From Chloroflexota bacterium (GTDB taxonomy: Bacteria; Chloroflexota; UBA11872; VXOZ01): a DNA stretch of 64,000 bases. The stretch is from the NCBI GenBank assembly GCA_963662335.2, contig CAXXVD010000003.1:64001-128000 (forward strand). The letters are read 5' to 3'. Made by a program: the position numbers and the translations under genes. Each line of letters begins with the position of its first letter. The stretch's first letter is position 1. The notes under the pieces are model-generated. The model searched no databases. It saw nothing but the letters and a program-made list of their open reading frames with translations, and was not told the origin of the DNA. Shown here one piece after another: positions 1 to 64,000 of the stretch.

Positions 1-1
1 G

Positions 2-367
2 CCCTTCTATGCCGGCCGCGCGCGGCTGAGCCAACAGGTGCACGTTGCCCGCAAGAGCGGCGCCGCGGCGCTGGCGCTCGATGGACTCGACGCTACGGTG
101 ACGATCGTGCGCGTAAACGGCCAGGAGGCCGGCGCAATCGTCTGGCGGCCTCACGAACTCGATATTTCATCCCTGCTGGTGGCGGGCGAAAACACACTGG
201 AACTGGAACTCATCGGCACGCTCCACAACCTGCTCGGCCCGCACCACCACCGCGACGGCGAAATCCTGGGAGTCTCTCCCGCTACGTTCTCCGACTGGCT
301 GAACTGGACGGATGACTACAACTTCGTCCGCTTCGGCGTGGAGCGGGCGCGCATCCGGTTGGAGTGA
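2..367 (+). CDS. C-terminal part of a glycoside hydrolase (beta-sandwich domain as in GH106/GH2-like enzymes); 5' end lies outside the window
   Basis: Frame open from the window edge (PFYAGR...VRVNGQEAG...GENTLELELIGTLHNLLGP), stop at 365-367. Confidence 0.6.
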   Translation, partial: PFYAGRARLSQQVHVARKSGAAALALDGLDATVTIVRVNGQEAGAIVWRPHELDISSLLVAGENTLELELIGTLHNLLGPHHHRDGEILGVSPATFSDWLNWTDDYNFVRFGVERARIRLE

Positions 368-445
368 TGAGGCCGCGAGCGAAGCGCGGTTATGTGGCGG
401 TAGAGCGAACGATCTCTGGAGGGCGAGGCCGGCGGCGGTTATTCT

Positions 446-649
446 CCGTTCGCACTGAGCGCTGCGACCCTTCGGCAAGTTCAGCACAGGCCTGTCGAAG
501 CGCAAACCATTCACTGGGCGAGTCAATTAACTCCCGTTCGCGCTGAGCCTGTCGAAGCGCCGGCCGGGCGCTAGGCCGTTCAGTGAGATTTCCAACGCAT
601 CTATCCACGGAACCATCCGTTCATGGTTCGACAAGCTCACCACGAACGG
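446..649. repeat. REP-like cluster, family E (CCGTTCG..CTGAGCCTGTCGAAG), including nested copies
   Basis: Copies at about 446, 534 and 617-649; same motif at 4008, 14053, 33323, 36956 and 55800-55974. Confidence 0.75.
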
Positions 650-664
650 TCTGGCCTTTGGCGG

Positions 665-2548
665 TCACAGGTGCTCCTTCACCTTCTCCGCCACCGTCCG
701 GTTCATCTTGGGCGCGTCGGACAGCGCCTCCACCGACGCCTCCCGGATCGCGTCCACGCTGCCGAAGTGTTGCAGCAGCGCCATCTTGCGCTTGGTGCCA
801 ATGCCGGGAATCTTGTCCAGCAGCGAGCCGAAACTGTGCTTGGTGCGCACCGTGCGGTGGTAGGTGATGGCGAAGCGGTGCGCCTCGTCACGGACGCGCT
901 GCAATAGCTTGCGCGCCTCGGAGCGCTCTTCCAGCGTGATGGGCCGAGAAGCGCCGGGCAGGAAAATCTCCTCGCGCTGCTTGGCTAGTCCCAGCGCCGG
1001 AATGTCGTGCAGGGCCAGATTTGCCAGCACCTCCAGCACCGCGTTGAGTTGCCCCTTGCCGCCGTCGATCACCAGCAAATCGGGCTTGATGCCCCATGAA
1101 TCCAGGGCGTCCGCCTCCGGCTCTACCGCCCCGTCCTCACGCTGGCCGGTCTCCGCTTCCGCGCGCCGGTCGCTCAGGCGTTTGAGCCGCCGGGTGAGCA
1201 TCTCCTGCAGGCTGGCGTAGTCGTTGGGCCCGTCCACGGAGTTGATGCGGAAGCGCCGGTAGTCGCCCGTGCTCGGCAGGCCGGCCACGCAGACCGCCAT
1301 CGCGCCCACTGTGTACGCCCCTTGGATGTTGGAAATGTCGTAGCATTCGATGCGCGTCGGCGGCGCGTCGAGATCCAGCACGTCGGCCAGTTCGGTCAGG
1401 GCCACCTGCGCCCGTTGCTGGCTGTCCAGGTGGCGCAGCCGGTGGTCGTGCAGGCCCTGGCGGGCGTTGTTGCCCGCTAGCTCCACCAGGCGGCGCTTTT
1501 CGCCAATCTTCGGCACGCTGAGCGTCACCGCGCCGCCGCGCCGTTCCCGCAGCCACGCGCGCAGCAATTCCGCGCCGCGAATGCCCACCGGCAGGAAGAG
1601 CGCCTGCGGAATCTGCATGCTGCGCCCATAGAACTGCTGCAGGAATTCGCGGATCACGTCCCGGTCTTCCTCGTCGGACACGTGCTCCAGGATGAAGTTT
1701 TCGCGCCCCAGCAGGTGGCCGCCGCGAATGCTGAAGACCTGCACGCAGGCCTCATCCTGCTCGCGGGCAAAGCCGATGACGTCGATATCCCCTTGCCGTA
1801 TGTTAGTGATCTTTTGGCGTTCTAAGACACGTTCCACGGCCCGGATGCGGTCGCGCAGGGCCGCCGCGCGCTCGAACTCCAACGTGTCCGAGGCTGCGCG
1901 CATCTCGCCGCGCAGATTCCGGATCACGTCGCCCGGCCGGCCTTCCAGAAAGCGCGTGACCTGCTCGATGATGCCGCCGTAGCCCTCCTGGGTCACCGCG
2001 CCGATGCACGGCCCGGCGCAGCGCTTGATGTGGAAGTCCAGGCACGGGCGCTCGTACTCCTTCTCCATGTCCAGGGCGCACGAGCGGTAGGGAAAGAGCC
2101 GGTTGAGCAGGTTCAGCGTGTCGCGCAGGCTGTAGGCGCTGGTGTACGGCCCGTAGTAGCGCGCGCCGTCGTCCAGGATGCGGCGCGTTGTCAATACGCG
2201 GGGATAGCTCTCGTTCAGGGTGACTTTGAGGTAGAGGAACGATTTGTCGTCGCGCAGCACCACGTTGTAGCGCGGCCGGTGGTGCTTGATGAGATTGCTC
2301 TCCAGCACCAGCGCTTCGATCTCGGTATCGGTGATGATGTACTCCACCGTGGCGGCGTGCTCCACCATGCTGCGGGTCTTCCAGGGCATGCGGTCCTGGC
2401 GGCCAAAATACGACCGCACCCGGTTGCGCAGCAGCTTGGCCTTGCCCACGTAGAGCACCGCGCCCTTGCGGTCGCGAAAGAGGTAGCAGCCCGGCAGCAA
2501 AGGCACGCCGGACATGCGCTCGCGGGCTTCATCTACCGGAATCGACAC
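665..2548 (-). CDS. uvrC: Excinuclease ABC subunit C
   Basis: GIY-YIG N-terminus (PGCYLF...YVGKAK.LRNRVRSYF), UVR motif (LEFERAA.LRD), RIECYDIS, IDGGKGQ, RDEAHRFA, HhH tail; GTG at 2548 has GGAG upstream. Confidence 0.96.
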   Translation of the reverse strand: MSIPVDEARERMSGVPLLPGCYLFRDRKGAVLYVGKAKLLRNRVRSYFGRQDRMPWKTRSMVEHAATVEYIITDTEIEALVLESNLIKHHRPRYNVVLRDDKSFLYLKVTLNESYPRVLTTRRILDDGARYYGPYTSAYSLRDTLNLLNRLFPYRSCALDMEKEYERPCLDFHIKRCAGPCIGAVTQEGYGGIIEQVTRFLEGRPGDVIRNLRGEMRAASDTLEFERAAALRDRIRAVERVLERQKITNIRQGDIDVIGFAREQDEACVQVFSIRGGHLLGRENFILEHVSDEEDRDVIREFLQQFYGRSMQIPQALFLPVGIRGAELLRAWLRERRGGAVTLSVPKIGEKRRLVELAGNNARQGLHDHRLRHLDSQQRAQVALTELADVLDLDAPPTRIECYDISNIQGAYTVGAMAVCVAGLPSTGDYRRFRINSVDGPNDYASLQEMLTRRLKRLSDRRAEAETGQREDGAVEPEADALDSWGIKPDLLVIDGGKGQLNAVLEVLANLALHDIPALGLAKQREEIFLPGASRPITLEERSEARKLLQRVRDEAHRFAITYHRTVRTKHSFGSLLDKIPGIGTKRKMALLQHFGSVDAIREASVEALSDAPKMNRTVAEKVKEHL

Positions 2549-2717
2549 GCGGAATCTCCAATGGCGCACGCACGCATAAGGACTTCCTGTCTTGATATGG
2601 TATCATGGGCGCAGAAGTGATAAGTTTGCGTCAAAGGATACCGTTGGCCTCGTGGCGAGACTGTAGGTGTCGGCTGGAGGAACAATCCGATCGCAGTTAG
2701 AGGAGCAAGAAGAGCGT

Positions 2718-2978
2718 ATGGCTATGCTGGACACGTATCGGGCGTTTGAAGCCCTAACCGGTGCGGGCTTCACGGCAAGTCAGGCCAGAGCCCTTATCGA
2801 CATGGGACGTGAAGGCTACGGCGCGCTGGCGACGAAAGCCGACATTGAAGATATGGCGACCAAAGCCGACCTGCGCGATCTGGAACAGCGCATGACCATA
2901 AAGGTAGGCGCAATGCTCTTCGCGCTAGCGGGTTTGCTGATTGGCGTATTGGTCGCTTTGGAATTGCTGCCGCTCTGA
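2718..2978 (+). CDS. DUF1640/CCDC90-like small coiled-coil membrane protein
   Basis: DTY.AFEALTGAGFT..QA, repeated LATKAD motif, C-terminal TM helix. Confidence 0.7.
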   Translation: MAMLDTYRAFEALTGAGFTASQARALIDMGREGYGALATKADIEDMATKADLRDLEQRMTIKVGAMLFALAGLLIGVLVALELLPL

Positions 2979-3075
2979 CGCGAGCGGGGGCGTATGGCCG
3001 CAAGCTTTCGCGCGTTGCCGGAATCAAGCGCTATTGAGATTTTGCAAGTATTGGCATTCAAGGAGGAGGATCGTC

Positions 3076-3873
3076 GTGCGTAACACCAGGAAGTTCATCG
3101 GCCTGCTCGCGCTGGCAAGCGTGCTGCTCTTGCCGGCGTGCGGGGTTGCGGCGGCGCAGGCCGCGCCCAGCGCGGCTGAGGCGGAAGCGCCGGCCGCGAC
3201 CGCGAGCGAGGGTGGCGAGGAGAAGCAAAGCGAACGCAGCATCTCCGTGTCGGGACAGGGCACGGCCAGCGCCAAGCCCGACCTGGTCACGCTCTCGCTA
3301 GGCGTGCAGGCCACGGGTGAAACGGCGATGGAGGCCTTAGAGTTGAACAGCGAGCAGATGGCCGCCGTCATCGACGAACTGCTGGAAGCCGGCATCGATG
3401 AAGAGGACATTCAGACCTCCGGCATCAACCTCTACCCCGTCTACGACAACGAGCAGCGCTTCGGCTCCAGCGAACCGCGCGAGATCGTGGGCTACCGGGC
3501 GCAGAACACGGTGACCGTGACCGTGCACGAAATCGAAATGGCGGGTGAGGTGCTGGACGCGGCGGTGACGGCCGGCGCGAATACGGTGAGCGGCATCCGC
3601 TTCGGCCTGAGCGACACCGACACGCTCGTCACCGACGCGCTCATCGCCGCCGTGTTGAACGCGCAGGAGAAGGCCCAGACCATCGCCGATACCCTCGGCG
3701 TGGAGCTTGGCGCGGCACTGATGGTGAATGAGGAGTACATCGAGCGCCCGCAGGCGGGGGCGTTCGTAGCCCGGGCGGAGGCGGCCTTCGATAGCGGCGG
3801 CTTTGCCCCGCCGGTGCAGGGCGGCACCGTCGGCGTGACCGCCCACGTGCGCGTGACGTTCGCCATCGAGTGA
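3076..3873 (+). CDS. SIMPL (DUF541) domain exported protein/lipoprotein
   Basis: AGGAGG RBS, signal peptide with LPAC, ISVSGQG....PD, GYRAQNTVTV, GANTVSGI.F. Confidence 0.9.
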   Translation: MRNTRKFIGLLALASVLLLPACGVAAAQAAPSAAEAEAPAATASEGGEEKQSERSISVSGQGTASAKPDLVTLSLGVQATGETAMEALELNSEQMAAVIDELLEAGIDEEDIQTSGINLYPVYDNEQRFGSSEPREIVGYRAQNTVTVTVHEIEMAGEVLDAAVTAGANTVSGIRFGLSDTDTLVTDALIAAVLNAQEKAQTIADTLGVELGAALMVNEEYIERPQAGAFVARAEAAFDSGGFAPPVQGGTVGVTAHVRVTFAIE

Positions 3874-3919
3874 GGCGAGATGCCTGACGGATAAGCGGAT
3901 GGCAAGAAGAGATGGGATT

Positions 3920-3956
3920 AAGAAAGCGGGTCGTCTTGCGACCCGCTTTCTTTTCT
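3920..3956 (+). terminator. Intrinsic terminator, probably bidirectional
   Basis: 14-bp stem AAGAAAGCGGGTCG/CGACCCGCTTTCTT followed by Ts, between convergent genes. Confidence 0.8.
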
Positions 3957-4007
3957 ATATCGGGTTGTGCGTAGAGTTGTTTGTAGAGGAGGGTAGCGCA
4001 ACGCCAG

Positions 4008-4267
4008 CCGTTCGTCCTGAGCCTGTCGAAGGGCGAACGGTTCGGAAGAGCGGGTCGGTGAACGGTGCCAGGAGTTGCGCAAAGCGCGACACAGGCGGGG
4101 GACAAGCCCCCGCGCTACGTACCGTCATTCACGCGCGCGCATTCCGTCATTCCCGCGCACGCGGGAATCCATCTTCACGGCCAGCGTTAGCCCAGGCGGC
4201 GGGGACAAGCCCCGCGCTACAGGCGCTCCACCGCCGGTAGGGGCACGACATGTCGTGCCCCTACCGG
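4008..4267. repeat. Mixed REP cluster: families E, A (x2), D and G
   Basis: GCGGGGGACAAGCCCCCGCGCTAC at 4095-4118; GTCATTCCCGCGCACGCGGGAATCC at about 4146; perfect palindrome 4234-4267 around GTAGGGGCACGACATGTCGTGCCCCTAC. Confidence 0.85.
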
Positions 4268-5088
4268 GTGGGGTTGGTTGGCGCGTAGAGGTCGGGCCGG
4301 CGGTCGTCCAGATAGGTGGCAATCGTGCGCCACTGTTCCCAATCCGGGTGGTTGAGTTCCAGCGACGCCACCGCTACGCCTTCACCTGCGCCGATCTGCG
4401 CCAGGAAGCCGCCGGAGGGGGCGGCGATGCAGGAGTGTCCCAGGCTCTGCCAGCCCTCTTCCACGCCCACGCGGTCGGCCATTGCCACGTGCACCGTGTT
4501 TTCCAGGGCGCGGGTGGCGACCAGGCCGCTGACCACGTTGCCGCCCCAGCCCAGGCCGCGCTGCCAGTCGTTGGTGATCCAATCGGTGCTGTTCAAGATG
4601 ACCTGCGCCCCTTCCAACACCAGGCGGCGGATGTATTCGGGGAATATCAGGTCGTAGCAGATCGTCAGCGCCACGCGGGTACCGCCGATGTCGAACAGGG
4701 CCGGTTCCGTGCCGGGCGTGAACGCCTCGCGTTCCGCCGCAAACAGGTGCACTTTGCGGTACGCCCCGCGCAGGCTGCCGTCGGGCGCAAGCAGCGCGGC
4801 GCTATTGTAGAGGCAGCCCGTGCCTTGCTCGATCATGCCCGCCACCACGTAGCAGCGGTGGCGTGCGGCAATCCGTCCCAGTTCGTCCGTGGTCGGGCCG
4901 GGAACCGGCTCGGCCAGCGCGGCCAGGCGCTGGCCGACGAAGTAGCCGGTGGTTGCCAGTTCCGGCAGCACGCACACCGTTGCGCCCTGCGCCGCGGCGG
5001 CCGCCACCAGGCTCTCGGCGCGCGCCAGGTTGGCGGTCACGTCGCCGAGCACGCAGTCCATCTGCACTACGGCAAGTTTGAAAGACAT
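4261..5088 (-). CDS. Carbon-nitrogen hydrolase (nitrilase superfamily)
   Basis: E-K-C triad motifs VLPEL, YRKVHL, ICYDL.FPE. Confidence 0.92.
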   Translation of the reverse strand: MSFKLAVVQMDCVLGDVTANLARAESLVAAAAAQGATVCVLPELATTGYFVGQRLAALAEPVPGPTTDELGRIAARHRCYVVAGMIEQGTGCLYNSAALLAPDGSLRGAYRKVHLFAAEREAFTPGTEPALFDIGGTRVALTICYDLIFPEYIRRLVLEGAQVILNSTDWITNDWQRGLGWGGNVVSGLVATRALENTVHVAMADRVGVEEGWQSLGHSCIAAPSGGFLAQIGAGEGVAVASLELNHPDWEQWRTIATYLDDRRPDLYAPTNPTR

Positions 5089-5124
5089 CGTTCAATACGC
5101 CTCGTTTCTTGGCCTCACTTCCGG

Positions 5125-5476
5125 TCATGCCGAGCGCGGCCATGTCTCATTCCGAGCACGACCTTGTCTCACTCCGGGCACGACCATGTGTCATTCCGGG
5201 CACAACCATGTGTCATTCCGAGCGCAGCGAGGAATCTCGCGCCCATGCCGCACATAGTCTGTCGGCCTCACCGCACTAGATTCCTCACTCCGCTGTGCTC
5301 CGTTCGGAATGACAGCAATGTGCCGCACCCTGTTCAGAACGCGGTCGAGCGAGTCTGACAACGAATTGGCCAACGTCCAGAGCCCCGAGCGCAGCCAGGA
5401 ATCTATGCGGTCCCGCACTCTTAATACTTCGTCGCAGAATTCATCCTGAGCTTGACGAAGGGCTCCTCAGAATGAC
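5125..5476. repeat. REP family C (GTCATTCCGAGCGCAGCGAGGAATCT) pair preceded by four 22-bp tandem derivatives
   Basis: Units start at 5125, 5147, 5169 and 5191; full copy at 5212; inverted partner ends about 5313; degenerate pair to 5476. Confidence 0.8.
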
Positions 5477-5508
5477 ACGGGGAAGTGCGTTTGAGTCTCA
5501 ACGTCAAA

Positions 5509-5540
5509 CTGGAGAGACGGCACAGACGCCGTCTCTCCAG
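5509..5540 (-). terminator. Hairpin, putative terminator downstream of the solute-binding protein gene
   Basis: 13-bp perfect stem CTGGAGAGACGGC/GCCGTCTCTCCAG, short T run on the minus strand. Confidence 0.5.
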
Positions 5541-5594
5541 CCATAGGCGAAACGTGAACGAGGCCGTCACGCCCGCGCCTGCGGGCAGCCGGCC

Positions 5595-7007
5595 TTACGA
5601 CTCCAGTTCCTGGGTAATGAGCCTGGCCGCTTCCGCCAGCGCGCCGCGCAAGTCCAGTTCGCTCTCGCCGCTCATGGCGTCGCGCACGATTTGGAAGTGC
5701 GGGTTGGAGGCCGTCCAGCGCCGGTAGAACGGGTAGTTCTTGCCTTTCGCGCCCACTTCCGGCGTAACGGCAATCACCGGGAAGTCCTCCACGGCGCTGG
5801 CCCACTCGGGCGAATTGTAGAAGTCCAGCCGCGGCGAGACCTGGTTGACCAGGAGCAGCTTTTGCACCTGGGCCTCCATGCCGCAGATGAAGCGGCTCAT
5901 CTCGAAGGCCATGTCCGGCTGTGCCGTGCCGTCGGGCACCACCATCATGTTGATCCAGGTAGCGCCGCTGGCGTCGCCGTCCTGGCTGGGGCCTTGCGGC
6001 GGCGGCGCGAACCAGAAGTTGAAGCCTTCCTCGAACTCGTCGCGGATGTAGTAGGCCGCCCAGGTGCCCCAGTGGATGGCCGAGCCGCGGCCCTGCGCCA
6101 GGATTTCACGGCCTGACGGGAAGTCGTCGATCAGATCGCGGTACTTCACGTGCTGCTTGGCGCGGTGGTCCGCCACCTCCAGCGCCGCGGCGGAATCGAA
6201 GACCGCCTGGGTGATTTCCTCGTTGTGGATGTCCCCGCCGTTGGCGTAGAGCCAGGCCGCATATTCCGGCAAGCCGGGAATGTGGTAGGTGAAGCCCAGG
6301 CCCTCGTACTTGCCGGCGGCGTTCTTCTTGGCCAGTTTCTCGCTGGCGGCCGCCAGGCCGTCCCAGGTGGCCAGGTCGGCGCCTTCCGGATCCAGGCCCG
6401 CATCCACGAAGTGGTCCTGGTTGATCACGATCACGTAGGAGTCCGGCCCCCAGAAAGAGATGCCAAAGTACTTGCCCTGCGCCCGGCGGTACGGGTTGGC
6501 GCTATCCATGAACTGGTCGGGGCCAACGTCCGGCGCCGCGGCCAGGTGGGAACTCAGGTCCGTCAGCAAGCCGTTGTCCCAGAGGTCCCGCGCCCAGATG
6601 ATGGAACTGTGCATCACGTCGGGCACCACGCGGGCGGCGGCTTCCGTGGTGAGTTTCGCCACGTTCTCGCCAAAGGACACGTGGGAGTAATCGATGTTCT
6701 CCACCTGCGGATTCATTTCGCGGAACGTCTCGCTGGCCCAGATGAACCACTGGTCCCAGGTAGTCGGCGTCTGGCCCACCTGGCGCCAGTCGCGAAACAC
6801 CAGCGTGATCTTCTCCGGCTCCGGCTGCTTGGCCTCCTCTTTCGGCGCTTCGGCTTCCTTCACCTCTTCTTGCGGCGCTTCCGTTGCGGTCCCGGCCTGG
6901 CCGCACGCGGCCAGCAACGCAAACCCGCCCGCCGCCGCGCCGCCGGCCAGAAATCGCCGGCGCGAAAACGCACGTCTTGTCTCTTTGGTATCCATAGTTT
7001 TCGCCAC
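5595..7007 (-). CDS. ABC transporter extracellular solute-binding lipoprotein (family 1, sugar-type), Tat exported
   Basis: SRRRFL twin-arginine motif, LLAAC lipobox, SBP_bac_1-like body; alternative ATG at 6995. Confidence 0.88.
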   Translation of the reverse strand: MAKTMDTKETRRAFSRRRFLAGGAAAGGFALLAACGQAGTATEAPQEEVKEAEAPKEEAKQPEPEKITLVFRDWRQVGQTPTTWDQWFIWASETFREMNPQVENIDYSHVSFGENVAKLTTEAAARVVPDVMHSSIIWARDLWDNGLLTDLSSHLAAAPDVGPDQFMDSANPYRRAQGKYFGISFWGPDSYVIVINQDHFVDAGLDPEGADLATWDGLAAASEKLAKKNAAGKYEGLGFTYHIPGLPEYAAWLYANGGDIHNEEITQAVFDSAAALEVADHRAKQHVKYRDLIDDFPSGREILAQGRGSAIHWGTWAAYYIRDEFEEGFNFWFAPPPQGPSQDGDASGATWINMMVVPDGTAQPDMAFEMSRFICGMEAQVQKLLLVNQVSPRLDFYNSPEWASAVEDFPVIAVTPEVGAKGKNYPFYRRWTASNPHFQIVRDAMSGESELDLRGALAEAARLITQELES

Positions 7008-7100
7008 TCCTTTTCGCTACTATGGACGCGCAAATATGGCTAAAGGATAGTGAAATGTTGGGGACGTGTCAACGTAAGGGCGTTGCGGCGCGCGCTGTGT

Positions 7101-7559
7101 CTACCCGTGCGGCTGGCGCCCGCGAGAGGCGCACCACTCTTCATACGACGGCACGTCCTCACCGACGACGTAGAGGAAGTAGTACGCGCCGGTCTCGCCC
7201 AGGAAGCCGAAGCGCTTGCGCAGGTCTTTGACCGTGGGCTCGAAACCGCCGTGGGAACGCAGGTAGGCCTGAAAGCTGCCGTGTTCTGCTTCCAGGTCGC
7301 GCATTGCCTGGGCGTTCTTTACGATGGCCGCCAGCTTGCGCCGGTTGCGGATGACGCGCTTGTCTTGCGCCAGTTCGTCCAGTTCCTTCTCGCTCAGGAA
7401 GGCAATGGCGACCGGGTCGAAGTCGTGCATTGCCGCCGTGATGTCGGGCCACTTTGCTTCAACCACGGCCCACGACATGCCGCTGTGGAAGACGGCCTTG
7501 CACATGACCGCAAGGTAATCGGCAAGACTCTGCGGTTCGATTTGCTGCGGGGCTTCCAT
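7101..7559 (-). CDS. DNA-3-methyladenine glycosylase I-like protein
   Basis: VFHSGMSWAVV, FDP..IA, VIRNRRKL.AIV.NA, F.FLG motifs of the Tag family. Confidence 0.8.
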   Translation of the reverse strand: MEAPQQIEPQSLADYLAVMCKAVFHSGMSWAVVEAKWPDITAAMHDFDPVAIAFLSEKELDELAQDKRVIRNRRKLAAIVKNAQAMRDLEAEHGSFQAYLRSHGGFEPTVKDLRKRFGFLGETGAYYFLYVVGEDVPSYEEWCASRGRQPHG

Positions 7560-7702
7560 GGTTTGCCTTTCCTAGCGGTCGGGGATGCTGAACGAGGATG
7601 CGCGCCGCCGGGGGAATGCACAGGCGACGGCTCCAGTATGGCGCATTTGGCGGGGCCGGGGCAAGCGGGGCGCGCCGTCATTGGTCGTAGGCGGCGCGCT
7701 CT

Positions 7703-7772
7703 GTCATTCCCGCGCACGCGGGAATCCACTGCGTGGGCGGCGAAGATGGATTCCCGCGTGCGCGGGAATGAC
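7703..7772. repeat. REP family D inverted pair (ATTCCC-N8-GGGAAT, dRS3-like)
   Basis: GTCATTCCCGCGCACGCGGGAATCC and its reverse complement; also at 23001-23080, 31058 and variant 50758-50827. Confidence 0.85.
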
Positions 7773-7904
7773 GGATTCCGTCGCGCTATTCTCAGCGCAA
7801 TGTCGGCCAGGCCAATGGCCCGCTGCGCGGCAGCGGCGGCGGGGAATGCCGGGGCCGCGTTTGTGGGATAGCGCGGGGAGTCGCTATAATCAATGTGACA
7901 CAGA

Positions 7905-8234
7905 ATGAAAGGCGGCACGGTGGCAGAGAATCAAGCGGAAGACGCGGCGATTACCCGCGCCGAGGTGCGGCACGTGGCGAACCTGGCGCGGCTGGCGCTT
8001 TCGGCGGAAGAGGAAGCGCGTTTCCAGCAGCAACTGAGCGGCGTTTTCGCGCACTTTCAGCAGCTCAGCGCGTTGGATACGGAGCGGATTCCGCCCACGG
8101 CGCAGGTTATTCCGCTTAAGAACGTGATGCGGCCGGACGCAGTTGCGCCCTCGCTAGCGGCGGCGGACGTCCTCGCCAACGCGCCGGAGCGCGAGGGCGA
8201 TCAGTTCCGCGTGCGCGCCATCTTGGATTTCTAG
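7905..8234 (+). CDS. gatC: Asp/Glu-tRNA amidotransferase subunit C
   Basis: EVRHVANLARL, MRPD, LANAP..EG..FRV; directly upstream of gatA. Confidence 0.93.
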   Translation: MKGGTVAENQAEDAAITRAEVRHVANLARLALSAEEEARFQQQLSGVFAHFQQLSALDTERIPPTAQVIPLKNVMRPDAVAPSLAAADVLANAPEREGDQFRVRAILDF

Positions 8235-8283
8235 CGGCTTGGCGGCGCGGTCTTGCTCTTGTCGTCTTACGCTGATTTCTACA

Positions 8284-8350
8284 CCCTCTCCCTCAGGGAG
8301 AGGGGACAAGAGCCAGACTTAGCCCTCTTTGTCAGGGAGAGGGGACAAGA
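8284..8350. repeat. REP-like family F (CCCTCTCCC...GGGAGAGGG), two direct copies
   Basis: TCAGGGAGAGGGGACAAGA occurs twice; related motifs at about 16290, 29831, 40872 and 58955. Confidence 0.6.
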
Positions 8351-8407
8351 ACGGGCTTGGTTGTCTGGCAAGTTAGTCGAGAGTTAATCGAGAAACGGCA
8401 TTAATCT

Positions 8408-9894
8408 TTGAACCTCAGCGCACTGACCGTCCGCAAGGCCCAAGAGCGGCTGCGCGGCGGCGATATTACGTCTCTGGAATTAACCGAGGCCGTCCTGGCG
8501 CGGATCGAGGACGTCGACGAGACGATTCAGGCCTACGTGACCGTGACCGCCGAGCGGGCGCGGGCGCAGGCGCGGGCGGCGGATGCACGCCGCGCGCAGA
8601 ACGGCGCTGGCGGGGACACCGGCGTCCCGCCGCTGCTGGGCATTCCCGCCGCCATCAAGGACGTGGTGAGCACCAAGGGCGTGCGCACCACCTGCTCCTC
8701 CCGCATCCTGGAGAACTACGTGCCGCCCTACGACGCGACCGTGATGGAGAAGCTGAACGCGCAGGGCAGCGTGCTGGTGGGCAAGACGAACATGGACGAG
8801 TTCGCCATGGGTTCCAGCACGGAGCACTCGGCCTTCTTTCCCACCCGCAATCCCTGGGATACGGAGCGGGTGCCGGGCGGCTCCAGCGGCGGTTCGGCGG
8901 CGGCGGTGGCCGCGGACGAGGCGCTCTTTGCATTGGGCTCCGATACCGGCGGTTCGATACGCCAGCCGGCGGCCCTCTGCGGCGTGGTGGGCATGAAACC
9001 CACCTACGGCCGCGTCTCGCGCTACGGCCTGGTGGCGTTTGCCTCATCGCTGGACCAGATCGGCCCGCTCACCAAGGACGTTACCGACTGCGCCATCGTG
9101 CTGGCGGCGATCTGCGGCCACGACCTCCGCGACGCCACGTCCGCGCCGGAGCCGGTCCCCGACTGGCCGGAGGAGATGAAGCGCGACGTGCGCGGCCTGC
9201 GAGTGGGCGTGCCGCGGGAGTACTTTGGCGAGGGCATCGACCCGGCGGTCGAGCAGGCGGTGCGCGGCGCGATCGCGCAATTGGCGGCCTTGGGCGTGGA
9301 GGTGGAGGACGTCTCCCTGCCGCACACGGAGCACGCGCTGGCCACCTACTACATCATCGCGCCGGCGGAGGCCAGCGCGAACCTGGCGCGCTACGACGGC
9401 ATCAGGTACGGCTACGCCGCCCAGGACGCCGCGACCATGTGGGAGGCCTATAGCCGCACGCGCGGCGAGGGCTTCGGTTCGGAGGTGAAGCGGCGCATCC
9501 TCATCGGCGCGCACGCGCTCTCCAGCGGCTACTACGACGCCTACTACCTGAAAGCGCAGAAAGCGCGGACGCTGATCGCGGCGGACTTCGAGCAGGCGTT
9601 TACGCGGGTGGACGCCATCGTCTGCCCCACCTCCGCGACCGTGGCCTTCAAGATTGGCGAACGCCTGGACGATCCGTTGAGCATGTACCTCTCCGACTTG
9701 TACACCCTGCCCGGCAACGTGGCGGGACTGCCCGGCATTTCGCTGCCGTGCGGCCTGGTGGACGGGCTGCCGGTAGGGTTACAATTTGTGGGCCGGCCGT
9801 TCGACGAAACTACCCTCTTGCGGTTGGCGTACGCCTACGAGCAAGCCGGCGGCACGCGCTATACACCCGCCCTCTCTCAAGGAGCATCACACAC

Positions 9895-9898
<4 letters not shown>
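8408..9898 (+). CDS. gatA: Asp/Glu-tRNA amidotransferase subunit A
   Basis: Amidase signature [36 protein letters not shown]. Confidence 0.97.
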
Positions 9899-11102
<1,204 letters not shown>

Positions 11103-11106
<4 letters not shown>

Positions 11107-11154
11107 CGCAGGTTTGTAGTTTGCGACTTGGTAGCGCAGGTTTGCAACCTGCGC
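11103..11154 (+). repeat. GTAG-type REP family B (GTAGCGCAGGTTTGCAACCTGCGC), two copies
   Basis: Copies at 11103 (degenerate, contains the TAG stop) and 11131; inverse copies at 17982, 28642 and 59065. Confidence 0.8.
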
Positions 11155-11158
11155 ACAA

Positions 11159-12640
11159 ATGGAGACGAATTTCGTGGAGACTGCCGTAGCGGAGAAATAC
11201 CGCACCGTCATCGGCCTGGAGTTTCACGTCCAGCTTCTGACGCGGAGCAAGATGTTCTGCGCGTGCAGCGCGCAGTACGCCGCCAACCCGCCGAATACGG
11301 TGGTTTGCCCGGTCTGCCTCGGCTTGCCCGGCGCGCTGCCGGTCATCAACGAGAAGGTGATCGAGTGCATCGTGATGACGGGCATGGCGTTGAACTGCGC
11401 GATTCCCGAGTTCGCCAAGTTCGACCGCAAGAACTATCCCTATCCCGACCTGCCCAAGGGCTACCAGATTTCGCAGTACGACCTACCCTTCTGCATCGAG
11501 GGCCACCTGACCCTGGATGAAGAAGGCGGCGGGCGCACCATTGGCATCACGCGCGTGCACCAGGAGGAGGACACCGCCAAGTCCACCCACGTCACGGCGG
11601 ACAGCGGCGAGCGCTACTCGCTGGTGGACTTCAACCGCTCAGGCGTGCCCCTGATGGAGGTGGTGACCGAGCCGGACATCGCCTCGCCTGAAGAAGCGGC
11701 GGCCTTTGGCCGCAAACTGCGCCAGATCGTGCGCTATCTCGGCATCTCCACCGGCAACATGGAAGACGGCGCTATGCGCTGCGACGCCAATATCTCGGTC
11801 TGGCCGGCGGACGCGCCCACCGGCAACATCAAGGTGGAAGTGAAGAACATGAACTCGTTCCGCGCCGTGGAGCGGGCGCTGCGCTACGAGCAGGAACGGC
11901 AGACCCGCATCCTGGAGAGCGGCGCCGATACCCGCGTGACCGAGACCCGCGGCTGGGTGGAAACCAGCGGCGAGACCGTCTCCCAGCGCACCAAAGAGGA
12001 AGCCCACGACTACCGCTACTTTCCCGAACCGGACCTGCCGCCGCTGGAACTCGCGCGGGAATGGGTGGACGCCGTGCGGGAGCAACTGCCGGAGTTGCCC
12101 GCAGCCAAGAAGCAGCGCTTCATGAGCGAGTATGACCTCTCGGCCTACGACGCGGGCCTGCTCACGCAATCGCGGGAGTTGGCGGACTATTTTGAGGCAG
12201 CGGCGTTGCGCGCTAAGAGCGCGAAGGCCGTCGCGAATTGGATGTCGCGCAATCTGCTGCGGCGGCTCAATGAGTCGGACACCGAGCTCAGTGACTGCAA
12301 GATTGCGCCGGATGCGCTGGGCGAGTTGGTGCTGCTCATCGAATCGGGCGCAATCAGCAACCGCACCGCGCAGGAAGTCTTCGACGCGATGTTCGACACC
12401 GGCAAGAGCGCGCAAGCGATCGTCGCGGAGCAGGGCCTGGGGCAAATCAGCGACGAGGACGCGCTAGAGGAAATTGCCGCCAAAGTCATTGCGGAAAACC
12501 CCGCTGCTGTGCAAGACTTTAAACAGGGGAAGAAGCGCGCCGTCGGCTTCCTGGTCGGCCAGGTGATGAAGGCCACCCGCGGCAAGGCGAACCCCGGCAT
12601 CGTCAACCAAAAGCTGCAAGCGATGCTGCGCCGCGTTTGA
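11159..12640 (+). CDS. gatB: Asp/Glu-tRNA amidotransferase subunit B
   Basis: IGLEFH, FDRKNY.YPDLPKGYQISQ, DYRYFPEPDL, C-terminal GQVMKATRGKANP. Confidence 0.97.
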   Translation: METNFVETAVAEKYRTVIGLEFHVQLLTRSKMFCACSAQYAANPPNTVVCPVCLGLPGALPVINEKVIECIVMTGMALNCAIPEFAKFDRKNYPYPDLPKGYQISQYDLPFCIEGHLTLDEEGGGRTIGITRVHQEEDTAKSTHVTADSGERYSLVDFNRSGVPLMEVVTEPDIASPEEAAAFGRKLRQIVRYLGISTGNMEDGAMRCDANISVWPADAPTGNIKVEVKNMNSFRAVERALRYEQERQTRILESGADTRVTETRGWVETSGETVSQRTKEEAHDYRYFPEPDLPPLELAREWVDAVREQLPELPAAKKQRFMSEYDLSAYDAGLLTQSRELADYFEAAALRAKSAKAVANWMSRNLLRRLNESDTELSDCKIAPDALGELVLLIESGAISNRTAQEVFDAMFDTGKSAQAIVAEQGLGQISDEDALEEIAAKVIAENPAAVQDFKQGKKRAVGFLVGQVMKATRGKANPGIVNQKLQAMLRRV

Positions 12641-12765
12641 ACGCCTTGCGGCCCGTGCGCGCGAGACGCCGCGTCCTTGCGCTAGTCCGCCCGGCTCGAC
12701 GGAGAGCCGGAAGCTGTGCGCGGTTACCCCGGCAGAGACGCCGGCGACTGAGGAGGCAAAGTAGC

Positions 12766-14034
12766 ATGGCCGAACTTATCGAACAGCAACCCCGCGTCAA
12801 TCCGCTCACGATCGCGCTTGATCAATTCGACCGCACGGCGGAGATCCTGCACCTGGACGACGACATGCGCAAGGTGCTGCGCGTCCCCAAGCGCGAACTC
12901 ACGGTCAACTTTCCGGTGCGCATGGACGATGGCCGGCTGGAGATGTTCGCCGGCTACCGGGTGCAGCACAACGTGAACCGCGGCCCGGCCAAGGGTGGCA
13001 TCCGCTTTGCCCCGGACGTGGACATCGAGGAGGTGCGCGCCCTGGCCATGTGGATGACGTGGAAGTGCGCGCTCGTCGGCATTCCCTACGGCGGCGCGAA
13101 AGGCGGCGTGGCCTGCAATCCCAAGCAACTCTCCCGCACCGAACTGGAAGGCCTGACCCGCCGCTTTACCACCGAAATCTACACGCTCATCGGCCCGGAA
13201 TCCGACATCCCCGCGCCCGACATGAACACGGATTCGCAGATCATGGCCTGGATCATGGATACCTACAGCATGCAGAAGGGGTACTCCGTGCCGGCGGTGG
13301 TGACCGGCAAGCCGTTGGGCATCGGCGGCAGCGCCGGCCGCACCGAGGCCACCGGCCGCGGCGTGACCTACGTGCTGGAAGAGGTGCTGGGCCATTACGG
13401 CGAGCGCATCGCGGGCAAGACCGTCGCCATTCAGGGCTTTGGCAACGTGGGGGCGCACGCCGCCGAGTTGCTGGCGGCCCAAGGGGCGAAGGTGGTGGCA
13501 ATCTCGGACGTGAGCGGCGCGGTCTACAACGCGCGCGGGCTTGACATCAACGCGGCGCTGCAAATCAAGAACGAGGGCGTGCTGGTGAGCGACCTGCCCG
13601 GCGGCGAGCGCATCAGCAACGACGAACTGCTGGAACTGCCGGTGGACATCCTGGTGCCGGCCGCCGTGCACGGCCAGCTTACGGCGGAGAACGCCGAACA
13701 CATCCGCGCCCGCTACGTCGCCGAGGCCGCCAACGGCCCCACCACGCCAGAGGCGGACGAAATGCTCCGCGAGCGCGGCGTCACGGTCATTCCCGACGTG
13801 CTCTGCAACGCCGGCGGCGTGACCGTCTCCTACTTCGAGTGGGTGCAGGGCCTCCAGTCGTTCTTCTGGGAGATCGAGCAAATCCGGCGGCGGCTGAAGA
13901 GCATCCTCAGCCGCGCCACCCGCGAGACCATCGCCACCGCGGAGAAGTACGACGTGGACTTGCGCATGGGCGCGTCCGCCCTGGGCGTGAGCCGGGTGGC
14001 CGAGGCGACGCTGTCCCGTGGGATCTACCCCTAG
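12766..14034 (+). CDS. gdhA: Glu/Leu/Phe/Val dehydrogenase (glutamate dehydrogenase)
   Basis: GPAKGGIRF, PYGGAKGG, DIPAPD, QGFGNVG, NAGGVTVSYFEW; GAGGAGG RBS. Confidence 0.92.
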   Translation: MAELIEQQPRVNPLTIALDQFDRTAEILHLDDDMRKVLRVPKRELTVNFPVRMDDGRLEMFAGYRVQHNVNRGPAKGGIRFAPDVDIEEVRALAMWMTWKCALVGIPYGGAKGGVACNPKQLSRTELEGLTRRFTTEIYTLIGPESDIPAPDMNTDSQIMAWIMDTYSMQKGYSVPAVVTGKPLGIGGSAGRTEATGRGVTYVLEEVLGHYGERIAGKTVAIQGFGNVGAHAAELLAAQGAKVVAISDVSGAVYNARGLDINAALQIKNEGVLVSDLPGGERISNDELLELPVDILVPAAVHGQLTAENAEHIRARYVAEAANGPTTPEADEMLRERGVTVIPDVLCNAGGVTVSYFEWVQGLQSFFWEIEQIRRRLKSILSRATRETIATAEKYDVDLRMGASALGVSRVAEATLSRGIYP

Positions 14035-14052
14035 AGGATGTTTGCGCAAGCA

Positions 14053-14190
14053 CCGTTCGTGCTGAGCACTTCGACGAGCTCAGTACAGGCCTGGCGAAGC
14101 GCGAACGGCGCTTCGCCATCTCCCGGCAACCCCGTTTACCCTGCGACGCGGCTCAGGACTGCGACCCTTCGGCAAGTTCAGGGCGAACGG
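14053..14190. repeat. REP family E cluster with a nested inverted copy
   Basis: CCGTTCGTGCTGAGC[ACTTCGACGAGCTCAGTACAG]GCCTGGCGAAG, then CCCTTCGGCAAGTTCAGGGCGAACGG. Confidence 0.7.
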
Positions 14191-14308
14191 TTAAGGGAAT
14201 CTGTCGTTGGTTCGACGTGACTTTGCTTTCGTGTAACGCGCTTGGTACTTTGGGTGAGTGCTATCGGCCCGCGCTTGCGTCAGCGTTCAGCCAACGAAAG
14301 GTCAACTC

Positions 14309-16264
14309 ATGAACATTCGCGCCTACCTCTGCCAGGAAGCCCGCCGTATGCATGCCGAGTCGCTGCAAGATCTGCCTGCGCCCAACGATTGGACGCAGGC
14401 GCGGGAGGAGTGGCTGGCGCAGTACTACGCCATGATGGGCGTGTCCAGCCACATGGCGCTGGCGGAGCGGCCGCCGCTCAATGTGCAGATTACCAAAGAG
14501 ACCGAGCGCGACGGCTACCGCATCCAGAACCTGCACTACGAGGCCCTGCCCGGCCTCTACGTCACCGGCAACCTCTATCTCCCCACGAACGTTGCCGGGC
14601 CTGTGCCGGGCGTGCTCTACGTTTGCGGCCACGCCCAGAAGCAGAAAGAGCACTACCAGGCGCATCCGCGCAAGTTCGCCCAACTCGGTTTCGCCTGCCT
14701 GCTGGTGGAGACCATCCAGCTTGGCGAGATCGAGGGACACCACCACGGCACCTTTCATCGCGGCTGGTTCAACTGGTACAGCCAGGGCTACACGCCGGCC
14801 GGCGTGGAACTCTGGAACGGCGTGCGGGCGCTCGACCTGCTGGCGGGGCTGCCGGCAGTCGACGGCGACCGTATGGGAGTTACCGGCATCTCCGGCGGCG
14901 GCGCGGTAAGTTGGTGGGTGGCCGCCGCGGACGAGCGCGTGCGGGTAGTCGCGCCGGTCTGCGGCACGGCCACGTTTGCCTCCCACGTCTGCGAGCGCAC
15001 CGTGGACGGCCACTGCGACTGCATGTTCTTCGTGAACGCCTACGGTTGGGAACTGGCGGACGTGGCCCGCCTGATCGCGCCGCGGCCCATGCTCATCGGC
15101 TCGGCCAACCGCGACGGCATCTTCCACATCCGCGCCATCCGCGAGACCTTTGCCGGCACGAAAGCCATCTACGACCACCTGGGCGCGAGCGATAACGTGC
15201 GCCTGGTGGAGACGCCCGGCCCCCACTCCTACCACGCCAATTCGCGGCGCGCCATCTTCTCGTGGTTCCTGCGGCATCTGGAAGGAAAAGAGGTGTCGGA
15301 GGAAGCGGTGGGCGACGTCGACGAGAGTCCTGATGCGCAAGAGGACGCGGCCACGCTGCGGGTCTACGGCAACGGCGTGCCGCCCGCCGAGCGGGTCTCG
15401 ACCATCCAGGAAGATTTCTTTACCTTGCCGGAACTGCCGAGCATTTCTACGGCGGAAGAGTTGGCGGCCGCGCGGAAGCAGGCGCGCGCCGGCCTCAAAG
15501 AGACCTCGTTCCGCCACTTTCCCGCTGCGCCGTGCGCGCTGGACGCGGAAGTGGAGTATGAAATCGGGCGCGGCGACGCGGTGGCGGGCGGCAGGTTCGC
15601 CTTTACGCCGGAGGGCGGCTGGCGCTTGCACGGCGCGTGGACGTTGCCGGAAGCCGGCACCGACGCGCCGGCCGTGCTCGCGCTGCGCGCGCCCCACGAG
15701 CCGCGCAAAGCTACCGAAGAGTGGCTGCAAGGGTTCGATGGCTCTTGGGCGCGGGTGGCGGCGGAGCCGCGCGGCACGGGCGACACCGCCTGGGGCGCGG
15801 AACTCGACTGGCACGTGCGCCGGGCCGCCATGCTCACCGGCCGCACCATCGCCTCCATGCAGGTCTACGACGCCCTGCGCGCGCTGGAAGCCCTTGCGCA
15901 TTTGCCCGGCGTTGACGGCACGCGGGTTGCCCTGGCGGGACGCGGCCAAATGGCGGTGGTGGCGCTCTACGCGGCTTTGCTCCACGGCAACGTGGCGGCG
16001 CTTATCTTGAGCGACCTGCCGCCGTCCCTCAGCGCGCCCTCTAATCCCGACGGCAGCGGCATTGCCAGCGAGATTCTCTTTGCGTTGCAACACGCCGACC
16101 TGCCCCAGGCCGCCGGCCTGCTCTGGCCCACGGAATTGGTCTTCCTCGGCCCGCGCCCCGGCACGTTCGGCTGGACGGAAGATCTCTATCACCGCCTCGG
16201 CGCGCCGGGCAAGATACGCCACGTGATGAATCTTGGGCAGTGGCAGCCCGGCGCCACCGTCTAG
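14309..16264 (+). CDS. Two-domain alpha/beta hydrolase (acetylxylan esterase-like)
   Basis: GISGGG nucleophile elbow, YVCGH, LIAPRP; second degenerate hydrolase domain. Confidence 0.8.
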   Translation: MNIRAYLCQEARRMHAESLQDLPAPNDWTQAREEWLAQYYAMMGVSSHMALAERPPLNVQITKETERDGYRIQNLHYEALPGLYVTGNLYLPTNVAGPVPGVLYVCGHAQKQKEHYQAHPRKFAQLGFACLLVETIQLGEIEGHHHGTFHRGWFNWYSQGYTPAGVELWNGVRALDLLAGLPAVDGDRMGVTGISGGGAVSWWVAAADERVRVVAPVCGTATFASHVCERTVDGHCDCMFFVNAYGWELADVARLIAPRPMLIGSANRDGIFHIRAIRETFAGTKAIYDHLGASDNVRLVETPGPHSYHANSRRAIFSWFLRHLEGKEVSEEAVGDVDESPDAQEDAATLRVYGNGVPPAERVSTIQEDFFTLPELPSISTAEELAAARKQARAGLKETSFRHFPAAPCALDAEVEYEIGRGDAVAGGRFAFTPEGGWRLHGAWTLPEAGTDAPAVLALRAPHEPRKATEEWLQGFDGSWARVAAEPRGTGDTAWGAELDWHVRRAAMLTGRTIASMQVYDALRALEALAHLPGVDGTRVALAGRGQMAVVALYAALLHGNVAALILSDLPPSLSAPSNPDGSGIASEILFALQHADLPQAAGLLWPTELVFLGPRPGTFGWTEDLYHRLGAPGKIRHVMNLGQWQPGATV

Positions 16265-16327
16265 ACTTTCGGAGAGCCGTCTTGTCCCATTTCCCATTGG
16301 GAGAGTGTTTGGGTGAGGGGAATTGAA

Positions 16328-16359
16328 GTGTAGGGGCACGACATGTCGTGCCCCTACAC
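16328..16359. repeat. REP family G perfect palindrome
   Basis: GTGTAGGGGCACGACATGTCGTGCCCCTACAC, core identical to 4237-4264. Confidence 0.85.
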
Positions 16360-16379
16360 CGTGTCTGCGGACCGCGGCG

Positions 16380-17876
16380 CTACCCAGCCGTTCCGCGTCC
16401 CTCCGGCACCACGTGGCCTGTCGGATCGGGCCACTGATAGACTCCGGGCCGCATGGTCTGGAGGGCGCTCACTACCGTTTGCGGGCCTTCCTGGGCCACC
16501 TTCTTCAGCGGGTCGGGCCAACCCTGGAGTTGCTGCTCTTCCCACTGCCAGAGGCGGTATTCCAGGTCCCGCGTGACTTCGGGATGGGCTTCAGCCACGT
16601 TCCGCTCTTCCCGCGGGTCGTTCGCCAGGTCGAAAAGCTGGGTTAGCGGCCAGTTCATGAGCCCGCCGTGGTAGCTCTTGATGAGCTTCCAATCGCGCCC
16701 GTCGGCCGCGCCGATAGTGCGGATTGCCCGCTGCGCCGACCACAGGCCGTGTTCCAAGTACACGTAGTCGCGCCGGGGGTCAGGCTCCGGCTCGCCGCGC
16801 AGCATCCCCAGCAGCGAGCGCCCCTGCCAGCCCGCCGGGGTTTCCAGGCCGGCCACGTCGCAGAGGGTCGGGCCAATATCCAGGGTATAGCCGGCCGCGT
16901 CCACCACCGTGCCCGGCGCAATGCCGCCGCCCGGCCAGCGCGCCAGCAGCCAGATGTGGGCGTCGGTCTCGTAGACGCCCCAGTGGTCGCCGTAGACGCT
17001 GTGCTCGCCCTGGTTCTCGCCGTGGTCGGTGGCGGCAATGACAAAGGTGTCGTCCAGCACGCCCGCTTGCTCCAGCGCGTCCAGCAGCCGCCCCACGTAT
17101 TCGTCGCAAAAGGCAATCTCCGCGTCGTACATCGCCAGCCAGTAGTCGAAGTCCGCCTTGCCCCAGATGCGGTGCGAGCCGGCGGAATTCGGCATGTGGG
17201 CGTAGCGCGCGGCATCTTCCCGGATTCGTTCGTCCGGCGGCCAGTCCGGCGGCGGATAGGCCAGCATGGTATCCACGTACGATTGTGGCGACTTGTATGA
17301 CTGATGCGGGTCCCAATAGTGAACGTACAAGAAGAAGTCGTCCTGGGCGTGATCTGCCAGCCAGGCGAGGGCGTGGGCGGTAATTTCCGGCGCTTGCACG
17401 CGGCTGTGCGCCAGATGCCATTGGGGCCGGTAGTACGCATTCCAGCCCGTGCGGAACCAGGAAGCCTGGTCCGCGAACGTGGAGACCGCCGCCGTGCGCA
17501 AGCCCGCCGGGCCCTTGTGCGCGGCCAGATGCTGCTGCACCTGCGGCACGCGGCTGCCTATAGGCGGATACGTTGGCCCGGCGTAGCGGGCGTCCTGTTC
17601 CCAGGGCTTGGTGTTCAGTTCACCCGCCGGACGCCCGTAGTCGCCAATCGCCTGCGCCCGCTCGCCGTGGGTGAGCAGGCCGGTCTTGATGCCCCAGCGG
17701 CCCGTGAAGATGCTGGCGCGCGCCGGCACGCAGGGCGTATCGGCGGCGTACATGTGTGTGAAGCGCGCCCCTTCCGCCGCAATGCGGTCGAGGTTGGGCG
17801 TGGTGGGCCGGGCGTAGCCGTAGCAGCCGATGTGGTCCCGGCGCAGGGAGTCGATGTCTATGTAGAGGACTTTCAT
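16380..17876 (-). CDS. Sulfatase (formylglycine-dependent)
   Basis: IDIDSLR.D, CVPAR (CxPxR), TDHG, LFDL..DP.E..N. Confidence 0.92.
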   Translation of the reverse strand: MKVLYIDIDSLRRDHIGCYGYARPTTPNLDRIAAEGARFTHMYAADTPCVPARASIFTGRWGIKTGLLTHGERAQAIGDYGRPAGELNTKPWEQDARYAGPTYPPIGSRVPQVQQHLAAHKGPAGLRTAAVSTFADQASWFRTGWNAYYRPQWHLAHSRVQAPEITAHALAWLADHAQDDFFLYVHYWDPHQSYKSPQSYVDTMLAYPPPDWPPDERIREDAARYAHMPNSAGSHRIWGKADFDYWLAMYDAEIAFCDEYVGRLLDALEQAGVLDDTFVIAATDHGENQGEHSVYGDHWGVYETDAHIWLLARWPGGGIAPGTVVDAAGYTLDIGPTLCDVAGLETPAGWQGRSLLGMLRGEPEPDPRRDYVYLEHGLWSAQRAIRTIGAADGRDWKLIKSYHGGLMNWPLTQLFDLANDPREERNVAEAHPEVTRDLEYRLWQWEEQQLQGWPDPLKKVAQEGPQTVVSALQTMRPGVYQWPDPTGHVVPEGRGTAG

Positions 17877-17913
17877 CTCTATACCGGAATGACCGTCGTC
17901 TCCTTGCCTTCCC

Positions 17914-18072
17914 GTAGCGCGGGGGCTTGTCCCCCGCCGGAGCCATTGAAACTGACACGCACAGGATTGACTCAACAGATTCGCAGGTTACAAACCTGCG
18001 CTACCAGAAGTCTGGGACGCGAGTTTTGCTGTCTCTTTGTTTAATGCGACACCATTAGGGCTTGTCCCCCGC
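17914..18072. mobile_element. MITE copy 1 (left terminal repeat absent), containing REP-A and REP-B
   Basis: Right TIR TTAATGCGACACCATTA at 18041-18057 followed by GGGCTTGTCCCCC; internal order matches the copies at 28522 and 58978. Confidence 0.6.
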
Positions 18073-18112
18073 CGAAACAAGGCCGCACTCGCGCAAGGCT
18101 ATACTCTAATGC

Positions 18113-19150
18113 CTATACCGGAATGACCGTCGTCTCCCGGCCCTCCCGCAGCGCCACCGCGTCGGCGATCATGCGCTGGAAGTCGTGCTGAGGCGCGTAC
18201 TTCACCCGCGATTTCGCCGCGCTGTTATCCGCCCAGTACTGCCAGCAGGCCGGGGCTTCCCAATCGAGCACCGGCAGACCGAGCAGGTCGCTGAGCACCG
18301 CCGTGCCCTCGCTGAAAGGAATCGCGTAGGGGCCGTGCATGTTAAGGGTTTCGCCAATCGCGCCGTCCTCTTCCAACGCCTGGATGATGCCGTGCACCAC
18401 GTCGCGGGCGTCGGTGCGGTGCCACAGCCAGGGATTGCCGTCGCGGTCGTGATAGTTTATCAGCAGCTTGGCGGGGTCGTCCGTGCGCTGCTTCACGGCC
18501 TCCGCGAGCTTAGCGACGTTCTCTGCCATCTCAGGATGCCACAGCGGGCCGCGCTGGGCTACACTAGCTTCACGATATTGCTGCGCAGCGATACCTGCGG
18601 TCCAGCCGTTGAATATCTCTTCCCCGGCGAGGATCGCGCCGGGACGAATGATGGTTGTCTTCAGCCCGTACTCACGGCGGTAGTGCGCCACCATTTCCTC
18701 GTTCAGCACCTTGATCATGCCGTACTCTTTGATCGGCAGGCGCGGGTGCCGCTCGTCAACCGGCGCGTAGAGCAGCGAGGGCATAGGGTAGACCGTATCG
18801 CTGCTGATGTGGACGAAGCGGTGCAGCCGGTCGCCCTGCTCCGCCACCGCTTGCAGCAGGCGCATGGTGCCGGTGGTGTTGATGTCGTAGTACGTGAATT
18901 TCTCCATGCTGGGCGGCCGGGACATGACGCACGCCGTATGCACCACGGCGTCGATCCCTGCCGCCGCCTGGGCAATGCCTTCCGTATCGTCCAGGCCGAC
19001 GTTCGCGATTTCTATATCAAAAGCGTCGAGCTTATCCGCCTTGGGGTCGCCGGGAAAAACCATGCCCCGCACCTGATGGCCCCGGGCGAGCAATTCCTTG
19101 GTCAGATTCGTACCCACGCGTCCCGACGCGCCAGAGAGCAGTATTCGCAC
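18113..19150 (-). CDS. NAD-dependent epimerase/dehydratase
   Basis: GASGRVG, HISS, YGMIK (YxxxK); AAGGAG upstream of GTG 19150. Confidence 0.88.
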   Translation of the reverse strand: MRILLSGASGRVGTNLTKELLARGHQVRGMVFPGDPKADKLDAFDIEIANVGLDDTEGIAQAAAGIDAVVHTACVMSRPPSMEKFTYYDINTTGTMRLLQAVAEQGDRLHRFVHISSDTVYPMPSLLYAPVDERHPRLPIKEYGMIKVLNEEMVAHYRREYGLKTTIIRPGAILAGEEIFNGWTAGIAAQQYREASVAQRGPLWHPEMAENVAKLAEAVKQRTDDPAKLLINYHDRDGNPWLWHRTDARDVVHGIIQALEEDGAIGETLNMHGPYAIPFSEGTAVLSDLLGLPVLDWEAPACWQYWADNSAAKSRVKYAPQHDFQRMIADAVALREGRETTVIPV

Positions 19151-19319
19151 CGGCTTCACTCCTTGATTCTTTGTTAGTTTCTGGGACGATGATACGCAAG
19201 CCGCTACCTCGGCGCAATGTGACGGCACACAACGCTGAACCGCCCCTTACGCGGACAACGCGCAAGAGGCGGTTCACATTCGTCACAAGCCAAGGCGATT
19301 CTCGCCAAGCGCGCGAAGT

Positions 19320-20726
19320 CTATTGAAGCACGGAGTTCGCCAGCGTTTCGTCCAAGACTTCCTGGGCCAGTTGGTCGCCTTCTTCCAGGGCCTCCTGGAT
19401 GGTTACTTCCTTCCTGAAGATAGTCCGCGCCATGTTCAAGTGGATGCCGATGAGGCCGATGCCGCCCGGCGCGCCGACTACGAAACCGGCGACCGCCATC
19501 GAATCCACGGCCTCCCGGCGCAACGGATCACCCTGGATGAAGTCCTCGCTGTTGGCGACGGACTTGCGCATGGGCAGGCGGCTCTTGCCCAACGCGTGGC
19601 GGAGGTCCTGCGGGGCCTCGAAGAGCCACTCGATGAACGTAAACGCCTGCTCCGGATTCTTGGAGCCGTTGGGAATGATGTTGTCGCCGCAGCCGCTGTA
19701 CGTCACGGTATTGCCGCCCGGCGGGATAGGCAGCGCGGCTGCGCTGTAGTCGAGTTTGTCGAAGCCCGCCTTGTAATTGGGCTGATGCGGCGTGTCATAG
19801 ATTGTATAGAGCATGCTGACGCCGCGGTCGGTGAAGGCTATCCGCGGATCGGTATCGCCCCGGAACTCATCCGCCGCCTCGAAGCCATCCTGCAAGTCGT
19901 AGATCCGGAGCATGTGCTCGAACGCGCGTACGGTTATCTCGTTGTCGAGCGTCGAGGTGCTGTCGTCCGCACTGATAATGGCGCCGCCCAACTGCCAGAC
20001 CGCTACCATCCAGCACGCGAAGATGCTGCCGGGGCCCCAGTGCGGGGTGTAGCCGAGCTGGGTGATCTTCTGGCCCTCTCTCTTTGTCATCCTGCCAATT
20101 GCGCTGTAGAGGTCGTCCCACGTGGCCGGCGGGTTCTCCGGGTCCAGGCCGGCCTCGATCATGTTTTCGTGGCCGATGAAGAGCGTGCGGGCGTCGGGCG
20201 TAAAGGGCATGCCAAACTGGCGCCCCTGCCACACCGCGTCATTCAAGATTTCTTCCCACATGTCGCCGGTGTCGATGATGGCGGAAGCCTTGACCATGTC
20301 GGTCATCTCGGACGCCAGGCCGCCGTGGGCAAGAGTCTTGATGGTGAAGCGCGGCGCAAACGACATGTCGGGCGCGGCGTCGGCCGCCACCGCCGCGGGC
20401 AGTTTCTCGAACGTCTCGCTCCACGGCGTGGGCATGGTGTTGATGAAGATGGCGTCCTGCATTGCGTTGAACTCGTCGCGCAGTTCCAGTCCCACGCCCT
20501 CGGTGAACGACGCCCAGAAGCCGTTGAGCGACCAGAAGTCAACCTGCACGGTCTCCGCCTGGGGCGCTTCGGCTTCTGCTTCCTTCTCTTCCATCTCCGG
20601 CGCTTCATCCGCAACCGGGGCCGCTACCTGCCCGCACGCCGCCAGCAGTCCCGCGCCGCCGACCATGCCGCCAACGCCCAGCAGCAGCCGCCGGGTCAAG
20701 CCTACGTTCTGTACACCAGCCATCAT
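19320..20726 (-). CDS. ABC transporter extracellular solute-binding lipoprotein, Tat exported
   Basis: TRRLLL, LLAAC, PPATWDDL, SBP family 1 pattern. Confidence 0.88.
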   Translation of the reverse strand: MMAGVQNVGLTRRLLLGVGGMVGGAGLLAACGQVAAPVADEAPEMEEKEAEAEAPQAETVQVDFWSLNGFWASFTEGVGLELRDEFNAMQDAIFINTMPTPWSETFEKLPAAVAADAAPDMSFAPRFTIKTLAHGGLASEMTDMVKASAIIDTGDMWEEILNDAVWQGRQFGMPFTPDARTLFIGHENMIEAGLDPENPPATWDDLYSAIGRMTKREGQKITQLGYTPHWGPGSIFACWMVAVWQLGGAIISADDSTSTLDNEITVRAFEHMLRIYDLQDGFEAADEFRGDTDPRIAFTDRGVSMLYTIYDTPHQPNYKAGFDKLDYSAAALPIPPGGNTVTYSGCGDNIIPNGSKNPEQAFTFIEWLFEAPQDLRHALGKSRLPMRKSVANSEDFIQGDPLRREAVDSMAVAGFVVGAPGGIGLIGIHLNMARTIFRKEVTIQEALEEGDQLAQEVLDETLANSVLQ

Positions 20727-21112
20727 TGCTCTCCTCTAGGTACTTCCCTCTCTACGCATCACTCCCACCGGACGCCCGTGGCCGGGCTGCGCTGCCGCGC
20801 CCGCCACTCGGCTCTCCGGGGGAACCGCTACCAAGAATTGCCAACGAACGCTCCGCCTCCTTTCCCGCTTCACTATCTTGCCCTGCATCATATCAATTGA
20901 CTGGAAGCGCGACAAACGTGAATCGCGGCAAGAAATCCCGCAAGCACTGGCAGAAGCATGTGTTGGGTGACTTCGTCGAAGACGGCGCAATCCGCCTCAG
21001 CGGTTGCTGCGACAGCATTGGGGTTTGATCCCCGCCTCCCCGTGTCGGGCACGGGGCTGGCTTGGCGGAAAACGGCGGACAGTAGTCCGAACACGCTATC
21101 CCTGGCAAGGGC

Positions 21113-22918
21113 TTAGCGGACGGCACTCTCCACGTACGCCAGCGATTGATGCCGGAAATACGTATCGTAGAGCGCGGCGTAGTGGCCGCCGGCGGCCAGC
21201 AGCGTGGCGTGAGTGCCTTCTTCCAGGATGCGGCCGTTGTCCAGCACCAGGATGCGGTCGGCGTGCTGCACCGTGTAGAGGCGGTGGGCGATGACGATCG
21301 AGGTGCGGTCGCGCATGATCGCCGCCACGCCGTCCTGAATCTGCACCTCGGTAAAGGGGTCAACGCTCGCGGTGGCTTCGTCCAGGATGAAGACCGCCGG
21401 GTCGTGCAGCATCACCCGCGCCAGGGCCACCAGTTGGCGCTGCCCCATGGAGAGGCGCCCGCCGCGCTCGCCCACGTCGGAATCCAGGCCTTTGGGCAGG
21501 TCGGCCAGCCAGTTGCCGCCGGCGATGTGCTCCGCCGCGCGCAACGTGTCCGCCGCGGTGGCGTCCGGCTTGCCGTAGCGGATGTTTTCGCCCACCGTGC
21601 CGCTAAAGAGGAACGGCGACTGGGGCACGATGCCGATCTGGCGGCGGTAGGCTGCCAGATTGAACGCGCGGATGTCCCGCCCGTCAACCAGCAGTTGACC
21701 TCCCTGAAACTCGTAGAAACGGGCCACCAGCCGCACGATGCTCGTCTTGCCGGAGCCGGTGTGCCCCACCAGGGCGAGGGACTCGCCCGGCGCGATCTCC
21801 AGGTTGAAGTCCGGCAGCACGATCTCGCTCGGATTGTAGCTGAAGCGCAGGTTTCGGAACGCGAAGCCGCCGCGCACGTCGTCGGCGGGCACGTCACCGG
21901 TCTGCACCACGCGCGGCTCGGCGTCGATCAGGCCGAACACCCGCTCGCTGGCGGAGAGGCCGTTCTGGAACTGGCTCCAAAACGAGGCGATCTGCGTCAG
22001 CGGGAACCAGAAGAACATGAGCGCCTGGATGAAGAGGTACCAATCGCCCACGCTCATAGACCCGGAGGCCATGTTCAAGCCGCCAAAGTAGACGATGACG
22101 GCGGTGCCCAGGCCGGCGGTGGCGTTGAAGACCGGGAAGAAGGTGTTGAGTACGATGCCCTGCCGGAAGTTCACCCGGTACGCCTGCTGGTTGATGCGCG
22201 TGAAGTCGTCGTGCACCGCCTTCTCCTGGCGGAAGACCTTGGCTACCGCGATGCCGCTGATCGACTCCTCGATGTGGGCGTTCACCTGCGCCATGATGCG
22301 CCGCGAGTGCAGCGAGGTCTCCCGCGCGATGCGCCGGAACACCAGCGAAATCGAGACCACCAAAGGGGCCATTGCCAGCGTGATCAACCCCAATTGCAGG
22401 TTGATGACCAGCAGGACGCACCCCATCAGCAGCACCAGCATCACCTGGCTGATGAGGTTCATGGACAAAGAAACCGTCTCCGCGAAGCCGTCGGTGTCCG
22501 AGGAGACGCGGCTGACCAGTTTGCCGGTGGGTTGGTCGTCGAAGAAGGAGAGGTCGTGGCCCATGGTGGCGTTGAAGGCGTCCTCGCGGATTTGCAGCGT
22601 CACGTTGCCGATGGCCACCGCGCCCAGCCACTGGCGCAGGAAGTTGAGGCACCAGGAAACGCCGCTCAGGAGCAAAATGGCAATGACGAGCACAACCATG
22701 ACCTGCGCGGCGGGGTCGGCAACCACCCGGTCGATGCCGCGCGAAATGAGAATCGGCACCGCCGTATCGGTGAGCGCGCCGGTGAAGATCGCGCCGGCCA
22801 CCACCAGCATGGGGCGCAGTTGCGGCCGGAAATAGGTCAGGATGCGCCGCAGCAGCGTCCGGTCGCCGTACTCCCGGTCGTACGCGTCGGCGTCCAGGCC
22901 GTCCATTACGAAGCCCAT
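21113..22918 (-). CDS. ABC exporter, fused permease and ATP-binding subunit
   Basis: TM domain, GHTGSGKT, LSMGQRQ, ILDEAT, IAHR. Confidence 0.95.
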   Translation of the reverse strand: MGFVMDGLDADAYDREYGDRTLLRRILTYFRPQLRPMLVVAGAIFTGALTDTAVPILISRGIDRVVADPAAQVMVVLVIAILLLSGVSWCLNFLRQWLGAVAIGNVTLQIREDAFNATMGHDLSFFDDQPTGKLVSRVSSDTDGFAETVSLSMNLISQVMLVLLMGCVLLVINLQLGLITLAMAPLVVSISLVFRRIARETSLHSRRIMAQVNAHIEESISGIAVAKVFRQEKAVHDDFTRINQQAYRVNFRQGIVLNTFFPVFNATAGLGTAVIVYFGGLNMASGSMSVGDWYLFIQALMFFWFPLTQIASFWSQFQNGLSASERVFGLIDAEPRVVQTGDVPADDVRGGFAFRNLRFSYNPSEIVLPDFNLEIAPGESLALVGHTGSGKTSIVRLVARFYEFQGGQLLVDGRDIRAFNLAAYRRQIGIVPQSPFLFSGTVGENIRYGKPDATAADTLRAAEHIAGGNWLADLPKGLDSDVGERGGRLSMGQRQLVALARVMLHDPAVFILDEATASVDPFTEVQIQDGVAAIMRDRTSIVIAHRLYTVQHADRILVLDNGRILEEGTHATLLAAGGHYAALYDTYFRHQSLAYVESAVR

Positions 22919-22966
22919 CGGCGTATCCTCATTGGCGGCGCTGCCGCTCTGCGTTCATCAATCCCC

Positions 22967-23185
22967 GTAGCGCGGGGGCTTGTCCCCCGCTCCGCTGTCC
23001 GTCATTCCCGCGAACGCGGGAATCCATCCGCTCTTGACTGGGCGCGCGCGAAGATGGATTCCCGCGTTCGCGGGAATGACGGACTTTGCCGCGCTCCCAC
23101 GTATCGACGACGGGCTCTGCCGCGCTCCACATTTCAATTGGCGGACTCCCCCGCGCTCCATGTGCCGGTGACGGACTCTGCCGCT
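22967..23185. repeat. REP-A, REP-D inverted pair, then four degenerate units of about 31-bp period (GACGGACTCTGCCGCGCTCCA)
   Basis: REP-A 22967-22990; D pair 23001-23080; units near 23078, 23108, 23140 and 23169. Confidence 0.7.
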
Positions 23186-23200
23186 ACCGCTTTGGTCTGG

Positions 23201-25002
23201 CTACTTACTCGCCAGCGCCGTGGGCGTCGCCGCCGCGTACTCTTCGTCCCGGTGGGCAAAGATGTTCCGGTACGCCGCGCTGCGCGCCATCAATTCCTCG
23301 TGGGTGCCCTGGTCTGCCAACGCGCCGCCGCGCATGACCAGGATGCGGTCGGCCCAGCGGATTTGCGAGAGCCGGTGCGTAATCAAGAATGTCGTCCGGC
23401 CGTGCAGGATGTTGCGCAGCGCGCGTTGAATTTGGTCCTCGGTGGCGCTGTCGATTGCGCTGGTCGAGTCGTCCAGCACCAGGATGCGCGGGTCGGCCAG
23501 GAACGCGCGGGCGATGGCGATGCGTTGGCGCTGCCCGCCGGAGAGCGTCACGCCGCGTTCGCCCACCACGGTGTCATAGCCGTCCGCAAAGCTCATGATG
23601 AAGTCGTGGGCCTGGGCCTGCTTTGCCACCGCCTCGATCTCCGCGCGGCTGACCGGACGGCGCACGCCAAAGGCGATGTTTTCCGCCAACGTGCGCGAAA
23701 AGAGAAAGACGTCCTGGTCGATGGTGGCGATCTGGGAACGCAGCGATTCCATGGACCACACGCGCACGTCCACGCCGTCGATCAGCACGCGCCCGGCGGA
23801 GACCTCGTAGATGCGGTTGATGAGACGGGTGAGGGTGGACTTGCCGGAGCCGGTCTGGCCGACGATCGCGATCGTCTCGCCCGGTCTGGCCTTGAAGCTG
23901 ACGCCTTTGAGCGTATTCGCGCCCGCATAGCCAAACGAGACGTTGTCGAACTCCACCTCACCCGCGATGCGCCGCTCGATGCCGGCGCGGTTTTCGTCGA
24001 TTTCCGTCTCGCGTTCAGGATGGCCAGGATGCGCTCCGCGCCCGCCGTGCCCAGCTTGACCAGCGAGAAGGCGAAGATGGAAACGAACGTGGGGAAGCGC
24101 AGCATTGCCAGGTACGCCATGAAGGCAATCACGCCGCCGAGCGTGATAATGCCGTTCGTCATGAGATAGAGCGCGTGGGCCAGGCCGAGCGCCAGCGTGA
24201 ACGAGAACATGAGCAGCGGCAGGTAGGCCGCCTGTATCCGGCCCTGTTGCACGAACAAGTCGCGGTAGTCCGCCGCCTGGTGGCGGAAGCGGGCGTGTTC
24301 CTGCTCCTCCTGGGCGTTGGACTTGACGACCTCGATGCCGGCAATCGCCTCTGTGAGGGTGGCGTTCAGCGTGCCAAACTGGGCGCGCAGCGCGCCGGCC
24401 ACCGGGCCGAGACGGTTCAAGTAGCCGCGCAAGGCGACCAGGAAGAGCAGCAGGAAGAGCACCGGTATCGGCAGCAGTGCCACGTCCAGGAAGATGGCGA
24501 TGGCCGCAATGGGCGCCACCATGTTGATGAGCCACTCCGAGAGCAGCAGGAGGCCGGGATTGACCATGAGGTTGAGTTGGCGCACGTCGTTGGTGGCCCG
24601 CGCCATGATGTCCCCGACCCGCTGCTGGCCGTGATAGGTCTGGCTCTTGCCCAGCAGGTTGACGTAGAGTTCGTCGCGCACGTCGCGCTCCATGCGCAGC
24701 GCCACGATCTCGGCGGTGTAGTTGGCGAGCAGTTGCAGGCCGCCGCGCAGCACGCTGATGCCGACGATCGCCAGGGCAAAGCCCAGCAGCGCACGCGCTT
24801 CGGCACTCGCCAAGGCGACGGCGTCGACGGCGTCGCCCATCAACTTCGGCACCTGCACCGCCGCCACCACCACGCCGGCCCGAAAGAGCGTGCCGACCAC
24901 CACGTGCAACGGGTAGCGCATGGCGTGGCTGACCAGCCACCGCAGAACGGAGGAGCGGTCGTATTCGTGCTCGGTTTCGGGCGTAAACTCGCGCTTGGCC
25001 AC
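23201..25002 (-). pseudogene. ABC exporter subunit (heterodimer partner) split by a 1-nt frameshift near 24010
   Basis: TM domain in ORF 23782..25002; NBD ([21 protein letters not shown]) in ORF 23201..25024; junction AAC GCG AG ACG GAA lacks one base. Confidence 0.85.
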
Positions 25003-25077
25003 CTGCGTCTCCGGGGGTCGTCAACCGTAGGCCGTCACTTCACTATAACACCCCGCAAGCGGTTTAAAATCCAGGAT

Positions 25078-25262
25078 CAGTCGATCCGAGATTAGTCGAT
25101 CCGAAACTAGCCGATCCGGAATTGGTCGATGCTGGCTTCTTCTCTGCATCGGGTTCGGCTTCACGTCATTCCGAGCGCAGCGAGGAATCCAGGGATACCC
25201 GCTCACGAGATTCTTCGTCGCGGAGTTTATCCTGAGCCTGCCGAAGGGCTCCTCAGAATGAC
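25078..25262. repeat. 15-bp tandem (YAGTCGATCCGARAY, about 3.5 copies) followed by a REP-C pair with a nested family E fragment
   Basis: Tandem at 25078-25130; GTCATTCCGAGCGCAGCGAGGAATCC at 25165; partner ends 25262. Confidence 0.65.
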
Positions 25263-25503
25263 AGACCAAGGACCCGGGTCGCGCATGGGTTTGCGATATG
25301 CACCCGTCTGTCGGCACAGCCTAAGCCTAGACCGGCGAAATCCCGGTAAAATTCCCTTTGCTACCGGAATACGCTCCGCTGCGCGCGGAATAGCAGCGTC
25401 TCTTGGCAGATTGGAACGCGCAGGCACTTGTTCAATTGCACGGATACTAGGTACATTAGAGTGTAGAGCCGTTAGACTTGGAAAAACGAGAGTGGAGCGT
25501 GTT

Positions 25504-26097
25504 GTGAAGAGTACGGCTGCGCAACGCCATTGGCGGCAGGTTTGCCGGGTAGTTCTGGGCGTACTGGGGTGCGCGCTCTTGCTGGGCGGGTGCATCTCGC
25601 AGCCGCAAGGCGTAGTCATCGACACCAAGCCGACGCCGACGCCGCCGCCGGTCCTGGGCGACCCCAACAATCCCAAGATCATCACCGTGACGGTTGCGGA
25701 CAATACCGTCCCGCCCGTAGGGGTCGGCATTCTCTGGATCAACCGGAGCGTGGGCTGGGCGCCGTACGAGAGTCCGGGAGACGGACGCTTGCCGTACGAT
25801 GAGTATAGCGTGCAAGTCTTCGTGAACGACGAGCGCATTGGCGTGATGTGGCCTGACGAGACCGGCGGGCTCGGCCCGCGTCCGCTTGCCATACCGCAGA
25901 ACGTGTGGGGGTTCGAACGGGGCCGCCACATTCTCAAGTTCGTGCAGCAAGGGCCGGAAGTCTGGCGGGAGTCCGCGCCGGTCGTCATCGTGGTGACGGA
26001 CGACTTCAAGCCCACGCCCACCGTCCCGCCCAGTCCCACGCCGTTGCCGTTGCCGACGCCGTCCCCGATACCGACGCCGTCGCCCAGGCCCGGGTAG
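25504..26097 (+). CDS. Hypothetical lipoprotein with Pro/Thr-rich linkers
   Basis: Hydrophobic stretch plus LLGGC lipobox, PTPTP repeats; start uncertain. Confidence 0.65.
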   Translation: MKSTAAQRHWRQVCRVVLGVLGCALLLGGCISQPQGVVIDTKPTPTPPPVLGDPNNPKIITVTVADNTVPPVGVGILWINRSVGWAPYESPGDGRLPYDEYSVQVFVNDERIGVMWPDETGGLGPRPLAIPQNVWGFERGRHILKFVQQGPEVWRESAPVVIVVTDDFKPTPTVPPSPTPLPLPTPSPIPTPSPRPG

Positions 26098-26100
26098 CGT

Positions 26101-27372
26101 ATGGCGGGTTCTCCTGAGGGCGGCTTGGGCGTCGTGCTGCTCGCCGCGGGTGAGTCACAGCGCATGACGGCGCTGCCGGAGACGGCGGGTTCGTCACGGG
26201 CGGCCCCGCCGAAAGCGCTGCTGCCGTGGCTGGGCCGTCCGTTGCTCCGGTATCAGCTCGAGCAAATCAGCGCGGTTGCCGGGCGCGTGGTCGTTGTCAC
26301 CGGCTTCCACGCCGCGCGCCTCGCGCCGTTGCTTGAACCGTTCGCGGGTGTGCGCGTGGTGGAAAACCCCGACCCCGCCCGCGGCCGGTCCTCTTCGATC
26401 GTGCACGGCGTGCGGGCGCTGCCGGAGTCGCTCGCGGCGGTGGCGATCGTCAACGTGGATCAGCCCTGCGCCGCCGCGATTCTTACGCAACTGGCCGCGG
26501 CGCGCGACGCGGCAGGCCACCTGCTGACGCTGCCCCGCTACCAGGGCAAGCGCGGCCACCCGCCGCTCTTCGCGCATAGCCTGCGGGGCGAATTGCTGCG
26601 CGTGCGCGAGGAGAGCCAGGGCTTGAAGGCGGTCACCCGCGCCCACCGCGCCGCCACGGGATACGTGGACGTGGACGATCCCGGCGTGGTGTGGAACCTC
26701 AATTCACCGGCCGACTACGCGCGGGCGCACCGGCGGCAGATTCTCCTGGCTACCACCAACCCGGCCAAGTCGGCGCATCTCGACTGGCTGCTGGCGGGCG
26801 TGCCGCTGCGGCGCGTGACGCTGGCGGAGGCCGGCTTGCGCCTGCAAACGCCGCCGCCGGAGACTGAGCGCACGTTGGCAGCAATCGCCCGGAGCAAGGC
26901 GGTGGCGTGGTCCCGGGCCTTTGGCGGCCTGGCGCTCGCCTCGGACGGCGGCGTTGCGATTCCGGCGTTAGGCGACTCCTGGGAGGAGCGTCTCACGGCG
27001 CGCTTTACGGGCCCTGACGCTACCGACCGGCAGCGGGTGGAGGCGCTGCTGGCGCTGCTCCGGCCCTACCGCGGCGCGGAACGCAGCGTCGTCTTCCACG
27101 AGTGCGTGGCGCTGGCCGACAACGGTACCCTCCTGCAAACGTGGGCCGCGGCGAGCGCGCCGGGCCTGCTCGCCGAGTCGTATCAACCGGAGCAGCTTGT
27201 GCCCGGCTTCTGGCTGCTCACGTTGTGGCGCGATCCTGTTTCCGGCAAGCGCTTTGGCGCTCCCGCGTTTGACGACCCTGCCTATGCGGACGGCGCGTGG
27301 GCGCGCATCAAGCCCGGGGTGCAGGCATACGTGCGGGAGTATTGCGAGCGCCGCCTCAGCCCGGCAACGTGA
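26101..27372 (+). CDS. Fusion of a MocA/MobA-like nucleotidyltransferase and a HAM1/ITPase-like NTP pyrophosphatase domain
   Basis: N-terminus LLAAGESQRM..PKALL, VDQP, GKRGHPPLF; C-terminus ILLATTNPAK, E...T...A.SKA, LASDGG.AIPAL. Confidence 0.75.
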   Translation: MAGSPEGGLGVVLLAAGESQRMTALPETAGSSRAAPPKALLPWLGRPLLRYQLEQISAVAGRVVVVTGFHAARLAPLLEPFAGVRVVENPDPARGRSSSIVHGVRALPESLAAVAIVNVDQPCAAAILTQLAAARDAAGHLLTLPRYQGKRGHPPLFAHSLRGELLRVREESQGLKAVTRAHRAATGYVDVDDPGVVWNLNSPADYARAHRRQILLATTNPAKSAHLDWLLAGVPLRRVTLAEAGLRLQTPPPETERTLAAIARSKAVAWSRAFGGLALASDGGVAIPALGDSWEERLTARFTGPDATDRQRVEALLALLRPYRGAERSVVFHECVALADNGTLLQTWAAASAPGLLAESYQPEQLVPGFWLLTLWRDPVSGKRFGAPAFDDPAYADGAWARIKPGVQAYVREYCERRLSPAT

Positions 27373-28369
27373 GGATTGCCGCAGACCGCTTCCGCTCGTC
27401 CCCGGCAATCGCCACCAGTCCGTCACGCTCCAGGTCCCGCGCCAGTTGCCACAGCCACGCGGCCGGCGGCCTGGCGGCGGCTTGGCCGCGGACGCGGCGC
27501 GCCACCACCGCAAAGGGGAGACCGCTGCCCGGCGGACATTCGCGCAGCGCGGCCACGATGCGCCCCCGATAGTAGCGCCGGGAGCCGCTGAACGTCCCCT
27601 GGCCTTTGGGACGCAGCGACGGCAGATCCTGGATTTCCGCTTCCCGCCGCGCCTGGCACCACGCGAACAGCGGGCAACGCGGGCAGTCCGGCCGGCGGGA
27701 GACGCAGACCGCCGAGCCGAGGTCCATGAGCGCCTGATTCCACTGCGCTGAGCGCGCGGCGGGCGCCAGGCCGTCGGCCAGCGTCTGAAACTGGCGCTCC
27801 GTGGGCCCACCGTTGCCGCAGAGCGCGGCGAGGTCCTGCTGGAAGAGACGCCCGACTACCCGCCGCACGTTGGTATCCACCACCGCCACCGGCGCGTTCC
27901 CCACGAAACTCAGCAGCGCCCGCGCCGTATACGGGCCGATGCCGGGGAGGTCGAGCAGCGCCTCCAGACGCATCGGAAACGTGCCGCCGTGCTCCCGCAC
28001 GATTGCCTGCGCCGCCTGGTGCAGGTGCACGGCGCGGCGGTTATACCCCAGCCCGGCCCAGAGACGGATGACCTCCGCCCGCGGCGCGGCCGCCAACTTG
28101 TGGATGGTGGGGTAGCGGGCGATGAAGGCCTGGTACTTGGGGATAACGCGCTCGACCTGGGTCTGCTGCAGCATCACCTCGGCCAGGAAGATGCGGTACG
28201 GCGAAACGCGCGCCTTGCGCCACGGCAACGCGCGGCGGTGGGCGCGGTACCAGCGCAGCAACGCCGCTTGGAGGTCCGCCGTAAGTTCCGGCCGCGCGCG
28301 CAGCGCGCCGTCGGGCGCGAGCGCGCAATACTCGCCGTCTTGCGCTTGGCGCGGGGGTTGTTCTTGCAT
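27356..28369 (-). CDS. mutY: A/G-specific adenine glycosylase (short form without NUDIX-like domain)
   Basis: EVMLQQTQV, WAGLGY.RRA, LPGIGPYTA, VDTNVRRV, NQALMDLG, Fe-S motif C-x6-C-x2-C-x5-C. Confidence 0.9.
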   Translation of the reverse strand: MQEQPPRQAQDGEYCALAPDGALRARPELTADLQAALLRWYRAHRRALPWRKARVSPYRIFLAEVMLQQTQVERVIPKYQAFIARYPTIHKLAAAPRAEVIRLWAGLGYNRRAVHLHQAAQAIVREHGGTFPMRLEALLDLPGIGPYTARALLSFVGNAPVAVVDTNVRRVVGRLFQQDLAALCGNGGPTERQFQTLADGLAPAARSAQWNQALMDLGSAVCVSRRPDCPRCPLFAWCQARREAEIQDLPSLRPKGQGTFSGSRRYYRGRIVAALRECPPGSGLPFAVVARRVRGQAAARPPAAWLWQLARDLERDGLVAIAGDERKRSAAILTLPG

Positions 28370-28461
28370 GCGCTCGGTGAATTGTACTTCAGAGAAGGTG
28401 CAGAGTGATTGCGCAGGCGCGCCGCAGCCTGAACGGCGCACGCGGCACGCGCGCGGAACGA

Positions 28462-28563
28462 GTAGCGCGGGGGCTTGTCCCCCAAAGGTGTCGCACTAAC
28501 GTAGCGCGGGGGCTTGTCCCCCAAAGGTGTCGCACTAACGTAGCGCGGGGGCTTGTCCCCCGC
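28462..28563 (+). repeat. 39-bp tandem unit (truncated REP-A plus MITE left terminal repeat) twice, then a full REP-A
   Basis: GTAGCGCGGGGGCTTGTCCCCCAAAGGTGTCGCACTAAC at 28462 and 28501. Confidence 0.9.
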
Positions 28564-28717
28564 CGGTGTGCAAGGCACGGAGGGCGATCGCCGCAAGTTT
28601 CCCCTCCGGCAGACGACGCCCACCTCTTGACCCTACTATGACGCAGGTTGCAAACCTGCGCTACCAGGGAAATCAGGCACGGTGTCGTTCCTCATTATGT
28701 TTAATGCGACGGCATTA
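28522..28717. mobile_element. MITE copy 2 inserted in REP-A with a 12-bp target duplication
   Basis: TIRs CAAAGGTGTCGCACTAA and TTAATGCGACGGCATTA; flanking GGGCTTGTCCCC at 28510-28521 and 28718-28729. Confidence 0.7.
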
Positions 28718-28808
28718 GGGCTTGTCCCCCGCTTCTCCGTATCCGGCAACGGAGCGGGCGCGGCGCGCGACGTAAGCGCTATCGCAGGCAAGCCCCATAG
28801 GTACGAGT

Positions 28809-29705
28809 ATGCCACAGGCGCACTACGAAGAAGTGCAGTGCAAGACGGCCCTCACCCGCGTGCGGAACATGGCGTTTGGCTGGAGCCTGAACCCCTACCG
28901 CGGCTGCACCCACGGCTGTCACTACTGCTTTGCCCGCAGCACCCACTTCTACTACGACCTGAATGCCGACGAAGAGTTTTCCTCGATCATCTTCGTCAAA
29001 GTGAACGTCGCCGACGTGCTGCGCCTGGAACTCTCGTCGCCGCGCTGGCGGCGCGAGCGCGTGGTGCTCGGCACCGCCACCGACCCGTATCAACCGATCG
29101 AGGGCAAGTACAAGCTGAGCCGCGCCGTCCTGGAAGCCTGCCTCGACTTTCGCACGCCGGTATCCATCATCACCAAGTCCTCCCTTAGCGTGCGCGACGC
29201 GGACCTCCTGGCGGAACTCGCGCGGCGCCTCGGTTGCACGGTGAACTTCAGCCTGACCACGCTCGACCGGTCGCTGTGGCGGCGCTTGGAACCCGGCACC
29301 GCGCCGCCGGGCCAGCGGCTGCGCGCTATGCAACGCCTCGTCGCTGCCGGTGTACACGCGGGCGTGCTCCTCGCTCCCATCATACCGGGCATAACGGCAA
29401 CGAAAGAGAACCTGGAAGCGGTGGCGCGCGCCGCCGCCGCGCACGACGCCTGCTTCCTGGGCGCGAACGTGCTCAATTTGGGCATCGGCGTCAAGGAGCA
29501 CTTCCTCGAGTACCTGCGGGGTGAGTATCCCTGGCTGCTCGGGGCCTACCGCCGGCTCTACCCCGGCCGCTACGCGCCGGAGGCGTATACCGAGCCGATA
29601 TACGACTACGTCAAGCTGTTGCAGCGCCGCTACGACCTCACGCGGCGTGAGACCAGCCACGCTCCACAACCCGAACCGCGCCAGCTTTCGCTTGATCTCT
29701 TGTAA
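28809..29705 (+). CDS. Radical SAM protein, Rv2578c/SplB-like DNA-repair family
   Basis: SLNPYRGCTHGCHYCFAR (CxxxCxxC), GTATDPYQP.E, SIITKS, LEPGT. Confidence 0.88.
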   Translation: MPQAHYEEVQCKTALTRVRNMAFGWSLNPYRGCTHGCHYCFARSTHFYYDLNADEEFSSIIFVKVNVADVLRLELSSPRWRRERVVLGTATDPYQPIEGKYKLSRAVLEACLDFRTPVSIITKSSLSVRDADLLAELARRLGCTVNFSLTTLDRSLWRRLEPGTAPPGQRLRAMQRLVAAGVHAGVLLAPIIPGITATKENLEAVARAAAAHDACFLGANVLNLGIGVKEHFLEYLRGEYPWLLGAYRRLYPGRYAPEAYTEPIYDYVKLLQRRYDLTRRETSHAPQPEPRQLSLDLL

Positions 29706-29767
29706 GCGCCTTGCCCAAGCTGGCGCGAATGGTGAGCGCCTGTCTGCTCCCGGCCCAACCGAGGCAA

Positions 29768-29791
29768 GCGGGGGACAAGCCCCCGCGCTAC
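29768..29791 (-). repeat. REP-A single copy
   Basis: Exact GCGGGGGACAAGCCCCCGCGCTAC. Confidence 0.85.
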
Positions 29792-29894
29792 GATAGTGCG
29801 GCAAGGCTGAGGTGAGAGAGGAAGATACTAACCCTCTCACTGGGGTGAGGGTTAGCGTGCGAGGAGGATTCCGCGAGGCAAAGACGCTGAACGA

Positions 29895-30932
29895 CTACGC
29901 GGCCGTGCCTTCCACGATGCTCACCACGGCGTTTGTCGGCACGACCCGGCTGAGCGCGAGACCCGCCTTGCCGAAGAGCGCCGCGTACTCTTCTTCTGTG
30001 CGCTCGCGGCCGCCGTTGGTCAGCGCCAGCATCACCACGTCCCAGAGCTTGCTGTTGGACGGCTCATTGCCGGGCGGCATCACGCCCTCCACCACCAGCA
30101 CCCGGCCGCCCGCGTTCATCGCCTGGCGGCAATGGCGCAGGATCACCGCGGACCGTTCGTCGTCCCAGTCGTGGATGATGTGCTTGAGCAGATAGCAATC
30201 GCCGCCCGGGGGCACGCCGGTGAAGAAATCGCCGCCGACCGCCTGGCAGCGCGCGCCCACGCCGGCTAACGCAAGCTCCGGCCCGGCTGCGGATACTACT
30301 GCCGGCTGATCGAAGAGGATGCCGCGCAATGCGGGATAGGCGGCGAGGATGGCGGTGAGCAAGCGGCCGTGCCCGCCGCCCACGTCAACCACGGTCTCGC
30401 AGCCGGAAAAGTCGTAGGCCGCGCAGACGCCGGCGGCCTCGAAACGGGAGAGGGCCGTCATCGAGTTGTTGAATTCGGTCGCCGCCGCCGGATTCTGCTC
30501 CATGTAGTCGAAGAGCGGCAGCCCGCAGGCGTGGTCGAAGGCCGGCTCATTCGTCTCCACACTATAGAGCAGGTGCGCCCAGGCGCGGTTGTACCACTCG
30601 CTGCCGTGCACGATCGCGTAATCGCGGAAGGAACAGGGCGCATCCGCCTGCAGCAGTTCCGCCATTGGCGTGAGCGTAAACCGGCGTGGCTCTAGTTCCA
30701 TGAACACGTCCAGACTGGCCAGCAGGCGCAAGACGCGGTACAGCGCTTCCGCATTGGTGTTTGTCGCGGCCGCCAGATCATCTACCGTACGCGGACCGTC
30801 CGCCAGCAGGTCGGCGATGCCCAACTTGGCGGCGACGAAGAGGCACTGGGTAGTCGCTTTGCCCCAGACCAACTGCTGCAAGCGGGGCACGAGCGACGGG
30901 TCGGGGAAAGAATCGGGCCAGTCTGGGGTCAT
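29895..30932 (-). CDS. SAM-dependent O-methyltransferase with dimerisation domain
   Basis: AAKLGIADLL, VVDVGGG.G, GGDFF, KHIIHDW.D, GRERT..EY. Confidence 0.92.
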   Translation of the reverse strand: MTPDWPDSFPDPSLVPRLQQLVWGKATTQCLFVAAKLGIADLLADGPRTVDDLAAATNTNAEALYRVLRLLASLDVFMELEPRRFTLTPMAELLQADAPCSFRDYAIVHGSEWYNRAWAHLLYSVETNEPAFDHACGLPLFDYMEQNPAAATEFNNSMTALSRFEAAGVCAAYDFSGCETVVDVGGGHGRLLTAILAAYPALRGILFDQPAVVSAAGPELALAGVGARCQAVGGDFFTGVPPGGDCYLLKHIIHDWDDERSAVILRHCRQAMNAGGRVLVVEGVMPPGNEPSNSKLWDVVMLALTNGGRERTEEEYAALFGKAGLALSRVVPTNAVVSIVEGTAA

Positions 30933-31057
30933 AGCGGCATTCCAAATTTGCACAAGCAGTGTACCGGCGGGAATCGTCCCTCCGGCGCAAATGAAACTTT
31001 AACGTGTCAACACGGATGAGAGCGCGTCATTATCTCGATAGTAGCAATACCGGCTCC

Positions 31058-31325
31058 GTCATTCCCGCGAACGCGGGAATCCATCTTCGCCGCGCACGCC
31101 GCCTCAGGCGGGGGATAAGCCCCCGCGCTACGCTCAAGATGCCTCGCCCGGCGCAGGCGGGGGACAAGCCCCCGCGCTACGCTCAAGATGCCTCGCCCGG
31201 CGCAGGCGGGGGACAAGCCCCCGCGCTACGTTCAAGACGCCTCGCCCGGCGCAGGCGGGGGACAAGCCCCCGCGCTACGTTCAAGATGCCTCGCCGCTTA
31301 GATTCCTCGCTGCGCTCGGAATGAC
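31058..31325. repeat. REP-D, a 49-bp tandem array of four REP-A units, then inverted REP-C
   Basis: REP-A starts at 31108, 31157, 31206 and 31255 with near-identical 25-bp linkers. Confidence 0.9.
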
Positions 31326-31345
31326 GGCGACGGGCTGGACGTTGG

Positions 31346-33091
31346 CTAGCGGCCCATGGCGTAGGGCACCAGCGTTCGGGGCGAGGCCGCGCCTTCGATT
31401 AGGCCGGTATCCGGGTCGAAGCGCGCGCCGGTCACCTGGCCGTGCCCCCAATCCGCGCCCACCACGATCTCGTGGCCCATGGACTCCAGCGCCGCGCGGG
31501 TTTCCTCAGAAATGCGGCCTTCCACCACCACCCGTTTCGGATACGCCGCGCGCGGGTAGAACGAACTGGGGAAGTGCATGGTATGGAAACTCGGCGCGTC
31601 GATGGCGGCTTGCAAGTCCATGCCGAAGTCCACCACGTTCAGGAAGTATTGCAGCGTCCACTGGTCTTGCATATCGCCGCCGGGGGTGCCGAATACCATG
31701 TGGGGACGCCCGTCTTTCATGACGAGCGAGGGCGTGAGCGTGGCGCGCGGCCGCTTGTGCGGCATCAGCGCGTTGGGATGCGCCGGATCCAGCGAGAACA
31801 TCTGGCCGCGCGTGCCCAACGGGAAGCCCAGCCCCTCAATCACCGGCGAGGACATCAGCCAACCGCCGCTGGGCGTGGCCGAGAACATGTTGCCTTCCCC
31901 GTCGATGACGTCCAGATGGGTGGTGTCGAAGGCGTAGAAGGCCGGGTCGCCCGCCTGCCGCTCCAACGTGGTCGGCGGCACGCCGCCGGGCCGCAACTCG
32001 GCCGAGGCCGCCGCCGGGTCGATCAGCGCGCTGCGCTCCGCCGCGTATTCCTTGCTCAAGAGACGCTCCAGCGGCACGTTGGCGAACGCCGGATCGCCGT
32101 AGTAGGTCTCCCGGTCGGCAAAGGCCAGCTTCGCCGCCTCGACCACGGTGTGGATGTACTCAGGCGTGTTGTGCCCCATGGCGGCCAGGTCGAACCGCTC
32201 CAGCAGCGTGAGTTGCTGCAGGAAGACCGGCCCCTGGCACCAGGGCCCGCACTTGTAGACGTCCAGGCCGCGATAGTTCACCGTGACCGGCGGCTCGACC
32301 TTGGTGCGGAACGCGGCGAAGTCCTCCGCCGTGATCAGGCCGCGATGCCTCTGGCCGTTGGCGTCGAGCACCGCCGTTTCCGCCGCGAACGCCGCGGCCG
32401 TCGCCGCCACCTCGCCCCGGTAGAAGTAGTCGAGGGCGGCGCGCAATCCCGCTTCCCGCCCGAGATTTCGCTCCCGCGTTTCGGCGTCTATGGCCCCTTG
32501 GAAGGTGCGCGCCCAATCGGGCTGCCGCCAGATGGAACCCACCGCCGGCGCGGCGCCATCGAGCAGGAACGCCCGCGCCGAACTGGGCCACTGGGCGCGA
32601 AATTTTTCCGCCTGGTTGCCAAGCGCGCGGCTCAGCTCCGGGTACATGGGAAAGCCGTCGCGCGCCAGATCCACCACCGGGCCCAGCGTCTCCGCCAGGC
32701 TCAAGCGCCCGAAGCGCAGCAGCGAGGTCACCCACGCGCCAAACGCGCCCGGCACCGTGGCGGGCAGAAAGCCGTCGCCGGGAATCAGGTCGATGTTCTG
32801 CGCGCGAAACCACTCGATGGTCGCCCGCTTGGGGGACATGCCCTGGCCGTTGACGGCAACCGGCTGCGGCCCGCCGTCGCCGGCGCGGTGGATGAGGATG
32901 GGCGACTCGCCGCCGATGCCGTTGGCGTGGGGTTTGAGCAGGTTGAGGGCAAAGCCGGCCGCCACGCCGGCGTCGATGGCGTTGCCGCCGGCGTCCAGCA
33001 CGCGCATGCCGATTTCGGTTGCCAGGTAATGCCCCGTGGCCACGACGCCGTGCGTGCCCATGATGACGGGGCGTGTCGTAAACTCTGCCAT
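31346..33091 (-). CDS. ggt: Gamma-glutamyltransferase family protein
   Basis: GGNAIDA, ATVPG, DTTHL..ID.EGN (autocleavage Thr), GTPGG. Confidence 0.9.
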   Translation of the reverse strand: MAEFTTRPVIMGTHGVVATGHYLATEIGMRVLDAGGNAIDAGVAAGFALNLLKPHANGIGGESPILIHRAGDGGPQPVAVNGQGMSPKRATIEWFRAQNIDLIPGDGFLPATVPGAFGAWVTSLLRFGRLSLAETLGPVVDLARDGFPMYPELSRALGNQAEKFRAQWPSSARAFLLDGAAPAVGSIWRQPDWARTFQGAIDAETRERNLGREAGLRAALDYFYRGEVAATAAAFAAETAVLDANGQRHRGLITAEDFAAFRTKVEPPVTVNYRGLDVYKCGPWCQGPVFLQQLTLLERFDLAAMGHNTPEYIHTVVEAAKLAFADRETYYGDPAFANVPLERLLSKEYAAERSALIDPAAASAELRPGGVPPTTLERQAGDPAFYAFDTTHLDVIDGEGNMFSATPSGGWLMSSPVIEGLGFPLGTRGQMFSLDPAHPNALMPHKRPRATLTPSLVMKDGRPHMVFGTPGGDMQDQWTLQYFLNVVDFGMDLQAAIDAPSFHTMHFPSSFYPRAAYPKRVVVEGRISEETRAALESMGHEIVVGADWGHGQVTGARFDPDTGLIEGAASPRTLVPYAMGR

Positions 33092-33532
33092 GTGCTCTGT
33101 TCGCTCCTTATGCCGTGCAGGGCCTGCGGATAGCTCCCATAGCGCGCCACGATCGGCCAGCCGGCCGCCTCAGACAGGTTCATTGAACGAGATACTGCAC
33201 AAAACGTAGCACGACAATGTTCAATCCGCAAACGCCAGTGCATGGGATTTGCGAATACTCGAAAGCGTACCCTGCGCACAACAGACCCATGCCGTCTTAG
33301 TCAGCGCCTCTCGTGCCGACGTGGCCGTTTATACTTCGACAAGGGCTTCGCGCAGCCCTCAGCACGAACGGCCGCGTGAACGCACCTTAGTCGCCGTTTT
33401 GGCGTAGCGTTAGCAGCATATGCTTTACAAGAGCATCAAAGAATTGCTCAACCCGGCTGCGTGTAGTCACCAACTCACGGCAGTGGTACGATTCGTGGAG
33501 TAACCTCGTTTCAATTCTCCATTCTCCAATCC

Positions 33533-34891
33533 ATGAGACCACAACCTACCAAGCCCGTGCCCGAAACTCCCCTCGACCTCGGCGACAACTTGCGCCTGCG
33601 CTTTGCCGTATCCGCTGATTTCGAGGCCTGGGTTGACTTCAATGAGCGCATGCGCGAGTACGACCCGTCCTCAAACCGCATTGGCGTCTGGGCCCACGAA
33701 CTCATGTCCGGCCGGCATCCCACGACGCGAGCCAGCGACTTCACGGTGGTAGAGGACATGCGTACCGGCAAGATCGTCTCGTCCCTCTGCCTGATCCCGC
33801 AGACGTGGTCGTATGGCGGCATGCCGTTTGGCTGCAGCCGCATCGAGCAGGTGGGCACCGACCCGGCGTACCGGCGGCGGGGCCTCATCCGCAAGCAGAT
33901 GGACGTGATCCACGCGCTCAGTGAGACCAAAGGGGAGTTGCTGCAAGCCGTCACCGGCATCCCGTGGTATTACCGGCAGTTTGGCTATGAATACGCCCTG
34001 GACCTTTACTACGGCCGCGTGGTGCGCGTGTCGCCGCCTAACCCAGAAAACACAACGCAGTATCGTGTCCGGCCCCTCATCGACTCCGACAAAGCCTTTG
34101 TCCGCGAAGTCTACGCGCATGCCGCCCAACGGCAGCCTTACAGTGTGGTACGCTCCGACGTGCACTGGGAATGGGAGTTCTCCGGCCGAACGCCTGACAG
34201 CGAGGTCTATAGGCCGTGGCTCATCGTCGAGGACGCGACGCATAGGCCGGTTGGCTTCATCCAGCACCACCCCCTCCTGCCTTCCACAAAGCCGGACCCT
34301 TGGCGCCTCGTGATCCGCCAATGCGCCCTCGCGTCCGGCGTAAGTCACCTCAACGTCGTACCGGACCTGCTTACGGAACTATCGAGGTATGTCCAATCAC
34401 AGAGGAACCCTGACTACAACGCAGAAACCACGCAGCCGGGCGAAATCGTGTTCTTTCTGGGACGCGACGACCCTCTCTATGCCGGTCTGCCAGCCTCGAA
34501 ACGGTCTTCCATGTGGGGTTATGCCTGGTATATTCGCATACCGGATTTGGCGGCATTTCTCCGCCACGTACGGCCCGCACTGGAGAAGCACCTCTTGGGA
34601 ACACCGGCGGAAGGCTACACCGGCGCGCTCACCCTGGATTTCTTCCAGAGTGGATTGCGGCTTGAATTCGCGCAGGGCAAGATCACTGAGATTAAGAATC
34701 TAGACCACAAGGAAATCGAGTCCAGCGACGCCAGCTTCCCCGACCTGACCTTCCTGCAATTGCTCGGCGGACGCCGCGCCTACGCCCAGCTAAAGGAGAG
34801 CTATCCCGACTGCAGCGCCACACCAACCGCCCAGTCCTTGCTCGCGGCGCTCTTTCCGCCGTTTACGGGAAATCTGTGGCACTCGGATTAG
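33533..34891 (+). CDS. GNAT N-acetyltransferase (Eis-like)
   Basis: VGTDPAYRRRGL acetyl-CoA motif, GIPWYYRQFGYE. Confidence 0.82.
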   Translation: MRPQPTKPVPETPLDLGDNLRLRFAVSADFEAWVDFNERMREYDPSSNRIGVWAHELMSGRHPTTRASDFTVVEDMRTGKIVSSLCLIPQTWSYGGMPFGCSRIEQVGTDPAYRRRGLIRKQMDVIHALSETKGELLQAVTGIPWYYRQFGYEYALDLYYGRVVRVSPPNPENTTQYRVRPLIDSDKAFVREVYAHAAQRQPYSVVRSDVHWEWEFSGRTPDSEVYRPWLIVEDATHRPVGFIQHHPLLPSTKPDPWRLVIRQCALASGVSHLNVVPDLLTELSRYVQSQRNPDYNAETTQPGEIVFFLGRDDPLYAGLPASKRSSMWGYAWYIRIPDLAAFLRHVRPALEKHLLGTPAEGYTGALTLDFFQSGLRLEFAQGKITEIKNLDHKEIESSDASFPDLTFLQLLGGRRAYAQLKESYPDCSATPTAQSLLAALFPPFTGNLWHSD

Positions 34892-35017
34892 ATTCAGTCT
34901 TTTTGGTAAGGGATTTTCGTCAATGGCTGAAAGCATCTCTTTCCCGCTACTTTGCATAGGAGCTAGTATGAGAATAAGACCATGCCAGTTGAGTGGTATT
35001 CAATACGGACAAACACT

Positions 35018-36145
35018 ATGAGCGACTCAAGTACAGAATTGCTGCAAATGGCCGAAGTCATGGATCAATTGGCTGCGCGTGGCCGGCAAGAAGAGATCCA
35101 GCAACCGCTTGCTCGGCTGAAACAGGCCGCCGAGGAAATAGAGAAAGCTTGGAGCGGTGCATGGTTCGGCTACCACGCTAACGTGTACTACAAAGATCTA
35201 CAACCACCACCACCGGGGGCGCATTTCAGCCAGGAATGGGGGTTCAAGGTTGTCGAGTTTCATGGCACTACCGGGCAATGGGTCGAATTCGATGCAGAAG
35301 ACGTTGAAAAAGCGATCTATGAACGTGCAGGCAATCCTGACATTGGGCCTGCTCACAAGTTCAATGATGAAGCTTCCAGGGAGTTCCAAGCGTTCAAGTT
35401 GGATCTACTTTCAATTTTAGAAATAGAAATGGGTGGATCAGATTCTTCCTTTCTGCTGCAATTGAAAAAAAGTGTGGACAGACTAGCAGTTCTGACTGAG
35501 CACGAGTTGATTGACCGCTGGACGCCTGCGAAGCTAATGACACGTGATTCAATTGCTTCGAGTCAAGGACGCTGGATCCCACCGCATATTGCCGCTCTCT
35601 CACAAGTTGAAGCGATCCTGCAAACGATATACACGGTTACGAAGTTCGTAGAGTTGACTAGACAAGCCGAATCACACATTTCACGGAAGGGGCGCAGGCA
35701 AGTGGATAGTGGAGCTATTGGTAGGAATGTGTTCATAGGCCATGGCCGTTCACTGGTCTGGCTCGAACTACAGAATTTCCTTCAGAATCGTCTGCACCTG
35801 CCAGTCGATGACTTCAACCGGGTCCCGACTGCTGGGAAAACGAACGTGGAACGCCTATCTGAAATGATGGATAGTGCCAATTTTGCCTTTCTCGTATTGA
35901 CGGGAGAAGACGAACAATCTTCTGGACAGGTACATGCTCGCCTGAATGTGATCCATGAAGCTGGACTATTCCAAGGAAGACTAGGGTTTAAACGCGCGAT
36001 AATTCTGCTTGAGGAAAACTGCGAGGAGTTCAGCAACATCGCAGGCCTTGTGCAACTAAGGTTTCAAAAGGACAACATAAAGTCAGTGTTTGAGGAAGTC
36101 AGGCAGGTCCTAGAGCGGGAAGGGATATTGGAGACTGGCCCATAG
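35018..36145 (+). CDS. TIR-like domain protein (Cap12/Pycsar-type TIR) with an unknown N-terminal domain
   Basis: VFIGHGR, FAFLVLTGED, ARLNVIHEAGLFQGRLG, EFSNIAGL; visibly lower GC than flanks; alternative ATG at 34982. Confidence 0.85.
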   Translation: MSDSSTELLQMAEVMDQLAARGRQEEIQQPLARLKQAAEEIEKAWSGAWFGYHANVYYKDLQPPPPGAHFSQEWGFKVVEFHGTTGQWVEFDAEDVEKAIYERAGNPDIGPAHKFNDEASREFQAFKLDLLSILEIEMGGSDSSFLLQLKKSVDRLAVLTEHELIDRWTPAKLMTRDSIASSQGRWIPPHIAALSQVEAILQTIYTVTKFVELTRQAESHISRKGRRQVDSGAIGRNVFIGHGRSLVWLELQNFLQNRLHLPVDDFNRVPTAGKTNVERLSEMMDSANFAFLVLTGEDEQSSGQVHARLNVIHEAGLFQGRLGFKRAIILLEENCEEFSNIAGLVQLRFQKDNIKSVFEEVRQVLEREGILETGP

Positions 36146-36157
36146 TTCGCCTAGTGG

Positions 36158-36919
36158 TTACTGCGCCGTGTAGCCGCCGTCCACCGGCAGCGCCGCGCCG
36201 GTGACGAACGACGCGGCGTCGGAGCAGAGCCACACCACCACTTCAGCCACTTCCTCCGGGCTGGCGAAGCGTTCGTTGGGCTGGGAGGCCAGCAGCCGTT
36301 CGCCCACCTGGGGATTGCGGGTCACCAGGGTTTCCAGCATGGGGCTGTAGACCGCGGCCGGGCAGACGCAATTGACGCGGATACCGTGGGGGGCGTACTG
36401 GAGCGCCGCCGTCTTGGTGAGGCCGACCACGCCGTGCTTGCTGGCGGCGTAGGCCGGGCTGTGCTGGCTGCCGACCAGACCCGCCACTGAGGACGTATTG
36501 ACAATTGCGCCGCCGCCGGTGCGGAGCAAGGCCGGGATCTCGTGCTTCATGCAGAGCCAGACGCCCTTGAGGTTCACGTCCAGCACGTCGTCCCAGTCCT
36601 CTTCCGTGAAGTCGATCATGGCCGCGCCGCTGCCCAGCGTGCCGGCGTTGTTGAAGGCGAAGTCCAGACGGCCAAAGGCGCGTACGGCAACCGCCACCAT
36701 GGTTTCCACGTCGGTCGCAACGCGCACGTCGGTCTTGACGAATGCGGCTCCCCCACCTGCTTGCGCAATCAGGTCCGCCGTTTCCTCCCCGCCCGCCGCG
36801 TCCACGTCCGCGACGACCACGCTGGCCCCGCCGCGCGCAAATCCAAGCGCCGCGGCGCGGCCAATGCCCGACGCCCCGCCGGTGACCAACGCTACCTTGC
36901 CCTCAAACGGACGTGACAC
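36158..36919 (-). CDS. Short-chain dehydrogenase/reductase
   Basis: TGGASGIG, NNAG, YAASK, PVDGG. Confidence 0.95.
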   Translation of the reverse strand: MSRPFEGKVALVTGGASGIGRAAALGFARGGASVVVADVDAAGGEETADLIAQAGGGAAFVKTDVRVATDVETMVAVAVRAFGRLDFAFNNAGTLGSGAAMIDFTEEDWDDVLDVNLKGVWLCMKHEIPALLRTGGGAIVNTSSVAGLVGSQHSPAYAASKHGVVGLTKTAALQYAPHGIRVNCVCPAAVYSPMLETLVTRNPQVGERLLASQPNERFASPEEVAEVVVWLCSDAASFVTGAALPVDGGYTAQ

Positions 36920-36955
36920 GTGAACGCTCCTTACCCTGAAAATAGCGTGACCGAG

Positions 36956-37138
36956 CCGTTCGCCCTGAGCGGGGTCGAAGGGTGAACGGCGGATTGAGCG
37001 TGTAGCTACTCCGCCCGCACATCTCTCCGTTCGTGCTGAGGGCTTCGCGCAGCCCCTGTCGAAGTATGAACGGAGAGATGTGCGGGCGTTTTCATTCCCT
37101 TCTGTGGCTGGCAGGCGGGGGACAAGCCCCCGCGCTAC
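36956..37138. repeat. REP-E twice and REP-A
   Basis: CCGTTCGCCCTGAGC..GTCGAAGGG; second copy holds an inserted GGGCTTCGCGCAGCCC hairpin; REP-A at 37115-37138. Confidence 0.75.
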
Positions 37139-37163
37139 GGTGGAGCCGGCGTTGCGACGGCGT

Positions 37164-38108
37164 CTAGCGCGCTACCGCCGCGCCGGTAGCGGCGCTCGCC
37201 TTCGCCACGTAGGGCGCCATGTAGTCCCGGAACTGCCGCGCGCAGTTGTCCAGGTTGTCCAGGCCGCCGCCGCCGCGCAGGGAGGAGCACATCTCGTAGG
37301 CCACCGTGCCGGTGTAGCCGGTTTCGCTGAGCGTCTCGAAGAAGGTCGGGTAGTCGATCAAGCCCTCGCCCATAGGCACCGCCAACATGCGCGCCGGTTC
37401 CGCCGCGTAATTCACCAATGCCGGTTCGTAGCGGTAGCGCGGCAGGGCAACGTAGTCGGCCGCCGTGGTGTAGGCGATGAAGGGCGCCATGCGGCGCACG
37501 GCGTCCGCCAGCGCCTCGCCGCGCAGGCCGTGCAGGGCAGGCGACCAGGCGTCGAAGGCCGCGCGGCAGTTGGGATGGTCCACCTCGGCGAGCAGTTGGT
37601 ACATGCTCTCGTAGCCCGCGGCGATGTCGTGGTGGTTCTGCACCGTGAGCGTCACGCCGAAGTCGGCCGCCAGCCGCGCCGCCTCGCGCAGGCCGGTGAC
37701 AACGCTCGTCCAACCGGCGTCGTAGGAGAGGCCCTCCCGCTCGTAGCCGGTAAAGATGCGGATCGCGGGGCAATCCAGGTCCCGCGCCAGCGCCGCCAAT
37801 TCCGCGATGTAGACGATCTGGTGCTCCCAGAAGGGCACGTCGGGACGGTCGGGGCCGACGGTAAAGTCATTGTAGCCGGCCAGCGAATGCACGCGCAGGC
37901 CGTGCTCCGCCAGCAGCGCGCGCAGCGCGGCGCGCTTTTTCGGCTGATGCGCGGGATAGTCGAGCAGAGAGAGATGGGGCCGCTTGGCGACCAGCATCAC
38001 GCCTTCGAATCCGAGCGCGGCCGCGCGGGGTATGAATTCCTCCAGCGTCAGCCGCTCCTGTCCCGGCCACACGCCTGCGTAGCTGACCGAATGTAACGCC
38101 AATTGCAT
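37164..38108 (-). CDS. Sugar phosphate isomerase/epimerase (xylose isomerase-like TIM barrel)
   Basis: QNHHD, AFDAW, GEG.IDY..F, YTG.VAYE. Confidence 0.82.
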   Translation of the reverse strand: MQLALHSVSYAGVWPGQERLTLEEFIPRAAALGFEGVMLVAKRPHLSLLDYPAHQPKKRAALRALLAEHGLRVHSLAGYNDFTVGPDRPDVPFWEHQIVYIAELAALARDLDCPAIRIFTGYEREGLSYDAGWTSVVTGLREAARLAADFGVTLTVQNHHDIAAGYESMYQLLAEVDHPNCRAAFDAWSPALHGLRGEALADAVRRMAPFIAYTTAADYVALPRYRYEPALVNYAAEPARMLAVPMGEGLIDYPTFFETLSETGYTGTVAYEMCSSLRGGGGLDNLDNCARQFRDYMAPYVAKASAATGAAVAR

Positions 38109-38163
38109 GATCGTCGCTCCTCGTTCTACTGCTTACGCTTGCTACCGCTCTGCATTGCCTCAT

Positions 38164-40821
38164 TCAGGAGAGGCGAACCTCCTTGGTCGGTCTGCCATTG
38201 ACCGCCGCGCCGCGTTCGGCCTGGCCGTTTGCCGTGGTGTGCGGCGCGGGCAACGACGCCGGCGGCGCTGCCACCGCGGTCCCGGCGCGCGGCGCCGCTT
38301 CCACAGTGGCGCCACTGGCGCTGTTCTGCGGCGCATCGTCCCGGCCGGCTGCCGTGTTACCGGCGCTGGGTGACTCCCCATTGGCCGGAAAATCGGAAAC
38401 CTGCGCCGCGTCCGGCCCGGCAGCGGCGGAATCCGGTTCCGCCCGCGCGCCCGGCGGAGCGGGCGGGGCCGACTGTGGCTCCGGCGCAGCCGGAGATTGC
38501 GCCGGCGGAGCGCCTGTTGGGGGGCTTGACGCCGCTGCGGCCTGCGTTGGGGATGGCGCTTCGTCCGCCGCAGCCGTAGTCCCGGTTGCGCTCTCGGTTG
38601 TAGGCGCGGCTGAGGTGCCGCTCTCCAACGCAAGTTGCGCCACGTGCAGCAGGCGCGCCCGCAGCGCGTCGTTCTCGGCGCGCAGGGACTTCAGGGAAGC
38701 CGCCTCCAGCTTCGCCTGCATTTCTTGCGCCAGAATTGCGGCTTGCTGGGCCAGGGCCGTTTCCATCTGCTTCTGCTGGGTCAGGTCGCGCACCAGGCAC
38801 AGGAACTGGTCTGCCGCCAGCGCCGCCACGCCGCCGGCCAGCGCCTGGCCGCCCACCGGATGGCAGGTGAACCGCTGCGGTTGCCCCTCGCTCCGCGCGC
38901 GCTCGATGGCCGCCATGATTTGCGACGCCAGGTCTACCGGCAAGACTTCCCGCGCCTTGGCGTCCACGATGCTCTCTCCGTCGCGCGGGCCAAAGCTCTC
39001 GGCGGGCTTGCACTCCAGTATCGTGCCGTCGGCGCGCACGCGCAGCAGGAGATCCGGCAGGAGCGACCGCAGGGCGCGGCCGGTCTGTTCCGCCGATTCC
39101 AGCGCCGCCGCCTGCTCGCCCTGCAGCCGTTCCAGGTGACCGCGCAGTTCCTGATTCTCGTCTTCGCTCTCCTGGAGTTGCGCCGCGGCCTCCTCGAGTT
39201 CCGAGACGTCGCGCAGCCGGCACAGCACCGCGTCAGCCGCGCAGGGCGCGACCCGCACCGCCAACGCCTGGCCGCTGCCGCGCACGAACGAAAACTCCTG
39301 CACCGCGTCGCGTGCCAGGGCCGCGTCCGCCGCGGCGAGCAGCGGCGCCACGTCGTCGCCTTGAAAGACCTCCCGCACGTGCTTGCCCGCGAACACGTCC
39401 GCATAGGTTGCGGTTTCCGCGCCGGCCGGCGGTTGGAGGTCCTGGATTGCGCCCGCCCGCGTCATCTGGATGAGCCAATCGCCCGTCACGCGCCGCAGGG
39501 ACTCCGCCGCGCGGCGCTGCAATTCCAACTCCTGCTGCGCGCGCGCCTGGGCAGTTTGATCGCGTATGACGCAGAGCGCTTCGCCGGCGGCGCGCTGGGT
39601 CACGGTGACGCCGAGCGCCGCGCTGCCGTCGGCAGCGGTGTACTCCAGCCGTTCCGTCTTGCCGCCTTGGAGCACGCGCCCGACGGCGGCCAGGATCGCC
39701 GCGGCTTGGTCGGACGGCAGCACGGCAGCGATATTCTTGCCCAGCAGGTCGCTGGGCAGGGCCGTGGGGCCAAAATCGGCGGCGGGCTTCCAGTCCGCCA
39801 GCGTGCCGTCGGCGCGCACGCACAGCAGCACGCCGTCGGTGGCGTTGCGCAGCGCGCGGTGGCTGGCCTGAAGGTCGTGCAAGGCCCGTTCCGGCCCGGA
39901 CACCGGCGGCGCTTCGTCAACAGTGGGTACCGGGGCGGCGCTGGCCGCGGCCGGCTGGGTTGTTTTCGTCTTCGGTGCGGCTGCGGTTTTGCGCGCTCTC
40001 GCGCCAGTCATAGTGCCAACGAACACGCAGCCGTAGCCCGCCACGACAAGCCCTTGCCCCAGGAGCAGCAGCGCCGCGAGCGGCCACGCGTTGAGCAGCG
40101 GCAAGCGCGCCAGGGCCGCGAGCGTGACGATGAAGGCGAGCAGCAGCCAGCGGGCAAAGGGCTCGGCGCGCCACCTGCCGCCGCGCAGCAGACCGCCAAT
40201 GCCGCCCAGCGTGAGCGCGGCCGCCAGCAGCAGTTCCGGTTGGGCCGCCAGTGGCGGCAGCGGCTGGCCCAAGACCCACGCCACGGCGTCCGGCGGCGGC
40301 GCGGGGAAGACCAGCGCGGCAACGGATACGATGAAGGCGAGCGTGGCGGCGGCCAGAAAGACGCCGGCCGGTTCCGCGCTGGAGGGGCGGCTCTGCCGGC
40401 TTGCCAGCAGGCTCAAGACCAGGAAGAAGCTGAAGAAGAGCGCGGGCAGCAGCGCGCCCCGCTGTACGGCGGCGGCGGCGAGCGGCGCGCCGGCGGCGCC
40501 AAGAACGCCGGCGTAGGCCGCGAAGTGAACGAGATGGAGCGCGGCGGCAACCCACAAACCGGCGCTGATGAGCAAGTAGGAATCGCGCCGGGCCGCATAG
40601 AACCGCTGAAGCGCCGCGCCGCCCGCGGCCAGCGCAACCGCGGCCGCCAGGACGAGGCCAAAGGCATAGACGGCCTGGCCGCTCGTCGCGTAGGCGTCGA
40701 AGCGCGCGGCGTACACGAGCGCCAAGAAGACAAACGCCGCGCCGTACGCGGCGCGTGTCCGGTTTTTCCGCAATACCGCCAGCATACGTTTGAGTGTAGA
40801 GGACACGTTGCGCGTTTTCAA
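38164..40821 (-). CDS. Multi-pass membrane protein with three PAS-like domains and coiled coils; no output domain
   Basis: About 8 TM helices, three repeats of D....ADG.I.....(L/F).GK...(E/A)V(L/F), low-complexity tail. Confidence 0.65.
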   Translation of the reverse strand: MKTRNVSSTLKRMLAVLRKNRTRAAYGAAFVFLALVYAARFDAYATSGQAVYAFGLVLAAAVALAAGGAALQRFYAARRDSYLLISAGLWVAAALHLVHFAAYAGVLGAAGAPLAAAAVQRGALLPALFFSFFLVLSLLASRQSRPSSAEPAGVFLAAATLAFIVSVAALVFPAPPPDAVAWVLGQPLPPLAAQPELLLAAALTLGGIGGLLRGGRWRAEPFARWLLLAFIVTLAALARLPLLNAWPLAALLLLGQGLVVAGYGCVFVGTMTGARARKTAAAPKTKTTQPAAASAAPVPTVDEAPPVSGPERALHDLQASHRALRNATDGVLLCVRADGTLADWKPAADFGPTALPSDLLGKNIAAVLPSDQAAAILAAVGRVLQGGKTERLEYTAADGSAALGVTVTQRAAGEALCVIRDQTAQARAQQELELQRRAAESLRRVTGDWLIQMTRAGAIQDLQPPAGAETATYADVFAGKHVREVFQGDDVAPLLAAADAALARDAVQEFSFVRGSGQALAVRVAPCAADAVLCRLRDVSELEEAAAQLQESEDENQELRGHLERLQGEQAAALESAEQTGRALRSLLPDLLLRVRADGTILECKPAESFGPRDGESIVDAKAREVLPVDLASQIMAAIERARSEGQPQRFTCHPVGGQALAGGVAALAADQFLCLVRDLTQQKQMETALAQQAAILAQEMQAKLEAASLKSLRAENDALRARLLHVAQLALESGTSAAPTTESATGTTAAADEAPSPTQAAAASSPPTGAPPAQSPAAPEPQSAPPAPPGARAEPDSAAAGPDAAQVSDFPANGESPSAGNTAAGRDDAPQNSASGATVEAAPRAGTAVAAPPASLPAPHTTANGQAERGAAVNGRPTKEVRLS

Positions 40822-41226
40822 ACGGCGGGCGCGCGAATCCGCGAGTCAACCGGAGGAGGCCCTTGCATAAGCCCCTTCCCCGCGAGGGGATGATAGGGTA
40901 GGTGTTCCATATCCGACTTCACGTGTCTTTCCGAACGTAGCGTAGCGGAGTGTCGAACCCTGTTAGCGGAATCTAGAGCGCTGAGTCTATTGCACCGCGT
41001 AAAGCATGGACCCTAGATTCCTCGCCCCGCTCGGAATGACATGGCTCATGCAGTTTCATATAGTGAGCACTGATTCTGTCAACGAATTACCTGACACTTA
41101 CAGGAATGACGGCCTTACACAATGGTCTCCTGAAGGCAAAGACCCGACGCGATCGGCGACGATTGTGGCTGGTAGGACTAGGGCTTAGCGGCGGCTGTGG
41201 CTGGCTGCTGCAGGGCTTGGCGGCGG

Positions 41227-42111
41227 TTAGCAGACCACGTCCTTGCCCTCGCTGCCGAAGACCGCCATGCGCTCTTCCTGTTCCGTGTGCGGGGTGCCGG
41301 CCGGGATGAAGTGGAACTGGAGCGCGCGGCGGCGGCTTTGGCTGCGGTTGGCCGGTGTGCCGTGGTGCATCAGGCCGTCGAAGAAGAGCACGCCGCCCGG
41401 TTCCAGCGGCACCGCCACGTCGCGGTTGAGGTCCAGGTGGTCGTCGCAAATCTGCCAGTCGCGCCGCCGGAAGTGCACCACCGGCCCCTCTTTGTGGGTG
41501 CCGGGCTTGACGTGCATGCAGCCGTTCTCCAGCGTGGCGGCGTCCAGCGCCGTCCATGTGCCCACGATCGGCGTGCCCATGGGCAGATTGAAGAAGGCGT
41601 GGTCCTGGTGCCAGGGCTTTTCGCGCCCGATGCCGGGCGGCTTGCTCAGAGCTTGGTCCGCGAAGAGTTCCGGCGCGGCGTCCAGCAGGCGGCGCACCAC
41701 CCGTTGCAGGTTCGGGTGCTCCGCCATGGCTTTCAAGCGCGGCTCCCACTCCACGAATACCTGTAACTTGCGCACGCAATCGAGTTGCCGCTCGGGCGAT
41801 AGCGTGCGCACGTAGGACTTGGATGAGCCTTCGAACTGCACGCCACGAAAGTCGGGGTACGCGCCGGTCACCAGGTCTTTGAATCCCGCCAACGCAGCCG
41901 CCACTTCCGCGGGCGTAAACACGCGTTGGATGACGAGAAAGCCGGTCTGGCGGTAGAACGCCACGTGCTCGTCGCTGAAGTCCGCTACGTCGGCGATCCC
42001 GCTGGCGCAATTGTCGTAGCGGTAGAGTTGCTCGTTGTACTGCTGGGCCTCGTGTTCGTCGAACGAGAGTTCCGCGGTATCGGCCTGTTCCTTGACCTGA
42101 ACCTGTGCCAT
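41227..42111 (-). CDS. Phytanoyl-CoA dioxygenase family (Fe/2OG) protein
   Basis: KPP..G.EKPWHQD, WTALD.AT.ENGC, HHGT..N. Confidence 0.92.
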   Translation of the reverse strand: MAQVQVKEQADTAELSFDEHEAQQYNEQLYRYDNCASGIADVADFSDEHVAFYRQTGFLVIQRVFTPAEVAAALAGFKDLVTGAYPDFRGVQFEGSSKSYVRTLSPERQLDCVRKLQVFVEWEPRLKAMAEHPNLQRVVRRLLDAAPELFADQALSKPPGIGREKPWHQDHAFFNLPMGTPIVGTWTALDAATLENGCMHVKPGTHKEGPVVHFRRRDWQICDDHLDLNRDVAVPLEPGGVLFFDGLMHHGTPANRSQSRRRALQFHFIPAGTPHTEQEERMAVFGSEGKDVVC

Positions 42112-42226
42112 AGCATCCGTCCTCACGTGGCATCGTGACTAGGGGAAACGCGGATTCGCTTGTCCTAGATGGTAGAACCGTGCCTGCCTTACTGTCAAGC
42201 GCCGGGCGGGGCAAGAGCATCCCCGG

Positions 42227-43111
42227 CTAGCGCGGGTCTTGCGGCCCGATGTCGCCTTCCGCCAGCAGGCCGTAGAGTTCCGGCCGGCGGAAGCGCGGGT
42301 GGAAGACGCCCTGGGAACGCCGCTCGGCCAGCAGTCCCGCATCCAGGTCGGCGGTCACCATCACCTCGTCGCCGGCGTCTTCCGGCGAGGCCGCCACCAG
42401 TTGCCCCAGCGGACTGTAGATCACCACCATAGGATTGCCGTTGTACGGGCTGCCACCGTCGGCAACGGGCCCGCAGGCATTGACGGCAACCAGGAAGACG
42501 CCGTTATCGATGGCGCGGGCCGGAAAGGTGCGGCCGGCGTAGTCTTTCCAGGCCCGGTTGCGCGCGGCGTGGTCGGGAGGGTCGCCCCAGTCGCCCACCG
42601 ACCAGACGTACGGCGCGAAAATGACCTCGGCCCCTTGCAGCGCCACCATGCGGCTCGATTCCGGCAGCCAGTTGTCGAAACAGATGTTCACGCCCACTTT
42701 GGCCGCGCCAATGTCGATTACGGGCGGAATGCCCCCGCCGCGCCAATAGCCCACCTCGGCGGGAGGGATGTGGATTTTGCGCGACTTGCCGATGTACCCC
42801 TCCGGCCCCACGATCACGTAGGTGTTGTACACAATGTCACGGTCATTCTCGGCAATGCCGGCGGCGAGCATGACGTCGTGCTCCCGCGCCAGTTCGACGA
42901 GGGCCGCCGTGGAAGGCCCCGGCACCGGTTCAGACTCATCCCAAATCGCCGAAGTTATGCTGTATCCGGTCAGGCCGAGCTCGGGGAAGCAGATGAGGTC
43001 CGGGTTATCCGCCTTGGCGCGCTCGATCCAGGCGGCATGATGGCTGAGGTTTTCCTGCGGCGCCGCCGGCCGGCTGCACAGCGAGACCGCCGTGACGCGA
43101 AAGCTCTGCAT
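42227..43111 (-). CDS. Carbon-nitrogen hydrolase (nitrilase superfamily)
   Basis: FPEL, RKIH, ICFDNW.PE, RRPELY. Confidence 0.92.
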   Translation of the reverse strand: MQSFRVTAVSLCSRPAAPQENLSHHAAWIERAKADNPDLICFPELGLTGYSITSAIWDESEPVPGPSTAALVELAREHDVMLAAGIAENDRDIVYNTYVIVGPEGYIGKSRKIHIPPAEVGYWRGGGIPPVIDIGAAKVGVNICFDNWLPESSRMVALQGAEVIFAPYVWSVGDWGDPPDHAARNRAWKDYAGRTFPARAIDNGVFLVAVNACGPVADGGSPYNGNPMVVIYSPLGQLVAASPEDAGDEVMVTADLDAGLLAERRSQGVFHPRFRRPELYGLLAEGDIGPQDPR

Positions 43112-43339
43112 ATGCTATACCTCGCTAGCTGTCGAGGGCCGGCTCCCGTTCAATCGTTGCCGGCTTGTGCGGCGCATTGCCGCTCCTGCGCCTAGCATGG
43201 CATACGTCCGCGCCTTTAGCAATGCTGCCGCAAGGAGCCCGCCAGGCTCAACGGGTTCTACAGGGTTTCTCGTTAACGTGAATCAAACTGAGCGGCGCTA
43301 AACATTGGTTTCGGATGCGCACAGGCGCTTGCGCAGCGG

Positions 43340-43759
43340 TCAATACCCGGTGAGGGCGTAGACGATGTTCAGAAGTTCGAACGGGCTGAAGTGCTTGTGG
43401 AGCGTCCGGTCCGGTTGCAGGGCGCTCGCGGATGAAGAATCGCCAGGCGCGGCGCGGTCGGTGAGGAGCAGGAGCGGCACGTCAGCGATTGCGGGATCGA
43501 TCTTCGTCTGCGCATACGGCGATGCGGATTCGATAGCAGCGAGGTCGCCGTCCACGATAACGAGGTCGAGACGTTCGTTGCCGGCGATAGCGCTCAGCGC
43601 TTGCAAGGAGTCCGCCTCCACAACGCGCGTGCGCTTGTTCTCCACGGCGGCGCGTACCAATGCCCGCAGGTGCCACGCCGGGGCAGCGACGGCGATGGTC
43701 TTGCGCCGGCCTCTCGTTTCCGCGGGCACGTGGGGTTGCGGCGCGGCGGCATTGGACAT
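43340..43759 (-). CDS. Atypical single-domain response regulator (receiver-like)
   Basis: DLVIVD, DP....VPLLLLT, LHKHFSP.EL; N-terminal acidic pair absent. Confidence 0.6.
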   Translation of the reverse strand: MSNAAAPQPHVPAETRGRRKTIAVAAPAWHLRALVRAAVENKRTRVVEADSLQALSAIAGNERLDLVIVDGDLAAIESASPYAQTKIDPAIADVPLLLLTDRAAPGDSSSASALQPDRTLHKHFSPFELLNIVYALTGY

Positions 43760-44010
43760 GGGCGGCTTCCTTTCCAGATTCTCTCTCGTTAGTGTACCGC
43801 ACCGGCGCCGGCGCGCCACTAGCGGTTGGCGTTGCGCAGAGCCCGTCCCAACGCGCGCAAGCCGGACAAGCGAGCAAAGTCCCATAAGGAGTTGTCAGGG
43901 AAACGACGGCCAAGCCGCGCAGAATGCGCCGTGTAGCGTGGGCACGGCGAATTGGTATAAGATGGTGTGCAAGCGCGTGTGCGCGTGACCCACCTTTTGG
44001 AGGCGAGTTG

Positions 44011-45051
44011 ATGGCAGCAACGGCCGGCGCTTACGCATTCGACCTATACCGGTTCTTCCCGGAAGACCTCTTCTGGCGCATTACCGACGTGCGGGTGGAC
44101 AGCCCGGAAGTCGTGGCGCTGGAGCAGCGCGCGCGCAAGCGGCGCACGCGCCTGGCGCCCGACGGCAAACTCGTCATCCTGGCGGCGGACCATCCCGCCC
44201 GCATGTCCACGGCCACGCCCACCGATCCGTTGGGCATGACGAACCGCCACGCCTATTTGGGCCGGGTGCTGCGGGCGCTGGTCGGCGGCCTCATCGACGG
44301 CCTCATGGCCACGCCGGACATACTGGACGACGTCTTCATCGTCAACCACCTGGTCAAGCAGGGCGGCGGGCCGGGCTTCCTGGACGGCAAGGTGCTGCTG
44401 GGTTCCATGAACCGCTCCGGCCTGACGAACACGGCCTTCGAGATGGACGACGACATGAGCGCCTACACCGCCGCCGGCATCGCCGCGGCCAACCTGGACG
44501 GCGCCAAGGTGCTGTGGCGTCTCGACCCAAATGAGCCGGGTTCCGGCAAGACGCTCATGTACATCGCCGAGGCCGTGCGCGAACTGAGCGCCATGGGCCT
44601 GCCGAGCTTTCTGGAGCCGCTGCCGGTAAAGAAGACCGAAAACGGGTACCAACCGGTCAAAGACCCCATAGAGTTGCTGAAACAGATTGGCGTTTTGGCA
44701 GGTGTCGGCGGCAATACCGCGCGCACCTGGCTGAAGATTCCCGTCTGCGCGGACTACGAGCGCGTGGTGCGGGCGACCACGATGCCGCTCCTGATGCTCG
44801 GCGGCGCGTCCCACAACGACCCCGCGCCGACGATACGCGAATTTGCCGGCGGCCTGAGCGCCGGGCCGAACGTGCGCGGCGCCATGGTGGGGCGCAACGT
44901 GCTCTATCCGGGCATGGACGACCCGCTGGCCGTGGGCCAGGCCATCAGTGAGATCATCCACCACGGCCTCAGCGCCGAGGACGCCTTGGGCAAACTGCCC
45001 CAGTACCGGGACCACGACATCGACATGCTGGCACGATATGCGCTTGCCTAA
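44011..45051 (+). CDS. Class I aldolase-like TIM barrel (Cgl0159-like)
   Basis: LAADHPAR, GSMNRSGL, FE.DD, WLKIP, P.LMLGG, VGRN.LYP. Confidence 0.75.
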   Translation: MAATAGAYAFDLYRFFPEDLFWRITDVRVDSPEVVALEQRARKRRTRLAPDGKLVILAADHPARMSTATPTDPLGMTNRHAYLGRVLRALVGGLIDGLMATPDILDDVFIVNHLVKQGGGPGFLDGKVLLGSMNRSGLTNTAFEMDDDMSAYTAAGIAAANLDGAKVLWRLDPNEPGSGKTLMYIAEAVRELSAMGLPSFLEPLPVKKTENGYQPVKDPIELLKQIGVLAGVGGNTARTWLKIPVCADYERVVRATTMPLLMLGGASHNDPAPTIREFAGGLSAGPNVRGAMVGRNVLYPGMDDPLAVGQAISEIIHHGLSAEDALGKLPQYRDHDIDMLARYALA

Positions 45052-45074
45052 TCCAAAGAGGAGGGAGACCTTCT

Positions 45075-46304
45075 ATGCCTGACACCCTGCGCGGCAATCT
45101 GGCGGTAGGCCAATCGGGCGGGCCCACCGCCGTCATCAACGCATCGCTGGTGGGCGTGCTGCACGAGGCCGCCACGCATGACGCCATCGAGAACGTCTAC
45201 GGCTTGCGGCACGGCGTAGAGGGCCTGCTGAAGGAAGACCTGATGGACCTGAGCGGCATAAGCGCGGAGGCTTTGGAGCGCATCAAGCAGACGCCGGCCG
45301 CCGCCTTGGGCTCCTGCCGCCGCAAGCTGCGGCCGGACGACTACACCCGCATCCTGGAGGTCTTTCGCGCTCACAACATTCGCTACTTCCTTTATAACGG
45401 CGGCAACGACTCCATGGACACCAGCCAGCGCATCGCCGACCTGGCCGAGCGCGAGGGCTATGAACTGCGCGTGATCGGCGTGCCCAAGACGATTGACAAC
45501 GACCTGATGTACACCGACCACTGCCCCGGCTACGGCAGCGCCGCCCGCTACTGCGCCATGTCGGTGCGCGACATGGGGCGGGACGTGGAAGCGATGGCCG
45601 GCTACGACCGGGTCGCGCTCTACGAGAGCATGGGACGCCACGCCGGCTGGCTGACCGCCGCCAGTTGCCTGGGCAAACGGGACGAGATCGATCCGCCCCA
45701 CCTGGTCTACCTGCCGGAGATTCCCTTTAGCGAGGAAAAGTTCCTGGATGACGTATCGCGCTGCTTCGTGAAGCACGGCTTCGCCACGGTGGCGGTGGCG
45801 GAGATGCTGAAGACGGCGGAAGGCGACATCGTCGGCCTCTCCGAAGCGACGGTGAACTCGGATTCGTTCGGCCACATCATCGTGGCGGGCAGCGCCAACT
45901 ACCTGGCGCGCCAAATACGCGAGCGGCTGGGCATCAAGGCGCGCGCCAACCGGCCGGGCACCCTGCAGCGCTCGTCGATGGTCGCCGCCTCCCAGGTGGA
46001 CCGGGACGAGGCCTACATGGTCGGCCAGGCGGCGGTGCGCGAGGCGGTCGGCGGCGCCGGCGGCGTGATGATTACGCTGGAACGCACCAGCAACGACCCG
46101 TACGAGTGCACCACCGGCACGGCGGCGCTGGGCACGGTGGCCAACGCCGAGAACTACCTGCCCCGCGCGTTCATCAACAAAGAGGGCAATATGCCGTCGG
46201 ACGAGTTCCGCGCCTACGCCGAACCGCTGATCGGCGAGCCGCTGCCGCCCGTGGGCCGTTTTGCGGTGCAAGCGGTTGCGAAACGGACGGTGGCGGCGTC
46301 TTGA
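45075..46304 (+). CDS. pfkA: 6-phosphofructokinase, probably PPi-dependent
   Basis: QSGGPT, GGNDS (Asp at the phosphoryl-donor position), PKTIDND, MGRHAGW. Confidence 0.88.
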   Translation: MPDTLRGNLAVGQSGGPTAVINASLVGVLHEAATHDAIENVYGLRHGVEGLLKEDLMDLSGISAEALERIKQTPAAALGSCRRKLRPDDYTRILEVFRAHNIRYFLYNGGNDSMDTSQRIADLAEREGYELRVIGVPKTIDNDLMYTDHCPGYGSAARYCAMSVRDMGRDVEAMAGYDRVALYESMGRHAGWLTAASCLGKRDEIDPPHLVYLPEIPFSEEKFLDDVSRCFVKHGFATVAVAEMLKTAEGDIVGLSEATVNSDSFGHIIVAGSANYLARQIRERLGIKARANRPGTLQRSSMVAASQVDRDEAYMVGQAAVREAVGGAGGVMITLERTSNDPYECTTGTAALGTVANAENYLPRAFINKEGNMPSDEFRAYAEPLIGEPLPPVGRFAVQAVAKRTVAAS

Positions 46305-46415
46305 CGGGCCGCGCGCGGCTGCATTTCTGCCCGGGTTTGTGCAGCGGACGGCAGCGCGCGACCGCTATCCGGCCGGGTTGAACAAGGCCGGCCGCATGAA
46401 GGAGCGCCGTATTTC

Positions 46416-47000
46416 GTGTGGACTATTCCCCAGGCGCTTGGCGTCCTGACCCTGATCGCGTTCGCGGCCACGGCGCTTATCGCAATCCTCGGCGTGTGGG
46501 AACGCGCGCTGCCGGCGCGAGACGCCGCGCGCATGAGCGCGGCGGCGCGTTCGCGCACGTCGGTTCTGGCCTACGTCCGGGAGTCCGCGCTCTGGCTGGC
46601 GTGGCTCGCGGCGCTGGCCGCCACCGGCGGCAGCCTCTACCTCTCCGAAGTCCTCCACTATCCGCCTTGCGTGCTCTGCTGGTGGCAGCGGATTGCCATG
46701 TATCCCCTGGTGCTCGTGCTTGGCGCCGGCGCGCTGCGCAACGATCCCGCCATCCGCTGGTACGCGCTGCCGCTAGCGGCAGTGGGCGCGCTGATTGCCG
46801 GCTACCACACGCTGCTGCAACGGGTTCCCGCGCTCGATCAGGCGACGAGTTGCAGCGCGGAAGCGCCCTGCAACGTGATGTGGGTGCAGGCCTTTGGCTT
46901 CGTCTCGATACCGGTGATGGCGCTGGCGGCGTTTGTGCTGATTGGCGTATTGGCGCTCATTGCCCCGACGCGACCGGCGGTGCAGATGACTCGTAGGTAA
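46416..47000 (+). CDS. Disulfide bond formation protein B (DsbB/BdbC)
   Basis: GSLYLSE...YPPCVLCWWQRI.MYP, second Cys pair, FGFVSIP. Confidence 0.9.
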   Translation: MWTIPQALGVLTLIAFAATALIAILGVWERALPARDAARMSAAARSRTSVLAYVRESALWLAWLAALAATGGSLYLSEVLHYPPCVLCWWQRIAMYPLVLVLGAGALRNDPAIRWYALPLAAVGALIAGYHTLLQRVPALDQATSCSAEAPCNVMWVQAFGFVSIPVMALAAFVLIGVLALIAPTRPAVQMTRR

Positions 47001-47032
47001 GAGACTTGAACGCACTTTTCTCGCTCTAGCCG

Positions 47033-47887
47033 TTATCGCAAAGTCTCAGCACTATTCTTTAGATCTGTTACTCTTGCGTCGATGCTATCAAGTATCTCCG
47101 TTGGAATGCCGCTGTCTCTTTTGAGATACTTAGCTAAGAGTTCATGCTCATCGTACGACGCAAAGCAATCGACCTTGCCTTTGAGATGAGGGGAAAGGTG
47201 CTGAACTGAAGGGGGAACGCCCTTTGCAACAGAAAACTGATATACGTACTTTAGATTGTCTTTCAAGTATCCAACAACAGGCAGAAAGTCGGCATCGCCA
47301 CTGACAAGAATTGCTGCGTCGTAGTAAGGCATTTTCGCGATCATGTCTACAGCGATTCCAATGTCCACCCCCTTCTCACCCACCTGAACGCCTCTATAGA
47401 TGATGTCCTGCCCCTTCTGTTCGAGCCTGTGCACTCGCAGAGGATGAACTTGATACTGGCCTACATACCTAAACTCTAGGAAATCCGTCCCTCGCTGAAT
47501 CTCTTCGAAAGTCTTCTCCCGCAAGCGCTGGAAATAGTCCCGCTCTTGCGTGTACCACTCATTCGCAAGTTCAACAACTCGTTCTGGCGAAAGCCCGTTG
47601 ATTTCAGGATGACTGTGTACTATGCGTTGGGAAAGACGCCTTGCGTCTCGAGTCGATACCCAAGGAGAAATGCTCTCTGCGTAGTACCAGTAGACCCTAA
47701 TGAGCCGATAATTCAGCTTCGTAAGCGCTTCGAACTTCTCAATTACCCCGCCGTAGAACCCTCTCCAGTCAAAGTGGCGCTCTTCAAGCCGATACGGGCG
47801 TCTTTGCGGTGAAGAACTGAAAGTAAAGTCTCTAAGATTGCCGCGGAAATTCGCGCCATCCACGAAGATCACCGTTCTCAAAGACAT
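47033..47887 (-). CDS. NYN domain (LabA/DUF88, PIN-like) predicted ribonuclease
   Basis: IFVDGAN, EKGVD..IAVDM, LVSGDADF acidic residues intact; lower GC than flanks. Confidence 0.9.
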   Translation of the reverse strand: MSLRTVIFVDGANFRGNLRDFTFSSSPQRRPYRLEERHFDWRGFYGGVIEKFEALTKLNYRLIRVYWYYAESISPWVSTRDARRLSQRIVHSHPEINGLSPERVVELANEWYTQERDYFQRLREKTFEEIQRGTDFLEFRYVGQYQVHPLRVHRLEQKGQDIIYRGVQVGEKGVDIGIAVDMIAKMPYYDAAILVSGDADFLPVVGYLKDNLKYVYQFSVAKGVPPSVQHLSPHLKGKVDCFASYDEHELLAKYLKRDSGIPTEILDSIDARVTDLKNSAETLR

Positions 47888-47904
47888 AGAGCAGATTCCC
47901 GAAT

Positions 47905-47928
47905 AAAAAAGGGGGCCAAATGGCCCCC
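47905..47928 (-). terminator. Intrinsic terminator directly upstream of the NYN start codon
   Basis: Minus strand GGGGGCCA-TT-TGGCCCCC-TTTTTT, ending 17 nt before the ATG. Confidence 0.8.
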
Positions 47929-47972
47929 GCGTCCCAGTAGTATTGGCATGTGCGGCGTAATCACGACCGCAC
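47905..47972 (-). ncRNA. Candidate structured leader/small RNA of about 65 nt
   Basis: Bounded by promoter and terminator; hairpin GUGCGG-U-CGU-GAUU-ACG-CCGCAC; no ORF. Confidence 0.5.
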
Positions 47973-47976
47973 CCTT

Positions 47977-48006
47977 AGTATAGACTGTGGCTGCTACTCT
48001 CGTCAA
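47977..48006 (-). promoter_or_regulatory. Sigma70-type promoter
   Basis: Minus strand TTGACG (48006-48001), 18-bp spacer, TATACT (47982-47977). Confidence 0.75.
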
Positions 48007-48289
48007 GGTCTGATTCCTTGCCATACACCCTTTGCTTAGAAAAGGCTGCCAAGCCAAGTCTCACTGTTATCAGAGTCCAGATCGCTCACTTAGTTTTGAC
48101 GAGATTCGCCGGATGACTAGCGATTATATCGCCAAACAGAGACCTGGCCGTTCCAGCCGCATCCGCGTTTGTTCCCCGCGCGGGCATAGGGTATTATGAC
48201 CAATGGCGCGTCACGCCAGTGACGCCCGTATTCCGGTCTTCTCGCTAGAACCACAGCCTGGTTTAGCGTGCGTTGCAGGGGAGGCATCC

Positions 48290-49591
48290 ATGCCGGTTAC
48301 CGCCGTAGTTGGCGCCCAGTGGGGTGATGAGGGCAAGGGGCGCGTGGTCGACTACATGGCCGCGCAGGCCCACCTGGTGATTCGCTACCAGGGCGGGGAC
48401 AACGCGGGCCATACCGTCGTCAACCACTACGGCAAGTTCGCGCTCCACCTCTTCCCCTGCGGCATCTTCTACCCCCACGTGCGCAACGTGCTCGGCGCGG
48501 GCATGGCGATCAACCCGCAGTCGTTCCTGAACGAAATGAAGATGCTGAACGACGCCGGCGTAGAGACGCCCCCCAGCCGCGTGCGCATTTCCGAACGGGC
48601 GCAGGTGGTGATGCCGTACCACGTGCTGCTGGACGGCCTGGAAGAGGAAGCGCGCGGCAAGAACGCCCAGGGCACCACCAAGCGCGGCATCGGTCCCTGC
48701 TACACCGACAAGGCGGCGCGCATCGGGCTGCGCATGGGCGACCTGACCGACCCGGCGCACCTGCGCGCCTACCTGCGCCAGGTGGTGGACGTGAAGAACC
48801 GCCTCCTCACCGGCGTCTACGACCACGACCCGCTCTCCTACGACGCGCTGCTGGAGCAGGCGCTGGACTGGGGCGCGCAACTGGCGCCGTACGTCGAGAA
48901 TACGCATCCGCTGGTGCAGCAGGCCCTGCGCGAGGATAGAACCGTGCTGCTGGAAGGCCAGCTTGGCGCGCTGCGCGACGTGGATTGGGGCATCTATCCC
49001 TTTGTCACGTCGTCCTCGCCCATCACCGGCGGCAGCGCCACCGGCGCCGGGATGCCGCCGCACCGCATCAACCACATCATCGGCGTGGTCAAGGCCTACA
49101 CCACCGCCGTCGGCGAAGGCCCGGTGCCCACCGAGCTTGACGGGGAGATGGGCGAGACCCTGCGGGAGGTGGGCGAGGAATACGGCGCTACCACCGGACG
49201 CCCCCGCCGCTGCGGCTGGTTCGACGCCGTGGCCGTGCGCTACGCCGCCGAACTCTGCGGCTTTTCGTCGATTGCCGTAACCAAGATCGACGTGCTCGAC
49301 CAACTGCCCGCGCTCAAGGTCTGCGTGGCCTACGACGTGGACGGCACGCGCCACGAGACCGTGCCGGATACGCGCCTGATGGCCCGCGCCCGGCCAATCT
49401 ACGAGGAAATGCCCGGCTGGCAGGAGCCAACGACTGCGGCGCGCGCCTGGCACGACCTGCCGCCCAACGCCCAGGCCTACCTGGAACGCATTAGCGAATT
49501 GACCGGCGGCGTGCGGATAAGCATGGTGGGCGTCGGCCCGCACCGAGACGATACGCTGGTCGTAGACCGGCAGCAGTACGAGGTGGCGTAG
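48290..49591 (+). CDS. purA: Adenylosuccinate synthetase
   Basis: QWGDEGKG, GG.NAGHT, GTTKRGIGP.Y, GATTGRPRRCGW. Confidence 0.97.
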   Translation: MPVTAVVGAQWGDEGKGRVVDYMAAQAHLVIRYQGGDNAGHTVVNHYGKFALHLFPCGIFYPHVRNVLGAGMAINPQSFLNEMKMLNDAGVETPPSRVRISERAQVVMPYHVLLDGLEEEARGKNAQGTTKRGIGPCYTDKAARIGLRMGDLTDPAHLRAYLRQVVDVKNRLLTGVYDHDPLSYDALLEQALDWGAQLAPYVENTHPLVQQALREDRTVLLEGQLGALRDVDWGIYPFVTSSSPITGGSATGAGMPPHRINHIIGVVKAYTTAVGEGPVPTELDGEMGETLREVGEEYGATTGRPRRCGWFDAVAVRYAAELCGFSSIAVTKIDVLDQLPALKVCVAYDVDGTRHETVPDTRLMARARPIYEEMPGWQEPTTAARAWHDLPPNAQAYLERISELTGGVRISMVGVGPHRDDTLVVDRQQYEVA

Positions 49592-49674
49592 CGCAAGAAG
49601 ACGCTGCCCGCCGCGCGCAACGGGCGCGGGGGCAGGATGCTGAACGTAAGCGAGCATAAGGAGAAGGGTACAGG

Positions 49675-50742
49675 ATGGCAACACAGCAAGCGATTGGCTT
49701 TGGCGTGATTGGCGCCGGCGGCATTGCCGGTTCCCACACGCAGGCAATCAAAGACGCCGCCGGGGCGGAGTTGATCGGCATCGGCGACGTGGAGCCGCAG
49801 TTCGCGGTGGGCCTGGCGGAGAAACATGGCGTCACGGCCTATAGCTCCGTTGAAGAGTTGCTGGCCGATGACGCCATTCAGGTGGTGAACATCTGCACGC
49901 CCACCGGCACCCACGCCGAGTTGGGCATCCAGGCGGCGCAGGCCGGCAAGCACGTGATTTGCGAGAAGCCGCTGGACGTCACCCTGGAAAAGGCCGACGC
50001 GCTCATCGCGGCCTGCCGCGAGCATGACGTCAAGCTGATGGCGATCTTCCAATCGCGCCTGCACCCGCTCTACGCCAAGGTGAAAGAGACGATTGCCGCC
50101 GGCCGCCTGGGCCGCGTCTTCTACGCCGACGTGCAACTCTACTGGCTGCGCACGGCGGAGTACTTCGCCGGCGGCGGGCCGGTGAGCTGGCGCGGCACCT
50201 ACGAGTTCGACGGCGGCGGCGCGTCCATGAACCAGGGCATCCACAGCATCGACCTGCTCCAGTGGATCATGGGCCCGGTCGAGTCGCTCACCGCTCAACT
50301 CGGCACCTTTACCCACGACATCGAGACGGAAGACCTGGCCGTGGTCAACGCCCGCTTTGCCAACGGCTCGTTCGGCAACATGGTCTTCACCACCTCGGCC
50401 TACCCGGGGCTGGACCACAACTTCCACTTCTTTGGCGAGAAGGGCAGCATCTGCCTGACCAACGCCGGCGTCGTCACCTGGCGCATCCAGGGCGACCGGG
50501 AGGAAGAGGAGGAGCGGGAGATGAAGTCCGGCTACTCCGCGAAAATGACTGCCGCCGCCGACCCCACGGTGAAAGGCTGGAACGGCCACCAGGTGCAGGT
50601 GGAAGACATGGTGCGGGCCATCCACGAAGGCCGCCCGCCGGCCATCACCGGCGAGGAAGCCCGCCACGCCCTGGAAATCGCCGTCGGCATCCAGAAGGCC
50701 GGCAAGATTTCACCGGCGCCGGTGAACTTCCCGCTGGCATAG
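49675..50742 (+). CDS. Gfo/Idh/MocA family oxidoreductase
   Basis: GAGGIA, HVICEKP, GGG..MNQGIHSID. Confidence 0.93.
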   Translation: MATQQAIGFGVIGAGGIAGSHTQAIKDAAGAELIGIGDVEPQFAVGLAEKHGVTAYSSVEELLADDAIQVVNICTPTGTHAELGIQAAQAGKHVICEKPLDVTLEKADALIAACREHDVKLMAIFQSRLHPLYAKVKETIAAGRLGRVFYADVQLYWLRTAEYFAGGGPVSWRGTYEFDGGGASMNQGIHSIDLLQWIMGPVESLTAQLGTFTHDIETEDLAVVNARFANGSFGNMVFTTSAYPGLDHNFHFFGEKGSICLTNAGVVTWRIQGDREEEEEREMKSGYSAKMTAAADPTVKGWNGHQVQVEDMVRAIHEGRPPAITGEEARHALEIAVGIQKAGKISPAPVNFPLA

Positions 50743-50757
50743 CCCGCAGACCCTCTC

Positions 50758-50827
50758 GTCATTCCGGCGAAAGCCGGAATCCAGAGCGCGCGCGGCAAAG
50801 ATGGATTCCGGCTTTCGCCGGAATGAC
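50758..50827. repeat. REP-D variant inverted pair
   Basis: GTCATTCCGGCGAAAGCCGGAATCCA ... TGGATTCCGGCTTTCGCCGGAATGAC. Confidence 0.85.
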
Positions 50828-50831
50828 AGAA

Positions 50832-51557
50832 TTACGTAAAGGTCTTCTGAGGCGGGGCTGCCGTCACGGAGCGCCGGTAGAGGTAGGCGTTCCCCTGCTT
50901 GCCAACGACCTCGATTGCCCCCATGTGGCGCAGGCAGTAGGCGATCTTCCGGCCTTGGTTGTGGCGGACGCCGCAGCGGGCGGCGATCTGGCTGCTGGTG
51001 AACGTTTCCGGCAGTGTGGCGGGCAGGAGCGCGGCGAAGTCCGCCGGGCCGTGGAAGCGGTGTTGGGATACGACGCTGAGCAGGGTTTGGTCGTCGATGC
51101 TCCAGCCGCGCCGCCGCCAACTGCCGCGTCCGTCCTGGCGGCGGGTCTCCTCCACCTCGACCAGGAGCACGTCCAGCGCGAAGCGCGGGTGGCCGACGAG
51201 ATGCGGGATGCTCACCAGTTCGTCGAAGAGGTCGAGCAGCGTGCCGCGCTTGGGCGAACGGCGGCGGCTGCGCGCGGTGGCGCCGTTGCCCTCCAGCCGT
51301 ACGATCCACTTCCGCGCCGCTATGGGATGCGCCAGACGCACCGTGTGGTTTTCCAGCAGCGCGGCCAGCTTGCGCTTGATCTTGCCGAAGCTCCGCGTTT
51401 GGATCTCGATGAGTTCGCCGGCGCGCGCCAGGTCAACTACGTAGCCGTCCACCGGCTGCTCGGCGCGGTCGCCCGGCGCGGCGTACCAGGACTTCAACGC
51501 GGCGTGGAGCGATTTTTCGTGATAGGTGCCGATGGCCGGCGCGGGCAGGGCGCTCAT
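50832..51557 (-). CDS. Hypothetical protein, PD-(D/E)XK nuclease-like with a C-terminal HTH-like region
   Basis: E.SLH..LK, E..VDGYVVD......IEIQT; FTS..IA...G......IAY.L. Confidence 0.65.
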   Translation of the reverse strand: MSALPAPAIGTYHEKSLHAALKSWYAAPGDRAEQPVDGYVVDLARAGELIEIQTRSFGKIKRKLAALLENHTVRLAHPIAARKWIVRLEGNGATARSRRRSPKRGTLLDLFDELVSIPHLVGHPRFALDVLLVEVEETRRQDGRGSWRRRGWSIDDQTLLSVVSQHRFHGPADFAALLPATLPETFTSSQIAARCGVRHNQGRKIAYCLRHMGAIEVVGKQGNAYLYRRSVTAAPPQKTFT

Positions 51558-51684
51558 GCGGGTTTCTTCCCGTCTCATGCGCCGGGCGGTGGCGCGCTCA
51601 GGCCGCCGGGTATATGCTGGCTGCGGCGGCTTCTTCATTCCGCGCGGGATTATTGGTGAAAATACCGTCCGCAGAGGCGCGCCC

Positions 51685-52077
51685 ATGGCAGACGACACGA
51701 TCTTCATCGAAGGGATGCGCGCAGCGGCGCGGGTTGGCGTAACGGCGGCGGAGCGCGAGACTTCCCAGGTGTTGCATTTCGACCTGGAGTTGCGCTGCGA
51801 CCTGCGCCGCGCCGGCGCAAGCGACAACATCGAGGATACGCTCGACTACGCGGCGGTCTACGAGCAGGTTGTCACCGTGGCGGCAGACACCCGCTGCGCG
51901 CTGCTGGAACACCTGGCGTCCCGCATCGCCCACGCGCTCCTCAGCGCCTTTCCCATGTGCGCACAGGTGCGCGTGCGCATCGGCAAACCGGCGCTCTTTC
52001 CCGCCACGGGACGTTCCGGTATGCCGGGCGTGGAGATCACCCGCTCCCGCGCCGAACACGGTACGGGCGGGCCGTAG
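51685..52077 (+). CDS. folB: Dihydroneopterin aldolase
   Basis: GV...ER...Q, SD.IEDTLDY, LLEHLA, V.I.KP. Confidence 0.9.
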   Translation: MADDTIFIEGMRAAARVGVTAAERETSQVLHFDLELRCDLRRAGASDNIEDTLDYAAVYEQVVTVAADTRCALLEHLASRIAHALLSAFPMCAQVRVRIGKPALFPATGRSGMPGVEITRSRAEHGTGGP

Positions 52078-52122
52078 CGAGCGGCAGCGCGCCCGCCCAA
52101 CCGCTGTGTGGCAAGCGGCTCG

Positions 52123-52827
52123 TTATTCCGCGCCGAGTATCCCATCCAGCACGCGCTGGAAATCCGCCACCGGATGCCCGCCCCGGAATACTTCCACGAT
52201 CCGGAGGTCCGCATCCAGGAAATAGGTCGTGGGGAACGATTGGATGTCGTAGGCGGGACCAACCTGCACGTCCGGGTCGAAGAGGAGCGGATACGTCACG
52301 CCGAATTCTTCTTGGAACCACGTCAGGTCGTCCACTGTGATGGGCTTCTTGCCCTCCTCGTAGTCCGGGCCGCGGTAGTCCTTGCCGTAGGGTGTGGCGC
52401 TGACGCTGATCACGTGCACCCGTTCGCCGTACTGCGCATGAATCTGCACCAGGCGCGGCGCTTCATCCTGGCAGTGCGGGCACCAGGGGGCCATGAAGGC
52501 GATCAGCACCGGCTTGCCTGCCAGCGATTCCAGGCTCACCGTATTACCGTCGGTGTCCTGCAGCGAGAAGCCGGGGGCGATCGCGCCCACTGCCAGCGAC
52601 CCGGCCGGTTGCGCTTGGTCCGTATTTGCCGACGACTTGCCCGCGTCCTCAGCCGCCGCGCCGCTATCGGCAGGCGCCGGCGACCCGACCAGGCCGGGCA
52701 AGACGGTGGGCACCACCAGCGCCAACACGCCCAGCACCACCACTACCGGAATGATCCACTTGCGCCAGGCGCTGCCCAGCCTCTGTCCGCCTTGATTCCT
52801 GCGCCGCTTTCCCTTTGCTCGCGCCAT
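52123..52827 (-). CDS. Membrane-anchored TlpA/ResA-like thiol-disulfide oxidoreductase
   Basis: N-terminal TM helix, APGFSL, WCPHC, FPTTYFLD. Confidence 0.88.
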   Translation of the reverse strand: MARAKGKRRRNQGGQRLGSAWRKWIIPVVVVLGVLALVVPTVLPGLVGSPAPADSGAAAEDAGKSSANTDQAQPAGSLAVGAIAPGFSLQDTDGNTVSLESLAGKPVLIAFMAPWCPHCQDEAPRLVQIHAQYGERVHVISVSATPYGKDYRGPDYEEGKKPITVDDLTWFQEEFGVTYPLLFDPDVQVGPAYDIQSFPTTYFLDADLRIVEVFRGGHPVADFQRVLDGILGAE

Positions 52828-53052
52828 GGGGCCGCTCTCTCACCTTTCACTGCTTGCCACATCTACTATTCGGAAACGTCGTCGGCGGCCGAATGCGCCG
52901 CCGCCAATTGCGCCCGCCGCCACCCGCCTTGCTTCCCTCACTCTCGCATGTTGCCGCAGCGGGCGGGCGCTGTCAATTGAGGCCGGCGCGCGCTGTCCAT
53001 CGAAGCCGGCGCGTGCCTTCAGTCCTCTTACCGTCGCAGTATTGCCTTCCCT

Positions 53053-53128
53053 GTCATTCCGAGCGCAGCGAGGAATCTAGGATGTGCCCGCGCACGAGAT
53101 TCTTCGTCGCTGCGCTCCTCAGAATGAC
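53053..53128. repeat. REP-C inverted pair
   Basis: GTCATTCCGAGCGCAGCGAGGAATCT ... AGATTCTTCGTCGCTGCGCTCCTCAGAATGAC; similar pair at 60841-60909. Confidence 0.8.
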
Positions 53129-53170
53129 ATTCAAGAAACGCATTTTGGGCAGGCGGCGGCAGAGCGGCAT

Positions 53171-55669
<2,499 letters not shown>

Positions 55670-55769
55670 GTGCTCTCCTTGCGGTCGGAACAGGCGCTGG
55701 GACACGCTAATCTTCGTTCGCCCGGGGCACGCCGCCGGGTGAACGGCTAACGAAACGGGCGGCCTGCTC

Positions 55770-56065
55770 TCCGTTCGCCCGGCTGGGGACGCCCTCTCTC
55801 CGCTCGTACTTCGACAAGCTCAGCACGAACGGAGAGGTCACTGGGTTGTCGGTTGCGGGAGCCCTACTTCCCGTTCGCCCTGAGCTTGTCGAAGGGTGAA
55901 CGGAGAGGTCGCTGGATTGCCGGTTGCGGGCGCCCTTCTCTCCGTTCGTACTTCGACAAGCTCAGCACGAACGGAGAGAAGGGCAAGTGAATCCCTCTCG
56001 TGTGAAACATTGGTTCGAGAACCGCGCCAATGCGGTCGGAGGCGGGGGACAAGCCCCCGCGCTAC
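55770..56065. repeat. REP-E cluster (3-4 copies) and REP-A
   Basis: CTTCGACAAGCTCAGCACGAACGG twice; CCGTTCGCCCTGAGCTTGTCGAAGGG; REP-A at 56042-56065. Confidence 0.8.
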
Positions 56066-56066
56066 G

Positions 56067-56576
56067 CTACCCGGCGTCCGGCGCAGCGTAGTCGCCGCTT
56101 TGGCCGCCGCTCTTCGCAAGCAGGCGCACGTTCTCGATGCGCATGTCCCTATCCACGGCCTTGCACATGTCGTAGATGGTGAGCGCGGCGACGCTCACCG
56201 CCGTGAGCGCTTCCATTTCCACGCCGGTCTTGCCGGTAGTGCGCACCGTGGCCCGGATGCGGACGCAACTCTCGCTTTCGTCCAGGTCGAAGTCCAGGTC
56301 CACGCCGCTCAGCGGCAGCGGATGGCACATGGGGATGAGCTGCCAGGTGGACTTGGCCGCCATGACGCCGGCCACTTGCGCCACCGCCAGCACGTTGCCC
56401 TTGCGCAGCGGGCCGTCCTCAGCCGGCGGCGCCGTTTGCTGTTGCCGGATGAGCGCCAGTGTCTCCGGCAGCATCACGACCGCGCCTTGGGCGGTGGCTG
56501 TGCGGGCCGTATCCGGCTTCTGCCCCACGTCTACCATGCGCGGCAAACCGGAGCGGTTGAAGTGCGTAAATGACAC
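56067..56576 (-). CDS. moaC: Cyclic pyranopterin monophosphate synthase
   Basis: MVDV..K, LIPMCHP, TGVEMEALT, IYDMCKAVD, KSGG. Confidence 0.96.
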   Translation of the reverse strand: MSFTHFNRSGLPRMVDVGQKPDTARTATAQGAVVMLPETLALIRQQQTAPPAEDGPLRKGNVLAVAQVAGVMAAKSTWQLIPMCHPLPLSGVDLDFDLDESESCVRIRATVRTTGKTGVEMEALTAVSVAALTIYDMCKAVDRDMRIENVRLLAKSGGQSGDYAAPDAG

Positions 56577-56684
56577 GGCCAGAAGCGCCTCGATGCCTGT
56601 TGCGGGGGGCTATTTCCATTATAGCATTTTGCGGCCCGGCGCGCCGCGCGTTGGCGGACAAATGGGCGGCCGCGCGGGCGTCTT

Positions 56685-57824
56685 TCAATAGATGCCCGGG
56701 AAGATGCGGTACTTCACCCGCGCCTGGTACTTTGCCCAATTTTCCGCGCCGTACTTCTCGAGGCACGCCTCTTCGTCGTCACGCTGGTGCATGATGACGT
56801 AAGACGTCATGAAGGCAAGGTAAGTCCACGCCCAGGGGTTGGCGAAGTGGCCAAAGAGCAGGGCGACGGCGAGGGCAATGACCACCTCGCCCATGTAGTT
56901 GAAGTGCCGCGCCGGGCCCCAGAAGCCGTTGCAGAGGATCTTGCGGTCGCCGGCCGCGATGTACTCCGGCGCGATGATCCCAAGGAACTTGCGCTCCGGC
57001 CAGCGCTTGAAGGTGTACTTCTGCATGTTGCCGCCGCGGGAGATGCCCCAGCCGAGCCAGAGCAGCGCCGCCGCGCCGCCAAGCAGGACGTACGTCCACG
57101 GCGCCGAGATCTCCGGGCGCGGCTGCGCAGCCATGCCCCACATCGGCAGCACGTACAGCCAGCCCCAGATGATGAGCGTGCCCCAAAACAGCTTGAAGCC
57201 CAGCTTCTCATGCATCAAGTCGAAGGTGTAGAGCTGGACCCGCTCGAAGATGAAGTAGTCCGCGATGTAGAACGTCATGAACGCCGCATAGAGGAACACG
57301 CCCGGATTGGAGTCCGCGCCGTAGAGGCCGTAGTGATACGCCGCGCCGGAAAGCGCGTTGAGCGCCAACATCGTCCCGCCGACGACGTAGAGGTACATCT
57401 TCACGTCGAAGCGGCTGTTGAAGAATGACAACTCCCGCGCCCGCCCCAGCCAAAAGGCCGCCAGCGGATTCTCAACCTCGTCTTGCGGCCGGGTGAACAC
57501 CGCTGCGACCGCCAAGACTACCGCAACCACCGTGCCGCCGGCCACCGCGTAGACCGTGGCTCGGTAGAACCAATCGCGCTCCAACCCGGCAGGCTCCAGC
57601 GCCCACACGATTAGGGCGATGCCGAACACCAGAATGCCGTTCAGCCGGTAGTCGCGGGGCGCGCCGGTCTGCGAATCGATGACGTAGCCGGGCACGCGCC
57701 GGCCCGGCAGGATGGTCTGCGCCAGGAAGATCGCGGCGAAGATCAGCAGCGGGGTGGCAAAGCCCCACAGCGCTTCCGCGCCGGAAAGCTCGAACAGGTG
57801 GCCGATTCCCAGCCATTCGGTCAT
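56685..57824 (-). CDS. ERG4/ERG24 family sterol reductase-like membrane protein
   Basis: YRLNG, D..HEKLGF, N.QKY.FK, GFWG.ARH.NY.GE, RDDEE.C..KYG..W..Y...V.YRI.PGIY. Confidence 0.85.
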   Translation of the reverse strand: MTEWLGIGHLFELSGAEALWGFATPLLIFAAIFLAQTILPGRRVPGYVIDSQTGAPRDYRLNGILVFGIALIVWALEPAGLERDWFYRATVYAVAGGTVVAVVLAVAAVFTRPQDEVENPLAAFWLGRARELSFFNSRFDVKMYLYVVGGTMLALNALSGAAYHYGLYGADSNPGVFLYAAFMTFYIADYFIFERVQLYTFDLMHEKLGFKLFWGTLIIWGWLYVLPMWGMAAQPRPEISAPWTYVLLGGAAALLWLGWGISRGGNMQKYTFKRWPERKFLGIIAPEYIAAGDRKILCNGFWGPARHFNYMGEVVIALAVALLFGHFANPWAWTYLAFMTSYVIMHQRDDEEACLEKYGAENWAKYQARVKYRIFPGIY

Positions 57825-58074
57825 GACCGCACACCGCTTTCTATCGTGGCTCCGAGACTACGGGCAGCAAACATTCACGTCAATACAGAGTATGACGCAC
57901 GCGGCACGAGGCGTCAACGCGCTTGCCGGGCGCCGCCGCTGCCTTCGCGGAAATTGCGCCTCTGGTACACTGCCATGCGGCGGGCGCCGTCCCCTGCGCG
58001 GGACACGCCGCCACGCTACAATAGGGTCGATTGTGGCGGCAATTGCAAGCGGCCCCGCATGAGGAACGGCCTAC

Positions 58075-58809
58075 ATGATCATCGACGCCCACGTGCACGT
58101 CAAAGGCGGCGACACGTACCGCCGCGAACTGGACCCGGACGACACCGTCCGCTACATGGACCAGGCGGGCGTGGACAAGTCGTGCGTCTTCAGCATCTGC
58201 CTGCCCAGCCGCGAGTCGAACGAGATGACGCGCCGCGCCGTCACCGGCCGCGAAGACCGGCTCATACCGTTCGCCCACATGGTGCCGGAAGAGGGGTCGG
58301 TGGGCATGGACGCCGTGCGCCGCGCGGTTGAAGACTGGGGCTTTCGCGGCCTCAAGCTGCACTTTGGCGAGGTGCAAGGCGAGATTACCGACGATCTTTT
58401 CCTCCCTATCCTCGAACTCGGAGCCGGTTACGAAATTCCGATACTGCTCTGCTGCGCCCACCGGCCGGAGTTTCCCGACCGTTGGGCGGACGCCGTGCCG
58501 CAGGCCAAACTCATCATTCCCCACCTGGGCTCCAGCCGCGACCAGCAGATGAACTGGCGCTTCTTCGACGTAGCCAAGCGGCACGACAACGTCTGGCTCG
58601 ACACGTCGTTCACCAGCGGCCCCTGGATGATCCGCGAGGCGTACCACGCCCTGGGCGCGGACAAGCTGATCTGGGGCTCCGACGGCGGCGGCGACTACAA
58701 CCCGCCCCTGCCCGAAATGGCCAAGGTGCGGGTCTGGGAGTTTCCGCAGGCGGACTACGCGCGCATCATGGGCGGCAACATCCTGCAACTGCTCGGCGGC
58801 ACGGCGTAG
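58075..58809 (+). CDS. Amidohydrolase family 2 protein
   Basis: IIDAHVH, FRGLKLH, IIPHLG, VWLDTS, WGSD. Confidence 0.9.
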   Translation: MIIDAHVHVKGGDTYRRELDPDDTVRYMDQAGVDKSCVFSICLPSRESNEMTRRAVTGREDRLIPFAHMVPEEGSVGMDAVRRAVEDWGFRGLKLHFGEVQGEITDDLFLPILELGAGYEIPILLCCAHRPEFPDRWADAVPQAKLIIPHLGSSRDQQMNWRFFDVAKRHDNVWLDTSFTSGPWMIREAYHALGADKLIWGSDGGGDYNPPLPEMAKVRVWEFPQADYARIMGGNILQLLGGTA

Positions 58810-58977
58810 CCGCCAGCCGCCGGTCTCTGTCGTTTCTCCCTTTCCCGGGAAAGAGCAACGGCGCCGTCTCATTCCCTCTCCTGGAAAATAGGCACCGCGC
58901 CGCAGCATCCTCTTTCCTGGTGAAGAGGAGCGGCGCCGTATCATTCTTTCGCCTGGGTAGAGAGTTAAGGTGAGGGG

Positions 58978-59137
58978 TAATGGTGACGCATTAACGTAGC
59001 GCGGGGGCTTGTCCCCCGCCAGAGCAGAAAGAAAAGCACACGCAAAGGATTGACCCCACAGCCTCGCAGGTTGCAAACCTGCGCCAGGGAAATCAGGCAT
59101 GGTGTAGTTCCTCATTATGTTTAATGCGACAGCATTA
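58978..59137. mobile_element. MITE copy 3 (160 bp) with 17-bp TIRs and a 10-bp target duplication
   Basis: TAATGGTGACGCATTAA at 58978-58994 and TTAATGCGACAGCATTA at 59121-59137; AGGTGAGGGG at 58968-58977 and 59138-59147. Confidence 0.8.
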
Positions 59138-59378
59138 AGGTGAGGGGGAAGCAGGCTGCTCTCCGGCGGCAGGCCGGCCTTCAAGTCGAAATTCTCAAAA
59201 ACAGTGCGTATAGTGGTTTACAGCAACTGTTTTATTGTGCTATCATAACGACATAGACCAATAATCAAGTGTAAGCAGGCAAGGAGGTGTGGATTAATCT
59301 ACGGATTTAGTTTAGTATAGAGGCGTAGATTTCCGTCATGGGCAATCTACGCTTGGCAATCGCAGAAAGGGTTTCCAC

Positions 59379-59864
59379 ATGACTGAGATAAACCAGGCCT
59401 CCCCGGGGGGCGGCGCAGAGTCGCTGCCGGTGGACTTGGAAGCCTGCGTGATGCGGCTGGAAACCGCGGTCTTCAAAGGCATGTCTGAGGAAGTGGAGCC
59501 CTACGACCTGACCCACGTGGAGTTTTCCCTGCTAAGAGCGTGCATGAGGAGGCAGGAGTGCACTGCGACGGAGCTTGCCAGAGTGCTGCCTGTGGACGCT
59601 TCCCGCATTAGCCGCGTCGTGAATACGCTGGTCAACCTCGGACTGCTGCAGCGGCGGCGGCTGCGCAGCGACCGGCGCACCGTTATGCTCACGCTCACCG
59701 ATGAGGGTACCGAACTGACCACCCGTCTGCACGAGCGCATGCAAGAGTACTACGCCACCCTGGTAGCGGGCATCAGCGCGGATGACCTCCGTATCCTGGA
59801 GGACGCTACCTCCAGGATCCTCGCCAACTATGACGCCATCAGAGAGTCCCCGCGCGCCCCGTAG
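59379..59864 (+). CDS. MarR family transcriptional regulator
   Basis: ELA..L..D.S.ISR.V..L...GL, DRR.V.L.LT.EG. Confidence 0.92.
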   Translation: MTEINQASPGGGAESLPVDLEACVMRLETAVFKGMSEEVEPYDLTHVEFSLLRACMRRQECTATELARVLPVDASRISRVVNTLVNLGLLQRRRLRSDRRTVMLTLTDEGTELTTRLHERMQEYYATLVAGISADDLRILEDATSRILANYDAIRESPRAP

Positions 59865-59877
59865 CCGCTAGTGAGCG

Positions 59878-60717
59878 CTAGCCATTGCCGGGCCCTAAGG
59901 GCTTGCTGGCAACGGCCTCGCCAAACGCGAGGCCGGCAAAGGCGCTGCTATCGTCCTTCCACCGCTCGTACGCGTCGTGTATGCGGTCGCAGAGTTCCCG
60001 GGTTGTGGCGCCGTACTTAATGGCCGCCTCCACGATTTCGGGCGACAGGAACCACTGATTGGCAAAGGCGTGTATGAACGCCACGTCGCGGGGCGTGCTG
60101 TAGATATCGAACGTGCCGGTGATCCGGACGTTCTCGAACCCGGCCGCCAGGACGTGGCCTTTCAATTCCCTTCCCATCTGCGGGTGGGCGTCGTCAGCCT
60201 CCAGCAGGTCTTCGAACATCTGCCAGGAATTCTCCAAGACGCCGAAGTCGGGATGCGTGAACGAGGACGCGCAGATCATCTCCCGGCAGGCCAGGAGGCC
60301 GCCGGGTTTCAAGACGCGCTTCACCTCCGCCAGGACGGCGCCGGTATCCGGTATGTGCATCAGCACGTTGTGGCAGTGCGCAATATCGAAGAAACCATCC
60401 GGGAACGGCATCTCCACGACGTCGCTCACGTGGAACGCGGCGTTCTCCTGCCCGTTCATCTTGGCGACGGTCCGCGCCAGTTCGACCTGCGACTCCTCCA
60501 TGTCGACGCCGTGCAGTTCGCCGGGGTCTATGGCTTTGGCAAGGCCCACCGATATGGTGCCCGGACCGCAACCAAAGTCGAGCACGCGCAAACCGGGCCT
60601 GAGATGCGGTAAGAGATACGCGGCATTGGAAAAGACGGTGTACCGCCTGAGCGCGTCCAGCATCTCATCGCTAAAACCCATCGTATAGTCGGGAGTCGCT
60701 GACAGTTCCTCAGACAT
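59878..60717 (-). CDS. Class I SAM-dependent methyltransferase
   Basis: VLDFGCGPG, PFPD..FD, RVLKPGG; AAGGAG RBS. Confidence 0.9.
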   Translation of the reverse strand: MSEELSATPDYTMGFSDEMLDALRRYTVFSNAAYLLPHLRPGLRVLDFGCGPGTISVGLAKAIDPGELHGVDMEESQVELARTVAKMNGQENAAFHVSDVVEMPFPDGFFDIAHCHNVLMHIPDTGAVLAEVKRVLKPGGLLACREMICASSFTHPDFGVLENSWQMFEDLLEADDAHPQMGRELKGHVLAAGFENVRITGTFDIYSTPRDVAFIHAFANQWFLSPEIVEAAIKYGATTRELCDRIHDAYERWKDDSSAFAGLAFGEAVASKPLGPGNG

Positions 60718-60935
60718 CACTGTAAGCTCCTTTTCAATTGTTGAATCGCCATTATAGATAGCACTGCCCGAAGAATCAAGACTGTTCAAAGCCGGAAGTA
60801 GTCGCTTTGGGCTTGCTCTCGCCGCTGAGGTAGGTTTCACGTCATTCCGAGCGCAGCGAGGAATCTCGCATTCGTCAATTCGAGACTTTTCGTCGCTGCG
60901 CTCCTCAGACCGGTCCTGCGCGCAGCCGCTTGCCC

Positions 60936-62153
60936 TCAGTCTGCTGCGCTAGCGACCACCGTGTCGTCCGCGACGTGCAGGACGTGGGCCGCGTCCACCA
61001 CGTCCGGTGTGAACTGCTGGAGATCGGAGGTGGTGGCGAACGCTTGGACGTTGGGCGCGAGCGACGCGAGGACGTGCTGGCGGCGTTCGGCGTCGAGTTC
61101 GGAAAGGAAGTCGTCCAGCAGAATCACCGGCCACTCGCCGGATTCGGCGTGCAGCAGGCTGATCTCGGTGAGTTTGAGGGTGAGGGCCGCCAGGCGCTGC
61201 TCGCCGCGCGAGCCGTAGGCCGCCAGCGGATGGCCGCCGCGCAGGAAAGTGAGATCGTCCCGGTGCGGGCCGACGACGGTCACGGCCTGCGCCTGTTCCC
61301 GCGCCGCCTGCTCGTCGAGAGCGGCGCTAAAGCCCGCCTGAATCTCCGTTTGCCACGTCGGGGACAACGCGCTAATGCGGAGCGCCTCGGCGGGAGGCAT
61401 AGTCTCAGGCGCCGGCACGCTCGATTCGTAGCGCAACTGTAAGCCTGCGCTGCGCGGGCCCAGGTCGCCGTCTGTTCCCGTGAGCGCCGCATAGCAGGCG
61501 GCCAGGGGTTCCGCCACGTGGGCCGTGTAGGCCGTGCGGAGCGCAATCACCGGCGCGCCGAAGGCTGTAAGCTCTTGGTTCCAGGCTTCAAGCTGCCGCC
61601 GGTCGCGGGTGGCGCCTTCGCGCAGCGCGCGCAGCAGGGCGTTGCGCTCGGCCATCACGTGCTCGTAGCTCTGCAAGGCGCGGAGGTAGCTGGGATCGAT
61701 GCGGCTGAGCAAGTAGTCCAGGTAGCGGCGGCGCGTGCTCGGCGACCCGTCCACCAGGGCAATGTCGTGGGGCGTAAAGAGCACCACGTGCAGGTGCTGC
61801 AAGAGGCTGGAGGCGCGGCGGGGCGCGCCGCCGACGCGGATGCGCTTGCTGAAGCCGGCTTCTTGCTCCTGTTCGGCAGCCCAGATTACCTCCAGGGCGG
61901 TCTCGTGGTCGCCGGCCGCCACCTCGCCGGCCACCCGCGTGTAGGGGCGGGCCGGGTCGGGGTCGATGCTGCGCAATTCCGCCTCGGCGCGGGCGCGGTA
62001 GGAGCGGCCGGTGGCCAGGCAGTGGATCGCCTCGAGGATATTCGACTTGCCGGCGCCGTTCGCCCCGCTGAAGATCGTCAGCCCTGGCGAGAGCGCAAGT
62101 GCAACGGCGCGGTAGTTGCGGAAGTTAGTGAGCGAGAGTGCGGTGAGATACAC
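60936..62153 (-). CDS. recF: DNA replication and repair protein RecF
   Basis: NFRNY, GANGAGKSN.LEAI, GPHRDD, SRGEQR, LLDDFLSELD. Confidence 0.95.
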   Translation of the reverse strand: MYLTALSLTNFRNYRAVALALSPGLTIFSGANGAGKSNILEAIHCLATGRSYRARAEAELRSIDPDPARPYTRVAGEVAAGDHETALEVIWAAEQEQEAGFSKRIRVGGAPRRASSLLQHLHVVLFTPHDIALVDGSPSTRRRYLDYLLSRIDPSYLRALQSYEHVMAERNALLRALREGATRDRRQLEAWNQELTAFGAPVIALRTAYTAHVAEPLAACYAALTGTDGDLGPRSAGLQLRYESSVPAPETMPPAEALRISALSPTWQTEIQAGFSAALDEQAAREQAQAVTVVGPHRDDLTFLRGGHPLAAYGSRGEQRLAALTLKLTEISLLHAESGEWPVILLDDFLSELDAERRQHVLASLAPNVQAFATTSDLQQFTPDVVDAAHVLHVADDTVVASAAD

Positions 62154-62193
62154 GGGTGCGTCCTTTTGGCCCGCCGCCGGCGCACAGGCCGCG

Positions 62194-62209
62194 TGTTTCA
62201 CGTGAAACA
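62194..62209. promoter_or_regulatory. parS centromere-like site
   Basis: Exact palindrome TGTTTCACGTGAAACA. Confidence 0.92.
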
Positions 62210-62307
62210 CGCAACGCGGCCGGCGCGGCAGTTGCCGAAGTTGGTGCGCAACAGCGTGGCGAGAGGCACAGAGCGTCCTTGTGGCCGCTGCCTAGCGCGC
62301 GGGGCAG

Positions 62308-62323
62308 TGTTTCACGTGAAACA
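62308..62323. promoter_or_regulatory. parS centromere-like site
   Basis: Exact palindrome TGTTTCACGTGAAACA. Confidence 0.92.
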
Positions 62324-62361
62324 TGCGGCGCTCGTGGCGCAGCCGCGAGCGCGCGGGCGGG

Positions 62362-63291
62362 TCAGCCCTCGCGCCACGGCGGCACGTCCCACGTGTTCAC
62401 CCATTCCCACTGCCACTCCACCTGCTTCTCCGGCAGCGTGACCGCATATTCCACGCCGGCCGTGAATGGCAGCACCTGCGTCCGTGCGCCCACCTTGCCG
62501 CGAATGTACTCGATGAACGCGCCTACGTCACTCGCGTTTGGCGGCCAGTGTCCTTCCGGCACCGGGTCCGACTTGCGGTCGGTGCGGTAGTGCACCGGAA
62601 TCAAGGCGCGCGGCCGGATGTAGTCCACGAAGTCCTCGAGTTCGGTGGATTGCTCCGCCGCGCTCGTCGGTATCAGGCCGAGTTTCATGTGAATGGCGAA
62701 GTCCACCCGGCCGCGCAACGCCCGCATTGCCGGATAGGCGGCCCAGGCGTCGCCAATGTGCAGGAACGAAACGTCCAACGCCTTGTGGGTAACGAGAAAA
62801 CCGAGATTCGGCAGGTCGGGCCGCTGGTTTTCGCCGCTCTCGATGGTCTCCACGCGCAACGGCCCCAGGTCGAGTTCGTCCGGACCGGGAAACTCCCGCG
62901 CGTGCGCCGTGCCCGCCCACGGCCGGCCGCGCTGCATTTCGTTCTGGTGCTTGGGATACATCACCTGTATCTTGTCGGCCGGCACGTGCTTGGTGATCGG
63001 CAGGTCGCGGGCAAACGCCGCGTCGCCGTACTTCTCGTCGATCGGCTCGTCCGGCCACAAAGCGCCCGGCGGCACGAAGAGCGTCTTGAAGCGCTCGCCC
63101 TGGCACAGCTTGCGCAACGTCTTGGGATGGCAGTGGTCGAAGTGCTCGTGGCTGATGAAGATGTAGTCGTAGATGGGTTGGGCGTTCTCCAGATTCTCGC
63201 CAAAGAGATACGGATCGAAGGCAACGTTCACGTCGCCAAAGCGCACGTCGAACGCGCCACAGCCCCACCAACGCAGCCAAATGCGTGCCAT
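62362..63291 (-). CDS. MBL-fold metallo-hydrolase (UlaG-like)
   Basis: FDPY, SHEHFDH (HxHxDH), HIGD, IPVHY. Confidence 0.88.
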   Translation of the reverse strand: MARIWLRWWGCGAFDVRFGDVNVAFDPYLFGENLENAQPIYDYIFISHEHFDHCHPKTLRKLCQGERFKTLFVPPGALWPDEPIDEKYGDAAFARDLPITKHVPADKIQVMYPKHQNEMQRGRPWAGTAHAREFPGPDELDLGPLRVETIESGENQRPDLPNLGFLVTHKALDVSFLHIGDAWAAYPAMRALRGRVDFAIHMKLGLIPTSAAEQSTELEDFVDYIRPRALIPVHYRTDRKSDPVPEGHWPPNASDVGAFIEYIRGKVGARTQVLPFTAGVEYAVTLPEKQVEWQWEWVNTWDVPPWREG

Positions 63292-63586
63292 GGATTCTCG
63301 TCTACCTTCGTCTGCTCGCGACCCCTAAAATGCTCGCCCATGCGGAAGTAATGGCCTCAGGCCCCCAGGGTCCGCTCTCCCTATCATACTGGCTTGAACG
63401 CTCGCGCGCCGCGCGGAACCGGGCCGGCGGTTGAATTCCTGCGGGGAAAGCACGGCTGAACGGCGCAAGCGACGGCTGCGGAGTGGGATTGCCTCTGCCG
63501 ACCTGCGAGCAATTGCGGGAGATTGCAGCCCCGTGACGGCATTAGGCTGCCCCTTGCGTGCCAACCATTTCGCATCGCCGGAATGC

Positions 63587-64000
63587 TCAGGAAGGCGCCG
63601 GCACGGTGAAGCGCAGGAGAATGGTGTTGTCCACTTCCAGGTCGCTGCCCCAGATCAAGCGGGCGGAACCATTCCAATCGATGTCGTCGTAGCCGTCCTT
63701 GGGACGCACGGCGCCTTCCGACCACTCGGTGGCGGTTTCCCATTGGCTCGCGTCGAAGTCGGCGCTCGCCCAGCCGGCCGGAGCTTCCGTCTTCTCAAAG
63801 CGGCAGGCGGTGTCCGGATTAGATGCTTTCTCGCAGTCGGGGTTCAGGGGAGCGCGATGGATCACCAGCACCTGCCACGTGCTGTTGGTCACGGCCACCA
63901 CGTTGCCGGTGCTCAGGTCGGTGATTTGCGCGATGATGCCGCCGTCGCCCATCTGCTGGTTGCGTTCCCCGATGTACTCGAGTCCCGAATCGGTCTCCTT
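63587..64000 (-). CDS. C-terminal part of a hypothetical protein, possibly a secreted beta-sandwich domain; 5' end lies outside the window
   Basis: Frame open to the edge (SGLEYIG..NQQMGDGG...FD.SQW..A...IWGSDLE.DN). Confidence 0.55.
   Translation of the reverse strand, partial: KETDSGLEYIGERNQQMGDGGIIAQITDLSTGNVVAVTNSTWQVLVIHRAPLNPDCEKASNPDTACRFEKTEAPAGWASADFDASQWETATEWSEGAVRPKDGYDDIDWNGSARLIWGSDLEVDNTILLRFTVPAPS

Follow-up and report, generated by a model that had tools for sequence, protein, structure and literature searches.

A conserved structured leader RNA precedes a LabA-like NYN gene in an accessory cassette of Chloroflexota: a candidate RNA–protein module

A small low-GC islet in a Chloroflexota genome carries a gene for a protein of the NYN family, preceded on the minus strand by a promoter, a short structured RNA and a terminator. 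The question raised by this locus is whether the RNA is a dedicated partner of the protein, in the manner of an RNA antitoxin, or only the leader of its message. The locus lies in the window, the whole stretch of 64,000 nucleotides of DNA that was analysed.

The islet, 1.16 kb in size, was originally predicted to lie between dsbB and purA, and this is borne out by the GC profile and by the Pfam matches of its flanks. GC content is 0.455–0.53 across 46900–48199 versus 0.64–0.735 on both sides (200-nt windows), and the flanking ORFs encode DsbB (PF02600, E 9.7e-15) and adenylosuccinate synthetase (PF00709, E 1.4e-170). The upstream region of purA beside the islet is conserved. In same-genus genomes, the gap between dsbB and purA is ~93–110 nt, and homology to the window stops near 46967 and returns near 48160. 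The features of the islet are collected in Table 1; both the start and the end of the leader transcript were inferred from sequence.

Table 1. Position and basis of the features in and beside the islet (numbering of the window)
Feature	Position	Strand	Basis or detail
dsbB stop codon	46998-47000		Islet begins directly after it
Low-GC accessory islet	47001..48160	-	GC profile and same-genus comparison; between dsbB and the purA upstream region
Sigma-70-type promoter, TTGACG-18-TATACT	47977..48006	-	10/12 consensus matches
-35 element, TTGACG	48006-48001	-
-10 element, TATACT	47982-47977	-	18-nt spacer from the -35
Predicted leader RNA, ~66 nt	47905..47970	-	From a start predicted ~7 nt past the -10 up to the last U of the tract
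Match to covariance model R1	47903-47976	-	56.7 bits, E 4e-14
P1, 5'-terminal hairpin, core GCGG...CCGC	47950..47972	-	Folds and helix 1 pairing in 17 sequences; letters GUGCGGUCGUGAUUACGCCGCAC at 47972-47950
P2, weak in the window (CCA...UGG)	47934..47946	-	Folds and helix 2 pairing
P3, intrinsic terminator, 7 G-C pairs, 4-nt loop, U6	47905..47928	-	Terminator scan and helix 3 pairing
P3 stem-loop, GGGGGCC-AUUU-GGCCCCC	47928-47911	-
U6 tract of P3	47910-47905	-
LabA-like NYN protein, 284 aa	47033..47887	-	Pfam NYN, AlphaFold model and fold matches

The promoter, the 5' hairpin and the GC-stem/U6 terminator 17 nt before the NYN ATG (47887) were all found as the original prediction had described them. 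The claim that the leader is free of ORFs held only in part, since a frame of 23 codons begins with an AUG at 47949 and ends at 47878. This frame has no SD and is unconserved, its AUG being absent in L027, L028, L029 and L079 and followed by an immediate stop in L032, and a leader peptide was rejected.

Taken by themselves, the promoter and terminator signals of the window show no excess over chance: the scan returned 2 promoter-like sites versus 1.1 ± 1.1 in shuffled sequences, and 1 terminator-like site versus 1.8 ± 1.4. Folding of a 106-nt piece of the leader region gave a z-score of -1.79, and that of a 77-nt transcript-sized piece a z-score of -3.21, with equally stable folds in 0/200 shuffles. 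It is because of its conservation across homologues that the leader exceeds chance.

This conservation was analysed upstream of the NYN gene in 63 loci, comprising 23 cassette-type and 40 dapA-linked loci. The cassette-type loci span 48–81% protein identity and GC contents of 0.38–0.60, and all 23 possess a TTGAC[ATG] -35, a TAnnnT -10 and a terminator hairpin at equivalent distances from the start codon. The -35 (22 TTGACA/T/G variants plus the TTGACG of the window) is situated at -145 to -100, the GC hairpin with its T-rich tail at -33 to -49, and the U-tract ends 17–30 nt before the start codon. A covariance model, R1, was built from 17 leaders (the window and 16 relatives). In the 67 sources searched, R1 matches solely upstream of this NYN family; the genome of the window holds a single match, the leader itself, and the matches in 98 genomes of the class are found in 5 NYN-bearing genomes and in one apparent relic.

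In the alignment of the 17 leaders, which was fitted to the model and is biased toward the proposed structure, 94% of the helix cells are paired compared with 41–56% in slid controls, two-sided changes occur in 9/17 base pairs, and the observed values were reached by 0/500 shuffles. The pairing reaches 91% in P1, with a compensatory change in 1/6 pairs (A-U in L035); in L047, P1 is built from different letters, as judged by eye and from its fold. P2, which reads CCCA...UGGG in most relatives, is 94% paired with two-sided changes in 3/4 pairs, and P3 is 97% paired with such changes in 5/7. Moreover, the 5' hairpin and the terminator were present in 10/10 tested leader folds, with z-scores from -2.7 to -5.6. 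The leader appears to be under purifying selection, its mean identity being 0.60 versus 0.40 at third codon positions and higher in 135/136 pairs, with unpaired positions also kept (ACAU after P1, UAU before P2 and an AAUA-type P3 loop). The leader sequence diverges in step with the NYN protein, and distant homologues retain the architecture and not the sequence. Alignment upstream of the homologues, as proposed with the original prediction, has thus revealed a leader that is conserved and covarying among them.

No conserved antiterminator was detected by truncated and constrained folding of the 17 leaders, in which the partners of the 5' arm of P3 are inconsistent, and the energy penalty for removing or blocking P3 is 15 kcal/mol for the window and 12–17 kcal/mol in 17/17 leaders. 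Termination would thus seem to be constitutive, like that of ToxIN. An alternative pairing between GCCAA of the linker and UUGGC of the terminator, suggested earlier, is present in the window and recurs only in L024 among the 16 relatives, where GCCAA pairs inside P2 and not with the terminator; it was rejected as a switch.

The protein downstream belongs to the NYN family (PF01936, LabA-like) by its profile, fold and acidic residues. The PF01936 match has an E value of 1.8e-12 and 48.4 bits versus a cut-off of 24.2, and the AlphaFold model (pLDDT 91.9) matches the structure 2qip (Z 14.4) and the NYN domain of MARF1 (Z 13.1). It thus resembles other LabA-like proteins (PF01936/COG1432) in fold and acidic active-site residues, although it has ~100 more residues than 2qip. 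The residues D10, N13, E171, D175, S196, D198 and D200 do not vary among 45 homologues, in keeping with intact catalytic aspartates, and the acidic ones probably sit in the NYN active site. The subfamily is narrow, with 25 cluster representatives (50% identity) at E ≤ 1e-30 among 1.84 billion, and 0 NCBIfam families match the protein. Furthermore, the short gap after the U-tract leaves the NYN gene without space for its own promoter, and its mRNA would therefore depend on read-through of the terminator.

The cassette appears to be an accessory, horizontally moving and self-contained single-gene unit. It is low in GC, and its orthologues occur in 4/17 genomes of the genus; they occupy two insertion sites, for which exact empty sites exist. 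Nonsense alleles are found in 4/23 cassette copies versus 0/40 dapA-linked copies. The module is chromosomal, its hosts are Chloroflexota and other lineages, all uncultured, and the NYN gene is common in sponge-associated and marine Dehalococcoidia. As originally predicted, there is no adjacent protein antitoxin gene: neither such a gene nor any other conserved neighbour was found among ORFs of at least 90 aa in 19 loci. Only the G004/G009 islet and its copies in metagenomes have a DUF2188 gene (82 aa) upstream. The neighbours are mostly housekeeping genes, with a DNA methylase or a 'Beta protein' beside 2/16 loci only. No relative was identified in IMG/VR viral contigs by exact peptide patterns, nor in INPHARED phages or PLSDB plasmids by tblastn at E 1e-5.

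The dapA-linked loci form a monophyletic sub-clade in which the NYN gene lies behind dapA (40/40 loci) and the invariant catalytic residues are retained. The consensus promoter is found in 0/40 and a terminator-like hairpin in 1/40 of these loci. R1 was not found upstream of NYN in any of the 40 loci searched, the sole match being one of 12.6 bits ~2 kb downstream in L062. In their leaders the promoter-like region is weaker and the SD is covered by a hairpin; RNAalifold gave no consensus structure for 12 of them, in an alignment that is probably poor. Since this clade keeps an apparently active NYN without the leader RNA, the protein can exist without it, which weakens the reading of the RNA as an obligate antitoxin.

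The layout of promoter, RNA, terminator and RNase was compared in the original prediction with that of ToxIN, CptIN, TenpIN and AbiF-type toxins. The layout itself stands, and membership of those families does not. Type III systems (toxIN, cptIN, tenpIN) share with the cassette a single promoter upstream of an RNA gene, then an intrinsic terminator and an endoribonuclease gene reached only by read-through, as well as the lack of a protein antitoxin and a small, mobile and patchy nature. The toxins of toxIN, cptIN and tenpIN have the ToxN/AbiQ endoribonuclease fold and, to our knowledge, the three accepted type III families share this one toxin fold, whereas the nuclease here is NYN/PIN-like. 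The RNA is a single-copy three-hairpin molecule instead of a tandem direct-repeat array: Tandem Repeats Finder returned 0 rows for 46900–48300, and a direct-repeat search gave scattered 10–17-nt two-copy matches only, none in the leader. Unlike type III systems, relatives of the cassette were not found on the phages or plasmids of INPHARED and PLSDB. The absence of tandem repeats, the different fold and the lack of an Rfam match rule out membership of toxIN, cptIN or tenpIN.

A search of Rfam 15, which had been suggested for the leader, placed it in no known RNA family. No family reached its gathering threshold in the window leader and the 16 related loci. The best scores were 19.1 bits for RF02502 over the window leader (threshold 50) and 18.9 bits for RF02866 in L032 (threshold 48), and a gathering scan of 15 loci returned only a PyrR site, located elsewhere. 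The abiF motif RF03085 was absent from the window leader and the 16 related loci, and this absence, together with the NYN protein, rules out membership of the abiF-motif systems.

The closest described layout is that of RCd22-abiF, in which, according to the portion of the report available, a SigA-type promoter drives an ncRNA of ~100 nt with a Rho-independent terminator, followed by a toxin gene without a promoter, yielding an abundant short transcript and a rare read-through transcript (bioRxiv 10.1101/2025.04.15.648962). This equals the layout inferred for the NYN cassette. As far as that text goes, RCd22-AbiF is prophage-borne and experimentally shown, with an Abi_2/HEPN toxin and two abiF motifs (RF03085) in its RNA, whereas the present system is chromosomal, predicted from its sequence, encodes an NYN protein and has no Rfam hit (bioRxiv 10.1101/2025.04.15.648962).

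Only weak partial matches were obtained with PADLOC-DB 2.0 (NYN, 8.8e-7 over 48 residues; HEC-09, 2.3e-6 over ~100 residues). HEC-09 is likewise a single-gene NYN candidate, considered in a defence context; it differs in an N-terminal HTH-like domain, and the weak match covers only those ~100 residues. In the available part of the sole study testing HEC-09, it gave no phage protection and no RNA partner is described (bioRxiv 10.1101/2024.01.29.577857). Similarly, in the accessible text of the literature found, including PMC5499597, no LabA-like protein with a dedicated leader RNA is reported, and the present layout is not described for the NYN enzyme family.

The reading preferred here, to which a probability of about 0.45 is assigned, is that the cassette is an RNA–protein module working like a type III toxin–antitoxin system or AbiF-RCd22. 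As judged from its sequence, the locus has the promoter–RNA–terminator–NYN architecture, including the dependence on read-through. A promoter of consensus strength would drive a dedicated structured RNA of ~66–80 nt, made of P1, a small P2 and the strong terminator P3, and the NYN mRNA would arise only by read-through, so that the short RNA is expected in large excess over the nuclease message. By analogy with the known systems, the short RNA would be the specific partner of its NYN protein, by which it would be bound and perhaps cut. It may restrain the expression and activity of NYN in cis, through attenuation and possibly through control that NYN exerts on its own leader, and also in trans, through sequestration; the nuclease would be released once transcription or the RNA is lost. 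Addiction, defence or a stress RNase are the candidate roles of such a cassette.

Several observations stand against the preferred reading. The 5' hairpin and the terminator should make the RNA stable, yet the antitoxin of a classical type III system has to be labile. The dapA-linked NYN genes lack the RNA, the neighbours are housekeeping genes, the PADLOC matches are weak, and no relative was found in the phages, plasmids and viral contigs searched. None of the 7 sequencing runs listed is recorded as RNA. Thus, of the original proposal that the RNA is an antitoxin or an autoregulatory ligand of NYN, the layout and a covarying leader remain, the GCCAA switch and membership of a known family have been lost, and an obligate antitoxin has become less likely.

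A purely cis-acting leader or attenuator is the main alternative, a tenable though somewhat doubtful explanation. The strong promoter and constitutive terminator would keep NYN low, the terminated RNA would have no function in trans and be only a by-product, and NYN would be an ordinary enzyme of RNA metabolism, possibly feeding back on its own leader by binding or cutting it. RNases E and III feed back on their own mRNAs. The layout and the conservation fit this explanation equally well, and the different leader of the dapA-linked clade suggests that low expression, and not the RNA product, is what must be kept; the housekeeping neighbours and the absence from the phages and plasmids searched point the same way. 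However, a weak promoter would be a cheaper route to low expression, yet TTGAC[ATG] is kept in 23/23 loci together with a maximal terminator. P1, P2 and several unpaired positions are conserved beyond the needs of termination, and a patchy, mobile distribution with nonsense alleles would be unusual for a housekeeping RNase.

It is improbable that the RNA is an independent trans-acting sRNA with other targets, or a cofactor or guide directing NYN to its substrates, with NYN merely co-transcribed. The predicted transcript does resemble a stand-alone sRNA gene in having its own promoter, 5' hairpin and terminator, but it has no existence apart from NYN, being present in single copy per genome and always 17–30 nt before the ORF, and its sequence diverges together with the protein. 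Least probable of all is an attenuator that senses a ligand or factor, be it a riboswitch or the binding site of an antiterminator protein of the host, and switches NYN on in some specific condition: a terminator directly before the ORF and conserved hairpins upstream of it would suit such a device, but there is no consistent antiterminator pairing, loss of the terminator is costly in all 17 leaders, distant homologues keep the architecture and not the sequence, unlike ligand pockets, no Rfam family matches, and the RNA travels only with the NYN gene.

Returning to the preferred reading of an RNA–protein module, its more specific form is advanced tentatively and with appreciable doubt. The cassette may represent a new RNA-antitoxin (type III-like) class with a LabA-like NYN toxin and a single-copy, unprocessed three-hairpin RNA, whose ends would be set by the promoter and the intrinsic terminator and not by toxin cleavage of repeats. 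The cassette, of 1.2–1.6 kb, would be spreading among uncultured Chloroflexota and other lineages, one of which may have domesticated NYN behind dapA and discarded the RNA.

We know of no bacterial NYN (LabA-like) nuclease with a known regulator, and of few with a known function. A conserved, covarying RNA whose only companion is one NYN subfamily provides a concrete hypothesis, testable in E. coli. If true, RNA-based toxin control would gain a new toxin fold and an RNA architecture free of repeats, a new RNA motif that Rfam lacks would be defined, and there would be a first functional lead for a NYN gene of sponge-associated and marine Dehalococcoidia. Even if the leader acts purely in cis as an attenuator, it would give a family of RNases a new autoregulatory leader.

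Every part of the layout put forward in the original prediction (islet, promoter, hairpin, terminator and NYN ORF) is present at the window locus (see table). The islet spans 1.16 kb with a GC content of about 0.46–0.53, against 0.64–0.73 in the surrounding DNA. Promoter and terminator scans of the window sequence alone performed no better than shuffles, and the 106-nt fold of the window leader alone is marginal (z −1.79); the decisive evidence for the leader feature is, on comparative sequence grounds, its conservation across homologues. The leader had been described as ORF-free, which is not strictly so: it contains a 23-codon AUG frame (47878–47949, minus strand), which opens just after P1, crosses the terminator and stops 7 nt into the NYN ORF. 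This frame lacks an SD and is not conserved among relatives. Through a 14-nt inverted repeat (window 47993–48006 and 48096–48109), TTGACGAGA also occurs a second time, on the plus strand, inside the islet and about 100 nt upstream of purA, with no good −10 seen at 16–19 nt from it. The cassette might supply or disturb the purA upstream region.

Features of the window locus, in-frame stops in cassette copies and the dapA-linked set of homologue loci
Feature	Position	Strand	Remark
DsbB-family gene	46416–47000	+	ORF bordering the islet
NYN ORF, 284 aa	47887–47033	−	17 nt downstream of the terminator
Terminator P3	47928–47905	−	canonical intrinsic; 7 G–C pairs, 4-nt loop, U6
Hairpin P2	CCA 47946–47944 / UGG 47936–47934	−	weak pairing in the short linker
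Hairpin P1	47972–47950	−	starts at about the expected transcription start
Promoter −10, TATACT	47982–47977	−	after the 18-nt spacer
Promoter −35, TTGACG	48006–48001	−	18-nt spacer to the −10
Adenylosuccinate synthetase, purA	from 48203	+	ORF bordering the islet, other side
In-frame stops	L024 codon 160; L029 codon 151; L047 codons 79 and 161; L035 codon 254		
dapA-linked loci	L036–L038, L040–L046, L048–L076, L087		40 loci

The ORF matches Pfam PF01936 (NYN; E 1.8e-12, above the curated cut-off), and its AlphaFold model (mean pLDDT 91.9) finds its sole strong fold matches in LabA-like 2qip (157 aligned residues, Z 14.4) and the NYN domain of MARF1 (Z 13.1). Residues D10, N13, E171, D175, S196, D198 and D200 are invariant across 45 NYN homologues, and the window protein belongs to the LabA-like NYN family. 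Its own branch of that family is compact: it comprises 244 database clusters at E ≤ 1e-3, the best 120 of which are 52–100% identical, and E ≤ 1e-30 is reached by only 25 cluster representatives (50% identity) among 1.84 billion.

Homologue loci were taken from species-representative genomes (55, mostly Dehalococcoidia/Chloroflexota MAGs) and from metagenomes (13), and inspection of the 200 nt preceding each start codon sorted them into two kinds, cassette-type and dapA-linked. The scan covered 63 loci: the window, L024–L076 and nine metagenome loci, leaving out L080 and L082 (upstream 200 nt identical to L079 and L081), L088 and L091 (upstream DNA shorter than 60 nt) and L077 and L078, where the gene is partial. 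A TTGAC[ATG] −35 at −145 to −100, with a TAnnnT −10 at 16–19 nt, is present in 23/23 cassette-type loci, and so is, at −33 to −49, a GC-rich hairpin followed by a T-rich tail. Relative to the window, protein identity in these loci is 48–81%; their GC contents run from 0.38 to 0.60, and the most distant (L083–L090) preserve the architecture in quite dissimilar sequence. The 5′ hairpin and terminator fold in all ten leaders tested (z −2.7 to −5.6).

Alignment of the 17 leaders sharing P1, P2 and P3 provided a covariance model, R1, of 81 positions and 17 pairs. When both strands of 67 sources (468 kb) were searched, the training leaders scored 43–89 bits and the cassette locus L083 22.9 bits. Other matches reached at most 18.6 bits and were mostly palindromic terminators read on the reverse strand; one reverse-strand match (L079) covers the whole model, and the dapA-linked L062 has a single match of 12.6 bits. 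The window's own 3.2-Mb genome contains exactly one match, the leader. Among 98 genomes of the class, matches were found in six: G000, G014, G009 and G004, which all carry an NYN orthologue; G055, where the match is the same sequence as the leader in cassette locus L034; and G011. This last match (29 bits, L107:1501–1570), the sole extra one in the genus, sits in the dsbB–purA 'empty' spacer where G000 and G014 hold the cassette, and shares the strand of the leaders in those two genomes. The element, a GGGGGUC-UGAUU-GGCCCCC hairpin with a U-run, shares about 26 of 33 letters with the window terminator and may be a relic that stayed behind when NYN and its promoter were lost, or else a native terminator.

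The leaders of cassette-type homologues proved to be conserved, with changes on both sides in 9 of the 17 pairs and 94% of cells paired in the 17-leader model-fitted alignment, whose fitting to the structure biases it toward that structure. None of 500 shuffles reached any of five covariation measures, and sliding the 3′ partners as a control lowered pairing to 41–56%. Independent single-sequence folds and the different stem sequences of cassette loci L035, L047, L084, L089 and L090 point in the same direction. Furthermore, the leader has a mean pairwise identity of 0.60 and the third codon positions of the gene beside it one of 0.40, with the leader ahead in 135 of 136 pairs; leader identity is 0.76 in paired columns and 0.48 in unpaired ones, where conserved letters include ACAU after P1, UAU before P2 and the AAUA-type P3 loop. 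A search of the leaders against Rfam 15 gave no matching family. R1 is, from this comparative evidence, a new RNA motif in a new variation of the promoter–RNA–terminator–RNase design.

Forbidding the terminator in folding costs 12–17 kcal/mol in 17/17 leaders. With transcripts of these leaders cut before the 3′ arm, no consistent antiterminator was found, the partners of the 5′ arm varying between sequences, and the GCCAA/UUGGC alternative pairing suggested for the window had to be abandoned: it is not conserved, and of the 16 relatives L024 alone has the GCCAA linker as well, there paired inside P2. Because of this cost and the lack of a conserved alternative pairing, termination looks constitutive or else protein-controlled. 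The NYN gene has no room for its own promoter and is therefore made by read-through only.

Orthologues (E ≤ 1e-100) occur in 4/17 genomes of the genus and 0/24 other relatives searched. The cassette lies between dsbB and purA in G000 and G014; this gap measures about 0.1 kb or less in thirteen same-genus genomes (about 93–110 nt in those read), about 480 nt in G010 and about 1.7 kb in G002. In G004 and G009 it occupies a second site, flanked by PhyH-family and GH32 genes; this site is empty in G005 and G007 (flanks 92–99% identical, joined with 1–3 nt between). These empty sites delimit a 1585-bp insert in G004 (L029:2381–3965), at which no target duplication was seen. The G004/G009 islet also holds an 82-aa DUF2188 gene (PF09954, E 4.7e-19; L029:2535–2780) upstream of the NYN promoter, apparently frameshifted in G009 and missing from the other cassette loci.

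Cassette neighbours are varied and mostly housekeeping genes, with a DNA methylase or 'Beta protein' in only 2/16 loci. No neighbouring ORF of at least 90 aa is common to 19 cassette loci, in agreement with the absence of an adjacent protein antitoxin gene noted at the window locus. The GC content of the NYN gene is 5–23 points below its flanks. In-frame stops interrupt 4/23 cassette copies (L024/G014, L029/G004, L035 and L047) versus 0/40 dapA-linked ones, counts to which no statistic was applied because related genomes lack independence. One variable beta-hairpin loop (residues ~150–161) holds three of the five stops, and the interrupted copies may be true pseudogenes or reflect MAG consensus/assembly errors. 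Just downstream of the degraded L047 copy, before a phosphoribosyltransferase gene, lies a PyrR binding site (RF00515, L047:3976–4088; 54.6 bits, gathering score 54) unrelated to the cassette. By its distribution, the cassette is accessory, mobile and dispensable.

The cassette combines a consensus-strength promoter, a conserved, structured and dedicated leader and a strong terminator without antiterminator with a read-through-dependent NYN gene, in a mobile, dispensable unit without a protein partner. The short leader RNA would accumulate in excess, act as a specific ligand, perhaps a substrate, of NYN, and keep NYN synthesis and activity low. We tentatively favour, with a probability of about 0.45, an RNA-controlled NYN module with the logic of type III toxin–antitoxin or AbiF–RCd22 systems. 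In the experimentally studied AbiF–RCd22 pair, a SigA promoter produces a ~100-nt RNA ended by a terminator, the toxin gene has no promoter, and RCd22 neutralises AbiF whether it acts in cis or in trans (bioRxiv 10.1101/2025.04.15.648962). Type III systems share the logic of an RNA-held RNase, but their repeat array is missing here, with no tandem or direct repeat units found in the leader region, and their toxins have the ToxN/AbiQ fold rather than the NYN fold. Likewise, the HEPN fold and abiF motif of AbiF systems are replaced by, or absent beside, an NYN fold. The module would work like both systems, yet is a member of neither. The PADLOC matches, to 'NYN' and to HEC-09, were all weak and partial; HEC-09 gave no protection in the study proposing it (bioRxiv 10.1101/2024.01.29.577857).

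The main rival, in which the leader acts in cis alone, as an attenuator or autoregulatory element of an ordinary RNase, is a serious if less probable possibility. It is favoured by the housekeeping neighbourhoods and by the dapA-linked loci, whereas the universal consensus promoter of cassette loci and a conservation reaching beyond the terminator speak against it. dapA is directly upstream of NYN in 40/40 non-cassette loci versus 0/22 cassette loci (in L067, asd–dapA–NYN precede convergent acyltransferase and cmk genes), and a consensus promoter is found in 0/40 and a terminator-like hairpin in 1/40. In a midpoint-rooted FastTree without outgroup they group as a single tight clade within the cassette-type branches, and we infer its polarity relative to those branches. 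Catalytic residues are kept, and the clade retains NYN without the R1 RNA; therefore, the nuclease can be kept without it. The dapA-linked NYN has the look of a copy that was domesticated and is inherited vertically. Its leader differs: the roughly 150 nt ahead of position 3001 or 2501 hold a conserved CCCAUAACU-like box and a CCUUG-N6-CAAGGAG hairpin over the SD; RNAalifold obtained no consensus from the MAFFT alignment of 12 of these leaders. Finally, it is very unlikely that the leader RNA is an independent sRNA or guide, or that the leader is a ligand-sensing attenuator.

The LabA-like group is listed as of unknown function in a PIN-superfamily survey (PMC5499597). The full-text literature searched, which covers few subscription journals, describes neither an RNA antitoxin nor a dedicated RNA motif for an NYN nuclease. 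We know of no regulator of the NYN nuclease family. The cassette with its conserved leader is a real finding, better founded than the first reading from sequence alone, and its antitoxin or defence role is a candidate one.
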